DNA of 64,000 bases from a virus (lineage: Duplodnaviria; Caudoviricetes). Location of the stretch: IMG/VR virus record IMGVR_UViG_3300020576_007701. The stretch is one strand, 5' to 3'. The notes under the pieces were generated by a model. It had not been told where the DNA came from. It worked only from the letters and a program-made list of their open reading frames with translations, and made no database searches. Position 1 is the stretch's first letter. Every line of letters starts with the position of its first letter. Made by a program: the position numbers and the translations under genes. This document shows positions 1-64,000 of the stretch, piece by piece.

Positions 1-2
1 CT

Positions 3-989
3 AAAAAAGCAGCAAAGAAATCAGCGCCAAAGAAAGTTGTTAAACCAGCTGCTAAACCTACAGTAAAAGCTTCAAAAAAGAAAAAAGCGGCTCCTAAAAA
101 AGTTGTAAAGAAAGCAGCCCCTAAAAAAGGCAAAGATAAAAAAACTAAAAACGTTGTTAAAAAAGTTGTAACAACTACAACTACAACAACAACAATCACC
201 TCAGTAAACCCAACAGAAACTCATTATTTACTTATTCTTGATGAGAGTGGATCTATGGGCAATGTAAGAGAAAGCACATTTAACGGTTTAAATGAACAAA
301 TTCAAACTATTAAAAACTTGTCTTCTCAATACCCAGATCAAAAATATTACATTAATATTGTAAAGTTTAGCGATAATGTAAGTCCGCTTATTGAAAACAT
401 TGAAGCTTCTCAAGCAAAAGAGTTTAAAGTAAGCGATTATTCTCCAAATGGAATGACTGCCTTACATGATGCAATCGGAGTATCTGTAAACAACCTTAAT
501 AGCAGAATTCAATCTAGAATTAATTCTGGTGAAGCATCAGCTTTTGTTGTTATTTTAACGGATGGAGATGAAAACGTATCAAGAGAGTATAACGCAGCAA
601 AAATCAAAACATTAATTACCGACCTTGAAAAAGGTGGCATGTGGACATTTAGTTTTATAGGCGCTAATCAAGACTCTGTTTTAACAGCTAAAAATCTTGG
701 AGTTAATGTATCTAACACAATTAATTATACTGCCTCTTCAGCTGGTACTTCTTTGTCTTTCGCTACATTGGGAGCTTCTTTAAATAAAAGAGCAGCTTAT
801 ACAAGCGCTGGCCTTTATGCAGCCACCACAGATAATCTTATGTCTTCAGTAACAAATGGTCTTGCCAACATTGGTGAAGATGCAAGCTTGCTTGATCTTT
901 CTGGTAATGTTACAAAAGAAGAATTAGACAAAGCAGCCGAGTCTTTAAAGTTAAAAAACTCAAATAATTCAAGTAGTTCTAACGCTTAA
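3..989 (+). CDS. von Willebrand factor A (vWA) domain protein with Lys/Ala/Pro-rich histone H1-like N-terminal region; 5' end lies outside the window
   Basis: The frame of ORF 255..989 is open back to nt 3: KKAAKKSAPKKVVKPAAKP...TTTTTTTT...HYLLILDESGSMG. MIDAS motif DxSxS (DESGS), then GMTALHDAIG and VVILTDGDEN. Confidence 0.85.
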   Translation, partial: KKAAKKSAPKKVVKPAAKPTVKASKKKKAAPKKVVKKAAPKKGKDKKTKNVVKKVVTTTTTTTTITSVNPTETHYLLILDESGSMGNVRESTFNGLNEQIQTIKNLSSQYPDQKYYINIVKFSDNVSPLIENIEASQAKEFKVSDYSPNGMTALHDAIGVSVNNLNSRIQSRINSGEASAFVVILTDGDENVSREYNAAKIKTLITDLEKGGMWTFSFIGANQDSVLTAKNLGVNVSNTINYTASSAGTSLSFATLGASLNKRAAYTSAGLYAATTDNLMSSVTNGLANIGEDASLLDLSGNVTKEELDKAAESLKLKNSNNSSSSNA

Positions 990-1006
990 TTTTTTCCTTT
1001 AATTAT

Positions 1007-1044
1007 AAAAAAGTCAGAAGATAATATCTTCTGACTTTTTTTTT
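1007..1044 (+). terminator. Rho-independent terminator
   Basis: Perfect inverted repeat AAAAAAGTCAGAAGAT-AAT-ATCTTCTGACTTTTTT with T-run, just after the stop at 989. Confidence 0.85.
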
Positions 1045-1109
1045 GAAAAAACTATTTACTTTACTTTCATAGGTATATATATTTATTCAAATTAAACATT
1101 TTAAAAAAC

Positions 1110-2330
1110 ATGGAAAAAGAAGCAATAGAAGCTACAGTCGCAGAAGCGCCATTAAGCCATAATCAGATTATAGAATCAACAATAAGCAAACTTGAAAGTA
1201 ATAACTTTCATGTTTATTATTATGCGCCAGCTATGAATACACCAAGTGGCGGTGTTGGGGTGCTACTTAAAAGTGCAAAATTACTTCATGATGCAGGTTT
1301 TAAGGCTAAGATAGTATACGAACCAACAATTGATGAAAAAGCTTCTTACGAAGAGTCTATGAAGCAAAAACAAGAAGTTCATGTTTACCATAAATTCAAC
1401 CCAACTTGGTTGGATTTTGATATGAGCGGAGTTGAATTCATTCCACTTGGAGATAAAGATATTTTTATCGTTGGAGAAAAAAATGAAAAAGGAGAATATA
1501 AAAAATTCACATGCCAACCATTAAATGTAAATCCAGAAGATTTTTTAATTATTCCAGAAGGATTTCCAAATGTAATGCAAAAAACAATGCAAGTTTCTTG
1601 TAAAAGAATTGTATTTGCTCAAAGTTGGTTTTATGTTTTGTTAGCTATGAGACCAGCTGAAAAATGGCAACATTTTGGAATGCAAGATGTAATTAGCGTT
1701 TCTGATGCAATTACTGAATATTTAAATTCTACAATGCCAGGTTTAAATATCAAAAATTTTAAACAAGGAATAAATAGAAATATTTTCAAAGTACCTTCAA
1801 AATTATCTTCTAAACTTCCTATCGTTGGTTTTACTGGAAGTAGAGGTTCTGAAAATAAAATGAAAACACACAGCATTATAAGAAATTTTTATGCATTCTA
1901 TCCTCATCTTAAATGGATTAGATTCATAGAGCTTGCTGGTATGGATAGAGAGCAGTTTGCAGAAAGATTAGCTTCTTGCGCATTTGTTCTTTGTACAGAT
2001 GATATTGCTGGTTTTGGTACGCTTCCTTTAGAGGCTATGGCGTGTGGAACTCATGTAGTAGGTTGGGCAGCATTCGGTGGAAAAGAGTACATAAATAATG
2101 AAAATGGTTTCTGGACCACAAATGGAGATATATTCCAAACTGCAGAAATACTAGGAGTAGCAATCGACAAATGGTTAGCTGGCGAACTTGATCAAGAAGA
2201 AGTGCAAGCTTCTTATGAAAAAACTTTAGCTCCATACACTGAAGAAAATGAAAAAAATGAATTTTTAGATATTATTAACCAATATAAAACAGAAAGAATC
2301 AATGAACTTGAAGGAATCAAAACAAAGTAA
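1110..2330 (+). CDS. Glycosyltransferase, GT-B fold (GT4-like)
   Basis: N-terminal PSGGV motif; C-terminal AGFGTLPLEAMACGTHVVG resembles the GT4 EgFglpplEAmacG signature. Confidence 0.8.
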   Translation: MEKEAIEATVAEAPLSHNQIIESTISKLESNNFHVYYYAPAMNTPSGGVGVLLKSAKLLHDAGFKAKIVYEPTIDEKASYEESMKQKQEVHVYHKFNPTWLDFDMSGVEFIPLGDKDIFIVGEKNEKGEYKKFTCQPLNVNPEDFLIIPEGFPNVMQKTMQVSCKRIVFAQSWFYVLLAMRPAEKWQHFGMQDVISVSDAITEYLNSTMPGLNIKNFKQGINRNIFKVPSKLSSKLPIVGFTGSRGSENKMKTHSIIRNFYAFYPHLKWIRFIELAGMDREQFAERLASCAFVLCTDDIAGFGTLPLEAMACGTHVVGWAAFGGKEYINNENGFWTTNGDIFQTAEILGVAIDKWLAGELDQEEVQASYEKTLAPYTEENEKNEFLDIINQYKTERINELEGIKTK

Positions 2331-3240
2331 TTGCTTATTAGCAATGTACGTATATGAAATGCCAACAGAACAGGCATTAGCAGAATGTCTATATAGCATT
2401 TGCGAACAAACCAAGCCAGTAGATTTAATTATATATACTTGTGGTTTGACAGATGAGCAAAATAATTTGTTAAAGAAATTAGCAGACGCTCCATTTTATA
2501 CTTTAACCAAAAGAAATGAAAAAGACGAATTGGTTCAAGAAAAAATAGAGGCAACTAAAAAGCTTAACTACAATATCGTTGGCTCGACAACAGATATGAA
2601 TTTTGCGCAAATATTTAATACCACTTTTAATATTGCAAAACAAAATGATTATGAAACAATTTCTTTTATTGAACCAGAAGATAGTTTTTCTTTAAGATGG
2701 TTTCATACAGCAAGTGTTTTTATCGAAGAAAATCCAGATCTGTCAATATTTTTACCATTGATAAAAAACTCAATTAATGGAACTTTTACTGGGTTGTTAA
2801 ATGAAGCTTGTTGGGCAGAAGGACAATCAGAAGAAGCTGGTAAAACAGACATTAATCTTTTGATGAAGTATAATTGTGTAAACCCGCTTGGAGCTGTTTA
2901 TAAAATTGAAGCAATTGCTGAATATTCAGAATTAGATGAGACTGGAAAGTATTTGCCGATGAAAGAAAGTTTAAAAATAAGTCACTATTATGAATTCTTT
3001 ATGAGAATGGTCTATAATGATTTAAAAGTTTTCACTGTACAAAGACTCGGTTATGAAATGAGAATTGTTAGAAAAGAAGTTTTTAAAGATTCTACATGTA
3101 AACTTCCACAAGATATAACTTCTTACCCAATTGAAAGAGGTGGAATTAGTCCAGAAGAAGGAAGATTTTATGTTGAATTAGCTAAAAAAGAATATTTTTT
3201 CGACAAAGATAGACACAAAACATTTTCACCAACCATTTAA
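2302..3240 (+). CDS. Putative glycosyltransferase, GT-A fold (GT2-like, divergent)
   Basis: N-terminal LAECLYSICEQTKPVDLII, NFAQIFN and ISFIEPED (DxD-like position); overlaps the GT4 gene. Confidence 0.55.
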   Translation: MNLKESKQSNCLLAMYVYEMPTEQALAECLYSICEQTKPVDLIIYTCGLTDEQNNLLKKLADAPFYTLTKRNEKDELVQEKIEATKKLNYNIVGSTTDMNFAQIFNTTFNIAKQNDYETISFIEPEDSFSLRWFHTASVFIEENPDLSIFLPLIKNSINGTFTGLLNEACWAEGQSEEAGKTDINLLMKYNCVNPLGAVYKIEAIAEYSELDETGKYLPMKESLKISHYYEFFMRMVYNDLKVFTVQRLGYEMRIVRKEVFKDSTCKLPQDITSYPIERGGISPEEGRFYVELAKKEYFFDKDRHKTFSPTI

Positions 3241-3244
3241 AATT

Positions 3245-4231
3245 ATGAAAAAACCTTCAATTAAAAAAGAAACGAAGGCTAACAACATTAATTTAAAGAA
3301 AGAAAAAAATAAGAAAAATAAAGCTGATTTAGAAATTGTAGACAAAAATAAATTGGAAGAAGCCTCAAAAGAAAAAACCTTAGATGCTCCACAACCAGAA
3401 ATTGATGTCTTAATACAAGAACTAGAGAAAAAAAGAAAGGCTTATTGGACTGAAGATACTGAAGCTGCAGTTGTTGAATATTTAACTCATGACTTTCATT
3501 ATTACGACATTCAAATTGAAAAATATTTAGAAGATTGTAATAAAAATAAAAGTTCTATAAATGAAGAATATATAACAAAGCTTAGACAGGCCTCATTTGA
3601 AGCTTCTAGTCAAAGTGTTCTTAATGCAAAAGACAAAGTTTATAGGGATAGAATTCAAAAACCTCTTAATAAATTAGTTGAAAACATTATTTTTAACTTT
3701 AAATTGTTTAGGCCTGGCGTTGATATAAAAACTTTACACAACGATTGTTTGTCTTTTGTTTTTGGCAAGTTCGCTAATTTTAATCCAAATAAAAATACGA
3801 AATCTTTTTCCTATTTTGGAACCGTAGCTAAGCATTACCTACAGGGAGAGAAAAAAGATCTTGATAAGTCTTTACAGACAAATTTAGATTATGACAACCA
3901 CAGGGATGAGGCTGATAGTACTGAAACTTTTGAATTAGATCAAAAATCTGAACTAGAAACTTCTTATACTCTTTTTAATCATGTGATTAATTCTATAGAA
4001 CAAGAACTTGATAAAGGTAATCTTTCTGAAAACGATATGAAGGTTGGCGATGCTATAATAGAAATATTTAGAAAGCACGAAGTATTAGGGGCATATAATA
4101 AAAATCACATCTATCAACTAATAAAAGAAAGTACTGGATTGCAAACTAAAGATATAACTTATTCTTTAAGCAGGTTCAGAGTTTTTTATAGAATACTTAA
4201 ACAAGATTTTATAAAAAGAGATGATGACTAA
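3245..4231 (+). CDS. Phage RNA polymerase sigma factor (candidate late sigma, gp55-like)
   Basis: Region 2-like segment LVENIIFNF...LHNDCLSFVFGKFANFNPNKNTKSFSYFGTVAKHYL; C-terminal HTH-like helices (YQLIKESTGLQTKDIT). Confidence 0.7.
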   Translation: MKKPSIKKETKANNINLKKEKNKKNKADLEIVDKNKLEEASKEKTLDAPQPEIDVLIQELEKKRKAYWTEDTEAAVVEYLTHDFHYYDIQIEKYLEDCNKNKSSINEEYITKLRQASFEASSQSVLNAKDKVYRDRIQKPLNKLVENIIFNFKLFRPGVDIKTLHNDCLSFVFGKFANFNPNKNTKSFSYFGTVAKHYLQGEKKDLDKSLQTNLDYDNHRDEADSTETFELDQKSELETSYTLFNHVINSIEQELDKGNLSENDMKVGDAIIEIFRKHEVLGAYNKNHIYQLIKESTGLQTKDITYSLSRFRVFYRILKQDFIKRDDD

Positions 4232-4589
4232 AATTGAAAGAAAAGAAATTTTCTTAGAAATATTAGAAAATTGGTTTAATGATTTAACCCAAGAAATAAA
4301 CACAGAAAACTGCATAGGTTTTTATATGCATCTTACATTTAGTTTAAAATTTGAATCAAATATTTCTATCGACGACAAAAGCGATAGAAATTTTTTTTTA
4401 AAGTCTGCTCTGGATATTTTGCACAATTTTGACACGCTAATAGAAAGCAAAATAAAGCCAGTAGATCTCATTATAACCAAAAAAGCTCTTGAGGCTATAT
4501 GCGCCGAAAAGAATACTAGTTTTGATGAATTATTTTCTGAACTATCTGAAATATATAATGTTGCAAAGACAGAATTTCTTTGCAAATAA
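4221..4589 (+). CDS. Hypothetical protein
   Basis: 122-aa ORF overlapping the sigma gene stop. Confidence 0.6.
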   Translation: MMTKIERKEIFLEILENWFNDLTQEINTENCIGFYMHLTFSLKFESNISIDDKSDRNFFLKSALDILHNFDTLIESKIKPVDLIITKKALEAICAEKNTSFDELFSELSEIYNVAKTEFLCK

Positions 4590-4625
4590 CTTTTTTTTAC
4601 TGATTATTTATAGTTAAAACACATT

Positions 4626-5009
4626 ATGAGTAAAGAATTAAAACTTGACGAAGAAAGCTATTTAATGCTTTTAAATAAAATTCTTAAAAACAAAGAAGAA
4701 GAGAGAGATATGGCCCTTGATAGATATAGAAAGGCCGACGAGAGCATGACAAACAATGAACACTTTATGTTACTTGGAAAAAATGCAGCTGCGTTTTTAA
4801 GACAGGCTTCAGATGCCACAAACGATATAATGTCTCTTTCAAAAGAAATAAAAAGTATATTATTTAAAGAAAACGACACCGCATCAAGTGGCGGCTCTAC
4901 ATCAGTGTCAAGCGACGAAGAAATGAGAGCAATTATTGATGCTGTTAAAAAACAAGAAAAAGAATTAGGAATAAGTCAACCAGACGCATCAGAAAACGAA
5001 GATAATTAA
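4626..5009 (+). CDS. Hypothetical protein (first gene of a late operon)
   Basis: 127-aa ORF with TATTTAT at 4605-4611. Confidence 0.7.
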   Translation: MSKELKLDEESYLMLLNKILKNKEEERDMALDRYRKADESMTNNEHFMLLGKNAAAFLRQASDATNDIMSLSKEIKSILFKENDTASSGGSTSVSSDEEMRAIIDAVKKQEKELGISQPDASENEDN

Positions 5010-6271
5010 TGGCACTAGATTTACCCATAAATGCACCCTTAACAGAAACTCAAGCTGAACTTACCGCAAAAATAGGTTCAATGAAAAGTTTGTTGTCTAT
5101 ACCAAGCATTAGAAAATCTAATATTCCAAAAGCTAATCAAATTTCAACATTTGATTATCTATTAAAGATATTGGACACAATGGGTTTAACTCCAGAAATA
5201 GTTTTTAACGCTTTTTTGACCAAAGTTTTTGATCAGACTGGGACTTTTCTTGAAGAAAAAGTTATTGATGCAATAGGTGATTCTATTGGTCAGAAAGGAA
5301 CTCAAATTTCTCCGTGGATAGATAATCCAAACGCTTCTGCAGCAACAAAAAAAGCATATAAACTAGCGAATAAGGAATATCTAAAAACAATAATACCAAA
5401 AAGTTTTTTACAGGTTTATAAACAAAAAATTGCCAAAGATCTTGTGGTTATGATTTTTGGACCAAAAAAAGTAAACAATTTAAGTTTAAACACTAATCAG
5501 ACGCAGGTAGATTTTTTTATAAGCAATGCTGTTTGTAGTGAGGGTTTATTTAGTCTTTCTAATCCGCCAGTAACAAGAAATCAAGATATAGAATATAACA
5601 GAATAAAACTTAGGACACAATTAGAAAAAGGAGAGGTGGTTTACGAAATATCTTGTCAAGATGTAAAAATAAAACTTCCAGAGGACCCAGGTTATTTATT
5701 TACTGGTGGAGGACAATATACACAACCAAGCTCTGTGCAGTCTCCAGCAAACTCTTTAATAAGATTAAATCAATTTGTTGGAAACCAAGTTCAAAATATC
5801 AACAATGAATCAAATGCAAATAAGGGTGGTAAAAGATTTGCTCAAATTTTAATAGAAAAACTTTTAAGTTTTATTTCCGTGTTAATACAACCTTATTTGC
5901 CAAGTGTTTTTACATTAATAAACAACAACCAAATAGATAGTCAAAAAATACCTATGAGCACTGTTATCTTTAGTAATTGTGATATCGCAAACGACACATC
6001 AAATGAGGAAAAAAAGGAATTTGCAAAAAGTTTGTTCAACGCATTACTAAAAGATCTTTTAAAAATGTTACTACTTCTTGCAATAAATAAATTTAGAAAA
6101 TTAGTAACAAATTATTTTGCGAGAACCGCTTTAGAAAAACAAAAAAGAAAATTGGAAAAAGCTAAGCTTAAATTTAAAGTATTTAGCAAATTAGCAGATG
6201 CTGCCGACAAGATAGAAAAGTACCAGGCGGCAATTTCTACATTAAATTCAGTATTAGGACAAATAGTTTAA
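5009..6271 (+). CDS. Putative structural protein
   Basis: 420-aa ORF, TAATG-coupled, in the operon leading to the baseplate hub gene. Confidence 0.55.
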   Translation: MALDLPINAPLTETQAELTAKIGSMKSLLSIPSIRKSNIPKANQISTFDYLLKILDTMGLTPEIVFNAFLTKVFDQTGTFLEEKVIDAIGDSIGQKGTQISPWIDNPNASAATKKAYKLANKEYLKTIIPKSFLQVYKQKIAKDLVVMIFGPKKVNNLSLNTNQTQVDFFISNAVCSEGLFSLSNPPVTRNQDIEYNRIKLRTQLEKGEVVYEISCQDVKIKLPEDPGYLFTGGGQYTQPSSVQSPANSLIRLNQFVGNQVQNINNESNANKGGKRFAQILIEKLLSFISVLIQPYLPSVFTLINNNQIDSQKIPMSTVIFSNCDIANDTSNEEKKEFAKSLFNALLKDLLKMLLLLAINKFRKLVTNYFARTALEKQKRKLEKAKLKFKVFSKLADAADKIEKYQAAISTLNSVLGQIV

Positions 6272-6281
6272 AATAAAATAT

Positions 6282-6698
6282 ATGGCAGCAGTAAGCATAG
6301 ATCAAGATTTAAATATTTCTGAAGAAATTGCAACATTTCTTTTATTTTTATTAAATGAAAATAGAATTCAACTACCAAAATTATCAATAAAACAGATATT
6401 ATTGGCAAAAACAAGACCTGGTTTAAATGCGGAAATTTTAACCTCTTCTGTTGTTTCTAGATTTCCAGAAATAGGTATTCCAACAGGTCCTCTTATTGGA
6501 GGGGCTCCAAATGTAATGGAAAAATATACAAGTGTACTTCTTGATGAAATCGTAGATGCTATACAAGGAGATATGAGAATAGACGTTGTAACAGATCCAG
6601 GAGCAACTGTAATTGCTTCTGGTGGTAACGCTGGAGGTCCAGTTGTTGCAACAGGAGCGGTAACCGTACCACACACTGGAGTGGGAATAGCAAGATAA
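6282..6698 (+). CDS. Putative baseplate/spike-associated protein
   Basis: 138 aa with Gly-rich C-terminal beta-strands (ASGGNAGGPVVATG), upstream of the gp5-like gene. Confidence 0.45.
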   Translation: MAAVSIDQDLNISEEIATFLLFLLNENRIQLPKLSIKQILLAKTRPGLNAEILTSSVVSRFPEIGIPTGPLIGGAPNVMEKYTSVLLDEIVDAIQGDMRIDVVTDPGATVIASGGNAGGPVVATGAVTVPHTGVGIAR

Positions 6699-6701
6699 AC
6701 T

Positions 6702-6917
6702 ATGACAAAACAAGAATTGTTATCAGAGGCTAGAAAGACAGCTAGCGCACATGAAGAAAAAAAAATTGTTATTAAAAAAATTTTAGACGATTTAGATAAA
6801 GAAGAAAATACAAGTCAAAAGCACATTAATGGAATTGCAGCCGTTAATGAATTATTAAAAGAAATGCGTGCTCTAGAAGAAGAACACGAAAAAATATTAT
6901 TAGAAATTAAGAAATAA
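6702..6917 (+). CDS. Hypothetical coiled-coil protein
   Basis: 71-aa ORF coupled (TAATG) to the next gene. Confidence 0.6.
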   Translation: MTKQELLSEARKTASAHEEKKIVIKKILDDLDKEENTSQKHINGIAAVNELLKEMRALEEEHEKILLEIKK

Positions 6918-7873
6918 TGCCAGGAGGAATAGACGATTTATCAAAAAGTTTACTTGAATCAAGTGGACAAGGTGTTTTTTCAGAAGGCAATCAAAGGTCT
7001 AGAAATATATACCCAGCTATTGTTGTTAACATAAGTGATCCACTAGAGCAAAACAGAATTATAGCAAGAATAGTTAATCTAGATAAAGATGGCAATATAC
7101 TTGGCGGAAGAGATAGAGATGTACCAGATAGTAAACTTCCAATGTGTATGCCATTTGGACCAGAACACATTCACGTTAGACCTCTTGTTGGAGAAATGGT
7201 AATGATTTTTTTAGAAAACCCATCAGATAATTCAGCGCCAAGATATTGGTCTGGACCCATAATAACTTCTAAATTAAAATTAAAAACACAAGAGTATAAA
7301 GAATCTGTAAAAATAATGGATTATACTGATTTTGCAGTAAACAAAAGCACGAAAAATAATCCAAAAACAGCTACTTTGTTTCCAGAACAAGCCGACGTGG
7401 CCATACAAGGAAGAGATGATGCAGATTTAATATTAAGACCAAAAGAGGCAACTTTAATAGCTGGAAAATTTAAACCAAATACAACAGATCAAAATACAGA
7501 AACGCCATCTTATGTAAAGTTAAAACAAATAAGTAATTCAAGTGGTTCTCTTAAAAATTTTTCACAAGCTACAATAGTTTCTACAAATGTAAATATATAT
7601 TCTCCGTTGGGTAAATTTCGTGGAAGCGATCTTAAACGATTTGAAACAAATCCAAACTTAAGTTCTTTTGGTGATTTAGCAGGAACTCTTCACCCAGTTG
7701 TTTTTGGAGATGAGTTATTAAAGTTACTAGAAGTGATGATAAGATTCTTAACCACTCATATCCATACGCCTCAAAGCCCTCCAAGCCCAATGCCAGATTT
7801 TACAACACTGCAAACTTATACAGTTTCAGGCAATCTTCAAAAATTAATTTCTAATCACATTAGAGTTAATTAA
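6917..7873 (+). CDS. Baseplate hub/spike protein (gp5 N-terminal OB-fold / gpV-like)
   Basis: AIVVNISDPLEQNRIIARI...RPLVGEMVMIF OB-fold pattern; C-terminal HIH metal-binding tip motif (THIHTP). Confidence 0.7.
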   Translation: MPGGIDDLSKSLLESSGQGVFSEGNQRSRNIYPAIVVNISDPLEQNRIIARIVNLDKDGNILGGRDRDVPDSKLPMCMPFGPEHIHVRPLVGEMVMIFLENPSDNSAPRYWSGPIITSKLKLKTQEYKESVKIMDYTDFAVNKSTKNNPKTATLFPEQADVAIQGRDDADLILRPKEATLIAGKFKPNTTDQNTETPSYVKLKQISNSSGSLKNFSQATIVSTNVNIYSPLGKFRGSDLKRFETNPNLSSFGDLAGTLHPVVFGDELLKLLEVMIRFLTTHIHTPQSPPSPMPDFTTLQTYTVSGNLQKLISNHIRVN

Positions 7874-9285
7874 AAGGGCCTAATAACTCTAAAATTAATT
7901 ACATCTTGTAAAAGTCTAGATGTGCCCAATTCTTTAACCTTAAATTGTATTTGATAGGTTTGGTTGTGTAACAACCAACTTGTATCTAGCACAAAATATA
8001 CAGACGTATTTTTGTTAATTATAGCCTGGTTCATACTTGACCATGGAATTACTTCCTCTTGGTTGTTCATCACCATTCTATACTGAATATCATATTTTGT
8101 CTTAGGATAATTTGTTGTATAATTTACTCTTAAATCGCAATATACTCTAGTTACTTCCCCTATATTTAAAATAGAGTCGTTTTCTATGCCATATACACTT
8201 AAGTTATAAGAATTAACTTGAGGCGCATTTGTAAAATAATAATTATCTTGTATTGTAAAAAACTGAGTATAATCTTGAACATCATATCCAGGGTTATATG
8301 TAAAGGCTGATCATACGTCCTTATACTGAGTTCCCTTTGTAGCTGCACTCATAAATACGTCAACATAATAAACACCTTTTTCCAATTGTGTTGGAACTAA
8401 TCCAGTTTGAACATCATTACCAGCATATGTTTTTATAGATACTGTAGATGCCGAAAAATAATTTGCTGCCGAATTGCCGCTATAAGTGTATAGAAACAAT
8501 CTACACGCTCTATTGTTTGTTACATCATTTCTATCGTCAATAAAATTTTGGTTAGCTACTACTTCTATAAATGGCTTAAACGCTGTATTTGTGTGCATTG
8601 TAAAAAAAGAAGCTATATACCTTGTGTCTGTGCTTAATAATTCATAATCTCTCCTGTATGCTAAACCTAATCTTCCCTCAGTAGCCCCACTCGCTAGCCA
8701 TTGATTTACCATTGTGGTAATATCCATTTCTATATCTTCGTCCCCAATGTCAAAATGCTGAGTTGCATAAGAAGTTGTTGACGCTGTTGGGTCTAAATAC
8801 ACTCCAGGTTGATCCCAAGTTGTAGTTGAATTTGAAAAATTCCAATTCGAATATCCACTAACTATTGGGCTACCCTTCTGTTTTACAAGATAATGTTCTT
8901 TTAAAATGTCGTATCCACGACCCTCATCAAAATCTTTATTTACTGGAAAACATACAAGGTCATAAGAGGCAGCTATTGATTTTTCAAGTGTTTCAAACTC
9001 ATATTCTGCCTCAAGTACTCTATTTCTTGGAATAGAATTTTTCATTTTAAGCTTATAAGAAACAACGCTACCAGACATAATTTCTTTTGAGTTTATTTTA
9101 GATAATAAATCTACAAGGTTGAAACTGGCAATATATCTACTATAAGAGTTTCTTCTGGCTAAAGCTGTATCGGTTCCACCGCCACCATACCATAGGTCTG
9201 CAACAGCGTTTTGACCACTATTATATCCAGCATATAAGCCACTTGCAATTGTGTTGTTCTTATTTGCGTAAATTCTTAAAATCAT
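7870..9285 (-). CDS. Putative virion structural protein, 471 codons, interrupted by one in-frame TGA at 8313-8311
   Basis: ORFs 8311..9285 and 7870..8076 share a frame and the 78 codons between them are open (YKDV*SAFTYNPGYDVQDYTQFF...IQYRMVMNNQ). TATTTAT on the minus strand at 9307-9301. Confidence 0.75.
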
Positions 9286-9385
9286 GCCCTTTTTTTTATT
9301 ATAAATAGAGAGTTATATTGTTTTTTGACCAAAAAGCCTTATGTCTTTGTTTTTTTTGTAAACATATTTATATTAAATAATAAAA

Positions 9386-9772
9386 ATGGCTATAAGCATA
9401 AAATTTCCATTCCAAGAAGGCACTGAAGGTGGCATATTTAGATACAACATTACCACACCTGAAAAGGTGAGGACTAATCTTGTTTCGCTTCTCACAACAA
9501 AAAGAAAGCAAAGGCCAATGAATAATGATTTGTATTCCCCATTATATGATGTCATTTTTGAACCCTGGGACGAAATAACATCTGACAGATTACAAAATGA
9601 TTTGCAAAACAAAATAAACAAGTACATACCAGAAATTTCCATAGAAGATATAGTGTTCACTTTTGACGAATATACCCTAGTGTTAAACACAAAAATAATA
9701 TACTCAATTTTTGAATTATCTGATGCCCAAGATTTTGTAGAAATAGATATTCAAACTCAACCAACTAACTAA
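9386..9772 (+). CDS. Baseplate wedge protein, gp25-like
   Basis: VRTNLVSLLTTKRKQRPMN...LYDVIFEP...INKYIPEI pattern, directly before the gp6/J-like gene. Confidence 0.8.
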   Translation: MAISIKFPFQEGTEGGIFRYNITTPEKVRTNLVSLLTTKRKQRPMNNDLYSPLYDVIFEPWDEITSDRLQNDLQNKINKYIPEISIEDIVFTFDEYTLVLNTKIIYSIFELSDAQDFVEIDIQTQPTN

Positions 9773-9783
9773 AAAAAACAACA

Positions 9784-11634
9784 ATGGCTACTCCACAAGT
9801 AAATTATTTAAGTAGAGATTATTCTTCAATAAGAGAAGATCTTATAAATTATTTAAAAGCATTTTTCCCAGATCAATGGCAAGATTTTAATGTTGCCTCT
9901 CCTGGAATGGCGTTATTAGAATTAAATGCCTATGTTGGAGATATACTTTCTTATGTGGCAGATAAAAAATTTAATGAACTTTTTATTGATGGAGTTATTG
10001 AAAGAAAATCTGCTTATAGATTAGCTAAAACTTTAGGTTATAGCATACCAGGAGTAAGGCCAGCTTTAACATTAGCTCAAATTACAATTGAAGTACCTGT
10101 AACAGCTAACGGTCCAGATCCTGATTATTTACCTTTATACAGACCAGGTGTCCAAATAAAGGGTGCTGGGCAAGTATTTGAAACAGTTTCAGAAGTAGAT
10201 TTTTCAAGAGATTTTAGCGAAACTGGAGATCCAAATAGAATTATACAACCTATTCTTAACGGAAATCAAGATTTAATAAGATATCGTATTATTAAACAAG
10301 AAAAAATAAAAGCAGGCGTTACAAAAATTTTTAAAAAGGAAGTAACAGCAGATGATGCTAAACCCTTTTTTCAAATTACTCTTCCAGAAAATAATGTTTT
10401 AGAAATTGTAAGTCTTATAATAATGCCATCTCTTGGAATAAACACAAATCCAACTTATGAAGATTTTAATGACTTTAGTTTAAAGTTTTGGGAAGTAGAA
10501 TATTTACCAGAAAATTTTTTATTTGTTGAAGACGGTACAGTGACCGCAAGTGATTCTTATAAAAGAGGAACCTATATGGAAGTGGAAAAAAGATTTATAA
10601 AAGAATTTTTAACCGATGGTACATGTAAAATAACCCTTGGTGGCGGAACTTCAGATTACAATGCATACTCAGATTATCTAGATGCTTTGTCAGGTGAAAA
10701 ATGTCCACCAAACGAGTTAAGTGTTTCAACGGTTTTAAATAACAACGCTCTTGGTGTTATGGTTCCACCAAACTCAACAGTGTTTATAAAATATAGAGTT
10801 GGTGGAGGTTCTTTGAGCAACGTCGGATCAAACACACTTCAGGAAGTTGGAAATATAGATGCAATTATAACTGGCGCTGACCCAGTTGCAAATCAACGTG
10901 TGATTTCTTCTACCAGAGTTAATAATCCAGTACCTGCTATAGGTGGAGTTGGTCTTCCAAGTGTAGAAGAAATTAAATATAATATTGCAGCAAATTTTGC
11001 AAGTCAAAAAAGGTGTGTAACTCTTGAAGATTACATATCTAGATCTTATCAAATGCCTGGAAAATTCGGAGCTCCTTTTAAGGTTCACGGACAAATTGAA
11101 GACAATAAAGTAAAGCTTTATATTTTAACAAAGAGTTCTGATGGCACACTTATATCAAATTCTACTTCTGATATAAAAAATAATTTAGCTCAATTTTTAA
11201 TGCCATATAGAATGATTAATGATTATGTGGAAATTAATGATGGCAAAGTTGTCAATCTGCAAGTTGAAGTAGATCTTTATGTGAATAAAGATTTTAATGT
11301 GAACGAAATAAAAGCCAACTGTATTGCTATGGTTGCAGACTTCATGGACATTAACAAATGGGAAATGAATCAAAATATTTATATTTCACAAATCACTGAT
11401 ATATTAAGAGAGGTGCCAGGTGTTATAAACGTTGTTGATATTAGATTTTTTAACATGGAAAGTGGCGGATATTCTTCCACTCTTTGCTCACAGGCTACTG
11501 GAAATAGAACCATTACAAATGCGGGTGGTTTTAGAACACAAATAGAGTACATTGATAACTCTATATTCGGTTCTCCATTAGCTATGTGGGAAATAAAAAA
11601 TACCTCATCCGATATAAGATGTAGGGTTGCGTAA
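9784..11634 (+). CDS. Baseplate wedge subunit, gp6/J-like
   Basis: RDYSSIREDLINYLK...QDFNVASPGMALLELNAYVGD, YRVGGGSLSNV and QKRCVTLEDY. Confidence 0.85.
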   Translation: MATPQVNYLSRDYSSIREDLINYLKAFFPDQWQDFNVASPGMALLELNAYVGDILSYVADKKFNELFIDGVIERKSAYRLAKTLGYSIPGVRPALTLAQITIEVPVTANGPDPDYLPLYRPGVQIKGAGQVFETVSEVDFSRDFSETGDPNRIIQPILNGNQDLIRYRIIKQEKIKAGVTKIFKKEVTADDAKPFFQITLPENNVLEIVSLIIMPSLGINTNPTYEDFNDFSLKFWEVEYLPENFLFVEDGTVTASDSYKRGTYMEVEKRFIKEFLTDGTCKITLGGGTSDYNAYSDYLDALSGEKCPPNELSVSTVLNNNALGVMVPPNSTVFIKYRVGGGSLSNVGSNTLQEVGNIDAIITGADPVANQRVISSTRVNNPVPAIGGVGLPSVEEIKYNIAANFASQKRCVTLEDYISRSYQMPGKFGAPFKVHGQIEDNKVKLYILTKSSDGTLISNSTSDIKNNLAQFLMPYRMINDYVEINDGKVVNLQVEVDLYVNKDFNVNEIKANCIAMVADFMDINKWEMNQNIYISQITDILREVPGVINVVDIRFFNMESGGYSSTLCSQATGNRTITNAGGFRTQIEYIDNSIFGSPLAMWEIKNTSSDIRCRVA

Positions 11635-11642
11635 ATTTAAAT

Positions 11643-14600
11643 ATGACTACAGAAGAAATTTTATATAAAACATCTAGGACTGGAACAACAGTATTTTATT
11701 TTGTTCCAAATATTAGCGAAGGTCAAATTCCAGATTTGGTTGATTTAACTTGGGTTACATTAAATGGAAATGGCGCACCATTGGAATACGGATATTTTAA
11801 AGATTCTAACGAAATTTGGATAAATAAATTAGTTAATTCTTATTATATAAACTCCCAATTAAGCGCCACATCTACTATACACATAACTGGTTATAGTAAG
11901 GTAGAAATATTTAATACAAAAATAGAAGACAATCAAAAAGCAAACATTAAAAGTAAATTTACCAATGGTGTTTCAGAAGTTTATAAAAACGAAATAATAC
12001 AATTTAACAATAATGCCTCAGAAGATCTAAAATCTTCTTTGTTAGACCCATTAGCCACATCAAGTCAAATACGCTCTTCTTCTGAATTTATCACCCAACA
12101 GAATAGTAATTCTACTTCTATTTTATTAACACCAATAGTTATCTTTAATAATGCGTTGATAGACGATATGTTTGCAAACATAAAATTATCTAGAACTTTT
12201 GAAACTCTAGATACTTTAAAAGTTTATAATAAAACAATAAACAGCATACCATCTCAAGAATCTTCCACTGGTATTCTTTATGGAAAATTAGAGGCTAAAC
12301 AATTAATAAAAGATTCAAAAGGCAACAACATCAAGATTCCGCTAAGAAATGTTCCAATTGGAATTTTTAACCCAGATGATGAATTCCCGACACCTTCTTC
12401 TATAAATGACGATGGAGATAGAATGTTTCTTAATATAAAAGAAAATGCTAAAAATGATTTATATTTCGATTCTATTGCTTATGAACTTGATCAAAATTTT
12501 TTAAGGTCTGCTTCACAATTTAATACTGTTCCATCTAAATTTAAGCACATAACAATAACAAATGATAATGGCGAATTTTTTATTTATGATGCTCCAATAG
12601 GAAATAAAATTTTAGTTTTTGAAGTAGATTTATTTAAGCAAGGTTTAACTTATGATGAAATTGTTTTAAATAATTTTCCATTTCCAATAAACGAGGGTAT
12701 ATCCAACGGACAACTACCTTGTTATTATTATAATCAAGTGCCAGTAGATATTGTTTCAACATGGGGAACCAACCAAACTGGTTATACAGAATTAGATGTA
12801 TCTGTTAATTTAGATTTAAGAAAATGGACCACATACATATTTGCACCTGGAGCATTTGGAAAAGAAAAATTAGAAATAACAACAGCTAAGAATGCGGCAA
12901 ATACATTAAAAATCGAAGTTAGAGATATGACCCTTGAAGGGTTTCCGACAAAATCTGTAACAGTTGCACAAATAGCTGATGATTTAGATAGAAAACCAAA
13001 CTCTAGATATAATTGGACAAACGAATTCACTGATCAAAAAAGCAAGTTGCAATATGATCAATTTGGGTGTCATGTTTTAAAATTGCCAGCTAATTTATAT
13101 GACCCAAATGGTTACAGAACAGATCTTGATGGCGTTCCAACAAATCAAAAAGGTGTGTGGTTAACAGCATATCAATTTAAAACTTATATAAATGAAGTTA
13201 TTTGTTATAGAACAACTGGTGGTTTTTTAAATCCTGGAAACAACTTTTTTTATAGTCATTTTGACTTAAACTACACTGGTTCAATTACTGGTAATGGTAC
13301 TGCGCCAATTTTTGGTTTGGGCCTTGGAACATCCATTTATAGTAAACCTTGGTCTATATCTTTTCCAGAACCATATAAAATAACAAAAAAACCAATTGCG
13401 CAAAGATATTTTGGAGGCGATCAGAGAACAATAAAATCACCTTATATAGTTGAAGAGCCTTGGTATAGCGATGGAGATCTTGTTGGTGTTATGGTAGACC
13501 CAGCTAGTGGTAATTCTGCTAACGCTGGTGGATTCGGCCTTCAAAACTCTGTAACATTTGGCAATTATGTAATTAATAGAATAGGTCAAGTTGCAACAAA
13601 AAATTATATGTATAAATATGAAAAAGAGGTTGCTTGGAACGAAACTTACGCAAACGGTTTTCAACCTTTTTGGACTCAAGCAAGAAAAGGACCCTATGAT
13701 TCTACAACACCAAATGATCCTAAAATGTTGTTGGCTGGAATGTCATCTGTAAACAATGGAGAAAAATACCAAAGATTAGAATGTGGTTATGGGTATTTTA
13801 TGAAATATCGTGAATGGCCTAGAGTTTTTAAAATAGAGTGGGGAGCTGATTTTTATTATATGCCAGATACAATGTGGGCTGATGGTCCAACTGGAAATAA
13901 AGGTGCTCTTGATGGCCCAGAAGATAATCCAGGCCCAGGATACACATTGCCTCAAACTTATAACAATAATGGCTTTTCATCGTATCAACCATGGATAAAC
14001 CAAATTTATAATTTAGAAAATAAAAATATTGTTTTTGCTTTTAACAATAAAACAGTTAGAAGAAACACTATTGATATTTATAGAATAGTAAAATCTGGAA
14101 CTGACAATATTAGTATCCCTCAAAATTTTGTTATATTAACTGCGACGAGAATAGATTTTGGACATGTTAATCGTGCGTATTCAGTTAAAATAACTAACGC
14201 TGGAGAAATTGACTCTGTTATGATTAACAGATTTAATGATAGAATTTGGATTGAAGGTGGCGGTATATCTGCAAGATATATATCTCCAGGTGATTCTTTT
14301 ACATTAAAACCAAACTCATATATTGTTATTGATGAAACAACTAGAGAGGGCTTTAAGCAAGATGTAAACTATTGTTTAGATTACACGGTTATAACTTTTC
14401 CTGGAAACGCTTCATTTAATGTAGAAACAAACAAATATGAAAAAGCTAATTATAATTTTAGACTTCTTGTAAATGGTAAGGTGGAAAAAGATAGTAAAAG
14501 ATTTAATGACGCTGGTGAGGCGTTAACATTTACAAATTATCCCCCTCAACTTAGTTTAGTAGCAAAGATAGCGCCAGATACACATGCGTTTTATTCTAGA

Positions 14601-14693
14601 CAATACGTTGACGACAAGGAGAGTCAAGGTATAAATGTTGACGGTCAAGCTAAGAAAAATGATAACAGAATTTATAGTATGATTCTTACTTAA
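11643..14693 (+). CDS. Large virion structural protein (baseplate-associated)
   Basis: 1016 aa, beta-rich, with an Ig/carboxypeptidase-regulatory-like segment (TITNDNGEFFIYDAPIG); follows the gp6-like gene. Confidence 0.55.
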   Translation: MTTEEILYKTSRTGTTVFYFVPNISEGQIPDLVDLTWVTLNGNGAPLEYGYFKDSNEIWINKLVNSYYINSQLSATSTIHITGYSKVEIFNTKIEDNQKANIKSKFTNGVSEVYKNEIIQFNNNASEDLKSSLLDPLATSSQIRSSSEFITQQNSNSTSILLTPIVIFNNALIDDMFANIKLSRTFETLDTLKVYNKTINSIPSQESSTGILYGKLEAKQLIKDSKGNNIKIPLRNVPIGIFNPDDEFPTPSSINDDGDRMFLNIKENAKNDLYFDSIAYELDQNFLRSASQFNTVPSKFKHITITNDNGEFFIYDAPIGNKILVFEVDLFKQGLTYDEIVLNNFPFPINEGISNGQLPCYYYNQVPVDIVSTWGTNQTGYTELDVSVNLDLRKWTTYIFAPGAFGKEKLEITTAKNAANTLKIEVRDMTLEGFPTKSVTVAQIADDLDRKPNSRYNWTNEFTDQKSKLQYDQFGCHVLKLPANLYDPNGYRTDLDGVPTNQKGVWLTAYQFKTYINEVICYRTTGGFLNPGNNFFYSHFDLNYTGSITGNGTAPIFGLGLGTSIYSKPWSISFPEPYKITKKPIAQRYFGGDQRTIKSPYIVEEPWYSDGDLVGVMVDPASGNSANAGGFGLQNSVTFGNYVINRIGQVATKNYMYKYEKEVAWNETYANGFQPFWTQARKGPYDSTTPNDPKMLLAGMSSVNNGEKYQRLECGYGYFMKYREWPRVFKIEWGADFYYMPDTMWADGPTGNKGALDGPEDNPGPGYTLPQTYNNNGFSSYQPWINQIYNLENKNIVFAFNNKTVRRNTIDIYRIVKSGTDNISIPQNFVILTATRIDFGHVNRAYSVKITNAGEIDSVMINRFNDRIWIEGGGISARYISPGDSFTLKPNSYIVIDETTREGFKQDVNYCLDYTVITFPGNASFNVETNKYEKANYNFRLLVNGKVEKDSKRFNDAGEALTFTNYPPQLSLVAKIAPDTHAFYSRQYVDDKESQGINVDGQAKKNDNRIYSMILT

Positions 14694-14698
14694 AAAAA

Positions 14699-15289
14699 AT
14701 GGACGATAAAAAGAAAATACTTTTAGGTGATTATGATATAATCTCAAAAGACAATGAAGACTTGTTTTTAAATGTAGAATTGCAACGTACCTTTTCTGAA
14801 GTAAAGCAAGAAAGGCACGATATAGTTTTTGATGTTTATAAACAATGGACAAAAGAAAGAAATAATTCTAGAGATTTTAGAATATATGGAATTATTGATT
14901 CTAATGTTGTTAATACTAATAATACAACTCTTGTTATATATTATGATAAGGATATTGAAGAGAGTAATTTTAAAGAAATACAAACTACAAGCCTAGTATA
15001 TGGCGGCTATAATGTGTATGGTTTTAAGAAGGGAAAATTTTTATTAGAATTACAAGATTACCCATATGATTTTGTACACATTAAGTTTTTAGGAGATGGC
15101 GTTAATACAAACGATCAGTTTTTTACTCAACAACTTGTTTTTAGAGATGCCGAGCAAAGTATAATAGATTATGGAACTCAATCTATTGAAATTGATGATA
15201 ATGGAAATACTGTTACTATCAATAACGATTTCTACTTCTTATACAATAAACACTGGATCAAAAAAGATTTAATTATCTCAAAGAAATAA
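14699..15289 (+). CDS. Putative structural protein
   Basis: 196-aa ORF in the baseplate operon. Confidence 0.55.
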   Translation: MDDKKKILLGDYDIISKDNEDLFLNVELQRTFSEVKQERHDIVFDVYKQWTKERNNSRDFRIYGIIDSNVVNTNNTTLVIYYDKDIEESNFKEIQTTSLVYGGYNVYGFKKGKFLLELQDYPYDFVHIKFLGDGVNTNDQFFTQQLVFRDAEQSIIDYGTQSIEIDDNGNTVTINNDFYFLYNKHWIKKDLIISKK

Positions 15290-15308
15290 AAGAACAATAT
15301 TTATTATT

Positions 15309-15833
15309 ATGGAATATTCTCTTGAGAACATACAAAAGTTTAAAATTTTTGCAAGAACCACACCAACCGATGATGTTGGTGGTTACAAATTTGTACACGA
15401 GGGAAATGTTAGAACTGCACAGTCAACACCGCAATTTGATTTTTTTATTCCATTAATGTTAACGAGAACTGGCAGTTTAAGTGAATATGTTGAGATTTTT
15501 AGAGATACAAGTATTTATAAAATAGAACGTCAAGAAGTTAATCCATGGTTTTTAGAATTTAGTTTTTTCGATTCTATTAAATACAACAAGCCAACTGTTG
15601 GTTCTGGTCTTACTCAGGTAGTTATTGATTATATAAGAAGAGCAATGCCAGAAACAGAAAGCATGAACAATGATCAAGTTAGAGTGTGGTTTGATACAGT
15701 TGGTTATAACGATTTACCTTGGTACAAAGGCCAATCAAATGAAATAACAGCAGATTTTTTAGATAAACTATCTTTAAACAATGAAGATATAGTTTCAAAG
15801 GCTTTTTTTAGAAAAATAGATATAAATAAATAA
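15309..15833 (+). CDS. Putative structural protein
   Basis: 174-aa ORF; TATTTAT at 15298-15304. Confidence 0.5.
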   Translation: MEYSLENIQKFKIFARTTPTDDVGGYKFVHEGNVRTAQSTPQFDFFIPLMLTRTGSLSEYVEIFRDTSIYKIERQEVNPWFLEFSFFDSIKYNKPTVGSGLTQVVIDYIRRAMPETESMNNDQVRVWFDTVGYNDLPWYKGQSNEITADFLDKLSLNNEDIVSKAFFRKIDINK

Positions 15834-16981
15834 TGCAAACGTTTCAAATACTATTAAATAAGTCTTATACATCTACAACCATAAGTCAAGTTAGCCAACA
15901 ACTAACAAATGAATATTATATGTATCAGACAAATAATGGCGGTGGAATTGTTAATTTTTCTAATGTTAGAGGTTTTTTAAATGATTCTAAAAACCAACAA
16001 ATTATTAATGACTTTTTTGCTTATTTAACTGGAAGCACAACTAAAGAGCAAACTATAAACATAGTAAGTTCCGATGAAAAATTGTCGAATGTTTTTAATG
16101 ATTATTATCAAAGATTAACTAAATCTGCTAGTACAAGAGCCAATTCATCAAGAGCAGACGATTTTTCAAGTTTAACAAGTGCGTTATCCGTGGATTCATC
16201 AAGCTCTCAAGGTTTTTCTATTACAATATTAAACAACAATGAGGGCTCTAGCAGTCCATCATCAGAATCCAATTCTTCACCAGTTTCAAACTTTAATACA
16301 TCAAATGTGTCTTTGGGTTCTGAGGTATCTGCAACGTCAGCTGGTTCTAATACTTCTGTTTCTCCAACATCACAAGATTCAAGTGCTGCAGTGTCAGCAT
16401 CAGCATCTGCGGATGTATATGGAGGACTTTCAGATTCTATACCACAAATTCCAAAATATAGCATGACTGCTACAATAGCAAAAAATTTAGCTGGTGGTTT
16501 TGGCTCTATTGAAAAAGTATTTTATCATGATTGGGCTAGCGAAATTTTCCAAATTGGAAGACCAAACCCAAATTTAATACCAGCTATAGCGATTAAACAA
16601 GAATTAACAGGTATTACACTAAGTATAGCAGGCGGCACGCTCTCTACAAGAACTAAAAATATATGGGTTGACACAACTTCAGAAGAAAGTTATTACATAC
16701 CAGTTTATCTTCAAAGATCTACAAATCAAATTTCAAGAAATAGTTATTCTGCAGATTTAATTATACTTCCAAAAAGAACACTATCTTCTTACCCAGAATA
16801 CAGCGGAATTACAGAAGGTTTAACTACAACGCCAACATCTACAAGAATAAGCACCATATTAGATTCTTTTGTGGATTTAAATATAGAGACAGATGAGTCT
16901 AAATTTTACGCAATAACAATCGCCCCAATTGCTGTTGCCGCAACTACTGGTGGAAATACGGCACCAACTGGAACCGCTTAA
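15833..16981 (+). CDS. Ser/Thr-rich putative structural protein
   Basis: 382 aa with a long low-complexity Ser/Ala segment (about 16130-16440). Confidence 0.55.
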   Translation: MQTFQILLNKSYTSTTISQVSQQLTNEYYMYQTNNGGGIVNFSNVRGFLNDSKNQQIINDFFAYLTGSTTKEQTINIVSSDEKLSNVFNDYYQRLTKSASTRANSSRADDFSSLTSALSVDSSSSQGFSITILNNNEGSSSPSSESNSSPVSNFNTSNVSLGSEVSATSAGSNTSVSPTSQDSSAAVSASASADVYGGLSDSIPQIPKYSMTATIAKNLAGGFGSIEKVFYHDWASEIFQIGRPNPNLIPAIAIKQELTGITLSIAGGTLSTRTKNIWVDTTSEESYYIPVYLQRSTNQISRNSYSADLIILPKRTLSSYPEYSGITEGLTTTPTSTRISTILDSFVDLNIETDESKFYAITIAPIAVAATTGGNTAPTGTA

Positions 16982-17066
16982 TTTTGTTTTTGTGCGATAA
17001 TTTACTATTATTAATAAAAAGTAATTATTTTTTCCTGTTATTTATAGATAAATTAATACAAAAAAC

Positions 17067-17942
17067 ATGGCTGTTGGAATTTATGGAAATCGCAAATTAT
17101 CAGACGTATCTGAATCAGATGTAGATATATTTTATGCTTATAGCCCAGATAGAAATACTTTGGGCGACACGCAATTTGTACCACTCTTTAATTCAGTAAC
17201 CACAAATGAATTTAGAAAAATGCTTGGGGCAGATGGCGGATATAAATTGAGATTGCCAGCTAGTACTTTTAATAAACTAGGTTTTTATACAGTTTTGATT
17301 AAACCAAAAGCTTTTGAAACGACAATATTAGATTGTAGTTTCATTGTCACAAACACAAACCAAGAATTACAAATTTCGAAGAAAGGAATTATAATACCAA
17401 AGCTACAATTTCAAAGCGCAGGAAGTCTTGTTGGATATCAAATTGAATACTTTAACACGAATGGTGAAAAAATAAGAAATTTTCATAGAATAGTTACTAG
17501 CAGCGATCTTGTTAGCATAAGCTCAAATAGTAACTCTTCTAGCCCAAGTTCCACATCTTATTTTTTAGATCCAAATGGTACACAATTATTTTTAACTTTG
17601 ACACCAGATGAAGTATCTTTAATTACAAATCAAACAAGTCCAGATCTTGGAATTAAAGGGCAAAAAATAATAATTTCAAATACCTTTTTTGACCCAGCCT
17701 TGTTAGAAGTTGAAATGGTTGATCAAACGATTAAGACACTTTCTTATGTTCTTTTGGGAAATGCTGTAAGAGATTTATCAAATGGAGTACTTTCAATATT
17801 TGATGACGCTGGAAATTTATATACACAATACAATCTTTTAACCAGAAAATCTACATTTAATAATGCTAATCTAGATATTAAAGAGAGACGTACAAACATA
17901 AATTTGAACGAGAATTATTTCAATACATCTCAAGGAATTTAA
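17067..17942 (+). CDS. Putative structural protein
   Basis: 291 aa, beta-rich; TATTTAT at 17039-17045. Confidence 0.55.
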   Translation: MAVGIYGNRKLSDVSESDVDIFYAYSPDRNTLGDTQFVPLFNSVTTNEFRKMLGADGGYKLRLPASTFNKLGFYTVLIKPKAFETTILDCSFIVTNTNQELQISKKGIIIPKLQFQSAGSLVGYQIEYFNTNGEKIRNFHRIVTSSDLVSISSNSNSSSPSSTSYFLDPNGTQLFLTLTPDEVSLITNQTSPDLGIKGQKIIISNTFFDPALLEVEMVDQTIKTLSYVLLGNAVRDLSNGVLSIFDDAGNLYTQYNLLTRKSTFNNANLDIKERRTNINLNENYFNTSQGI

Positions 17943-18316
17943 TATACTTTTCCTATAATGTACCAATTTTCACCAGTGCCAATAAAGGTTACTGATTCAC
18001 CTGGAAATAATACATACGGTGGAACAACGCCATCAATTTTCTTTCCGCCAGCTGTTATAACAGAAATTGTTGGTGTAGAATTATTGGCATTTTTCACAGT
18101 AATCATTCTTCCATTTGTTAATGTTGGCAATGTAATTGTTGATCCAGGATCTATACTAACAGCTAAAAAACCATCATTTAAATTAAAAGCATAAGCTCCA
18201 CCGACTACAGTTTTTAGAGCTATTCCATTAAAATTTGCTGTGCCAGAAAACGAATTATTCAAGGAAATGTTTCCTTGACGATAAGTAACTGCAGATAATA
18301 AAAGTTCGGTATTCAT
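17939..18316 (-). CDS. Short tail-fibre/tip-like protein (paralog of 18316..18684)
   Basis: TITLPT..NGRMITVKN...IDG...L.PGESVTF.....WYI beta-sandwich pattern typical of fibre distal domains. Confidence 0.55.
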   Translation of the reverse strand: MNTELLLSAVTYRQGNISLNNSFSGTANFNGIALKTVVGGAYAFNLNDGFLAVSIDPGSTITLPTLTNGRMITVKNANNSTPTISVITAGGKKIDGVVPPYVLFPGESVTFIGTGENWYIIGKVY

Positions 18317-18684
18317 TATATGTAAGCATTAGTTATATACCATTCAGCTCCACCATCACTTTGTAGTGTAACAGCCTGCAAAGGACTTAATGTAACACCA
18401 CTTCCAACACCATCTATTGATCCACTATCTGGAATTATATCCATAGTTCCAGCTCCATAATTTTTGCAAATTATTATTCTAAATTCCCCATTTGGAGCTG
18501 GTAAATATAAATTACCACCAGTTTGCACAATAAAAGTGTCGCCAGGCTGAATATAATATGTGCTTCCAGTAGATATAGTTTTTAACGCTATTGCGTTTAG
18601 ATTTGCCGTACCAGAAAAAGCGGCATTTATAGCAACTCTTCCTTGGTTGTAGGTGTATGCTGTTGATATTAATTCGCCATCCAT
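18316..18684 (-). CDS. Short tail-fibre/tip-like protein (paralog of 17939..18316)
   Basis: Shares the FSGTAN.N.IALKT and IDG...WYI motifs; TATTTAT on the minus strand at 18704-18698. Confidence 0.55.
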   Translation of the reverse strand: MDGELISTAYTYNQGRVAINAAFSGTANLNAIALKTISTGSTYYIQPGDTFIVQTGGNLYLPAPNGEFRIIICKNYGAGTMDIIPDSGSIDGVGSGVTLSPLQAVTLQSDGGAEWYITNAYI

Positions 18685-18720
18685 TTTTGTTTTTTTTATA
18701 AATATGAATAAAATAATAAA

Positions 18721-20364
18721 TTAGTAACCTACAGGTATTTCATCTGCTTTTGAACCCCAAGTGTCCAAAGCATTACCCCAAAGATTTGCAATACGGAAGT
18801 TGTAAGTTGTGTTTCCAGCTATAGCAAAATTCCTAGCTTCAGTTAAATAACCTCTATAGTTATTATAAATAGTATAATCACCTGGTACAAGACCAGAGTA
18901 AGAATAAGTACCAGCAGAACTTATAAATGCAACTAGAGTGCTACCGTTTGGCGTTATTAAAGTTGTTGTTCCACCAGAAACTAAACTTCCTGTAATTGTA
19001 CCACTAAGATAAAAAACAGAGAATGTGTTTTCGTAATCTAAAGAAGGTGGAACAACTGGGACTACATCAGTAGCTGTGTGAATAGAGTCTATTTCAACTA
19101 ATACACTACCGCTTAATGAAGTACTTAAAGTTTGTGCTGTATATGGTGAAGAAAACGCTACAACAGCCCTTCTAACATCAAATACGTCAATTATTTCTTT
19201 TGAATTTCCTATTCTGTAAATAAATTCAGTATTTGACTGAATAGGTATTTGTGTTGTGTAAACATTTTTTGTTGTAGAAGCTTGTGAGTCTACACCATAT
19301 GTAACGTTTTGTAAAACCTGTACATTGTCTAATGTTTTTTCTACAGTATAATCTACTATACTTGTTCCTGTAAAACCAGTGTTAAAAATATCATAGCAAA
19401 TTTGCACAACACACGAATCGGCCTTGTCTGAATTTGACCATCTAAATTCAGGTGTAAAAGTTGTAATATCACCCTGTGTAATTGGATATTCCATTATGGG
19501 TTGATCTGGTACTACAAAATATGTAAAAAAGTGTCCAGCAACATTTAGACCAAAATATGTTGATGCTGTAATTGAATGTATTTCAGAGCTTGTTTGCCCA
19601 GTAAAAACATCACTCCACGCCTCTGTAGCAATTGTTGTTCCAGTAGTTCCAGTTATTGTGTATTTATCTACATAATCTTTTTGAAGATTTAAATAGAAAA
19701 TCATTTTAGTCTTTAAAAAATATTGAGCTTTATCAGTAAGAGCCTCTTGTTTATATGAACCCAAACTTGTAATAAATTGTTTAATTGGAATATCATAAAT
19801 AGCCCCAGTTATACCAGTTGTAGAAGCCGTAATTGTACTTATCGGATTTTCAAAATAAGCTTGTATTGTAGATAAATCATTTGGTGTTAAAGGTTGTCCA
19901 AAAAACTTTTCAGGAATTGGAATTGGATTGTTACCAGATTTTAATGTTTCTTGATTTTCTAAAGCTTTATTTTTTGTTCCAGCTTTTGAATCTGTTGAAC
20001 TGGCAACGTCATTTTTGTTTACAAAACTTGGTTTATTAGTAATTTGATTATCACTGTAAAGTCTATGAACATCATAACTTAATTTGTAAAGTTCGTGCAC
20101 AAAAAAACTATTTCCGCTTAAACTAAAAGTATTAGATGTAAAAATAAATCTTAAAGGAGGATTACCAACATTTGTAAAAATAGATGTTGAATCTTGGTCA
20201 TAGTAATTTGGTGTTCCGCCGTAAGTAACATATTGAGGAACCCTAAACACATAAACGGGTGAGGTGCCATCATTTGCATCAGCAAAATTATTGTTATAAA
20301 ACACCTGAGACGCAGTTGTACTGTGTCCAGCTGTAATAGATCTTATTTCTTTATTTATTGGCAT
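18721..20364 (-). CDS. Structural protein with Fn3/Ig-like domains
   Basis: FTPEFRWSNS..A.S..VQI (Fn3-like) and C-terminal GTYSYSGLVPGDYTI (carboxypeptidase-regulatory-like). Confidence 0.55.
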   Translation of the reverse strand: MPINKEIRSITAGHSTTASQVFYNNNFADANDGTSPVYVFRVPQYVTYGGTPNYYDQDSTSIFTNVGNPPLRFIFTSNTFSLSGNSFFVHELYKLSYDVHRLYSDNQITNKPSFVNKNDVASSTDSKAGTKNKALENQETLKSGNNPIPIPEKFFGQPLTPNDLSTIQAYFENPISTITASTTGITGAIYDIPIKQFITSLGSYKQEALTDKAQYFLKTKMIFYLNLQKDYVDKYTITGTTGTTIATEAWSDVFTGQTSSEIHSITASTYFGLNVAGHFFTYFVVPDQPIMEYPITQGDITTFTPEFRWSNSDKADSCVVQICYDIFNTGFTGTSIVDYTVEKTLDNVQVLQNVTYGVDSQASTTKNVYTTQIPIQSNTEFIYRIGNSKEIIDVFDVRRAVVAFSSPYTAQTLSTSLSGSVLVEIDSIHTATDVVPVVPPSLDYENTFSVFYLSGTITGSLVSGGTTTLITPNGSTLVAFISSAGTYSYSGLVPGDYTIYNNYRGYLTEARNFAIAGNTTYNFRIANLWGNALDTWGSKADEIPVGY

Positions 20365-20365
20365 T

Positions 20366-22801
20366 TTATAAAGTTGAAATTATTTGAATTTTTTCTCCCA
20401 CATCTAAAAAGTCTAAACTAGCTCTTACAGCAGATATAGATGCGTTAATATTTGTATTTAGTATAATATCTACTGTGGCAGCTTTTATACTAACTGTATA
20501 TGGAATGTGAACATTAATAACAACGTTTTGTACTGTAATATTATCGTAATGAAAATCGTTTATAGCTGGTCTTAAATGAAGTGGCGTAACAACTGGATTT
20601 AAATCAGGTGGTAAGTGACCCTTAAATTCAGAACCACGATTTACTCCTTCTTTATAAACAAATTTTTGTCTATTAAATATTGTATTTCTTATAGTAGTTC
20701 CACGTGATTCCAATATTGTCGTTGCTGGCAACAATTGTAAAGTATAGTTTGTAAAATTCATTTCAAGAAGATTTAGAAATGCTTCTAATCTCTTAAATGT
20801 TAATTTGTGTGACGATGGATTTTGCCAATAATAATAAGAAAGATAAGCGTTCTTTAAACCGTTATATGTTGAAATATTAAAAGTGTTTAATATTTCATCT
20901 GTATTGCTTGAATTATATGTATTGTTTCCAGTTGTTTTTCTATCACGAGGATCAATTAAATTTGCGTAAATATAATTTAACCACTCATTAATTGTCATTG
21001 CACTTATTGCTCCATTCGCCATTACATTAGCCGAAACAAGATATTCTGCTGGTACTGTTGTGGATGTTAATAGCCATGTTGTTCCAGTTTGTTGTTGATA
21101 AAAACCAAACACACCACACTCTATAGCTGCAGCTGGATCAAGAGACATTCTAAATTCTTTTGAATTTATTGTGTCTTGAGAACCGTTTACTCCAGAAAAA
21201 CCAACAATAACTTTGCCGTTGTCTATTGTTTTATTTGGATTAAATTCTGGTGTCCATTGCGTAATATAGTCGTGGCCATTACCTCTTCCTGAACCACCCT
21301 CTTGAAATATGTATCTACTTTGAGAATAATCAATGTAACCATTATCGTTTATTTTATTTGATAAACTAGTTGTACCGCTAGTTAAAGCATCTTGATAAAC
21401 GTTATTAATTTTATAAACAAATTCATCTAATTGCACCATACATTCTGGCGCTCCCATTAATTTAAATAAAAATGTTAACCCGTCCCTGGTTCCTTTTTTC
21501 TTGTATAACCAATTTATGTTTATTAAAATTCTTCTCCATATCTCAACGTTAAAATGAGAGTAAGAAGTACCTTCACCATCTACGTCCGCAGATAAGTATT
21601 CGAATAAATCTACTTCATTAAAAGAATCTACTAATTTCCATCCAAGTAAATTGCTTAATTTATGCATGAATTTTTGAGGCACACTTTCTGTGCCGTCATA
21701 TTCTACAGAGTGAGCATAAGCGATTCCATCTATATAATTTTTTATTTGATCAAATTCATGCGCATATGCTTGAACTGTGCTTTTATAAATTTGATTATCT
21801 GAATCCATATCCAAAAAAGTATCTGGAATCATGGTTCTTAACATGATGTTTGTTTTAGAATCATCTATGTTCGCAGCAGCTCTTAAAATACTGTCTTTAT
21901 AATCATCAAATTCAGTTCCAAAACTATCTGGCGCAAACCCATCTATTGTTTTAGGCCAAACAAAACTAGTTTCTGTATAACCAGAATCAGTTTCTATATT
22001 TGGTACTAAAAGTTTTTCGCCATATAACAGATGTTTTTCTAGGCTGCTTAAATTTAATTTATATTGAGAAAATCTTTTTCTTGAAGGTCTTATATAAATT
22101 GGTGCTGTACTAGAACCAATTATTTCCTCTAAAGATCCACTTATAACAAAATATAAATAAGAATCAGTACCAGCAGAAAAACTATACTCTGTAATAGGAA
22201 CAATGTTTGTCATTCCAGTTGTTGTAGATCCGCTTAAATCAATAGCAAACTCTGTATAGCTATCAACTAAACTGAATACGCCATCCATTGTGGAACCTGA
22301 ATTCAAAATTATATTTCCCTGATTTGATATTGCTGAATAAGGTACTTTAAAAGAAGAAATTCTAACTCCAGTCATTGTGTTTGCAGAAGTTACATAATCA
22401 TAAATTGTTGTTCCAGTACCATTATCATATGAAAGTATGGCGTATGGGAAATTTGTAATTATACTATTTATTGAATTCGCTACCTCAGTATAAAAAGAAC
22501 CAAAATAAGAATAACTAAACGCATCATTTGGTTTTAAATTAAGTTCGTTTGGGTTAACAGAATAAGATTGTGGTGGTGTAAAATTTTTTATACCAAGAGT
22601 TTCAAGAGTTGAAAAAGAATCAAACTTTAAACTTTCATTGCTTCCAGTAATTGATACCGAGGCATTATCTTTATAAATTCTAAAATCACCAAATGTAAAA
22701 ATGGAGTCAGAATTAGTATTCAACAACCTTTTATCCTCACCAGGTCTGTAAAAAACCGATAAGGTATCTGCTGAGTTTGGCGTAATTAAGTTGCTTGACA
22801 C
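20366..22801 (-). CDS. Baseplate/tail protein with P2 gpI-like domain
   Basis: SVPQKFMHKLSNLLGW...WRRILININWLYKKKGTRDGLTFLFKLMG; GTG start; TATTTAT on the minus strand at 22827-22821. Confidence 0.65.
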   Translation of the reverse strand: MSSNLITPNSADTLSVFYRPGEDKRLLNTNSDSIFTFGDFRIYKDNASVSITGSNESLKFDSFSTLETLGIKNFTPPQSYSVNPNELNLKPNDAFSYSYFGSFYTEVANSINSIITNFPYAILSYDNGTGTTIYDYVTSANTMTGVRISSFKVPYSAISNQGNIILNSGSTMDGVFSLVDSYTEFAIDLSGSTTTGMTNIVPITEYSFSAGTDSYLYFVISGSLEEIIGSSTAPIYIRPSRKRFSQYKLNLSSLEKHLLYGEKLLVPNIETDSGYTETSFVWPKTIDGFAPDSFGTEFDDYKDSILRAAANIDDSKTNIMLRTMIPDTFLDMDSDNQIYKSTVQAYAHEFDQIKNYIDGIAYAHSVEYDGTESVPQKFMHKLSNLLGWKLVDSFNEVDLFEYLSADVDGEGTSYSHFNVEIWRRILININWLYKKKGTRDGLTFLFKLMGAPECMVQLDEFVYKINNVYQDALTSGTTSLSNKINDNGYIDYSQSRYIFQEGGSGRGNGHDYITQWTPEFNPNKTIDNGKVIVGFSGVNGSQDTINSKEFRMSLDPAAAIECGVFGFYQQQTGTTWLLTSTTVPAEYLVSANVMANGAISAMTINEWLNYIYANLIDPRDRKTTGNNTYNSSNTDEILNTFNISTYNGLKNAYLSYYYWQNPSSHKLTFKRLEAFLNLLEMNFTNYTLQLLPATTILESRGTTIRNTIFNRQKFVYKEGVNRGSEFKGHLPPDLNPVVTPLHLRPAINDFHYDNITVQNVVINVHIPYTVSIKAATVDIILNTNINASISAVRASLDFLDVGEKIQIISTL

Positions 22802-22933
22802 GGTAATTCTATTTTTTTATATAAATATTCGTAAAAAAGATTTCGATTATAAAGCAAAATCTAACAACTATTTACATTCTTAGTCTTATTTATTATTTTT
22901 TTTTACTAATATTTATAGGAAATTGTAAAAAAT

Positions 22934-24982
22934 ATGAGTTATCTACAACAAGAGCCATTGACCTATTTAAACATCAAATTGACAGATGATGGAAGAAGAT
23001 TGTTGTCACTCGGTCAATTAAGTTTTTCCAAGGCTGTATTATCAGATAGGGAAATAAAATACGATTTCGATAATACAAGCTCATATAATATTTCTTGTCT
23101 TGATAAAATCATTGCCCCAAAAGATGCAAACCCATTATTGCCACTTTATAATTTTGATGGTACTGACCCAATTCCATTTAGTACAATTGCTTCAGCAAGA
23201 CAAATAGTTTCAGCATCAACACCTTCAACTGGCTTTTATACTGGTTCTTCTTCAAACTGGGCACTTGATACAACGAAAATGCTTGGCAAATCAGTTATTA
23301 CATATTCTAAATTTACACCAAGCGGATCAACATTTATAAAAATGTCTGGCGGAACATATTTTCCAAAAGGTGGAGAATTAATGTTTGTACCTTGGAAACC
23401 TATTCAAAATAGTGGAAACACTAGTGTATCTACAACCTTAGTTGGTTCTGGAACGCCACTTGTTTCTCTTTGGTATAGAGTTATAAGTGCAAATACAGCA
23501 TCTTCAACTGTTTGGTTAGATAGACCATTACCAAATTTTGGCGCTACTATCGCCACTTCTTCTTTATCTGCAAATACATATTTTTATCCATTTAGCGGAG
23601 TTGATACCTACTATGGTTCAGCTACTACTTTGGCTACTCAAGTTTGGAATATGAATATAGTTCGAACAAGTAGTGTTATGGGAACAGATGGAACCATGAG
23701 TGCTTATACCACATATGGTTCTGTTGACTATAATGGAAGTAAACAATATTTTGGTTTTTCTTCTGAAACACGTGCGCTCGGAATAGTCCATTATTCAAAT
23801 AAATTTAGTGGAAATACCTACGCAGAACAACTTATAGAAGGCACAGTTGTGGTTGATATGCCTCACATAATGTGGCACAATTCTACTGCAAGTGCTGGCC
23901 AAGCAAATACTTGGGGATTATCTCTTTCTGATGCGGCTGGTCCAACAACATATGATGCTTTAGCTGGAACATCTTATAGACCTCTAAGGGACGGCACCTC
24001 TACAAGTGATATGATTGTTGGTAGAGTTTATCATAAATTAAAAATGATGATAATCACAGATCCAGAATTGCTTTGTGCTCTTACTTATAAATCAAATAGA
24101 AACTTTACGCTTCCAGCTTTGTCTTTAAGTACAAGTTTTGCGCCAAAATATCCTTTGTCAACATCTGATGCAACAGGTATTTTAGAAACTGGTTACACTT
24201 ATTATGTTACCTATCTTGTGGATAACGAATGGGTATATTCTCCAGCTGCAACTGGTCTTACATATGGTTATCAAACGCCTTTAAATTGTAACTATATTTC
24301 TCAAATTGATGGCGTGAATGACAGTAATGGAAATCCTCAATTTTTAAGAGTTGGATTTGCCTCTAATGGTTTTCCTTTTTTAAGAAGTGGAACTGGGATG
24401 GAAACATACTCTGGTACTGGATGGAATGCAAACAGAGTGCAATTAATGGTTAACAAAGTTAACAATACATTGTATCCAAATATGAAAATTGATAATTTGC
24501 CATCTGATAGTTGGAAGTTGATTTCTTCATCTTTATCTGGCGGTAATGGTATATACAGTGGAACAAGCACTTCATCAATTGATGCAACTTCATTGCTTAC
24601 ATATAATTATATTATATCACAAGAAGATTATAATTCAGGATCCACTTTTGCTCTTAGCAATCGTTATTCTGCATTTACTCAGAATACTAGTTATTTAAAT
24701 AGTGGCCTAACATTTGGGGATGAATCATTTTTCTTTGGAAATATAACGTGCGATATAATGGCGACAACGTTTAAGAGTGTTTTAACAGTATTAGCATCAA
24801 ACTCAGCATTCAACTCTTCAAATAACCCTTCGTTTAATTCAACAATAAACTTAGATACATATATTTCAGAGGTAGGTGTTTTGGATTCTAACAATGTACT
24901 TGTTGGTATAGGTAAGTTTACTTATCCAATACCAAAAAATTCAAGTAGGTTTTTAGCGTTTCAATTAGAAATTGATTTTTAA
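22934..24982 (+). CDS. Tail/baseplate fibre-attachment protein
   Basis: N-terminal KLTDDGRRLLS and C-terminal YISEVGVLDSNNVLVGIGK resemble the two halves of the tail-collar/fibre N-terminal domain; Ser/Thr/Gly-rich middle. Confidence 0.55.
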   Translation: MSYLQQEPLTYLNIKLTDDGRRLLSLGQLSFSKAVLSDREIKYDFDNTSSYNISCLDKIIAPKDANPLLPLYNFDGTDPIPFSTIASARQIVSASTPSTGFYTGSSSNWALDTTKMLGKSVITYSKFTPSGSTFIKMSGGTYFPKGGELMFVPWKPIQNSGNTSVSTTLVGSGTPLVSLWYRVISANTASSTVWLDRPLPNFGATIATSSLSANTYFYPFSGVDTYYGSATTLATQVWNMNIVRTSSVMGTDGTMSAYTTYGSVDYNGSKQYFGFSSETRALGIVHYSNKFSGNTYAEQLIEGTVVVDMPHIMWHNSTASAGQANTWGLSLSDAAGPTTYDALAGTSYRPLRDGTSTSDMIVGRVYHKLKMMIITDPELLCALTYKSNRNFTLPALSLSTSFAPKYPLSTSDATGILETGYTYYVTYLVDNEWVYSPAATGLTYGYQTPLNCNYISQIDGVNDSNGNPQFLRVGFASNGFPFLRSGTGMETYSGTGWNANRVQLMVNKVNNTLYPNMKIDNLPSDSWKLISSSLSGGNGIYSGTSTSSIDATSLLTYNYIISQEDYNSGSTFALSNRYSAFTQNTSYLNSGLTFGDESFFFGNITCDIMATTFKSVLTVLASNSAFNSSNNPSFNSTINLDTYISEVGVLDSNNVLVGIGKFTYPIPKNSSRFLAFQLEIDF

Positions 24983-25019
24983 TAAAAAAATTATATTAAT
25001 ATTTATAAAAAAATAAACA

Positions 25020-25592
25020 ATGGGAAGAATAGCTTCGGCATCAACAGTATACGCAACAGCATATTTATCTGAAAAAGGTAGATCGTATCTTTTTAATAAG
25101 GGTAATATTCGTTTCGATGCCAACGGAAATGATTTATTTGAAATCTTGGCATTTGGCCTGGGAGACCCAGATACGAATTACGCTACAAATGTAAGATTAG
25201 AGTCTGGAGATATTCCAGATATTACTGGAAAATCAGAAGACTGTATTAAATCAACAGCAGACTACATCCAATCTACATTAGTTTATTACGCAGTTGACGC
25301 AATGGCCTTCGTAGATCCGCAATATTCAACAAATATTGTTGGTAATATTTTGTATTTAAACACTGATGCTGGAATGCCAGCAAATGCTGCTACGGATACT
25401 CCACCAGTACCACCTCCAGTAGTTGTAGTTACTAATACTCCTACTTCGGCGGCAGCAGCAGCGTCTGCATTCGGTGTACCAGGAGGAGATGACGTTTCAT
25501 CACACACTGTACTTGTAACTTCTACTTCAGCAGTCGCTGGTACTTTATTAGGTGGTGGTATTACAGGTATTCGTAAATCTCTTAGACAATAA
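25020..25592 (+). CDS. Putative tail protein (N-terminal half of the fibre-attachment domain)
   Basis: AYLSEKGRSYL...FGLGDPDTNY parallels the N-terminus of 22934..24982. Confidence 0.5.
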   Translation: MGRIASASTVYATAYLSEKGRSYLFNKGNIRFDANGNDLFEILAFGLGDPDTNYATNVRLESGDIPDITGKSEDCIKSTADYIQSTLVYYAVDAMAFVDPQYSTNIVGNILYLNTDAGMPANAATDTPPVPPPVVVVTNTPTSAAAAASAFGVPGGDDVSSHTVLVTSTSAVAGTLLGGGITGIRKSLRQ

Positions 25593-25625
25593 TAAATTTT
25601 AATAAGCGACAAATAAATAAAAAAA

Positions 25626-26213
25626 ATGGCAGCAGCAACCAATACAACATCAGCAGCAATAATCCCGTCAACTCCAAATACGGCACCAAGTGCAATTGCT
25701 TTTAAGCAAGAAATCATATTTTCAACAGTTGACAAAAACAATAATAACGCCCCTTTAACAGAGGCTTTTATTGTAAGCGGACCTACTTCTCCAGGAGTTA
25801 CTCAAATAAATCTTGGAGGTGGCGGTGGAACAAAATGTGTAATACCACTTACTACAACCTCTGGAAATGGAGCGCCATTTTTAAAAGTGCACTTTCCAAC
25901 AGTTGGAAATATAATGTATGTAACATTTTGTGTATCTAATAATTTAATGCAAGATGGTTATTATGATTATAAAACTGGTGTTCCAGCTTCTTTTGTAACA
26001 GCTCTTAGAGCTTGGATAAATACAAATCCAGCAACTGGTCAACCATATATAAACTCAAATGGTACACCAATAGTTAGAGCAAGAAATTTAAAATTTATTG
26101 CTTACGGCGCAGGTACAAATAAACCTGGAAACGCTGTAACTTTCTTTTTAAAATATCAAGGAACTTTTGGTGGTCAAGCAGTTACGGCAGCAACAACAGC
26201 ATCTACAGCATAA
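25626..26213 (+). CDS. Putative structural protein
   Basis: 195 aa, Thr/Ala/Gly-rich, in the tail operon. Confidence 0.5.
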   Translation: MAAATNTTSAAIIPSTPNTAPSAIAFKQEIIFSTVDKNNNNAPLTEAFIVSGPTSPGVTQINLGGGGGTKCVIPLTTTSGNGAPFLKVHFPTVGNIMYVTFCVSNNLMQDGYYDYKTGVPASFVTALRAWINTNPATGQPYINSNGTPIVRARNLKFIAYGAGTNKPGNAVTFFLKYQGTFGGQAVTAATTASTA

Positions 26214-26248
26214 GCTTAAATAAATTATATAATTAAAAAAACAAAAAC

Positions 26249-27361
26249 ATGGCATCACAAATTTTTAAAGCTGTAGCAAGTACAATATCAAATAGACAAG
26301 AAACGTCAACAAACGTTACGTTAAATGGAAGTGGTATTACTTATACATTATGCGACAGAACAGATACAACAAATAAAAAAGCAAATTATTTTACTTCTTT
26401 TAATTTGCCAAATATTTATTCTGATCTAGCAAGTGGAAGTACTTTGGCTTTAGCTAACCCAGAGATACTTCAAATAAATGTTGATAGAATTGTAATAATG
26501 CCTATTGATAAATCAAGTTACAATGAAATAATTGATGGTCGTAGCTTGACAATTAAAGTTCCTCAAACATTAGTGTTTAACTCAACAATGAGTTCGAAAA
26601 CAATTGTTTCAAGCACATACTCTTCTTTAATGAAAAAAGAAAGCAATGTATTTTTAGGAAATAATATTGCTTTCTTATTTTGTGATGAACTCAATTTACC
26701 ATACACTGGAACTACAAACGCTGGAACAAATACAAAAAGTTCAGTTACCACATGGAATACAACATCTTACGCTTTAAGACCAGCAGCTATACCGTATTCA
26801 GATCTTGATATCACTAGTGATATTAACACAGATAAAAGACCATCAAATTCAATTAAATATGCAACGCCTGTAACGGCTGCATATCCAAATAACACAAACC
26901 AAGGTTATAATTACGATATACCTTGTGGAATTGTTTGTTTAGATAAAGGATTTATAGTTTTAACACACCCGTCAATTGTTGATAGTATGCCATGGACTCA
27001 AGGTATTAAAGCATATTCAAATGCTGCAAATACTGGTGGATCGTCTGGTACAACAGATATTTACTTTAGTGATACATCAAAATCTCAAACTACTTTTACC
27101 GATATAAGTATTAGCTTTAAAACCTCTGTAATTTGTATGGGATTACCTGGAGAATTTTACTTTACAAACAATCCAACTTGGGATGCCGCAAAAAATGCGC
27201 AAGAATTTAATGCACAAACTCATAATTATGACTCTTTATATATAACTGAAATAGCTTTGTATAACAGAAAAAGTGAATTGATTGCGGTTGCTAAATTAAG
27301 CGAGCCAGTAGAAAAAAACTTCACGAACTTGATCACGTTCAACATTGATATTGAAGTTTAG
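26249..27361 (+). CDS. Putative tail protein (C-terminal half of the fibre-attachment domain)
   Basis: C-terminal YITEIALYNRKSELIAVAKLSEPVEK parallels the C-terminus of 22934..24982. Confidence 0.55.
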   Translation: MASQIFKAVASTISNRQETSTNVTLNGSGITYTLCDRTDTTNKKANYFTSFNLPNIYSDLASGSTLALANPEILQINVDRIVIMPIDKSSYNEIIDGRSLTIKVPQTLVFNSTMSSKTIVSSTYSSLMKKESNVFLGNNIAFLFCDELNLPYTGTTNAGTNTKSSVTTWNTTSYALRPAAIPYSDLDITSDINTDKRPSNSIKYATPVTAAYPNNTNQGYNYDIPCGIVCLDKGFIVLTHPSIVDSMPWTQGIKAYSNAANTGGSSGTTDIYFSDTSKSQTTFTDISISFKTSVICMGLPGEFYFTNNPTWDAAKNAQEFNAQTHNYDSLYITEIALYNRKSELIAVAKLSEPVEKNFTNLITFNIDIEV

Positions 27362-27397
27362 TGGAATTAATTGACTGATTATCAGTAAGTTACATTT

Positions 27398-27430
27398 TAA
27401 CTCTTGGGTTTTACTCAAGAGTTTTTTATT
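27398..27430 (+). terminator. Rho-independent terminator ending the tail operon
   Basis: AACTCTTGGGT-TTT-ACTCAAGAGTT hairpin followed by a T-run. Confidence 0.7.
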
Positions 27431-27449
27431 TTATTGAAAACCTAAATTT

Positions 27450-28121
27450 ATGCCAGGAATATATCAAATAAAAAACAAAATTAACAACAATATCTATGTT
27501 GGATCAGCAAAAGATTTCTCACGACGCATAGGTGAACACACAAAATTGTTGAAAAAAAACAAACACCACTCTTCTTATTTACAACATGCTTGGAATAAGT
27601 ATGGAGAAGATAATTTTATTTTTGGATTACTTGAAGTGGTTGAAGATTTGTCTCAATTGATTAAGCGTGAACAGCATTACATAGACACTTTAAATCCTGA
27701 ATATAACATGTGTCCTACAGCTGGCTCTAGGCTTGGGTCTAAAACCACAAAAGAAACAAGAGAAAAAAATCGTCAAAACGCCACCAAATTTTGGCTTGGT
27801 AAAAACCTATCAGAAGAAACTAAGAAGAAGATTGGTGATGCCAACAGAGGTAATCAACACACTCAGGAAGCAAAAGATAAGATCAGCGCAAATCATAGCA
27901 GACATAATCTTGGAAAAAAATTTTCTGAAGAGTCTAAATCAAAAATGGCAAAGGCTAAAGCAATGCCAATCTCACAATACACATTAGATGGTCAATTTAT
28001 TCGCTCCTGGGACTCTGGCAAGCATGTTCAGAATGAAACTGATATGAACCAGGGTAACATAAATAAAGTGTGCCTAGGCAAGTATAAACAAGCTTATGGA
28101 TTTGTTTGGAAGTTTATCTAA
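27450..28121 (+). mobile_element. Free-standing GIY-YIG homing endonuclease with NUMOD3/NUMOD1 DNA-binding repeats
   Basis: PGIYQIKNKINNNIYVGSA, conserved R, E (KREQHYID) and N (EYN); repeats of the SEETKKKIG type; C-terminal QYTLDGQFIRSW...AYGFVW. Confidence 0.9.
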
Positions 28122-28588
28122 TATCTTAAATGTGGTTTTTCACTATTAGCAAAAAGCAACACAAGTTTATTGAACATATCTATTTGAATATCGTGATATT
28201 CAGTACACGTCATTGTTAAAAGCGGATAATTTTTTAACACATAATTTGGAACATGCGCTACTATGTTAAAAATAAATCTGTTTGGATCATCAGATAATAC
28301 TCTGATGTGAATATAAATCTCTTTACCAACACTATCAACTCTAGCGTGAAATCTTTTATCCATTGTAAAAGTGTGTATGGGATCAAATCGACCATAAGAA
28401 GGATTAAATTCACCATAAAAATGTAATCCATTGTCGTTTAATACAATGTATTCAACATCTTCTTTTTTTATCGGAAAACTTTCAATGAAATCACAAAAAA
28501 TAAAACTATCTTTATGTATTGTAATACCTGTTTGTTCCTGCATATCTGATTTTAGTATATGCTTATAATATTCCTCTTTTGTCATCAT
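28118..28588 (-). CDS. Hypothetical protein
   Basis: 156-aa ORF converging on the endonuclease gene. Confidence 0.6.
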   Translation of the reverse strand: MMTKEEYYKHILKSDMQEQTGITIHKDSFIFCDFIESFPIKKEDVEYIVLNDNGLHFYGEFNPSYGRFDPIHTFTMDKRFHARVDSVGKEIYIHIRVLSDDPNRFIFNIVAHVPNYVLKNYPLLTMTCTEYHDIQIDMFNKLVLLFANSEKPHLRY

Positions 28589-28590
28589 GT

Positions 28591-28737
28591 TTATTTCTGT
28601 TTAGGTGTTGGTTCTGGTGCGTTTTCTGTTTGAGAAGGCAGTTGAGTGGTTATTGGTTTCTCTGTTGAAGTACATTTTTCTTCAGGTTTCATTGGACCAC
28701 CCTGTGTAGTTTCTGTGAACTTTTCTACTTTTTTCAT
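28591..28737 (-). CDS. Small Thr/Pro/Glu-rich hypothetical protein (48 aa, not in the ORF track)
   Basis: MKKVEKFTETTQGGPMKPEEKCTSTEKPITTQLPSQTENAPEPTPKQK*; ends 2 nt before the next ATG and has an A-rich leader. Confidence 0.5.
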   Translation of the reverse strand: MKKVEKFTETTQGGPMKPEEKCTSTEKPITTQLPSQTENAPEPTPKQK

Positions 28738-28833
28738 GTTTTGTATTTTATAAAATATAATACAGTAATTCTAAAAGATAAATAGATTATTTGATTTTCT
28801 CGTTTTGTTTCGATATATTATTGAAAACAAAAC

Positions 28834-29391
28834 ATGGAAAATAAAACAAAATATATTTTAGGCTTAGATATTTCAACCAGTTGTATAGGCTACTCTCTTT
28901 TTAATGAAGATGGAAAACTTGAAACTGCAAGCTATGTAAAGTTTGGAGACAAATTAACATTATTTGAAAAACTAGAAGAATTCAAAAAAGCGATTACTTT
29001 TATTAAAGAATATAATGTGGCTTTCATCGCAATTGAGGAGCCTCTTAAAAAATTCATGGGAAAATTTTCATCAGCTACCACAATTGCGTTATTGAATTTT
29101 TTTAACGGAATGGTCAGTTCATATTTGTATTTAGAATTTAAAATTGAGCCAGTTTATTTTAACGTAAACCACGCACGTAAAGAGGCTTTCCCAACTATGA
29201 AGGTTGAAAAAGAGGGTTCCATAAAACATGAGGTGTGGAATAAAGTAAAAGAATTAGAGCCATTAATTGATTGGAAATACGGACCTAAGTCTAGAAAACT
29301 TCTTGACGAAAACTATGATGTTTGCGATAGTTATGTCATAGCATTGTGCATGCTTATCACAATTGACAAACAAAAGACACCAGTTGTCTAG
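28834..29391 (+). CDS. RuvC-like Holliday junction resolvase
   Basis: ILGLDISTSCIG, IAIEEP and YDVCDSYVIA acidic RNase H-fold motifs. Confidence 0.8.
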   Translation: MENKTKYILGLDISTSCIGYSLFNEDGKLETASYVKFGDKLTLFEKLEEFKKAITFIKEYNVAFIAIEEPLKKFMGKFSSATTIALLNFFNGMVSSYLYLEFKIEPVYFNVNHARKEAFPTMKVEKEGSIKHEVWNKVKELEPLIDWKYGPKSRKLLDENYDVCDSYVIALCMLITIDKQKTPVV

Positions 29392-29398
29392 CTTTTTA

Positions 29399-29429
29399 TT
29401 GCTAAGTCAATGATTTTTAGCTATATTTG
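29399..29429 (+). promoter_or_regulatory. Bacteroidota-type housekeeping promoter (TTG-N20-TATATTTG)
   Basis: TTG at 29399-29401 and TATATTTG at 29422-29429, matching the -33/-7 consensus TTG...TAnnTTTG; precedes the primase gene. Confidence 0.7.
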
Positions 29430-29434
29430 CATGT

Positions 29435-30418
29435 ATGTCCAGCGACAAAAACAATCTTTTAATAATCAATATTGTCCAAGGTTTTCTTGGAACACCCAGA
29501 CATTCAAGCGGTGCTGAGTCAAGGTTGCAATGGGAATTTAATTGTCCTTCTCCAAAATGTAGAGGTGATCATAATAAATTTAATTTAGCATATCGCTCTG
29601 ATTCTAAGATATTTAAGTGCTGGAAATGTAAATATAGCGGTTTTGTAACAACTCTTGTTGGTAACCACGGATCAAAAGACGATATAGCCAGGCTAAGGCT
29701 GGTTTTGCCAAAGTATGACCAATCTAGCTTTCAAACTTTTAAACGCCCAGATATTGACTATACGTCTATTGCGTGCGATTTGCCAGTGGGATACATGCCG
29801 TTATCCCAAGAAAGAAAAAGCAAGCTCTGGGAGCGTGCTTGGGAGTACATGACAATAGAACGAAAAGTTAGTCTTCCACAAATTGATAAGTTTAAAATAG
29901 GTTATACAGAAAACGGACCAAGAAAATATAGAATTATAATGCCTTCTTTGAATGCGGCTGGTAGAATTAATTATTATGAAGCAAGAGCTTATTTAAAAGA
30001 TGCCAAGAGACCGTATTGGAAACCAGACTCACCTCATGTGCACGATATAATTTATAATGAATATTATATAAATTGGGATTTGCCGATTTACTTGGTAGAG
30101 GGTGTTTTTGATTCATACAGAATTCAAAATTCTATACCACTACTTGGCAAAACGCCATCTCCTCTTTTGATAAGTAAATTATTAGAGCATAATAGCACTG
30201 TAATAATCTGTCTTGACTCAGATGCGTTTAAAGATAGTGTAGATTTTTACAAAATGCTTTCTTCTCTTGGATTAAATGTTTTTTTTATTGATCTAAAGGG
30301 TGAAAAAGATATTTCAAAAATATATGAAGATCATGGGCAAGAAAGATTAAACGAAATATTAAAGCAGCCAAAAAGAATTGATACTCTTTTTGAAATTAAT
30401 AAAATACTAAACGAATAA
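29435..30418 (+). CDS. DNA primase (Zn-binding + TOPRIM)
   Basis: FNCPSPKC...FKCWKC zinc site; YLVEGVFD and ICLDSDA TOPRIM motifs. Confidence 0.85.
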   Translation: MSSDKNNLLIINIVQGFLGTPRHSSGAESRLQWEFNCPSPKCRGDHNKFNLAYRSDSKIFKCWKCKYSGFVTTLVGNHGSKDDIARLRLVLPKYDQSSFQTFKRPDIDYTSIACDLPVGYMPLSQERKSKLWERAWEYMTIERKVSLPQIDKFKIGYTENGPRKYRIIMPSLNAAGRINYYEARAYLKDAKRPYWKPDSPHVHDIIYNEYYINWDLPIYLVEGVFDSYRIQNSIPLLGKTPSPLLISKLLEHNSTVIICLDSDAFKDSVDFYKMLSSLGLNVFFIDLKGEKDISKIYEDHGQERLNEILKQPKRIDTLFEINKILNE

Positions 30419-30450
30419 AATACGGAGTTAAATGTTTTAAAATATAAAAT

Positions 30451-30753
30451 ATGAAAAGATTAATTAATGCAATAAAAATGGGTTTTTTTACATATAAAAA
30501 TCCAAAAATTTTTCAGCAATATACTTTTAAAATGCTTGCCGATTTATTTGAACTAATTTTAAAGGTATCTCATGAGGATAGGCATATGATGACTCATATT
30601 GCTTTTATTCATCCAGAAGACGGCACCGAACATCAGATAGTATCTATTTGGGCTGGAGCTGGTGCCGCTGCAGAACCAACAAAAAGAATAAAAGAATTAT
30701 TAGAAGAAAACTCTAGGTTAAAAGCATTGTTAAACCAACAAATTAAAAATTAA
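30451..30753 (+). CDS. Hypothetical protein
   Basis: 100-aa ORF. Confidence 0.6.
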   Translation: MKRLINAIKMGFFTYKNPKIFQQYTFKMLADLFELILKVSHEDRHMMTHIAFIHPEDGTEHQIVSIWAGAGAAAEPTKRIKELLEENSRLKALLNQQIKN

Positions 30754-30762
30754 CAACCATTC

Positions 30763-30846
30763 ATGAAAATTGCACATTTAGCGGATATACAATTATTTAT
30801 TTGTGAATGTCAAATATCTATGCTTTTTTATCATATTTATCAATAA
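30763..30846 (+). pseudogene. Orphaned 5' end of the Mre11-Rad50 gene (MKIAHLADIQ plus 17 unrelated codons)
   Basis: The first 10 codons match the start of 31725..35192 (MRICHLADIQ). Confidence 0.75.
30775..30792 (+). repeat. 18-bp direct repeat, copy 1 (CATTTAGCGGATATACAA)
   Basis: Identical to 31737-31754. Confidence 0.95.
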
Positions 30847-30855
30847 AAACAAATT

Positions 30856-31728
30856 ATGATAAAATGTGAAATATGCAAACAAGAGTTTAAACAAATTAGT
30901 AATACCCATTTAATTGAACACAATATAGATAAAAATGAATATAGAAGACTTTTTCCAGAAGCAAAATTGAAAAGTGTTTGGAATTTAGGCTTAAATAAAG
31001 AAAGCGATAAGAGGGTTCTAAAAAACGCCTTGGCGCTTAAAGCTAATCACTGGGTTAAAGACGAAGAAAAAAAGAAAAACATATCTAATAAAATAAGTCT
31101 TAGTAAGACTGGAGGTAAAATAAGTGAGAAAATTAAAGAACAATTCAGGCAAAAATATAAAGGTCAAGGCAATCCAAATTTTGGTAACACATGGTCTGAT
31201 GAACAAAAAAAAGAATCATCTGATAGAATGAAAGAAAAATATAAAGATCCAGAATATGTTGAAAAGTTTAAAAATTCTCATTGGAGTAACAATGAAGAAA
31301 AAAAACAAATAGTCACAAAAAAAGCTTCAGAGTATATAGCAAATGCAATTAGTTTAGGGATAATTAAAATTAATACTGGATATAAATGCGGCTGGATTTA
31401 TTCTGAAAAAATGAAACAAGAATTTTATTACATGTCTTCTTACGAACTTAGAAGAATGATTTTATTAGAAAAATCAGAATTGGTAAAAGAGTATACAAAC
31501 AAACATGGAATAAAATTGCAATACAATAATAAAAAAGGTGGTTTATCTTATTATATACCAGATATTTTAATTACATTTTACAATGGGGATGTACGTTTAG
31601 AAGAGGTAAAGGGCTATGTAAGAGATAAAGATGTTTTTACATTAAAAAATGAAGTTGCAAAATCATATTGTAAAGAAAATAATATAGAGTATAAAATAAT
31701 ATTTAAAAAAGATATAGAAAATTTATGA
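30856..31728 (+). mobile_element. Free-standing endonuclease: Zn-finger + NUMOD3-like + TnsA-like PD-(D/E)XK domain
   Basis: CEIC...HLIEH; GQGNPNFGNTWSDEQKK; YMSSYE...YIPDILI...LEEVKG; own TATTTAT at 30834-30840. Confidence 0.8.
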
Positions 31729-34700
31729 GAATTTGTCATTTAGCGGATATACAAGTAAGATTTGGATCTAGACACGACGAGTACAGAGCTGTGTTTAAAA
31801 GCCTTATTGAAGATCTTGAAAAAGTAAAACCAGACAGAATCGTGGTTGCTGGAGATATTAGCCATCATAAAATAAATATGTCTCCTGGTTCTTTTAATTT
31901 AATTTCAGAACTATTAATAGGTTTATCAAGGGTTGCACCAACTGATGTGATTTTAGGAAACCACGACATGAACTTGCAACAGTTAGAACAAGGTGATGCA
32001 ATCAGCCCAATATTCAATCTTTCAAATTTAATTGAAAAACATGCAGATAAAACAGCTTACATTGTAACCGCTGAAAACAAAGATGCATTAGACTATCAAA
32101 AGAAAGCTATTTATTATTATCCAGATAGCGGGTTTTACAAAATTTCTAAAGATTTTGTATATGGCGTTTATTCGATGAAAGACAACAAAATATTAACGCT
32201 TGAAAAAAAGGAACCTGGCGTTAATTATGTTGCTCTTTTTCACGGTCAAATTTTTGGAGCTAGAGGCGATAATGGCCTTATCATTCATGGAGATACCCAT
32301 TGGAAGCCAACAGTATTTAACAATTTCGACATTGTCATGATGGGAGATATCCACGAATATCAAACATTTCGTGAAGATGAATCAATGGCTTATTGTGGTT
32401 CTCTTGTACAGCAGAACTATGGCGAGGGCGTTGACAAAGGATATCTTCTTTGGAATGTTGAAAACAAAACTCACGAAAGAAAATTTGTGCCAAATGATTT
32501 TGGTTTTGCAAAGATAACAATTGCAAAAGGGGAAAAATTTGAGGAGCGTGTTGAGCACATAAAATTTAGTAGCAATAAAAAGAAAACAAAGGTTTATATT
32601 GTTTGGGAAGATTATGAGGAAAATTTTTCTCAGGAAAAAGAAAATCAAATTGTACGCCTTGTAAAAGATAAGTATGGATGTGAGGTTGTAAAGGTTCAGT
32701 TTGAAGCAATGATAAAAGAAATTGTTGTTGACGAAGAAGAACAACATGGAGAGTTAAAAGAAGTTGAAGAATATTTAAAAGAATTTATAGTTGCTGGAAA
32801 TTATAATTGCACTTCAGATGAACTTGTTGAGTTGTTAAAATTTCACCAAGAAACAACTGTAGAACTTGGGCTTAATGAAATACAATTAGAAAGTGCAAGG
32901 TGGGAATTAAATAAAATTGAAGTGAGCAATATTTTTTCTCTACCAATAACCCCAACAACCATTGATCTTGATTTATTGGGCGGACTTACTGGAATTTTTG
33001 GAAGAAACTACAATGGCAAATCCAATGTTGTAAAAGTTTTGGTGTGGGGTTTATTTAAAGAAATTCTAGGCGGAGATTCTAATTCTGCTAAATATATCGT
33101 TAATATATACACAGATTCAAATAAGGGATATGTAAAACTTTGGATAACAATTGATGGTAAGAAATATTTAATTGAGAGAAGTGTAAGAACCACACAAAAG
33201 AAAGACGGCAGCACATCAAATAGCTACGGTATATCTTATAAAACACTTGAGTTTGAATATGATGAAGAGGGAAACCTTGATAATGAAAAGTGGGAAAATG
33301 AAAAATCCGACTCTGCAACTGCTGAAAAAAACGAAGTTGGAAAACTTATAGAAAAAGCAATTGGAACATTTGATGATTTCACAAAAACATCTTTACAAAC
33401 ACAGGGTGGAAAAGATGATTATTTAAACATGACTCAACAGCCAAAAAATAATTTGGTTAGTAAGTATATGGGTTTAGAAACGTATAAAGATAGATACGAA
33501 TATAGAAATGAAAATTTTAAAGAAATAAAGAAAAAACAAAAAGAGCTTGGAGATAGACCAGCGCTTGAAGATAAAATACACACGCTTCAAATTGAAAGAG
33601 ATGCAAAGAAAAAAAATTACGATGACTGCGTTTCAGAAAAAGAAAAAGCTTTGCAAAGTAAAGAGGGAGTTGATGTTGAAATTCTAAATTTAACTAAAAA
33701 ATTAGAAAAGGTAGAGTTTGTTGAAATAAATGATATTGGAAAAATAACTTATAGTTTAAATCAAAAGGATTTAGATTTAAAAAATAAAACCAAAGAAGCT
33801 TCTGATTTAACAGAATGGTTAGCTAATAATTTTAAAAAAGAATTACCATTTGACAACACGTTATCCGAAGACCAATTAAAATCTCAGCTTTCAGCAGAAC
33901 AATCGGCGTTAACAAGAGAAGAAAACTCTAAAAAAACAGTGTTAGAATGGCTTGCTTTAAATGATGTTAAGACCATTGAGTCTGATGCAACAGTTGAGCA
34001 ATATGCAAAAAGCATAGAGGAAATAACAAAAAAAATATCAACCCTAGAAGGTCAATTATTAACTTTTAAGGGCAAGAGCTGCCCTACTTGTGGAACTATA
34101 CACCAGCAAGCAAATCCACACAAAGAAGAAGAGTGTATTGAGGAAATTAAAATGTGTAAAGAATTATTGGCGCATAAAAGAAAATTAATTAATTCAAATA
34201 ACGAAGCTAAGGAACATAACAATTTACATCAGACAAATATTGATAAACTTAGCAATATCAAACAAAGTCTATTAAACAGATTAGATAAAATTTCTTCTAT
34301 AAAAGAAAAAATAGATTTATTTTCGAGATCTTCAGATATAATAAAACACAACGACTTGGTTGAATCTAACTATAAAAAATTAACAGCTGCAAAAAAAGAA
34401 GTAGATTTTTTTAATAGTGAAATTAAAAAGTTAAACGAGATGCTTGTTAAAATAAAAAACAATGAATCTAAAATAGAAACAAACGCAGGTATCCAACTGC
34501 AAATAGATGATAAAAACGAATTGTCAAGAGCTTATAAGATTACAATTTACAACATGGATAAACAAGCTACAATTTTATTTGGAGAACTTAAAATTGTAGA
34601 AAACAATATAGAAAATTATAAGCAAAAACTTATTGATATAAGCGAGTACGAAAAGGAGTATAGAAAGTATTCAATATATTTGCAAGCAATGCATAGAGAT

Positions 34701-35192
34701 GGAATACCAGCTCTTATTATACGAAAAAAACTACCGCTTATCAACCATAGAATAAATACCATTTTGCAACAAGCAGTAGATTTTCAAATACAACTTTCTA
34801 TACTTGAAAACGGAGATATTGTGGAAACCTTTTATTTTAATGAAGACAAATCAGATACTCTTCCACTTTCTTTTGCTTCTGGCGCTCAAAAATTTGTATC
34901 TACAATAGCTATAAAAGATTCTTTGCATTATATTAGCAGTCTAACAAAGCCATCTCTTTGTATTATTGATGAAGGTTTTGGCACCTTGGATGATGAGCTT
35001 ACCTTTGAAATTATGAATATTTTGAATTATTTAAAGAATAAACATAAGAACGTGATTGTTATAACACACAGAAGTGAAATTAAAGATTTTGCAGATAACA
35101 TTATTGAAGTAACAAAAGTGCAAACTGGCTTAACTCAAGAAATGTTAGATAAAAATCCTAAGGCTGGAATAACAACGCTAAGAATAATATAA
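31725..35192 (+). CDS. Fused Mre11/SbcD nuclease - Rad50/SbcC ATPase (T4 gp47-gp46-like)
   Basis: Phosphoesterase motifs HLADIQ, VAGD, GNHD, LFHG, GDIH; Walker A GRNYNGKS; zinc hook CPTCG within coiled coil; signature ASGAQK; Walker B IIDEGFGTLD; H-loop ITH. Confidence 0.92.
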   Translation: MRICHLADIQVRFGSRHDEYRAVFKSLIEDLEKVKPDRIVVAGDISHHKINMSPGSFNLISELLIGLSRVAPTDVILGNHDMNLQQLEQGDAISPIFNLSNLIEKHADKTAYIVTAENKDALDYQKKAIYYYPDSGFYKISKDFVYGVYSMKDNKILTLEKKEPGVNYVALFHGQIFGARGDNGLIIHGDTHWKPTVFNNFDIVMMGDIHEYQTFREDESMAYCGSLVQQNYGEGVDKGYLLWNVENKTHERKFVPNDFGFAKITIAKGEKFEERVEHIKFSSNKKKTKVYIVWEDYEENFSQEKENQIVRLVKDKYGCEVVKVQFEAMIKEIVVDEEEQHGELKEVEEYLKEFIVAGNYNCTSDELVELLKFHQETTVELGLNEIQLESARWELNKIEVSNIFSLPITPTTIDLDLLGGLTGIFGRNYNGKSNVVKVLVWGLFKEILGGDSNSAKYIVNIYTDSNKGYVKLWITIDGKKYLIERSVRTTQKKDGSTSNSYGISYKTLEFEYDEEGNLDNEKWENEKSDSATAEKNEVGKLIEKAIGTFDDFTKTSLQTQGGKDDYLNMTQQPKNNLVSKYMGLETYKDRYEYRNENFKEIKKKQKELGDRPALEDKIHTLQIERDAKKKNYDDCVSEKEKALQSKEGVDVEILNLTKKLEKVEFVEINDIGKITYSLNQKDLDLKNKTKEASDLTEWLANNFKKELPFDNTLSEDQLKSQLSAEQSALTREENSKKTVLEWLALNDVKTIESDATVEQYAKSIEEITKKISTLEGQLLTFKGKSCPTCGTIHQQANPHKEEECIEEIKMCKELLAHKRKLINSNNEAKEHNNLHQTNIDKLSNIKQSLLNRLDKISSIKEKIDLFSRSSDIIKHNDLVESNYKKLTAAKKEVDFFNSEIKKLNEMLVKIKNNESKIETNAGIQLQIDDKNELSRAYKITIYNMDKQATILFGELKIVENNIENYKQKLIDISEYEKEYRKYSIYLQAMHRDGIPALIIRKKLPLINHRINTILQQAVDFQIQLSILENGDIVETFYFNEDKSDTLPLSFASGAQKFVSTIAIKDSLHYISSLTKPSLCIIDEGFGTLDDELTFEIMNILNYLKNKHKNVIVITHRSEIKDFADNIIEVTKVQTGLTQEMLDKNPKAGITTLRII
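31737..31754 (+). repeat. 18-bp direct repeat, copy 2
   Basis: Identical to 30775-30792. Confidence 0.95.
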
Positions 35193-35200
35193 AACATTCT

Positions 35201-35746
35201 ATGAGCAATATAATACCAACCATACCATCAACTCCACAAAGTGGTCCACAGCCAGCTGAAACGCCAAAAAGAAAGCGTGGGAGGCCACCTGTAAATGCAG
35301 AAGCTCAAAATGCAATGCAAACTATAGCAAAAATACAAGAAGAAAAAGACAGGGAGAATCTTGAAAAAGAAAAAGAAAGGCTTGAGTTAGAAGCCAAACA
35401 AAAAATGGCCATCCTTAATCAGGTTAAGATAAATGAAGCTCAGGAAAAAATTAAGCGTAAAATACGTGAAGCCGAACAAAAAAGATTAGAAAAAGAAAAA
35501 CAAGAAAATATAAAAAGTGAACTTGAAAAAAGCTTCGGAAAAATAGAGTGGAAATCAACTAAATCTGGTTATTTAATTCAAGGATTTTATAAGAAAAAAT
35601 TAATTTTTGAAATAAAAAGAACACTTTTTTTTAATTTATACATTAAAGATAAAACTCTAATGGAAAAGCATAAAGTAAATAAATCTTATGCTGGTTGTTC
35701 AATGTTTCTTAAATCTTTGAAGGAGAGATCTGAAAAGCTTCTTTAA
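35201..35746 (+). CDS. AT-hook-containing hypothetical protein
   Basis: KRKRGRPP motif followed by a coiled coil. Confidence 0.6.
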   Translation: MSNIIPTIPSTPQSGPQPAETPKRKRGRPPVNAEAQNAMQTIAKIQEEKDRENLEKEKERLELEAKQKMAILNQVKINEAQEKIKRKIREAEQKRLEKEKQENIKSELEKSFGKIEWKSTKSGYLIQGFYKKKLIFEIKRTLFFNLYIKDKTLMEKHKVNKSYAGCSMFLKSLKERSEKLL

Positions 35747-36488
35747 GCTGCTTTGTAATTTTATCAATTTTATCTTTAAGTTTTCTTCTATCAGCTTTTG
35801 CTTTAAGCTCCTGTGGCGTTTGAGGCTTTACAGGTTCTATTTTCGGTATAGGTTTAACAGCGGGTTTTATTGCAGGTTTAATTACTGGTTTAGCTTTGAC
35901 AACAGGTTTTTTTACATCAACTGGTGTAGGAGACACTGGCGTAGCCATTTTAAGAGCTTTTTGTTTGGCAATAGCCACATTTCTATCAAAAGCAACAATT
36001 ATTTTTGACATTGCAGAATCATTTGGATTATATGCTCCATTAATTCCAGAGGGAGGGCCTTGAAAAAACGCTCCAGTTGGGAACATTGATTTTAAGTTCG
36101 AAACCTTTAATAAGCGCCACTCATTTTTTGCTTGAGCACTACCTTGTCTGGGATTCGTTTCTAAAGCCTTTTTTTCAGATTGTCCCTCTACGTGAACGCC
36201 CCTAATAATCAATTGACCGTTTTTATCATACCCCATAGCAAAAGGCCAAAAAATACGTTGTTTCCAAATTGGCATCTTATATTTTTCATTATTGCTTTGA
36301 TATGTAACGCCTATTTCGGCACCTTGCTCAATCCATGTTTTCATAAGGTTCATGTCAAAAGGAATTCTATTTTTGGAAAAAGCATATGGGTTTGCCACAG
36401 CAGAATCTTCCACAATGATCTCAACATTGTCTGGGATTAATCCACATAACTCTGCTAATCTTCTTTTATAATCTTCTGATAAAACCAT
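35709..36488 (-). CDS. WYL-like domain protein with N-terminal helical tag and Lys/Pro-rich tail
   Basis: VTY...RIFWPFAMG....LIIRG...EWRLLKVSNL matches the WYL strand pattern. Confidence 0.55.
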   Translation of the reverse strand: MVLSEDYKRRLAELCGLIPDNVEIIVEDSAVANPYAFSKNRIPFDMNLMKTWIEQGAEIGVTYQSNNEKYKMPIWKQRIFWPFAMGYDKNGQLIIRGVHVEGQSEKKALETNPRQGSAQAKNEWRLLKVSNLKSMFPTGAFFQGPPSGINGAYNPNDSAMSKIIVAFDRNVAIAKQKALKMATPVSPTPVDVKKPVVKAKPVIKPAIKPAVKPIPKIEPVKPQTPQELKAKADRRKLKDKIDKITKQLKEAFQISPSKI

Positions 36489-36553
36489 TTTACATAAATA
36501 TTAAACAAAAAGCTTTTATTTGTCGCAATTTTATATTAAATTTATATACAAAT

Positions 36554-37471
36554 ATGCTACTGCCAGTAAACACCGAAGAGACAAAGATACCAGACTTAAT
36601 AGTTGAAGGTAAAAAAATTCACATTAGCTATAGTGAATTTTCCTTATTTTACCAGTGTGGCCATAGACACCTTCTTGAAAAACATCTAGCTATTTTAGCA
36701 CAACCACCATCAATTCATCTATATTTTGGTAATGCAATTCACGCTTCTATTGAAACTGTTTTAAAAGAACATTTAGACATTGAGAGTCGTGTGTCTTTTT
36801 TTAGAAATACCTTCACTAAATCAATGAAGGAAAATATGAAGGATACCATTGATTATAAAAACAATTTTGAAGATTTTTTAGATCAAGGTGAAAATATACT
36901 TAGAATACTTGATTTTGAAAGCATATTTAAAGATTACGAAATTATAGCTATCGAAGAGGCTTTGTATGAAAACTTGCATTCTCACTTTTATTTTAAGGGT
37001 TTTATTGACTTAGTTGTTCGTAATAAGATTACAAAAAAATATAAAATATTTGATTGGAAAACATCTGGGTCAGACTGGGATGTTCCTAAAAAAATTAAAG
37101 ATGAAATATTTCTTGCTCAAATGAGATTCTATAAATTCTTTTGGGGAAGAAAAAACAATATTCCACTTGAAGATATTGAGTGTGGATACGTTGTTCTTAA
37201 TAGACTTAGAAATAAAAAAGACCCAAAATCTTATCCAGGAAATATTCAAAGAGTAGATGTAAATTCTACAAACTCAGAAATAAAAAGTTCTCTTAACAAG
37301 CTCGCTCTTGCAGTAAAGTCAATACACATTGACAAATATTTTCCAAAAATAAAACAAACAGCTGGTACAAATGGCTGCTTCTTTTGCCCACTGAAAGGTG
37401 GCAATCACCCACATTGCGATTCTACAAAAAGACAAGACAAGCTTTTCTTAAAAGAGTATAAGAAAAACTAA
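36554..37471 (+). CDS. Cas4/RecB-like PD-(D/E)XK exonuclease
   Basis: ISYSEF...C, GNAIH, KGFIDLV, IFDWKT, QMRFY and C-terminal CFFC...C (four Cys, Fe-S staple). Confidence 0.85.
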   Translation: MLLPVNTEETKIPDLIVEGKKIHISYSEFSLFYQCGHRHLLEKHLAILAQPPSIHLYFGNAIHASIETVLKEHLDIESRVSFFRNTFTKSMKENMKDTIDYKNNFEDFLDQGENILRILDFESIFKDYEIIAIEEALYENLHSHFYFKGFIDLVVRNKITKKYKIFDWKTSGSDWDVPKKIKDEIFLAQMRFYKFFWGRKNNIPLEDIECGYVVLNRLRNKKDPKSYPGNIQRVDVNSTNSEIKSSLNKLALAVKSIHIDKYFPKIKQTAGTNGCFFCPLKGGNHPHCDSTKRQDKLFLKEYKKN

Positions 37472-37527
37472 TAGCTACCCTTGTTTTTCTCGCTCAGTAT
37501 GTTTATATTTTATAAAAATAAAACATC

Positions 37528-37923
37528 ATGGCATACTATAAAAAAGAAGAGATTGTAGACTATATTAATGTTTCTTGTCAAAGAATTCAAGAAGAAAAAC
37601 ACCATACCGTTACAGATCCAAAAAAAGCACTGCAAGAACTAACAGATGAACAAGATCTTGTTGGTTTTTTCTGGCTTGAAGTTAATGGCTCTTTAGAAAA
37701 TGGCGTTGGAATAAAAATGGAGGGTAAAATTTTTGTTAGATTAAATTCTGAAATTTATACTGATGATAGATTTGCAATAGATTCATACCACGCAGCCAAA
37801 GCTGGCCTACCAGTTACAGATATAATCAAAAAAAGAGAACAAGAACAAAAAGAAGCTTCTACAAAAGTGACCCCAGAAATACTTGAATCTTTAAAAGGTT
37901 ACATTACTGATCCTAAAAAATAA
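37528..37923 (+). CDS. Hypothetical protein
   Basis: 131 aa; TTG-N20-TATATTTT at 37481-37511. Confidence 0.65.
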   Translation: MAYYKKEEIVDYINVSCQRIQEEKHHTVTDPKKALQELTDEQDLVGFFWLEVNGSLENGVGIKMEGKIFVRLNSEIYTDDRFAIDSYHAAKAGLPVTDIIKKREQEQKEASTKVTPEILESLKGYITDPKK

Positions 37924-37925
37924 TT

Positions 37926-38246
37926 ATGACATTAAAAGAATTAGAAGAGCTCAAAGATTGCAATGAGCTTGATATGCTTTTAAAAATTATTCAAAAAGCA
38001 GAATCGGTTAAAAAAAGAGTTGAAAATCTTGTTGTAGGCGTTAAAGCAGCTGGCATAGATGTTAGAAAAGTAATGCAAGACATAAGATTGTTATCTGAAA
38101 TAATTCGTGATGAAACCCAAAGAAGAAAAATTGATTTTCCGATAGAGGATTCTAAATTATTTAAAGCAATTAAATTAGAAAAAATTAGACTTGAAAAAGA
38201 AGAAATAAGAATAAAAAAATTAGAAGAAAAAAGGGCAACACGATAA
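37926..38246 (+). CDS. Histone H1-like (Hc1-type) small DNA-binding protein
   Basis: GVKAAGIDVRKVMQDIRLLSEIIRDE resembles the GNKAAGTRARK..lelkkl...lRkE core of Bacteroidota Hc1-like proteins. Confidence 0.55.
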   Translation: MTLKELEELKDCNELDMLLKIIQKAESVKKRVENLVVGVKAAGIDVRKVMQDIRLLSEIIRDETQRRKIDFPIEDSKLFKAIKLEKIRLEKEEIRIKKLEEKRATR

Positions 38247-40192
38247 TGGCTAAAAAGACTGGCGAAATAAAAGAAAAGAAAGAAAAAAAGGAACTTGAAG
38301 TAGAAGTAACTAAGCTTAAAACAAATTATGAGTTAAGGTATGATTATAGCCCAATGTTAACAGAGTATATAAAAACTCTTCCAAAAGAACATAGAGGTGT
38401 AAGGGTTGATAACGTAATCGACATGAATACTGGCAAGGCAAAAGATGTGTGGGTTAGATTAATTCGTGAAGTTGCTATGGGTCAAATTATTTCTTTTTTT
38501 TTAGATAACGCAATAAAGTTTAATTTTAAAAATGTTCCAGAAGAAGATATAAATAAATTAAGAAAAGAATATCTCGATAGACAACAAAGGCTAGCTCAGG
38601 TTTTAAAATTAAAAGCTGAACAAATACAGGTAAGTGACGAACCGCTTCCGTTTATGAAAAGACAGCCACACTCTTATCAAAGACAAGCAGTTGCTTTTTT
38701 TGAAATTAATAATGGCGTGGCTATACTTGGAGACCAGCCAGGTGTTGGTAAAACATTGTCCGCTTTAGTTTATGCCGCAAAGCATAGGCATAAAACATTA
38801 ATTATATGTCCGTCGTCTTTAAAGTTTGGTTGGAAAAATGAAACTTTAGAATTTACAAAAGATAAGGCTTTTATTTACAAGTACAAACCAAAAAAAGGTA
38901 GTCCACACGTAGCATTCACAAAAAATGAATCTTTATTTCATATCGTAAATTATGAATCTCTTGAGACCTATGTGGATATTCAATATAAACATGTGTGTAA
39001 GGGAAAGCTACTTGTTGGCGGAAAGGGAATGACCGTTTGTAATCACGAAATGGTTGACAATATAAAAAAACACAAAGAGTGCCCAGTTTGCAAAAACTCA
39101 AATTCATTTAAAAGTAGAATTAATGGACATGTTTTTTCCAAAGACAAATTTGATCAAGAATTAAAACCAGAAGATTACGATTTAATTGTTATTGATGAAT
39201 TTCACAGAATAAAAGAAAAAAATACTGGATGGACAAAAATAATTAGAGAAGCATTTAAAGACGTACCAAGAAAATTGTTATTATCTGGAACGGCAATTAA
39301 AAGTAGACCAAAAGAATTTTTTGTTGGCTTAAATTTTTTATATCCGCAAGAATGGAATAATCAGCATGAGTTTGGCGTAAGATACTGCGCAGGTTTTCAA
39401 GATACATTTGGTTGGAAGTATGATGGCGCTTCTAATTTAGAAGAATTGTACGAAAGAATGTCTAGATTCTTTTTAAGGAGATTGAAAAAAGATGTTTTAA
39501 AAGATCTTCCGCCAAAGACTCATACAAGTATACCTATAGAACTTGAAGATGTCGAATTTAAAGAGTACGCAAAAATTTTAGAAGGCTGTATCAAAATGAT
39601 TGATGGCGAAGAGGTGAAGGATTCTTACCTTGTTCAAGTTAATAAACTAAAAATGTTCACCGCTCAATGTAGGCTTAAAAGAGTTGTCGAGTTCATCCAA
39701 GAAATTATAGACTCAGGTGAAAAAGTGGTTATTATGTCAGACTTTCAAGATATAGCCAATAAAATTTACGAACACTTCAAAGATGTTGCAGTGCTCCACA
39801 CAGGTTCAATGAACGAGGTGGAAAAACAAGAGTCTGTTGATAAATTTCAAAAAGATAAAAATATAAAAGTTTTTTCTGGGATGATTATAGCTTCTGGTGT
39901 TGGAATTACTTTAACGGCTGCCTCCAGGTTTATTTTTATGGGTTTTGCTTGGACACCAAGTGATATGGAACAAGCTGAGGATAGAATTCATAGAGCTTCT
40001 ACAACACATGATAATATTCAAATTTTGACCCCTTATTGTATGGATACTCTAGATGAAGACATTTTAGAGCTTCTTGATGAAAAATCAAAAGTTGTTGGAC
40101 GTGTGTTGGACGGCCAAGTGGTAAAAAAAGATGTTAGAAAAGCAGATGAAAGTATTATGCAGAGTTTGTTTAAGAGATTAAAGGCTAAATAA
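38246..40192 (+). CDS. SNF2-family (HARP-like) helicase/ATPase
   Basis: LGDQPGVGKT, IICPSSLK, IVIDEFHRIK, LLSGT, LRRLKKDV, GVGITLT and QAEDRIHR. Confidence 0.92.
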   Translation: MAKKTGEIKEKKEKKELEVEVTKLKTNYELRYDYSPMLTEYIKTLPKEHRGVRVDNVIDMNTGKAKDVWVRLIREVAMGQIISFFLDNAIKFNFKNVPEEDINKLRKEYLDRQQRLAQVLKLKAEQIQVSDEPLPFMKRQPHSYQRQAVAFFEINNGVAILGDQPGVGKTLSALVYAAKHRHKTLIICPSSLKFGWKNETLEFTKDKAFIYKYKPKKGSPHVAFTKNESLFHIVNYESLETYVDIQYKHVCKGKLLVGGKGMTVCNHEMVDNIKKHKECPVCKNSNSFKSRINGHVFSKDKFDQELKPEDYDLIVIDEFHRIKEKNTGWTKIIREAFKDVPRKLLLSGTAIKSRPKEFFVGLNFLYPQEWNNQHEFGVRYCAGFQDTFGWKYDGASNLEELYERMSRFFLRRLKKDVLKDLPPKTHTSIPIELEDVEFKEYAKILEGCIKMIDGEEVKDSYLVQVNKLKMFTAQCRLKRVVEFIQEIIDSGEKVVIMSDFQDIANKIYEHFKDVAVLHTGSMNEVEKQESVDKFQKDKNIKVFSGMIIASGVGITLTAASRFIFMGFAWTPSDMEQAEDRIHRASTTHDNIQILTPYCMDTLDEDILELLDEKSKVVGRVLDGQVVKKDVRKADESIMQSLFKRLKAK

Positions 40193-40248
40193 TTTGTAAA
40201 AAATGTTTTTTTCCTATATTTATTATAAAACCTTTAAATCCTAAAATA

Positions 40249-40752
40249 ATGAAAATAGAAGAATCAGAATTACAACAAATCATCAAGGAAGAAGCTATTC
40301 GTCTTAGAAAGAGAATGATGCTTGAGTCTGAAAAAGAAAAGATCTTAAAAGAACTTCAAGAAATGGAAGCTTATGAAATGAGTGAGGGAGAAATGGAAGA
40401 AGGTTTATTTGACAAGTTTAAAAAAGACTGGCCTGCAGAAGCAGAAAAATGGATGAATCAACCAAATTTAAGAGCCGCTATGAAAGCAAAAGCTGACTCT
40501 ATATGGACAAAAGCAATTCAAAATCCAAATTTAGCATGGTTTCAAAAATTATCAGCTGGTAAAAATTTACAAGATCAAGCTCAACGTGCTGAAGTTTACA
40601 AAGCGTGGCTTACTTATTACAGAGACATGTGGAAACAAGCTTATATTTCTGGACAAGGAACTCCAATTGGTTATGAATTCGACATGGAAAAAGGTGTTTT
40701 ATTTAAAAACCCTAGTGCTACTGGCGGAAACAACTTTATGCCTGGTACATAA
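40249..40752 (+). CDS. Putative head-associated late protein
   Basis: TATTTAT at 40217-40223; N-terminal IEESELQQIIKEEA tag. Confidence 0.55.
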   Translation: MKIEESELQQIIKEEAIRLRKRMMLESEKEKILKELQEMEAYEMSEGEMEEGLFDKFKKDWPAEAEKWMNQPNLRAAMKAKADSIWTKAIQNPNLAWFQKLSAGKNLQDQAQRAEVYKAWLTYYRDMWKQAYISGQGTPIGYEFDMEKGVLFKNPSATGGNNFMPGT

Positions 40753-40754
40753 TA

Positions 40755-41186
40755 TTAAAAGTTATCTCCATAAAACCCTGGTTCTCTCATTTGATAATCA
40801 GGGTTTTTTGCTTTCTCTAATTCAACAGACATGCTGATATCGAATTGAACATAAGAATATTTTATTTTTTGAAAAATAAATCTGTTTACATATAGCTTAG
40901 AAAATAACAAAGAAATTACACCGCAAGAAATTGATGCAATTGTGTTTGAAAAAATAAATGCAAACAAAAAAGAAGCTAATAAAGCAATAAAAGTTAGTAC
41001 TAAAAAAATGTTTTTTACAACAACAGTGTTTTCATAATCTTTAACCAAAAAAATTGTTGCGTTTTCGCTAGCAATTTCTAGTTCTTTTTCTGTTTTTTCC
41101 GATTCTTCTAAAACGTGCTCGATTGGCTTTTTATAAAAAAAGGTAAAGACAATAGCTTCCCAAATGTTTAATACAATATTTTTCAT
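40755..41186 (-). CDS. Two-TM membrane protein
   Basis: Hydrophobic runs IFLVLTFIALLASFLFAFIF and IASISCGVISLLF; divergent from the endolysin gene. Confidence 0.55.
   Translation of the reverse strand: MKNIVLNIWEAIVFTFFYKKPIEHVLEESEKTEKELEIASENATIFLVKDYENTVVVKNIFLVLTFIALLASFLFAFIFSNTIASISCGVISLLFSKLYVNRFIFQKIKYSYVQFDISMSVELEKAKNPDYQMREPGFYGDNF
40772..40809. terminator. Probable bidirectional terminator
   Basis: AAAACCCTGGTT...AATCAGGGTTTT hairpin where two convergent genes meet. Confidence 0.55.
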
Positions 41187-41270
41187 AGTAAAACTTTTAT
41201 ATAATTATACGAATAATAAAGAAAAAGGTTTCAGTTTTTAACAAAATAAACCTATTTATTCTAAAAAGAC

Positions 41271-42164
41271 ATGGTAAAATTAGGAGATACTGGTTTAGAG
41301 GCGACAGAGGTTCAAAAACTTCTTTCTATGCTTGGTTATGATTTAATTGTAGATGGAAGCTTTGGGGCAAAGTCGGTTAGATCTTTACAAGCCTTTCAAA
41401 AAAAAATGGGCCTTACAGTAGATGGTGAGTGCGGCCCCAAAACCCTAGAAGCCCTTAAAGCTTCGCAAAAAAGAACAGCAAAAGAAGAAAAATCGCCAGC
41501 AAATCCAAAAGATTATGGCGAACTCGTTATAAATAGAACTGTTCTTTTAGATTCAACACAGTATTTAAGACAAAGCACTCCAAAAGATAAAATATTTATT
41601 CACTTTACAGCTGGTGGCCCAAATGCTACTAATGTCATTAGAGGGTGGGCCGCTGATGAAACAAGGGTTTCTACTGCCTATCTTATAGATGGTGAATCTG
41701 GACAGATATTTGAATGTTTTAGCCCAGATTATTGGAGCTTTCACCTTGGTGTAAAAGGTACGAATGGTGCACTTGATAAAGCATCTATTGGTATAGAAAT
41801 GTGTAACTGGGGTCCTATCACAAAAAAAGGAGATAAATTTTTTAATTACGTTAATAGAGAAGTTCCTTCAGATCAAGTACTTACATTAGAAAAACCTTTT
41901 AGAGGCTTTAGTTATTTTCATAAAATGACAACCGCACAATGGGAGTCTCTTGAAAAATTATTGGAATATTTAATCACTCATTACAACGTATCGGTTCAAA
42001 AAATGTTTGACAACAACTGGTTTGAATTTAATCAAGAGCTTATAGATAAAAAAACACCTGGACTTTGGACGCACACTAATGTTAGAAAAGATAAGACAGA
42101 TTTTCCACCAACGCCAGAGTTGTTGGATATTTTAAATAGACTTGCTAAAAAATTTAACCCTTAA
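41271..42164 (+). CDS. Endolysin: peptidoglycan-binding domain + N-acetylmuramoyl-L-alanine amidase (Amidase_2)
   Basis: VDGSFG...FQKKMGLTVDGECGPKT; IFIHFTAG, SIGIEMCN, WTH....DKTD zinc ligands; TATTTAT at 41253-41259. Confidence 0.9.
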   Translation: MVKLGDTGLEATEVQKLLSMLGYDLIVDGSFGAKSVRSLQAFQKKMGLTVDGECGPKTLEALKASQKRTAKEEKSPANPKDYGELVINRTVLLDSTQYLRQSTPKDKIFIHFTAGGPNATNVIRGWAADETRVSTAYLIDGESGQIFECFSPDYWSFHLGVKGTNGALDKASIGIEMCNWGPITKKGDKFFNYVNREVPSDQVLTLEKPFRGFSYFHKMTTAQWESLEKLLEYLITHYNVSVQKMFDNNWFEFNQELIDKKTPGLWTHTNVRKDKTDFPPTPELLDILNRLAKKFNP

Positions 42165-42168
42165 TAAT

Positions 42169-42387
42169 ATGGCAGCAGAGGAGTGGAATGAAACCAGGCT
42201 AAAATCACTTATAAAAGATACCATGAAACAAGAGTTAAAAGATCTTAGATATGATATCGAAAAGTTAAGAGAAAAGCAAAATAAAAAAACTGACGAAGAG
42301 CAAGTTAGAGAATTGGTTCGTTCTATGATCGTAAACCTTCACAAGTTTATGTGGCAAAAATCAAGTACATATATAAAACAAATATAA
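42169..42387 (+). CDS. Small late protein
   Basis: ATG at 42169 preferred over the upstream TTG; RLKSLIKDTMKQE tag. Confidence 0.55.
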   Translation: MAAEEWNETRLKSLIKDTMKQELKDLRYDIEKLREKQNKKTDEEQVRELVRSMIVNLHKFMWQKSSTYIKQI

Positions 42388-42388
42388 A

Positions 42389-43099
42389 ATGACACATTCA
42401 GATTTACAAAAATTAATAAGAAAAACAATACAATCCACAGCTTTCGAGAGCTTAAAGGAATTGAAAAACAAATCTGCTGTTAACAACGCAAATGCCAGCT
42501 TAAACTCTTCAAGTTTGGCTGAAGACGATATTGACATGGTTTTGTTTCATGGTGGACATAAAAAACAAGAACCTCAAAAAAGATCACAAATAAAAATTCA
42601 AGAAGGAGTTTCTAGTACTTTAAAAATAACAACATCAGAAATAAAACAATTTGAAAACAGTTTTCAAAAAATACTTGAAAACATCCCTGGTGCATCTATT
42701 GTATTTGATAAGCAGCCAAATGGGTTTTCGATTTCTGCAGTAAAAAGACCAGACGGCGTAGAGGCAAAATCTTCAGGGACTATTAATCTTGGCGAAAATG
42801 GTAAAATTATTTGGTCTTATTCTCTTTTAAATGGTTTTACATTAAATGCTCAAAATTTAAAATTAGCTGATGATAATAAATTAATGTTCGAAGCAATGGC
42901 TAATCACTATAATGATTGGCAAAAAAAATGGAGAGAAATGCTAAATCTTCCTAGCGCACCTGAAGAAAACGGCGATCAAGAGCAGGGTCCAATGCCAAAT
43001 CAATCAACACCACCTGGTGGTGGCGCTGGTACAATGTCAAATGGCGCTGGTGGAGCTGGTCAAGGTGGGGCAGTAGATTCTGGAACAATGGGAATGTAA
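42389..43099 (+). CDS. Putative head-associated protein
   Basis: 236 aa; MTHSDLQKLIRKTI tag and Gly-rich tail. Confidence 0.55.
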   Translation: MTHSDLQKLIRKTIQSTAFESLKELKNKSAVNNANASLNSSSLAEDDIDMVLFHGGHKKQEPQKRSQIKIQEGVSSTLKITTSEIKQFENSFQKILENIPGASIVFDKQPNGFSISAVKRPDGVEAKSSGTINLGENGKIIWSYSLLNGFTLNAQNLKLADDNKLMFEAMANHYNDWQKKWREMLNLPSAPEENGDQEQGPMPNQSTPPGGGAGTMSNGAGGAGQGGAVDSGTMGM

Positions 43100-43149
43100 A
43101 CTTTTTAAAATAACATTTATTTTAATAAAACCTTATAGTATATTTCTTT

Positions 43150-43434
43150 ATGTACACCAACAAGCAAATAGTTGATAATCAAAAAATGTTTAAAGAAGAA
43201 ATTATTTCTTTTTTAACAAAAGAGAATCAAAAAATTGCTAAAGATGTTTTAGAAATTGATTCAGAGGATGAATTTATTTTAAAGGAAAAAGAAAAGATGA
43301 TTAACAGGTTAAAGAATACAAATATTAACGAGGTAGTCAAAAAATATTTTTTCTCTCATCCGAATAGGGATGAAACTTTTTATGCTTGGTGGGATGTACA
43401 TTCACAAGAAGCAAGAATTTTAAAATATGTCTAA
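43150..43434 (+). CDS. Hypothetical protein
   Basis: 94-aa ORF. Confidence 0.55.
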   Translation: MYTNKQIVDNQKMFKEEIISFLTKENQKIAKDVLEIDSEDEFILKEKEKMINRLKNTNINEVVKKYFFSHPNRDETFYAWWDVHSQEARILKYV

Positions 43435-43930
43435 AAACAGAAAACACACAATCCCAATTCTAATAGATATCAAGTTTAATGGATCTATGAATAAGTTCGA
43501 AGAAGTATATGGAGACCATGTTACCTATGCTGAAATAGAACAAGAAAGCTATATAGATTTAAAAACTATGATGTTTGAAAAAATAAGCGACAGCATTAAG
43601 TTTAGAAAATTTAATAGAGAAAAACATATATTAACTTTAAGGGCCGACATGTTTGAAAAAGAATTTCAAATATTGCAAGATATTTTGCTAAACAAAGTTG
43701 TTGACACTTTAGCGACAAAAGATAAAAAAAATGTAAGTGGAGAACCTATCATGCAAAGATTTAACTTCCTTCATGATTTCATAATTTCTAATGTAAAAAT
43801 TATGACAGAAGAAGACTTGGTACGTGTTAAAAAAAATGCCACGCTTGAAGATGAAATTTTCTTTGACGAAAGAACAACAAAGGTTTCTTTAGACGAAATA
43901 GAAAATTTTAGCGAAGAAGAATTTGATTAA
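43427..43930 (+). CDS. Hypothetical protein
   Basis: 167-aa ORF. Confidence 0.6.
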   Translation: MSKNRKHTIPILIDIKFNGSMNKFEEVYGDHVTYAEIEQESYIDLKTMMFEKISDSIKFRKFNREKHILTLRADMFEKEFQILQDILLNKVVDTLATKDKKNVSGEPIMQRFNFLHDFIISNVKIMTEEDLVRVKKNATLEDEIFFDERTTKVSLDEIENFSEEEFD

Positions 43931-43949
43931 TATTTATAAAAAAAACAAT

Positions 43950-44786
43950 ATGGAAGAATATATATCAGAAGAGCAAAGAAATGCAATTCTAAGAAAAAGA
44001 AAAGAAATGATGGCTAAAATGGGTGTGCCAAATGCTGGCACCATGATTAGCGAATCTGCAGTAAACGGAAGTCACGGTTCGGCAATGGCTCAAAAGTTGG
44101 CAGCAATTAAAAATGGCGCTGCAAAAGCAGAGCTAAACAAATATATCCAAGCAACTGGAAAGAGTGCGCCAGGTCAGTTTCAGGGCATACCAGAACCAAG
44201 TTCAAAAAGACCAGGAGTTAGGCCTAGAAAAGAAGAAGTTAAGGCTGAATATAAACAAGAAGTTGCAAACTTCTCGGCACCGCAATCTGATTCAAGCGAA
44301 TTAGATGCTCTTGAAAGAATGTTTACTGGTGGTGATTCTGGTCCAGCTAGAATGGTTCCAGGTGGGAGACCATCAGAGATAAATTTAGATGTGGATGTAA
44401 ATACTGGAGAAATGTCTGGAATGAAATTTATGCCAACATTTGATCCTCAAGCCGCACTACAAAATAAAGCTAGAAAAACAGCTCAACAACAAAGTGAATA
44501 TTTAAAATTTGCTCAAGAAGGTGTTCCGCAGACAAATGAAGAATTTGTAAACGTAGCTCAGCCAGGCATGCAACTTGGCGGTTTAAACATGCAAGGTATA
44601 CAAATTATGATGGAAACTATTGCAAAAGGAATTGCTGAAAAAACAATTAGAAACGTTCTTAACGAGTATTCAGAACAACAAAAAGGAAAAATGTTTTATG
44701 AATATTACAATAAAGATAAAGGTGTTATAAAAACAGCGGACGGAAAACTTTATAGATTAACACCAGTTACAATTGTAAAAAAATAA
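43950..44786 (+). CDS. Hypothetical late protein
   Basis: ATG at 43950, 12 nt after TATTTAT (43931-43937). Confidence 0.6.
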   Translation: MEEYISEEQRNAILRKRKEMMAKMGVPNAGTMISESAVNGSHGSAMAQKLAAIKNGAAKAELNKYIQATGKSAPGQFQGIPEPSSKRPGVRPRKEEVKAEYKQEVANFSAPQSDSSELDALERMFTGGDSGPARMVPGGRPSEINLDVDVNTGEMSGMKFMPTFDPQAALQNKARKTAQQQSEYLKFAQEGVPQTNEEFVNVAQPGMQLGGLNMQGIQIMMETIAKGIAEKTIRNVLNEYSEQQKGKMFYEYYNKDKGVIKTADGKLYRLTPVTIVKK

Positions 44787-44792
44787 AACTTA

Positions 44793-45278
44793 TTATAGAT
44801 CACCCCATTCAAAGGCTGAAGTAAAAATTACTTTGGCCTTTGTGTCTTTATGTACGGTACCATCTATGATTGATTGCAAATAATCTAACTTGCTTTTTTT
44901 TAATGGCCTTATATTGTCGTGTGTTGTAGCGTTTTGAAGATTTTGAATTCTACATTCATATATAAGTCTTCTTTGAGAAAAAGAAGAATTTACTAATTCT
45001 ACCCAGCCATTTTTTATAGAAACATCTAAATGCTGAGTTGCATGACAAGCTTTGCAAAGCATTGAAAATTCTGAGTTAATAGGATCAGCTTCATTTAACA
45101 CCTCAAGGTGCATCAATAAAGCTTTTGGATTCATAGGTGAGTAATCGCAACCGCAACACATGTGTTTGTCACGCTCTGAGATTTCTTGCCTTTTTTTCTC
45201 ATAAGCCTCATCTCCAATTAGTTTTTTAAACTCTCTATCTGAAGGAGAAATTTTTAATTTTAAATCATACTCTTTCAT
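44793..45278 (-). CDS. HNH-fold zinc protein (IcmJ/DotN-like)
   Basis: ERDKHMCCGC...MH...LCKACHATQH; translationally coupled downstream of infC. Confidence 0.55.
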   Translation of the reverse strand: MKEYDLKLKISPSDREFKKLIGDEAYEKKRQEISERDKHMCCGCDYSPMNPKALLMHLEVLNEADPINSEFSMLCKACHATQHLDVSIKNGWVELVNSSFSQRRLIYECRIQNLQNATTHDNIRPLKKSKLDYLQSIIDGTVHKDTKAKVIFTSAFEWGDL

Positions 45279-45892
45279 TATTTTTTTGGTTTAATTATAA
45301 AATGCATTTGTTTACCCTCAAGTTTTGGCAAGCTTTCTGGAACACCAGCTTCTTCAACCATTTCTGCAAATTTAAGCAAAACTATCTCTCCTTGAACTTT
45401 AAAAGCGATTCCTCTTCCTTTAAAAAAAAGCACAGCCTTAACTTTATCACCCCTTTTTAAAAAATCAACACTTTGTTTGGCCTTGGTTTTCATGTCATTT
45501 TCACCAATATTTTGGCTAAGCCTAATTTCTTTTGTAGTAGAAACCTTTTGGTTTTTTTGTTTTTCTTTTTCTTTTTTAGCTTGATCAAACTTGAACTTAG
45601 AGAAATCCGTTATTTTACAAACTGATGGTACTACTTGACCCGATATCTCTATGAGATCTAGTTCTAATTTTTTAGCCAACGCCAAAGCGTCTTGTAAGGA
45701 ATAAACCCCGTCCGTTTGACCCTCTGGCAACTCTACAAGTCTTACTTGAGTTGAAGTTATTTGGTTGTTTATTTTATTGCTAAACTTACCCTTTTGAGGA
45801 TTACCATATCTAGCTTGATTTGGTTTACCTTGATAGTTTTTCTTGTTGTCCAATTTTAAAATTATTTTGTTAATAATATTGTCTAGGATCAA
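45278..45892 (-). CDS. infC: Translation initiation factor IF-3 (non-AUG start; exact start uncertain, TTG 45892 or 45853, or ATT)
   Basis: INNQI....VRLV, ALALAKKLELDLIEIS....PSVCKITDFSKFKF, KEIRLS.NIGEND...K....FLKRGDKVK...FKGR and PKLEG..M....PKK. Confidence 0.95.
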   Translation of the reverse strand: MILDNIINKIILKLDNKKNYQGKPNQARYGNPQKGKFSNKINNQITSTQVRLVELPEGQTDGVYSLQDALALAKKLELDLIEISGQVVPSVCKITDFSKFKFDQAKKEKEKQKNQKVSTTKEIRLSQNIGENDMKTKAKQSVDFLKRGDKVKAVLFFKGRGIAFKVQGEIVLLKFAEMVEEAGVPESLPKLEGKQMHFIIKPKK

Positions 45893-45910
45893 ATTTAAGA
45901 AATTTTTGAG

Positions 45911-45922
45911 TATTTATAAATA
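45911..45922. promoter_or_regulatory. Palindromic TATTTATAAATA, candidate bidirectional late promoter
   Basis: Contains TATTTAT on both strands, between divergent infC and 45936..46598. Confidence 0.5.
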
Positions 45923-45935
45923 AAAATCAGAGATT

Positions 45936-46598
45936 ATGGAAAAAAAAGTTCAAAAAATGTCCTTGAATGACTTTAAACAATATATCATTTCCGAAGCAAT
46001 GAAGATGCTTAACGCTGGAGATCCAATGGAAGTAACCATGAACAGCATGGATAAATTGGTTGGAAACGACGGTGCTAAAGTAGCAGCAAAGGAAAATGGC
46101 GGGTTTGAATCAAAAACCAAAGCACCTGAAGCTGGTTCTGACAATATCGAAAAAACAGAAGATACTGTTGATGTTAAAATGAACCAAGCCCCATCTAAGG
46201 GTGGAAGTGATGAAAAAGTCGCTGCTGCCGTTGAGGTTGAAGCTGCTGGTTCTACTAAAAAAGGCGGTTCTGTTGAAGGAATGCACAACGCAGACTTTAC
46301 TAGTCTAGACAAACAACCTTCCACAAAAGCATCAACCCCGTTTGAAGAAAAAAAGGGCGAAGTGGATATGAAAGAAATGGACAAAGCTGTTGATGAAGGA
46401 ACTAAAACTTTTGTTGAAGCTGGCGCTAAAGATAGTACTGGACAACCAAATTCTAAGTTTTCAGAAGAAGCTAAAAACGAAAAAGAAAAAGAAGAAAGAA
46501 TTGCAAAAGCAATACAATTGCCAGAATCTTTCAAAAATAAAAACGAAATGTTAAAATTTATTCAAGAAGAAGCTAAAAAAATAGCAAAACTTCTTTAA
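45936..46598 (+). CDS. Acidic, disordered putative head/scaffold-type protein
   Basis: Helical tags at both ends (DFKQYIISEA, MLKFIQEEA) and internal repeats (V.MN.MDK / VKMNQ / VDMKEMDK). Confidence 0.55.
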   Translation: MEKKVQKMSLNDFKQYIISEAMKMLNAGDPMEVTMNSMDKLVGNDGAKVAAKENGGFESKTKAPEAGSDNIEKTEDTVDVKMNQAPSKGGSDEKVAAAVEVEAAGSTKKGGSVEGMHNADFTSLDKQPSTKASTPFEEKKGEVDMKEMDKAVDEGTKTFVEAGAKDSTGQPNSKFSEEAKNEKEKEERIAKAIQLPESFKNKNEMLKFIQEEAKKIAKLL

Positions 46599-46619
46599 TT
46601 ATAACAACAAAATATAATT

Positions 46620-46650
46620 AAAACCAAGGCCTTAAAAGTCTTGGTTTTTT
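46620..46650 (+). terminator. Rho-independent terminator
   Basis: AAAACCAAGGC...GTCTTGGTTTTTT hairpin. Confidence 0.7.
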
Positions 46651-46685
46651 CGTTTAATAGAACTATATTTTACAAAACAATTATT

Positions 46686-48683
46686 ATGATTTTAAACATA
46701 GACAAATATATATCCAAATATTCATTTGTAAACTTTGGTACCAAAAAGGGCGACGTTTACTTTTGTAGTTGTGGCGAGGTATTCTGCAAGAGTACTCAAG
46801 ATAATGAAATAAAAAATGAGATGGCCGAAACCAACAAAAAATTAGCTGGTATAGAAGTTGATTCAGATATGGCATCCGAATTACAAAATATTTTTAAAGA
46901 TGTTAAAATAGGATTTGGAGAAAATATCACATGTCCAAATTGTGAAAAAAATTTGCAGACAATTAATAATAAGGAAACCTTAATATTAGATAATGAAAAT
47001 TTTATTTCTGGTTACAACTTTATAGAGGACGAAAGTTCTTTGTTACTTGCCTACTCTGTCGTAAAAGCTGATCTAAGCTCTTTAGAAAAAGTGGAATTTT
47101 TAAACGAAATGAAGACATTAAGATTTGAAAAAGAAACGAGGAAGTTGTTTTACAAAGATTTTGAATCTTCAGAAGTAGAATTTGACTTAGATGAAATTAT
47201 TAATGTGGTTAATAAATTTTTTGTATTCCAAACAAATAAAGTTGTTAATCTTTTTGATATGCACTCTTTTGTAAACAGGTTATCAAACTTTACAATTGAC
47301 TCTCAAAACATCAACATAATACAAGAATTACTTAGCACATTACATGGCAAGGTTAGCGACTCTGGAATAGATGTAATTAAAAAAATAATTTCTATATTTT
47401 TTGGAATAATAAAATATTCAAATCTTTCAACTGTAGCAATGACAAAGAGTTCAATTTTTCTTTATGACTTAATGTTGGAGTGTAGCATTCCAAACTCAGC
47501 CGTACTTGAGGAAAACAAAGTTACTTCTCCAATAAAAATTTTCAATTTTTTAGTTCAAAATTATGTTTCTAAATTAAATGAAGAGGTAAATGCAGACAAT
47601 AAGAATGTGCATAATTTCAAATTTAAATCAAAAACAAGAATCCAATATGATGATCAAGGAGAAAATGTTGAAGTAAAAGATTTAGCCGACGAGTTTGTAA
47701 AAGATCTTAAATTCGCCTCTCAAAAAGGTTACAAAGAGGGAAAGGTTTCAAGAGATAAGGGTCAATATCAAGTACAAGATGCAATTGCAGATGGTACTGT
47801 TTCTAAATTTATTTTTAAACAAATAAAAAATTTTTCTGATTATAAAAAAATAATCAAGTTTTTCAAGCACGTAGATAAAAACGGGCTTATACAATTGCTA
47901 CAAGAATACAAGCTTGAATTTCTTGTAAGCGTTATAGATCCTATTTATTTTAGAAAAAAAACAGATATAAAAGACTTGAAAAGGTTGCTTGATATAATTC
48001 TTGATTTTACAGCTCAAGAATCTAAAAAGAACTGTGTTTACTTAGATGGTGTAATTAGAATGGATTATTCGCATGTGAGAAAATTTGATTTTATCACATA
48101 TGACGACGCACTTATGATGATGGTTGTTTTAAACTTTGATCCCAAGGTGCATTTTAATAAAATAAAAACTTTTTCTGAATTAACACAATACCACAATAAT
48201 CTTGTAAAATATTTTGCAGTACTTAAAGATGAAGAAAAAAATGGTTCTATTATGGAGTTTGTTTCTAAGTTTAGATTTATAGAAGACAAAAATGGATACG
48301 ATGGCCCATTAGAATTTAAGCTTTTATCTACGCCAGGTATGATAATTAACGAAGGTATTGAAATGAAACATAGTGGTGCTGCTTATGCGAGCAATGTGGC
48401 TCAAGGTTTTTATTTAATGGCTCAGGTATATGATAAATTTATTGAAAGAGGGGATGACGAACCGCCAAGATACACAATTGGTTTTAATTATGATAAATTG
48501 ACTGGGCTAGAATTCGACCAAGTTAAAGGTTTCGCTAACGAACTTGGCGAGGGTATGCCAAAAAAGAAGGACAGGTTCAAAAAAGAACTCATGAGATGGC
48601 TAGCAATTAAAGATATTTCTTATAGACCAATAGGTGATATTAAACTTTCTGGAGATGATTTGACGCATGAATCAAAATTGTAA
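46686..48683 (+). CDS. PcfJ-like domain protein with N-terminal zinc ribbon
   Basis: CSCG...CPNC; C-terminal NEGIEMKHSGAAY...YTI....QVKG; ATG at 46686 after TTG-N20-TATATTTT. Confidence 0.6.
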   Translation: MILNIDKYISKYSFVNFGTKKGDVYFCSCGEVFCKSTQDNEIKNEMAETNKKLAGIEVDSDMASELQNIFKDVKIGFGENITCPNCEKNLQTINNKETLILDNENFISGYNFIEDESSLLLAYSVVKADLSSLEKVEFLNEMKTLRFEKETRKLFYKDFESSEVEFDLDEIINVVNKFFVFQTNKVVNLFDMHSFVNRLSNFTIDSQNINIIQELLSTLHGKVSDSGIDVIKKIISIFFGIIKYSNLSTVAMTKSSIFLYDLMLECSIPNSAVLEENKVTSPIKIFNFLVQNYVSKLNEEVNADNKNVHNFKFKSKTRIQYDDQGENVEVKDLADEFVKDLKFASQKGYKEGKVSRDKGQYQVQDAIADGTVSKFIFKQIKNFSDYKKIIKFFKHVDKNGLIQLLQEYKLEFLVSVIDPIYFRKKTDIKDLKRLLDIILDFTAQESKKNCVYLDGVIRMDYSHVRKFDFITYDDALMMMVVLNFDPKVHFNKIKTFSELTQYHNNLVKYFAVLKDEEKNGSIMEFVSKFRFIEDKNGYDGPLEFKLLSTPGMIINEGIEMKHSGAAYASNVAQGFYLMAQVYDKFIERGDDEPPRYTIGFNYDKLTGLEFDQVKGFANELGEGMPKKKDRFKKELMRWLAIKDISYRPIGDIKLSGDDLTHESKL

Positions 48684-49047
48684 GAGTATATTTTTGTACA
48701 ACAAAGATAATGAGTTAATAACTTTTTCTGATATTTCTGAATGTGGAGAAGTCGTTAATTTTTATGATCTTAGAGATAAGAAACTGACGAAAATTAACGT
48801 TGAGCACTATAAAGAAAGAGGCAAAATCGGCGTTGAAAGAAATAGGGCTATAATTACCTTTAAAGAAGAATGCTCATTGTTTCACACATTTATAGACTCT
48901 GATTCAAGAGTGGTAGCTCAAAAAAGAGGCTCATTCCAAAGAGAGTCGCCAACGCCAATATCTAAAATTTACAGTACAAACGAAGAAGATATAGAAAGTT
49001 TTACTATTGACAGCAACCTAGTGCAGAACTGGATTAAAAAGCTATAA
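48667..49047 (+). CDS. Hypothetical protein
   Basis: 126-aa ORF. Confidence 0.6.
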   Translation: MNQNCKSIFLYNKDNELITFSDISECGEVVNFYDLRDKKLTKINVEHYKERGKIGVERNRAIITFKEECSLFHTFIDSDSRVVAQKRGSFQRESPTPISKIYSTNEEDIESFTIDSNLVQNWIKKL

Positions 49048-49086
49048 TCTTAATTTTTATAAGCTATTTATTATAAAATAGTTAAG

Positions 49087-49557
49087 ATGAAATTAAAAGA
49101 TTTTTATTTGGGTATATTAAGTGAAACAGAAAACCATTTACATTTGGATGCCGATACTATTTCTAAAGTTAATGATGTTGACATCAATAAATCTGAAGAT
49201 AAAATAAAAATAAATTTTCAAACCACCTACGATAAAAGCGTTACACTCACAGTAGATTATTCTCAATTTAAAAAATGGTTTCTTGACAATTTAAATAAGC
49301 ACACCGATATGTTCAAGGGTTTCATACAAGATTTTGTATTGAATTCCAAAGAATCTGAAGCCCCAACGCCAGTTGTAAACGAAATCATTGATGATGATGG
49401 AAATATAATGCCAAGCACAGACATGCCAAATAACACTACAAATCAAATGGTTGGAGCAAACAATAATTGGGATTTAGAAAAGTTAGGAAAATCTCAAGCC
49501 TTTAAATCTAATAAATTTTTTACTGGCGGATATGGTGGTGGATTTATAACCTGGTAA
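49087..49557 (+). CDS. Hypothetical late protein
   Basis: TATTTAT at 49065-49071; starts MKLKDFYLGILSE. Confidence 0.6.
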   Translation: MKLKDFYLGILSETENHLHLDADTISKVNDVDINKSEDKIKINFQTTYDKSVTLTVDYSQFKKWFLDNLNKHTDMFKGFIQDFVLNSKESEAPTPVVNEIIDDDGNIMPSTDMPNNTTNQMVGANNNWDLEKLGKSQAFKSNKFFTGGYGGGFITW

Positions 49558-49572
49558 TAATTAAAAAAAATC

Positions 49573-50031
49573 ATGAAAGAAAACGATAGAATGAAAGACC
49601 TTGTAGAATTCTACAAAAAGAAAGACGAAATCTTCAAAAAAGATGTCAAAGAAACAGTTGAAAAAGATCTTTCAAGTGAATACAAGCGTTTAAGCGAATT
49701 GGCTGGAGGCAAATTAAATGCCGACTTTAAAGAGGGTTTTGTTCAAAATTCTACGCCATTTGAAATGGGCGCAGGAAACGTTAGAACGGTAAATACAATA
49801 GCCAATGATATGTATGGTAATCCAACAATGGCTTATCAACCTATTAGACAGCCTTTACAACCAGATGAAGCTGTAGAGTTAGCAATTACCAGATCTTTAA
49901 AATCGGGAGCCCCTGTTAAAGATATGGGCTTTTATGACGAAGTTAATTGGCATTTACAAACCTTGGGCTTTCCAGCTAAGAATGCTCTAGACATTAAAAA
50001 CATTATTTTAAAAATGATGTCAAAATCATAA
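49573..50031 (+). CDS. Hypothetical late protein
   Basis: Internal LSSEYKRLSELAG tag. Confidence 0.6.
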   Translation: MKENDRMKDLVEFYKKKDEIFKKDVKETVEKDLSSEYKRLSELAGGKLNADFKEGFVQNSTPFEMGAGNVRTVNTIANDMYGNPTMAYQPIRQPLQPDEAVELAITRSLKSGAPVKDMGFYDEVNWHLQTLGFPAKNALDIKNIILKMMSKS

Positions 50032-50555
50032 TGGAAAAAAAGTTTCTAAATGAAGAGATTGTAGAGAAGCTAAAAAGCATTATCTCAGAAGTAGGTGAAT
50101 ACAACTATAATAAAAGTTTTTCGCCACCAGATAATGTTGCCAAAAAATCAAGAGAGGCGTTATCTCAAATTTCTTCTATAGATCATACAATTGAAAATAC
50201 CGAGCAGGGATCTGGAAAAGAAAAAGCCTTGGAGTTAGCTGAAAAAAAGACTCAAAATGTAGAGCAAATGAAAAAGCTTGCTTCTTTCTTTAGTACCAAT
50301 GCTGCAATCATAACAAGGATAAAACAGCAAGGTGGTCCAAAAACAGATGAGGAAAGACATGCTCTGCAAGGGTGGAATTTGCGTGGCGCAGAAGCTGGTA
50401 ATCAATGGGTAAAAAATGAACTTGAAAGATTTCATCGTGAAAACCAAAGCACAAAAGACAATCTTAGAAAAGCTGGCGGTGCAGGAACAAATAAAGGGAT
50501 GGGTGTTTTTGCTAAAAATGTACTTGATACAAATAAACAAAGAATTCATAGATAA
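50031..50555 (+). CDS. Putative head-associated protein
   Basis: PPDNVAKKSREAL...GKEKALELA...MKKLASFF...WNLRGAEAGNQWV resembles a helical domain that recurs in phage head operons. Confidence 0.5.
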   Translation: MEKKFLNEEIVEKLKSIISEVGEYNYNKSFSPPDNVAKKSREALSQISSIDHTIENTEQGSGKEKALELAEKKTQNVEQMKKLASFFSTNAAIITRIKQQGGPKTDEERHALQGWNLRGAEAGNQWVKNELERFHRENQSTKDNLRKAGGAGTNKGMGVFAKNVLDTNKQRIHR

Positions 50556-50617
50556 AATTTGCTTTTTATCAGTCTGATCTTTATCTTTACAAAAACAAAT
50601 TAAAAATCTAGACAAAA

Positions 50618-51211
50618 ATGAGCACAACATTTAACGATTCAGCATTTTCAGAATTAGGAAAAATAAGCACACCAAATTTTGATGGTGCAGCAAAATGGGA
50701 ACGTCAACCAGCGGACGAAGAATTAAAGCCATACGCAGACTTTATTAAAAAACACACGCCACACAACGCAGAAATAGAGCCAGAAAGAATTAAGTTTTAT
50801 TATTTGCCAAAACTTTTAAAAGAAGGCGGAAATTACATTATCGGCAAATTACAAGATAGAGATCCCCTTGAAGCTGACAACGATAATAGTTTTGATTATT
50901 TTGTTTGTATAAGCTATCCAGTTTGGAGAAACCTAGACACTAAAACAAAGGCAATTCAACTAGACAAGGTTTTATGTGGAATTAAACTTGCTCCTGGAAA
51001 AGATGCCGCTGAAATTGAGGCTAAAAAGCGTCCAACAGACGTTAGAGAATATCAAGATAGTTTAGATTGTTTTGGAGCTCTTGAGGTGTTGAGAACATCA
51101 CAGGTTGTTTCTAAAGGGGCTGAACAATTAGCTGAAGCTGCAGCTGAAGAGAAAAAACAAAAAAAAGAAGACGCTAAAGCAAAAAGAGAAGCTAAAAAAC
51201 AAAATGCTTAA
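50618..51211 (+). CDS. Degenerate phage metallopeptidase-like protein
   Basis: DYFVCIS..VW..L...KAIQLDKVLCGI...RPTDVREY has the layout of the putative phage metallopeptidase family but lacks HExxH. Confidence 0.5.
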   Translation: MSTTFNDSAFSELGKISTPNFDGAAKWERQPADEELKPYADFIKKHTPHNAEIEPERIKFYYLPKLLKEGGNYIIGKLQDRDPLEADNDNSFDYFVCISYPVWRNLDTKTKAIQLDKVLCGIKLAPGKDAAEIEAKKRPTDVREYQDSLDCFGALEVLRTSQVVSKGAEQLAEAAAEEKKQKKEDAKAKREAKKQNA

Positions 51212-51213
51212 TT

Positions 51214-51477
51214 ATGAATGAAGATCTTTTAGAGGCCGCTTTATCAGTACTTAAAAGCAAGATAGATGTAATTATGCTAGATGTCAACAATATGATGTCT
51301 AATGCTTATATTGAAGATAAAGCGGCCAAAAAAATGGCAAACAAAATTTCGAAATTAGCAAAAGCAAATCGTAATTATCAACAAGGTTTGAGTTTAAAAG
51401 CTCAAATGTTAGCTTTAAAAATTACATCTTCCGCACAAGAAACAAATACTGATTCCAACAAAAATGAGGAAGAATAA
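51214..51477 (+). CDS. Hypothetical protein
   Basis: 87-aa ORF in operon. Confidence 0.55.
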   Translation: MNEDLLEAALSVLKSKIDVIMLDVNNMMSNAYIEDKAAKKMANKISKLAKANRNYQQGLSLKAQMLALKITSSAQETNTDSNKNEEE

Positions 51478-51480
51478 ATC

Positions 51481-51720
51481 ATGATAATAGTTTTAAAAAT
51501 AATTTTGCTTTTCTTAGCAGTTGTATCTGGAATAACCTTTAGGGGTATTTTGAAAGATTTTATTCAGGTCAAAAAAACAGATGGCTTTGACACAATAACC
51601 ATTTGGGAAAGAACAAAGTTTAATGTGAAATTTTACTTAATAGAACTTTCTATAATTAGTTTAATTGTCTTTTTGCTTTATTTTATTGTTATGCCATTGA
51701 CAATTGGTTCTTATGCTTAA
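51481..51720 (+). CDS. Small two-TM membrane protein
   Basis: Two hydrophobic segments. Confidence 0.6.
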   Translation: MIIVLKIILLFLAVVSGITFRGILKDFIQVKKTDGFDTITIWERTKFNVKFYLIELSIISLIVFLLYFIVMPLTIGSYA

Positions 51721-52012
51721 AAATTTTTGGAAACATTCTCGTTTAAGGTTCTATTATTTAAATACAATATGGAACTATAAGTTTTGGCTTTTTTCCATAA
51801 AAATTTATAGACACGAAAATCATGAAGTCATAAACAAGGAAGAGTTAACAATGGATTATACAACCATGTTAAAGCCAACAAAAAAAATAATAAGCAGCAA
51901 AAGATTCTCTGGTTATATGTATGAAAACAAGATTTACCATGACAATCCAGGAATTCAAGGCATAGATTCGGAGACTTGGCAAATTTGGAGAAAAAAAGGA
52001 CTAATAGATTAA
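51713..52012 (+). CDS. Hypothetical protein
   Basis: ATG at 51713 overlapping the previous stop. Confidence 0.5.
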   Translation: MLKNFWKHSRLRFYYLNTIWNYKFWLFSIKIYRHENHEVINKEELTMDYTTMLKPTKKIISSKRFSGYMYENKIYHDNPGIQGIDSETWQIWRKKGLID

Positions 52013-52016
52013 AATT

Positions 52017-52043
52017 AAATCTCGCCCACAAGCGAGATTTTTT
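52017..52043 (+). terminator. Rho-independent terminator
   Basis: AAATCTCGC-CCACAA-GCGAGATTTTTT. Confidence 0.8.
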
Positions 52044-52087
52044 GCTATTATAACTTTTTTTTTGATATTTATTAGAAAACTCCACGT

Positions 52088-53737
52088 ATGGCCGAGAAAG
52101 ATAAAATATATCCAGAAGGATACCCACGTCAAACAGAAGGTTTTAGTGAACAACAAAAATTCAAATTAGATACGTTTACTTTGATACAAAAGGTTGCTCT
52201 AGAAACCACTGAAAAAGCGTTTGAAAAATTAGGCTATAAAAAGTCTGACAAAGTTGCTGGCGAGTATGCAGATGGTAAAACAATGGGCGCTGGAACAGAA
52301 ATAAATCACTTTAATGTGAGATTAACTTCAAATGCTCTAACTAACACTTATTTTCAAAAAATTATTTATTTTGGCGGAAAAAGAACCGCATCAGAAATTA
52401 ATATTGAGTGGGATGTTAAAAATAAATCACTAGAAATGACTTATAAAACCTCTGAGGCTGGATCTTTTAGAGGATACGGTTCTGCAGAAGGAGCTCATAT
52501 GCTTAATCAAAAAATGGCATTTGTAGTTAAATCTGAATCTGAATTTAAAACAGAGCTTACAAAATTATTTGCAACTTGCGCAGAAAAAGAAGTAGCTCAT
52601 ATCACAAAAACAAAACTAGGTATCGAGGACGGTACTGAAAAAAGTACAAACTCAATGGTTGAAAACTCTATGAAAAACTATAACTTAAAAAATTTAATGT
52701 CAGCTTCCGATGAAGACTTGGCAAGCGCTGTTGATAATTATCTTAACGAAGGAAAAGTTGAAGATAAAACAACAAAAAATAGCCCAGAAATAATTGCTGC
52801 TAATAGCCCAGGAAAACTTCTTTTTGATGACCTTGAAGAATTGGAAGATGGCGCTGTTAAAACTGCAGCAAAAAACAAACTTAAAAAATTTGGTTGTGTA
52901 GCAGTTAACGAATTAAAGCCTTCTGAAAAGAAAACTTTTTTCGAAGAACTTGAAAAAGAAATGGCAATTGATGAAGTTACAGCTTCTGGTGGAAACGCTG
53001 CTGGCGGTGCTTATACTGGCCCATCTTGTTTTAAACCAGGCGGAGATTTTGACCTTGGAAACGAAAAGGATGTAAATAAGAAAAAGTTTGAAGAAACTAA
53101 TTATGCTAAAAATAAACAAAGCAAACCTTATGTTCAAAAAACAATGAAAGAAGGTGATACATTCTGGACAACAGTAGAGGTTATACCTGGATCTGGTTAT
53201 GTACCAAAAGGTATGGATAAAAATTTTGTTATGGGTCAACATGCTGAAAACATTAAAAAAACAAACGAAAGCGTTTCTAAGGGTACTGAAGAATCAATGC
53301 TTACTGAGTCATTAGTAAAAAAGAAATTTGTTACTTTAAGTGAAAACGAAGAAAAAGGTATCAACAAAAGATACATCATTACTGAAAAAAGGACTAAAGA
53401 ACAAGAAGAAAACAGATGGAAAAAGCTTGCCATGTTTGAATCTAACGAAACAATTAAGCGTGCAGAAAGAGTAACTGAAGATGAAGAGTTTGTAGAAGCT
53501 CCTAAGGTTATAAAAGAAAACGTTCACAAAGAAGAAGAAGAATTCAGAAGCAGAGTTGACGTGAATATCGACGAACAAGTAGATGGCAAAAAAGTAATTA
53601 TGGTTGCAAAACCAAACTCTATGTCAAATGCAATGTTTAAAGTATTTGAAGAAGATTACTTAAACGAAAGCAGATCTTATATAAAAGACCTAAATTCTGG
53701 CCAATTAATACTTAACCCAAACTATAAATTCAAATAA
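52088..53737 (+). CDS. Large Glu/Lys-rich late protein (putative head-internal)
   Basis: TATTTAT at 52066-52072; many [L/I/V]xE sites (YLNE, IDE, LTE, IKE). Confidence 0.55.
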   Translation: MAEKDKIYPEGYPRQTEGFSEQQKFKLDTFTLIQKVALETTEKAFEKLGYKKSDKVAGEYADGKTMGAGTEINHFNVRLTSNALTNTYFQKIIYFGGKRTASEINIEWDVKNKSLEMTYKTSEAGSFRGYGSAEGAHMLNQKMAFVVKSESEFKTELTKLFATCAEKEVAHITKTKLGIEDGTEKSTNSMVENSMKNYNLKNLMSASDEDLASAVDNYLNEGKVEDKTTKNSPEIIAANSPGKLLFDDLEELEDGAVKTAAKNKLKKFGCVAVNELKPSEKKTFFEELEKEMAIDEVTASGGNAAGGAYTGPSCFKPGGDFDLGNEKDVNKKKFEETNYAKNKQSKPYVQKTMKEGDTFWTTVEVIPGSGYVPKGMDKNFVMGQHAENIKKTNESVSKGTEESMLTESLVKKKFVTLSENEEKGINKRYIITEKRTKEQEENRWKKLAMFESNETIKRAERVTEDEEFVEAPKVIKENVHKEEEEFRSRVDVNIDEQVDGKKVIMVAKPNSMSNAMFKVFEEDYLNESRSYIKDLNSGQLILNPNYKFK

Positions 53738-53751
53738 TTTATAAAAACATT

Positions 53752-53785
53752 AAAAATCCGCCCCAAAAAGGCGGATTTTTTATTT
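53752..53785 (+). terminator. Rho-independent terminator
   Basis: AAAAATCCGCC-CCAAAAA-GGCGGATTTTTT. Confidence 0.85.
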
Positions 53786-53828
53786 TGTTTTATTTAATAT
53801 AATAACTATATTTTATAAACAAATTGAC

Positions 53829-54404
53829 ATGAATAAATTAAAGGTTGAAAATATTTCAAACATAAAACTCGATTTTTTTTTAAAACAAAACAACCAGGAT
53901 GTTCGTGTTGTTTTAGAAGCGGACGAATCGACTTGGTGCGATAAAGACAGCAATACAAAGTCAATGATACTTTATGAGAGAAAAGGGTTGATTAAATTAT
54001 CCTATGAAGAGGAAACAAACAAAGATACATCCACTTCAATGTCTCAAAAAAATATCGAACCTAATGGTCACATCAACGTAAAATACGAACCACTTGATTT
54101 AGATGAAGATTATATTCTGGTATCTACCACTAATCCAAACGCCAATATTCAAGAGATCATTGAAAAAATAAAAGAAAATATAAAAAAAGAACCTCTACCT
54201 CCACCTCTAACAAAAACTATTGAAAAGGTAGAAGATAAGCCAACCGAAGCTCCAAAAGAAAAAACCTATAAAGGTAAAAAGCGTGGACCCAAAAAGAAAC
54301 GTGGCCCAAAACCAGGAATGGCCAAGAAAAAGAAAAAACTAGCAGAAAAAATAGCTAAAGAAAGCAACGAAGATGATAGCAAGGACATTCAAGATAAATC
54401 TTAA
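53829..54404 (+). CDS. Hypothetical protein with basic AT-hook-like tail
   Basis: KKRGPKKKRGPKPG; TTTG-N19-TATATTTT upstream (53784-53814). Confidence 0.6.
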   Translation: MNKLKVENISNIKLDFFLKQNNQDVRVVLEADESTWCDKDSNTKSMILYERKGLIKLSYEEETNKDTSTSMSQKNIEPNGHINVKYEPLDLDEDYILVSTTNPNANIQEIIEKIKENIKKEPLPPPLTKTIEKVEDKPTEAPKEKTYKGKKRGPKKKRGPKPGMAKKKKKLAEKIAKESNEDDSKDIQDKS

Positions 54405-54636
54405 AACATTTAGGCGAAGAAAATTAACCTTCCTTCAACAAAAGTTAAAGACTGTAATGAAGTGCTATACTATTAACGGATTTGTATTGAATGATGCAGA
54501 AAGCACATTTAGTTTTTCTAAAACATATAAAAAAATGGGTGTTGTTATAAATGTAGACACAGTTAATACTGGTGGTTTTTATACTTTTGAAATTCCAGAC
54601 ACTGAAGATATAATGGTAAAAATTTATGTTGACTAA
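54373..54636 (+). CDS. Hypothetical protein
   Basis: 87-aa ORF. Confidence 0.5.
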   Translation: MIARTFKINLKTFRRRKLTFLQQKLKTVMKCYTINGFVLNDAESTFSFSKTYKKMGVVINVDTVNTGGFYTFEIPDTEDIMVKIYVD

Positions 54637-55363
54637 AAGAGAAGAATATATAAAAACTTTTTTTAGTAATTATGAAGATAATGAATCTACAAAAATTGTC
54701 AAAAAAATATCAGAAATAGGCAATACCATAGGTTTTATTGGCGTTAACGTTAATCAAAATGAAAATAAATCTGAAAAAAGAAAACACAAATATGATGTGT
54801 GGATTGCTAAGGAAACAAAAAAAGACATCAACATTCTTGATATGTCTTTTGATCTTAGGTTAATAATTGATTGGGCCGTATCTACAAAAGCAGATTTGTT
54901 CTCTTATAATTTTGAAGATGCAAACATGGCGCAAGCAACATGGCATCAAGAAATGATGAATAAGTACGACATTGAAGAGTTAAATATTCCTGATGTTGAC
55001 CTAGAAAGAGTGATTTTTAGATTTAGCGATAAAAACCATTTTATGTATTTATTAAACCCTAATGATCTTAAATATGAAGGTAAATCAATGGGGCATTGTG
55101 TCGGATCAAATTCAAGCTATGCTACAAGAATTAAAAACGGTCTCTCTTTAATTGTATCAATAAGGGATTCAAAAAATTTACCTCACGTAACAATGGAGTT
55201 AGATGTGAAAAGCTCTCAAGTTGTACAACAATATGGAAAAGGTAATGCGAGACCAGCGTTAAAGTATAAAAAATTAATAAAGGAATTTGTATTGTTTGCA
55301 ACAAATTTTAAAGACATTGAAAATCCAGAAACTTTAAAATTTCTAAATACACAGTTTTTATAA
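54626..55363 (+). CDS. PcfJ-like domain protein
   Basis: DLKYEGKSMGHCVGS...IVSIRD....PHVTME.....VQQYGKGN. Confidence 0.75.
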   Translation: MLTKREEYIKTFFSNYEDNESTKIVKKISEIGNTIGFIGVNVNQNENKSEKRKHKYDVWIAKETKKDINILDMSFDLRLIIDWAVSTKADLFSYNFEDANMAQATWHQEMMNKYDIEELNIPDVDLERVIFRFSDKNHFMYLLNPNDLKYEGKSMGHCVGSNSSYATRIKNGLSLIVSIRDSKNLPHVTMELDVKSSQVVQQYGKGNARPALKYKKLIKEFVLFATNFKDIENPETLKFLNTQFL

Positions 55364-56194
55364 CTACTTTATTTTATAAAGCACATCATCATCTTCACCA
55401 GGTTCAACTTCCTCTTGGTCAAATTCCATTACGATAAATTGTTTTTGATCAGCTTCATTTAAGTTGGCGCTCTCAACTTTATCAGTATCCATGTTTTTTA
55501 AAAAGCTTTTTTCGCCTTCTTGTATACCAGCAAGGGCCTTCATTCTCTTAACAGACTCACTAAGCGCTTTCTTATCCTGATTATCAACTCTTTTTTCAGC
55601 TTCTTTTTCTTTTGATAAAAGTCCAGTCTTAGGATCTGAATAATATTTAGGGTCTTCAACAAGATGATCCATAACAATTTCTTTTTGTTTGTCTTTTGAG
55701 TTGCTATGCTCATTTTCAACTCCAATACCTATTTTTATCTCCTTTTCAATTTCGGCTATGCCAATGCCATGTTTTTTAGCAATATCTTCCATAGACATTT
55801 TATCTGCTTTTCCACCCTTTATTATATTTTCTCCTAAATTTGTGTGCATAATTTCAATTTTTTTTAATTTACTTGGTTCGTTTACTATAAACTCAGCTTC
55901 TCCAATATTACAAATATCTCCTTCTGGATAATAGTCAGTTGAAAATGGGTCAGCATTTCCAAAATTTGTGTTCTGATCAACGCTAATTCCTAAAACTACA
56001 CCATGTGGTCCAGCATGTGTTTCAGCAAGGCCAAAGTCATCAGTGATAGAAAAATCTCCGCCAAAAGCTTGTTGTGCGTTTGGTATTAATCCATTTTTTA
56101 AAAAACTTTTCAGTCTTTCACCTGAAATTCCGTGATAATAATACCTTTTGTTATAAGGTTTATTTTCTTGTTCTAAAGCAGATAATTGTTTCAT
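55364..56194 (-). CDS. ADP-ribosyltransferase-fold domain + DUF5661-like domain protein
   Basis: YYYHGIS....SFLKNGLIP, FSIT...LA..HA, EAE; then GIGVENEH...EIVMDHLVEDPKYYS; C-terminal LSESVKRMKALAGI. Confidence 0.55.
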   Translation of the reverse strand: MKQLSALEQENKPYNKRYYYHGISGERLKSFLKNGLIPNAQQAFGGDFSITDDFGLAETHAGPHGVVLGISVDQNTNFGNADPFSTDYYPEGDICNIGEAEFIVNEPSKLKKIEIMHTNLGENIIKGGKADKMSMEDIAKKHGIGIAEIEKEIKIGIGVENEHSNSKDKQKEIVMDHLVEDPKYYSDPKTGLLSKEKEAEKRVDNQDKKALSESVKRMKALAGIQEGEKSFLKNMDTDKVESANLNEADQKQFIVMEFDQEEVEPGEDDDVLYKIK

Positions 56195-56391
56195 TATGAT
56201 GTAAAAAATGTTTTAGAAGCCTCAATTTTACTCATGGCTTGTTTGTAGTTGCTTTCTCTTCTAAGTTCAGTCATTATCTTATACCAATTTTCCTGTTGTT
56301 CAGCAGTCCAAACAACCACCCTCTGTTTCCCTTCGGCTTTTAATTTAGCAATTATATCTTCCGATTTTGATATTCTCTTTATTTCCCCCAT
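56194..56391 (-). CDS. Hypothetical protein
   Basis: 65-aa ORF coupled on both sides. Confidence 0.55.
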   Translation of the reverse strand: MGEIKRISKSEDIIAKLKAEGKQRVVVWTAEQQENWYKIMTELRRESNYKQAMSKIEASKTFFTS

Positions 56392-57254
56392 TGTAATAGC
56401 TTTGGCGTATAATTAATACTAACACCTACTTGTGGACCGAAATACGTCCTATTGTCCTTTAAATTGACCGTAGCACCATATCCTAAGTGAAGTCCAACAC
56501 CCCAAGTCTTTCTTAATTTTTTAGCAGCCTTTTTTGAAATAGGGTCATCCATTATGCTGGCTCCATCTAATTGACTAAATGTAATTCCTGGGTAACTTGT
56601 AGTAGCGCCTATAGTTACCTTTTTTGTTTTAGGATCTTCAAATAAACCAACTTTTAATTTTATTCTTTGTTCCAACTGAAAACTTCCAGGCCCAGTTGCC
56701 ACTTTTGAGTATAAACCAAATTTGTTAATATCTGCTTGGGTAGAATCTTTTTTATAATAATGTGTGTTTGCAAAAGGTACCAAACCAGATATTTTTCTAA
56801 AATTACCATCTGGCATGTTAAGGCTATCGGAAAAAGTAAAAGTCCCATTCCCAAGAGAGTCCATTTTTACATACACTGGAACTTTAACTATTGTTTCGTT
56901 ATTATTAACTGTTATTTTTTCTATAACTTTTGGATTTTGCTTTCTAAACTTTTCAAAACCAATCAATAAATCTGAATAACCATTTTTCAATTCATCAACA
57001 GTTAACTTAAGGGCTAATTTTTCGGCCAACAATGTCGAGTCATTTATTTTATTTTGAGTTAAAATTGAGTTTTTAGCCTCTACATTGTTTAGCTGTCTTT
57101 GGGTTTCGTCTTTTTGAGCCTCTAATTCACTTTTTAAACCAGCAGCTTGATTACATTGAAACAAAATTATAGCCACCAAAATAACAATACCAATAAGTTT
57201 TTGAACCCCTCTATTTTTTGGATCTGTTATCCACGATATTATTGATGTAAACAT
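56379..57254 (-). CDS. Spanin-like envelope protein
   Basis: N-terminal TM ending in Cys (VAIILFQC), coiled coil, C-terminal amphipathic beta-hairpin (WGVGLHLGYG...YFGPQVGVSINY); TATTTAT on the minus strand at 57274-57268. Confidence 0.55.
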   Translation of the reverse strand: MFTSIISWITDPKNRGVQKLIGIVILVAIILFQCNQAAGLKSELEAQKDETQRQLNNVEAKNSILTQNKINDSTLLAEKLALKLTVDELKNGYSDLLIGFEKFRKQNPKVIEKITVNNNETIVKVPVYVKMDSLGNGTFTFSDSLNMPDGNFRKISGLVPFANTHYYKKDSTQADINKFGLYSKVATGPGSFQLEQRIKLKVGLFEDPKTKKVTIGATTSYPGITFSQLDGASIMDDPISKKAAKKLRKTWGVGLHLGYGATVNLKDNRTYFGPQVGVSINYTPKLLQWGK

Positions 57255-57284
57255 GATGTATTTTTCTATAAATATGTTGCAATT

Positions 57285-57596
57285 TTATTCCTTATCTTCA
57301 AAAAGCTTGTCGATAATAGACCTTTCGTCTACATTTTTAAAAGACTCAGGATCCTTGGAATTGTCTATAATGCCAATTTCCTTATCTCCTCTAAACACAC
57401 TTACCTTAGAACTAACATCAATACCTTGAAGTAGTGTTTCTAAAGCTCTTTGTACAATATCTTGACTAACCACCTTAAGAGCGTCGGATTTGTGTTTGTC
57501 ATTCCTATCAAAATCATTGTTGTGCCACATTGCTATTTGATTATAAACTTCTATTACAAGTTTGGTTGTGTCAAATTCTATTTTTTTATTATCCAT
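57285..57596 (-). CDS. Hypothetical protein
   Basis: 103-aa ORF. Confidence 0.55.
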   Translation of the reverse strand: MDNKKIEFDTTKLVIEVYNQIAMWHNNDFDRNDKHKSDALKVVSQDIVQRALETLLQGIDVSSKVSVFRGDKEIGIIDNSKDPESFKNVDERSIIDKLFEDKE

Positions 57597-57662
57597 TTTC
57601 TATGTTTTTTATTATATTTAATTATCTATGTAAAATATATGCTTTAAGAATTGCAAAACCAA

Positions 57663-58547
57663 ATGATAAGGGATATTAATATAATTATTGCTTCTATAAC
57701 AAGTAAGTTCTTCTGTACTGATTGGGAAACTCTCAGTCAGAAAGAGCTTGAGCATATTGGAAATGTATTGGATTACCCAAATATAGAGGATAGGTTTTTG
57801 TGTGACCACGAAGAAATACATCCATATATAAAATGGGATAGGCTTGAAAAAATGCAGGCTATAAGGGTTGCAACTAGACACCCAAATTTAATAGATAAAA
57901 TAAATTTAAGCAAATATGAATATAAGATAAAAGAAATATGGTATTTTATACAAGCAGATTATACAAGACTGTTTAAGTATTTTACTTTTGATTTAAAAAA
58001 ATTACCCAAAGAAGATGCATATTTTTTATTGTGTATTGGGCAAGATATTTTTTTTGATATTATAAAAATTGAAAATTATGAATTTAACCACATAGAGTGC
58101 TTTAACATCTTAAAAGCTTATGATTTTAAAAGGAAAGTTATTTGCAGTTTAAATACATCGCTATTTAATAGTCAACAAATTTCACACATTTTCAAAGCTA
58201 CAAATGAAGAATATTTAGATATTTTTTCTGTCAAACAATTAAACACAATAGATTGGTTAGATCTTTTGTGTTATCAACCAGGCTTTATTAAACATTGTGA
58301 TTTAGAAAAATTTGTAGATGGCGACCCGTTTAATTTAATACAATTAATTACTCTTTTTAAAAACCCTGACTTGTCGTATCTGCTAGATGAGATAGACAAA
58401 GATGAAATTACAGCTCTTGGCTGGGAAAAATTATTAATTTATAATTCAGAAAAGTTTTCTAAAATTTGCAATTTTTCAAAAATTAAAGAAAATAATTGGG
58501 TCGAAATATTGAAATATCGTCCAGAATTAGAGGCGCACAAAAATTAA
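57663..58547 (+). CDS. Helical repeat protein
   Basis: Repeats of the type L...W..LL.YqP....C.l.K; ATG at 57663. Confidence 0.55.
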   Translation: MIRDINIIIASITSKFFCTDWETLSQKELEHIGNVLDYPNIEDRFLCDHEEIHPYIKWDRLEKMQAIRVATRHPNLIDKINLSKYEYKIKEIWYFIQADYTRLFKYFTFDLKKLPKEDAYFLLCIGQDIFFDIIKIENYEFNHIECFNILKAYDFKRKVICSLNTSLFNSQQISHIFKATNEEYLDIFSVKQLNTIDWLDLLCYQPGFIKHCDLEKFVDGDPFNLIQLITLFKNPDLSYLLDEIDKDEITALGWEKLLIYNSEKFSKICNFSKIKENNWVEILKYRPELEAHKN

Positions 58548-58732
58548 TTTTTGCACTGACACGATCCGCCTCCGCAAACACATTTTGCCTTTGAACAAAC
58601 GTCGCACTCACAGGTGCTACAATCGCAACCCTGAATACAATTACAGTTGTTTCCACAGCCACAATTTGTTTTAACTATTTCGGCGTGCTCAAGCGGGTGA
58701 TCGCCATGAAAATCTGGATATTCTTCTGTCAT
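58544..58732 (-). CDS. Metallothionein-like Cys-rich peptide
   Basis: 13 Cys in the last 39 residues, six CxC motifs, His-rich N-terminus. Confidence 0.65.
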   Translation of the reverse strand: MTEEYPDFHGDHPLEHAEIVKTNCGCGNNCNCIQGCDCSTCECDVCSKAKCVCGGGSCQCKN

Positions 58733-58733
58733 T

Positions 58734-58994
58734 TTATAAAAGTTTTTCTATTTTAGATTTCCAAGTGCTAAGAAGTTTTATAGCACTATCAATTTTTTTA
58801 ACACCATCGGCAAAATCATCGCTTTCGATATTTTTCATCAAATCCACAAGCATGGTTCTTAAGCTAGATGCCTCATCTTTCCATTGAGAATTAGATTTTG
58901 GAAGTAAAACATCCAATTCTTTTAAATCTAAGGAGTTTTTTAGAACCTCTTTTACAAAATCCCTTAATTCTTTTTCGCTTAATTCTTTTTTCAT
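58734..58994 (-). CDS. Small helical protein
   Basis: MKKELSEKELRDFVKEVLK tag. Confidence 0.6.
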   Translation of the reverse strand: MKKELSEKELRDFVKEVLKNSLDLKELDVLLPKSNSQWKDEASSLRTMLVDLMKNIESDDFADGVKKIDSAIKLLSTWKSKIEKLL

Positions 58995-59623
58995 TCTATT
59001 GTTGCTAGTTTTTTCATGTAAAGCTTTGTATCAATAGTTGCTTGATTTTTACCACCAAGTCTTGGATACAACTTGTATATAAATATGCTAAATAAAGTGT
59101 AAAATGACAGCGAGCTGCCTTTTTGAATAGAAGTTATACTAATTTTTCCATTATGGGTCATTACTTTAAAAACATACTTTCTACGTTTATTTTCTATGTG
59201 TAAAAATACCCAAGATTGAGTTTTACATCTCAACATGTGTTTTTCTACAAACTCTCCATTTACATAGCAATTTGCCAATATGTCTATGGTTCCATTTTCA
59301 TTTCCTTTCCAACATATAGAAGCTGAATTCCATTTTCTATATCCACAAGCAAACCCATAAATTGTATTCGCCACCTCTGTGTTTTTCATGATTTGAGCAC
59401 ATGAAGGAAATAAATAGACCCTCATGGATTGCGAATACATAGCGCCGTTTAGCGTTATATTAAAAAAAAGGAAAGCTAAAAGTGTTATGAATCCAGCTGT
59501 CATGCTTTGAAGCTCTATCGACAAAAATAAACCAGCTACAAGACAAAAAAGTTGATAGTAAATTGGCTGTTCTTTTTGGCCGACAGATGCAGATTTGCCT
59601 TTTGGTATACTATAAAGATTCAT
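58991..59623 (-). CDS. Membrane-anchored beta-sandwich protein
   Basis: Two N-terminal hydrophobic segments followed by a beta-rich domain. Confidence 0.55.
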   Translation of the reverse strand: MNLYSIPKGKSASVGQKEQPIYYQLFCLVAGLFLSIELQSMTAGFITLLAFLFFNITLNGAMYSQSMRVYLFPSCAQIMKNTEVANTIYGFACGYRKWNSASICWKGNENGTIDILANCYVNGEFVEKHMLRCKTQSWVFLHIENKRRKYVFKVMTHNGKISITSIQKGSSLSFYTLFSIFIYKLYPRLGGKNQATIDTKLYMKKLATIE

Positions 59624-59668
59624 GTTATTGTTTATTTTATAGATTAGGTTTTATATATTTTAGAAATA

Positions 59669-59680
59669 TATTTATAAATA
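59669..59680. promoter_or_regulatory. Palindromic TATTTATAAATA, candidate bidirectional late promoter
   Basis: Lies between divergent genes 59623(-) and 59692(+). Confidence 0.5.
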
Positions 59681-59691
59681 AACAAATAAAA

Positions 59692-60795
59692 ATGATTTTT
59701 AACAATAAGCTAGATTTTTGTGTAATACCAAGTCCACAAGGAAACACATACAAATATTTAATATTTGTCGCTATTAGAGGCACAAATAAAGTTGATGATG
59801 TTTTGTGTTCAGACCCAGATTATGAAATTTTGGTGCAATCCATGTTTAATAAAGGTTTGGAAGAAATTGACTCATGCACATTTGAATCTAAAAATCCAAT
59901 AACTACCAAGCAAGATCTAGATAGATTAATGAAAAGTGTGGTTTCTCTTGGTATAAAATATAGCAAACCATTAGAGTTTAATATTTTATCTGAATTTAAT
60001 GCTTTGCGACATGAACTTGGATATATACCTGGTTTTGAAATACCTGATGACAACAATATTATTTTTTCTACATCTATAGAAAAAATGGAAGATAATTATT
60101 CTTTAAAAAATAAGGTTCCAAACGTCGGAGAAAAGATAAGGTTAAATTTTTATATATTTTTACAATGCGTTTTTCAAAACGAAAATGATGTGTTCTTAGA
60201 ATTGGTCGGTGATTTATATTCAAAAGACAATTCAAATATTAGGAATTTTCTTCAGATAGCTTCTTCTGATTTTATTAGATTGGAGTCAAACTCTCCAAAC
60301 ATGATTGTTCTTCAAAGCACAAAGACATACAAGGATTTTTTAAAAGAAATTCATTTTTTATACAACGGTAGTTTTAAATACATTAAACATTTAATTGACA
60401 GAAACGGAAATACAATTGTAAGAACAAAAGAATATCTATACAACATACTTGAAATGAAGAAAAATGTTAACCCAAACCATAGAATTGTGGTCGAGGTAAA
60501 TTTAAATAAATATTTTGATGACATGATAAAAATGTCAAAAAAAATAAGAAAAGAACAATTAGCTGAAAATAAAAAGACTTGCGATTTAAACAACATCAAA
60601 ATAAACATTGTTGAGCTAAAAGATAAGTTAAGCGGTAAAATGTTAAATTATGCAGAAACTGACGAATTTGAAAAAGCTAACAATGTTAAAAAAGACATTC
60701 ATTTTATAGAAAACAAGCTAGAACTCATTGAAAACCTAGACGAAAAAGTAATTACTCACGAAGAATATATCAAAAATTTTTGTCTAAACTATTAA
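59692..60795 (+). CDS. Hypothetical protein with C-terminal UVR (UvrB/C) motif
   Basis: ELKDKL...M..YAETDEFEKANNVKKDI; ATG at 59692 preferred. Confidence 0.55.
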   Translation: MIFNNKLDFCVIPSPQGNTYKYLIFVAIRGTNKVDDVLCSDPDYEILVQSMFNKGLEEIDSCTFESKNPITTKQDLDRLMKSVVSLGIKYSKPLEFNILSEFNALRHELGYIPGFEIPDDNNIIFSTSIEKMEDNYSLKNKVPNVGEKIRLNFYIFLQCVFQNENDVFLELVGDLYSKDNSNIRNFLQIASSDFIRLESNSPNMIVLQSTKTYKDFLKEIHFLYNGSFKYIKHLIDRNGNTIVRTKEYLYNILEMKKNVNPNHRIVVEVNLNKYFDDMIKMSKKIRKEQLAENKKTCDLNNIKINIVELKDKLSGKMLNYAETDEFEKANNVKKDIHFIENKLELIENLDEKVITHEEYIKNFCLNY

Positions 60796-60810
60796 TTTTT
60801 ATTATATTTG
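60779..60810 (+). promoter_or_regulatory. Bacteroidota-type housekeeping promoter (TTTG-N20-TATATTTG)
   Basis: Exact -33/-7 consensus match ahead of the nucleotide-metabolism operon. Confidence 0.75.
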
Positions 60811-60826
60811 CTGTAAATTATAGATT

Positions 60827-62011
60827 ATGGCAGCAAAAAGTGAAAACAGTGAAATAAGAGAAGCTCTAGAGGTAGCTCTTAATGCGTTAAATAAAAAAGA
60901 ATTACAAACCGAAGACGTTAAATTAAAAAACTATTTAAACGATAGCGCCAAAACTTTGTCTGGAATTTTTTACTACGATGAAAAAAACGATTCTGAACCA
61001 GACATTGTATTTTTTACAGATAAAGTTATAAAAGCATGCAGATCTCTTGATGTTGTTAAAAAGAAAAAGTTTTACAACAAAAAAGTTGACATTTCTTCTA
61101 GCGCACCAGGAAATTTAAAATTTAAAAAAGATTACAAGGGCGAAAATATTTTGCATGCAGCTATTGGATTAGCAACAGAGTGCGGAGAAATATTGGAAGA
61201 AGTTGTTAGAAGCAAATACGAAAGCGCCCCACTTGATGTAGCAAACATAAAAGAAGAAATCGGAGACATCACCTGGTATTTAGCAATACTTTTAAGAGAT
61301 TTAGACATTGATCTTTTTGACGCAATGGCTACAAACATTGAAAAACTTAAAAAAAGATACCCAGGAGAAAAATTTTCCACAGAAAGAGCTAACAATAGAG
61401 ATTTAGCATCAGAGAGAAGTGTTATAGAGGGTAATACAATACCACCAGAGTTTGATCAAACTTCTCATTTACCAAAAGACAAAAGAGTTTTACCTAATGG
61501 TGGTTTAGCGCCAACAAATATTTGGGACGCAAAACAAATAGACGAATACAACAAACTTAGTTTGGTAGAACAAATGAGAAGGCTTTATAATAGCGGTGCC
61601 AAAGTAAATGTGACACAAAAAATACACACACACACTTTGCCAATAAACGAATTTTCAAAACCATTTTCTTATTTAGCAAACAATAAAGATAGCGGTTCTT
61701 TTATTATTAACCTGGCCGCCTCTGAACATGATTTCAAAAGAATAGCTACAGAATTTAAAGTAAACCTTGATAAAGAATTAAAGGCTTGTGAAAACAACAA
61801 CATGATAATGGTCACTGTTTATGATATTACTGGCTCTTCGTTGCAAAATGAAGAAAAAAGATTTATTCTAACATTTGATTTTAATGCATTATCTGGAATT
61901 ATTAAATTATCTGGAATTCTTTTTGAAGGTGGTTTAAATAAAAATTTGAGTCAAAGACAATTTGGAGAACTAGAAGATTTTTGTAGAGCTAAAAAAATAA
62001 ACATTTTTTAA
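60827..62011 (+). CDS. MazG-like NTP pyrophosphohydrolase with long extensions
   Basis: HAAIGLATECGEILE...IKEEIGDITWYL...NIEKLKKRYP. Confidence 0.85.
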   Translation: MAAKSENSEIREALEVALNALNKKELQTEDVKLKNYLNDSAKTLSGIFYYDEKNDSEPDIVFFTDKVIKACRSLDVVKKKKFYNKKVDISSSAPGNLKFKKDYKGENILHAAIGLATECGEILEEVVRSKYESAPLDVANIKEEIGDITWYLAILLRDLDIDLFDAMATNIEKLKKRYPGEKFSTERANNRDLASERSVIEGNTIPPEFDQTSHLPKDKRVLPNGGLAPTNIWDAKQIDEYNKLSLVEQMRRLYNSGAKVNVTQKIHTHTLPINEFSKPFSYLANNKDSGSFIINLAASEHDFKRIATEFKVNLDKELKACENNNMIMVTVYDITGSSLQNEEKRFILTFDFNALSGIIKLSGILFEGGLNKNLSQRQFGELEDFCRAKKINIF

Positions 62012-62013
62012 AT

Positions 62014-63144
62014 ATGAAACAATACTTAGATTTATTAAAAAAAATAAAAGAAGAAGGCACATACAAACCTGCCGCTAGATCTGGAATGCCAGGGACACAA
62101 AGCTTATTTGATGACTTTGGTTTTAAGCACAATTTAACCGATGGTTTCCCACTTCTTACAACAAAGAAAATGTTTTTTAAAGGCGTGGTTGTTGAACTTC
62201 TTTGGTTTCTTCGTGGAGATACGAATGTAAAATATTTAATTGATAATGGCGTTAACATCTGGAATGAAGATGCTTATAATTTTTATTTAAAAGAGTGCAA
62301 AAAATGCAACATTGTTTCTGAATACATATACACTTTTGATGAATTTGTGAACCATATTAAATTGGGTAACCAACATAGCATTGGAGGTTTATCAAATGAC
62401 TATATTTTGGGCGACTGTGGGTATCAATATGGTAGAGTGTGGAGAAAGTGGGCAACAGAATTCGATTTAATGGAACAAGATGGTAGTAATAAACGCCCTA
62501 TGTACTGTGATCAAATTGCAGGTGTAATAAACTCGCTTAAAAAAAACCCAGAATCAAGAAGACACTTGGTTACAGCTATTGATCCTGGCCACGACCAAGA
62601 ACTTGCTCTATATTGGTGCCACGCACTATTCCAATTCAACTGTAGGCCTTTAACGGCTATTGAAAGAGAGAAGAATTATGGCATTATTAAAAACTACACA
62701 GATGACCAAGTATCTCAAGAGCATTTCCATTTTTCCGATGAAGATGTACACAAAGCAATGGACAAAGAAAACGTTCCAAAATATTATTTAGATTGCAAAT
62801 TATATCAAAGGTCGGCTGATGTTTTTTTGGGTGTTCCTTTTAATATTGCCTCTTATGCTTTGCTCACTATTTTCTTCTCAAAAATTTGCAATATGATTCC
62901 AGGAAAATTCATTCATGATTTTGGCGATGTTCACATTTACGATAATCACAAAGAGGCGGTTGAAACACAATTATCAAGAGAACCAATGCCATTGCCAAAG
63001 TTAGTAGAAACGAGAGAAATAGATTGGAAATTAATTGGTGATACAGCAGATTTTTCTTCTTTATCTTATACTGATTTTAAATTAGAAAATTACAACTCTC
63101 ATCCTAGCATTAAAGCCGAATTATCAACTGGTTTAATAAAATAA
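62014..63144 (+). CDS. thyA: Thymidylate synthase
   Basis: MKQYLDL, FPLLTTKK, ELLWFLRGDTN, SRRHLV, catalytic CH, YQRSADVFLGVPFNIASY and GDVHIY. Confidence 0.97.
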   Translation: MKQYLDLLKKIKEEGTYKPAARSGMPGTQSLFDDFGFKHNLTDGFPLLTTKKMFFKGVVVELLWFLRGDTNVKYLIDNGVNIWNEDAYNFYLKECKKCNIVSEYIYTFDEFVNHIKLGNQHSIGGLSNDYILGDCGYQYGRVWRKWATEFDLMEQDGSNKRPMYCDQIAGVINSLKKNPESRRHLVTAIDPGHDQELALYWCHALFQFNCRPLTAIEREKNYGIIKNYTDDQVSQEHFHFSDEDVHKAMDKENVPKYYLDCKLYQRSADVFLGVPFNIASYALLTIFFSKICNMIPGKFIHDFGDVHIYDNHKEAVETQLSREPMPLPKLVETREIDWKLIGDTADFSSLSYTDFKLENYNSHPSIKAELSTGLIK

Positions 63145-63146
63145 AA

Positions 63147-63950
63147 ATGTCCGAAATCAACATAGAAATACCTGCGCATTTATTGCACCCTGGAAAATAT
63201 AATCAAATTAATTTTGATGCCATGGAAAATAAAAGCATTATTGCACTTATGGGATATGCTAAATCTGGAAAAGATTTTATTGCCAAAAAATTTGTTGAGG
63301 AATATGGTTATAAAAAAATTGGCTTTGCAGACAACGTAAAAAGAGATATGAATTCTTTTTTAAAAGACCAAGTTGTAAAAGACGTGTTTGAAAAAACTGG
63401 TGTTATTTTAAAAGATTTAGATTTTTTTTCTGAAATTATTGAAATAAAAAAGACAATTAGACCATACATTATTTGGTATGCTGAAAAACTAAGAGAAATA
63501 AATGGGATTTTTTATTGGATAAACAAAGCATTTGAATTTGATGGTAAGGACGCTGAAAAAATAATTATTTCAGATCTTAGAAGACTTCCTGAATTAAACA
63601 TATTCAAGGATTCAATGGAGTTTAATAAGCGTACTATAACTTCTTTTACAGAAGCTGGCGTTTATAAAGACAATGTGCCATACAAAAATTTTAGCACACT
63701 TTTATTTGAAGTCAATCAATTCGGTCTTAAAGACTCAGATCAACTTACAATTGATACTATTTTAGAAGCACGTGAGCAGTGGTTAATTGATGACACTTTT
63801 TATGTAGACTCAAGATTGCCTCAAGATGGTGGTTTTAGAAAAAAAGCAATCGACATTCAAATAAAAAAAATTGTAAAAAAATTTGGAATTGAAAAGCCAG
63901 ATAAGACAAAACATGTGCAAACAACAATTTTTCAAAAAACTGAAAATTAA
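63147..63950 (+). CDS. Deoxynucleoside monophosphate kinase (T4 gp1-like)
   Basis: IALMGYAKSGKD, IGFADNVK and IIISDLR. Confidence 0.8.
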   Translation: MSEINIEIPAHLLHPGKYNQINFDAMENKSIIALMGYAKSGKDFIAKKFVEEYGYKKIGFADNVKRDMNSFLKDQVVKDVFEKTGVILKDLDFFSEIIEIKKTIRPYIIWYAEKLREINGIFYWINKAFEFDGKDAEKIIISDLRRLPELNIFKDSMEFNKRTITSFTEAGVYKDNVPYKNFSTLLFEVNQFGLKDSDQLTIDTILEAREQWLIDDTFYVDSRLPQDGGFRKKAIDIQIKKIVKKFGIEKPDKTKHVQTTIFQKTEN

Positions 63951-63977
63951 TTATTTGTATTTATAAAAAAAACAACC

Positions 63978-64000
63978 ATGCTTCAAATAAATGAACAAAC
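63978..64000 (+). CDS. Start of a gene running out of the window
   Basis: ATG 13 nt after TATTTAT (63958-63964). Confidence 0.45.

Follow-up and report, generated by a model that had tools for sequence, protein, structure and literature searches.

Among published systems, the locus described here most closely resembles two: the endonuclease ORFs of fungal mitochondria that replace a gene end (mORFs), and the MobA cassette of T4-like phages. The mORFs replace the C-terminus of a gene, as in atp6 of Allomyces macrogynus and in atp6, atp9, cox2 and nad3 of Glomus (PMC3630166). The MobA element combines mobA with the 5′ part of gene 60, a homologous replacement region and a 50-nt bypass (bioRxiv 10.1101/2022.08.31.505936; PMC2988022). 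Its enzyme is of the HNH type, 55–75 nt of the host ORF are deleted, the host protein is split into two polypeptides that reassemble, and ribosomal bypassing is required. Another free-standing homing endonuclease gene (HEG), mobE, splits nrdA of phage Aeh1 (PMC2988022, PMC3045599), and SegF and SegG of T4 are examples of intronless homing.

The locus studied here lies in a 64-kb window (the whole stretch of tailed-phage DNA that was analysed), with all of its features on the + strand. An upstream ORF of 100 aa (30451..30753), to which no function was assigned and which had no match in Pfam or PHROG, provides the native left context. It is followed by an ATG-led stretch of 30 nt (30763..30792) that we term the orphan start, comprising native codons 1–10 of a gene for a fused Mre11-Rad50 protein and reading MKIAHLADIQ; its frame continues into cassette sequence, for 27 aa in total, and stops at 30844-30846. 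Next come a leader of 63 nt (30793..30855), delimited by alignment of 12 loci, and a free-standing nuclease gene of 290 aa (30856..31728). The nuclease stop overlaps, as ATGA, the rebuilt start of Mre11-Rad50 (31725..31754), again codons 1–10 but reading MRICHLADIQ. From there the Mre11-Rad50 ORF (31725..35192) runs continuously for 1155 aa, with opening residues MRICHLADIQVRFG. By Pfam it joins an Mre11 phosphoesterase (Metallophos, residues 1-212) to a Rad50 ABC ATPase with a CxxC hook (AAA_23, residues 397-645); SMC_N was recorded on relatives. The inserted unit, namely the leader, the nuclease gene and replacement codons 1–10, measures 962 bp (30793..31754) and sits between native codons 10 and 11. 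Its limits are based on the spacing of the two starts, on a left junction found at one position in 12 loci, and on the relative L007, which lacks exactly this unit.

The two starts are 962 nt apart and match at 26 of 30 positions, 18 consecutive bases (codons 5–10) being identical. No other exact direct repeat of at least 18 nt within 3 kb occurs anywhere in the 64-kb window. In 100 sequences simulated with a first-order Markov model, such repeats averaged 0.04 per sequence, and 4 of the sequences had any. The sequence-only reading had described a stranded MKIAHLADIQ start at 30763 before the nuclease gene, a nuclease TGA overlapping a second start at 31725, and 18 identical bp encoding HLADIQ at a spacing of 962, all of which agreed with the sequence when it was read again; its estimate of about 60 non-coding nt in the insert compares with the 63 nt that we counted.

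Like the mORFs (PMC3630166), the phage unit is a free-standing endonuclease ORF inside a conserved gene with no intron, carries a foreign or re-spelled gene end in frame with that gene, leaves the native end stranded as an unexpressed duplicate, and may likewise move laterally. It replaces a gene end in mirror image, at the 5′ end (the start codon and nine further codons), and must supply initiation rather than termination. It differs also in its host, a tailed phage rather than a mitochondrion, in its nuclease, which is a TnsA-like PD-(D/E)XK enzyme where mORFs have LAGLIDADG or GIY-YIG, and in the size of the duplicate, just 30 nt; we therefore regard it as an analogue and not as a member of the mORF lineages. 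Like MobA, it is a free-standing phage HEG lodged within coding sequence, at a motif by which a DNA enzyme binds metal; it, too, provides the downstream part with a new start and replaces, by a homologous version, the coding stretch containing its own presumed target. In both cases close relatives lack the insert and 'hit and run' derivatives exist. In contrast to MobA, it leaves the host protein in one piece and removes no sequence, the native fragment lies stranded upstream, and no more than ordinary translation is needed; with its PD-(D/E)XK nuclease and uninterrupted host ORF, the unit was not classed as a MobA/gene 60 cassette. As with mobE, SegF and SegG, a splicing-independent HEG lies beside or within an essential gene of DNA metabolism and embeds signals of the downstream gene, favouring HEG retention, but those elements lie between genes or yield two functional fragments, and none has a duplicated gene start. 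A literature search of incomplete coverage found neither a phage HEG reported to replace a 5′ start nor a report of a TnsA_N-type domain acting as a homing endonuclease in phages.

We searched 5.8 billion proteins and found a nuclease family of 16 members. Every homologue whose DNA was fetched, a count that leaves out homologue P0016, is encoded directly before Mre11-Rad50 with the ATGA overlap, giving 12 occupied loci. Among related uncultured phages the same site was also found empty, with a single start, in seven cases, and in one case (L005) as a deletion derivative. The sequence-only reading had predicted that an empty allele would exist, and the closest relatives, L007 and L008 (90% aa identity), have the same 100-aa upstream ORF and then directly one start, reading MKIAHLADIQVRFG; five further relatives are empty. 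The orphan start is identical to the real start of L007 at 28 of 30 positions. Both HLADIQ copies in relatives lacking the nuclease would, by that reading's own test, have refuted it; such relatives carry one. L005 has lost ∼930 nt, including the orphan start, and retains the last ∼50 nt of the nuclease gene together with the rebuilt start.

In the host-gene tree, occupied and empty alleles are interleaved, the window being sister to the empty L007 with support of 100/99. Sliding identity between the two is flat at ∼80%, with no clear co-conversion tract. The window copy may have been gained or the L007 copy lost. No empty relatives turned up in a search for those of L036, the most divergent occupied locus, and a blastn search with the locus returned no match in phage GenBank. 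The suggestion that other such nuclease ORFs would be flanked by duplicated gene starts held for the 11 homologous loci, all at the same site, and failed when the nuclease family was looked for at other target genes, the more distant relatives L014, L016, L021, L026, L017 and L023 having no duplicated flanks.

The orphan remnant is homologous in all 12 occupied loci, and shared homology begins abruptly at its ATG; mean pairwise identity among these loci rises from 31% over the 30 nt that precede the orphan ATG to 77% in the orphan start itself, and the leader reaches 75%. Third codon positions of the nuclease are only 59% identical across the same loci. The orphan copy is better conserved than these and so is not undergoing neutral decay. 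In 9 of 11 loci it is nearer to the native starts of empty alleles than to the rebuilt start of the same locus, and it always has the native Ala4 at residue 4. Of 11 rebuilt starts, 9 have Cys4 (TGY), which is seen in none of the seven empty alleles and in no orphan copy; the alleles compared here, occupied and empty, lack phylogenetic independence. Rebuilt starts mostly have Ile11 and CGN12 as well, and synonymous changes too. The rebuilt copy thus differs systematically from both native and orphan copies, which bears out the claim that the cassette 'carries a replacement start'. The orphan ATG has been lost in 3 of the 12 loci, where the gene behind keeps a full start. We take the orphan start to be, probably, the element's left homology arm.

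The nuclease is modular: a Cys-Cys/His-His finger at the N-terminus is combined with NUMOD3-like repeats and, at the C-terminus, a TnsA-like PD-(D/E)XK domain. Assignment of the last is supported both by profile, above threshold, and by fold. The Pfam family PF08722 (TnsA-like N) scored 29.4 bits against a gathering cut-off of 26.5, PDB profiles matched TnsA N-terminal domains at E 0.0018, and Foldseek aligned an AF2 model to TnsA (1f1z/1t0f) at E 5e-6, with an rmsd of ∼3 Å over ∼135 columns. Residues C4, C7, E197, P235, D236, E250 and K252 are invariant in 18 nuclease homologues and include the catalytic E / PD / ExK signature, which along with the fold is shared with TnsA of Tn7 (PDB 1f1z, 1t0f) and with the PD-(D/E)XK class of homing endonucleases. 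Sequence identity to TnsA is ∼18%; the phage enzyme differs from it in having no transposon partners or ends, and in having an N-terminal finger and NUMOD3-like modules of the kind usual in phage HEGs. Ratios of dN/dS were 0.10–0.35, evidence of purifying selection. An intact ORF with catalytic residues under purifying selection, and presence/absence polymorphism at one homologous site, are what is expected of a free-standing HEG.

At a deep level the tree of the nuclease broadly agrees with that of the host gene. The two strongly appear to conflict at L040 and L042, whose host genes are 97% identical and sister (99/96), but whose nucleases are only 75% identical. A joint L040/L042 nuclease clade was rejected at p-AU 1e-5, a test weakened by the clade having been named after the identities were seen.

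In most relatives, stop codons at the very beginning of the leader end the orphan frame. A promoter-like motif, at 30834-30846 in the window, is conserved in every cassette. The motif has 11 matches in the window against 2.3 expected, mostly 8–18 nt before ORF starts, and we infer that it may act as a phage-type promoter; a sigma-70 promoter scan did no better than shuffles, and a terminator scan found none. We also considered a hairpin sequestering the ribosome-binding site, as in T4 HEGs. It was unsupported; no conserved RNA fold was found in the leader (single-sequence z = −0.47; consensus −0.5 kcal/mol).

We interpret the unit as a free-standing HEG cassette inserted between codons 10 and 11 of phage Mre11-Rad50, at the conserved metal-binding motif I, and put the probability of this reading at about 0.8, its homing cycle being in part a reconstruction. 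Stop codons of the cassette would close the orphaned native start of 10 codons, and because the repair gene would restart behind the insert, neither RNA nor protein splicing would be needed. During co-infection the nuclease would cut the uninterrupted start region of cassette-free phages, and repair would then copy the cassette, homology on the left being provided by the orphan start and on the right by the gene body. Re-cutting of occupied genomes may be prevented by the re-spelled codons (Cys4, Ile11, CGN12 and the synonymous changes); the systematic re-spelling of the rebuilt start gives indirect support to cleavage of the cassette-free allele and to this putative immunity. Cys4 would not be the sole basis of such immunity, since the rebuilt starts of L011 and L040 and the L005 remnant keep Ala4. 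The ATGA overlap, present in 12 of 12 occupied loci, would tie expression of Mre11-Rad50 to sequence inside the nuclease gene through putative translational coupling. Such dependence would explain why L005 keeps the last stretch of the nuclease gene. Overall, the earlier reading, of a selfish nuclease that avoids splicing by carrying a replacement start, is largely supported.

An insertion at motif I calls to mind the endonuclease-bearing introns that often interrupt phage genes at conserved motifs (PMC2988022). If the insert were a self-splicing group I or group II intron, or an intein, the orphan start would be exon 1. But Rfam gave no match at E≤1 over 29000-33500, the non-coding 63 nt have a leader fold neither conserved nor unusually stable, and neither a ribozyme core nor an in-frame protein-splicing domain was found. 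In-frame stops stand right behind codon 10 in most loci, the rebuilt start supplies a complete N-terminus, the gene keeps a full start where the orphan ATG has been lost, and L005 functions with its orphan start deleted. An intron or intein is therefore very improbable, as the sequence-only reading had held. An Rfam scan of a separate insert, in the middle of the L007 gene, likewise found no intron. Equally hard to credit is a Tn7-like transposable unit, moved by a TnsA-type nuclease and with the 30-nt repeat as its target-site duplication. The catalytic domain is indeed TnsA-like by Pfam, profile and fold, and direct repeats do flank the unit, but in no locus is a TnsB/TnsC-type gene adjacent, and terminal inverted repeats are absent (none above A/T-rich noise). 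Moreover, there is one copy per genome record, with a single insertion site in all 12 loci, and the repeat is far longer than the 5-bp duplication of Tn7 and imperfect in pattern, native on one side and re-spelled on the other. Least credible of all is a duplication arising as an assembly artefact, which the sequence-only reading had named as a refutation, or as a tandem duplication that arose by chance and has nothing to do with the nuclease. The genome does come from a metagenomic assembly, but since the layout recurs in 11 other loci, independently assembled from different samples and diverged in sequence, and an exact 18-mer repeat is unexpected by chance, the architecture as read from these assemblies is neither chance nor artefact.

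An old, immobile insertion passed on by vertical descent deserves more weight, although we still consider it unlikely. The nuclease would have been kept as an accessory partner translationally coupled to Mre11-Rad50, and the patchy distribution would come from repeated loss only. This would account for the strict tie to one gene, with its constant ATGA overlap, and for purifying selection on the nuclease; recombination between the 18–30-nt repeats would give precise loss, producing exactly the L007-type allele. Because the two trees are broadly congruent at a deep level, much of the distribution could indeed be vertical descent with losses. Yet the closest relatives function without the nuclease, and the domain set of finger, NUMOD3-like repeats and nuclease is that of homing endonucleases. 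The non-coding orphan is better conserved than nuclease third positions and has stayed native-like, which fits renewal by fresh invasions, and the apparent L040/L042 conflict would also speak against purely vertical descent.

For the homing cassette, we tentatively extend the reading further, holding the following at a little under even odds. The orphan start would be a working left homology arm and not debris, and with the re-spelled start it would form a self-contained homing unit able to enter any phage with the Mre11 motif, whatever lies upstream; the TnsA-fold nuclease would belong to a class that has yet to be reported among phage homing endonucleases, and the mechanism would be general for invasion of 5′ ends.

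Coding sequence is entered by introns or inteins, or by splitting the protein; insertion near a start, with a replacement start carried along, would add a third way in. What has been published as a strategy at the 3′ ends of fungal mitochondrial genes would be found in phages also, and at 5′ ends. The site offers a natural series of empty, occupied, decaying-orphan, doubly invaded and half-deleted alleles, suited to study of gain, decay and loss. The nuclease is a candidate new enzyme scaffold, possibly a site-specific enzyme with a TnsA fold. For annotation, two signatures matter that gene callers will mis-handle: short orphan starts ahead of endonuclease genes, and unusual N-termini like the Cys4 form seen here.

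Direct reading of 30500–32100, together with the ORF listing, confirmed all that the sequence-only reading had stated of the sequence here. An ATG-led orphan start (MKIAHLADIQ, 30763–30792) continues in frame through foreign sequence as far as a stop at 30844–30846. A nuclease ORF of 290 aa (30856–31728) follows, and then an ORF of 1155 aa (31725–35192) that begins MRICHLADIQVRFG, its ATG at 31725 overlapping the nuclease TGA as ATGA. The two start copies, spaced 962 nt apart, match at 26 of 30 bases and are identical over 18 nt (codons 5–10). They form the only pair of exact direct repeats of at least 18 nt within 3 kb in the window; the mean in Markov simulation was 0.04. Pfam found a TnsA-like N domain (PF08722) above threshold in the 290-aa protein, and Metallophos and AAA_23 in the 1155-aa protein, which we therefore call a Mre11-Rad50 (SbcD-SbcC) fusion. 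The window and all relatives have Mre11 and Rad50 in a single polypeptide (1155 aa in the window) that includes a CPTCG hook, whereas T4 has two genes. Mre11 motif I (31749–31754), with the cassette junction immediately 3' of it, reads D-I-Q instead of the usual D-x-H, as in most relatives, empty or occupied; the His is present in L006, L009 and L036. The window belongs to an uncultured virus record (152,940 bp, estimated completeness 52%) and carries myovirus-type baseplate and helicase genes.

Relatives were sought in viral and metagenome contigs and in a 5.8-billion-protein collection, and three kinds of allele were found. The predicted empty allele exists: the closest relatives, L007 and L008 (90% aa identity in the Mre11 domain, about 80% nt), match it exactly, with the window's 100-aa upstream ORF followed by a single start reading MKIAHLADIQVRFG. 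In five other empty loci (L001, L002, L003, L006, L009) the primase stop is followed directly by one start beginning MKIAH. A motif search of nuclease-less relatives, which might have carried both motif copies, found one copy and not two, and the nuclease was not found in the examined sequence of these records. Only 16 proteins in the large collection belong to the nuclease family, and every member with retrievable DNA lies immediately 5' of Mre11-Rad50 with the same 4-nt overlap. Twelve loci, the window included, are occupied. Each of them carries a remnant of the orphan start 5' of the cassette, its ATG kept in nine and lost in L010, L032 and L033 through substitution or small deletion. The third kind is a deletion derivative, L005, which lacks about 930 nt relative to the occupied L011 and retains ~50 nt from the 3' end of the nuclease ORF, fused to the rebuilt start.

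Alignment of the 12 occupied loci delimits the cassette. Upstream of the orphan ATG there is no similarity (mean pairwise identity 31%) and the neighboring genes vary by locus; identity jumps abruptly to 77% at the orphan start and is 75% in the leader. The left junction follows codon 10 in every locus, and in most the cassette opens with stop codons closing the orphan frame. The orphan frame of the window runs on to 27 aa because the first of these stops is mutated there. Spelling separates the two copies. Orphan copies and seven empty alleles all have Ala (GCN) at codon 4, mostly Val at codon 11, AGR at codon 12 and native spelling at codons 3, 6, 8 and 9, whereas rebuilt starts have Cys (TGY) in 9/11, Ile in 10/11, CGN in 8/11 and several synonymous changes, respectively. 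In 9 of 11 loci the orphan copy is nearer to empty-allele starts than to its own rebuilt copy. Itself non-coding, it is better conserved (77%) than nuclease third codon positions (59%), so it is either under constraint, plausibly serving as a homology arm, or renewed repeatedly by new invasions of native starts. In the window, the rebuilt start has cassette spelling in codons 2–4 only and L007-like spelling from codon 5 on. A gain whose crossover fell just 3' of codon 4 would account for this, and so would descent from an occupied ancestor, with L007 losing the cassette via recombination inside the 18-nt repeat. The most divergent occupied locus, L036 (1900–2930), has the rebuilt start MNNFRIAHLADVH and the orphan MKIAHLADIH, the latter like the other clade, suggesting either that the orphan copy came in together with the cassette or that the rebuilt N-terminus has a foreign origin. 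Our search found no empty relative of L036.

We consider a mobile cassette the likely explanation of the insert, at a probability of about 80%. An intron or intein, which the sequence-only reading had discounted, was rejected: Rfam returned nothing relevant, the 63 non-coding nt of the insert have no stable or conserved fold, stop codons come after codon 10, and the start of the downstream gene is complete. L005, moreover, works without an orphan start. A transposon was rejected for want of TnsB/TnsC genes and terminal inverted repeats, and an assembly artefact because twelve independent assemblies agree.

Occupied alleles are interleaved with empty ones in the host-gene tree, where the window is sister to the empty L007 (support 100/99). 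The nuclease tree is broadly that of the hosts, but the two conflict sharply at one point: the occupied L040 and L042 have sister hosts (99/96) that are 97% identical, and nucleases only 75% identical. Forcing these nucleases into one clade was rejected (p-AU 1e-5, for a group named after the identities had been seen). Together, this conflict, the remnant in L005 and the decay of some orphan starts give the picture expected of a cycle of homing endonuclease gain, decay and loss, without proving current activity.

A profile search of PDB sequences gave TnsA N-terminal domains as the best match to the nuclease (E 0.0018). Its AlphaFold model (mean pLDDT 77, C-terminal domain mostly >85) matched TnsA (1t0f, 1f1z) with a Foldseek E of about 5e-6. 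Cys4/Cys7 of the finger, E197, P235-D236 and E250-x-K252 are invariant in 18 homologues, and pairwise dN/dS is 0.10–0.35. In other phages, endonuclease ORFs that are not related to this one share its N-terminal finger motif. MIKCEIC-type N-termini (Cys-Cys...His-His) precede differing nuclease domains in L043 (G001:C1:72076–72171), L017, L021, L023 and L026, which suggests a shuffled DNA-binding module. NUMOD3 was detected in some family members. Phage homing endonucleases have this kind of modular make-up.

The ATGA overlap is kept in 12/12 occupied loci, and the sequence preceding it is kept in L005, consistent with Mre11-Rad50 initiation signals inside the nuclease gene. In T4, homing endonuclease genes contain initiation signals for the downstream gene (PMC2988022). 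In empty alleles the Mre11-Rad50 start directly abuts the upstream stop, so the cassette has entered what looks like a chain of coupled genes. The leader motif pointed out from sequence alone is conserved in every cassette. A 13-nt version of it, the A/T motif TATTTATAAATAA, which includes the T4-late-like TATAAATA, occurs 11 times in the window with at most one mismatch (2.3 expected, about 5-fold), mostly 8–18 nt upstream of ORF starts; matches on the + strand lie at 17039, 25000, 30834, 43931, 45911, 59669 and 63958. It is a candidate promoter or initiation element of the phage. The cassette itself we regard as real, and the sequence-only interpretation as supported; cleavage, immunity, coupling and promoter activity are putative.

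In design, the cassette is a 5' mirror image of fungal mitochondrial endonuclease ORFs that replace gene ends (PMC3630166). A further resemblance is to the T4-type MobA element, with its homologous replacement region (bioRxiv 10.1101/2022.08.31.505936), but MobA needs a split protein and ribosomal bypassing and the cassette needs neither. Our literature search turned up no published example of start replacement in a phage, nor any phage homing endonuclease of the TnsA type.

Close to the primase gene, the window (27450–28121) and several relatives (L010:890–1570, L011:853–1740 and L038:1–637, all on the minus strand) have GIY-YIG + NUMOD3 endonuclease genes, so the replication/repair module is a hot spot where several endonuclease families settle. 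Mre11-Rad50 is also split by a ~1-kb insert with one or two ORFs, in the start-site-empty L007 (4660–5665) and L008 and the start-site-occupied L037 (3590–4850) alike. The split follows the GDIHEYQTF motif, around aa 217, and yields separate N- and C-terminal genes with short foreign extensions. No Rfam intron was found in the mid-gene insert; its ORF in L037 has weak DUF559/PvuRts1I-like and NUMOD3 matches, below threshold. The insert probably represents a second homing endonuclease, of the gene-splitting type, in which case L037 would be doubly invaded.
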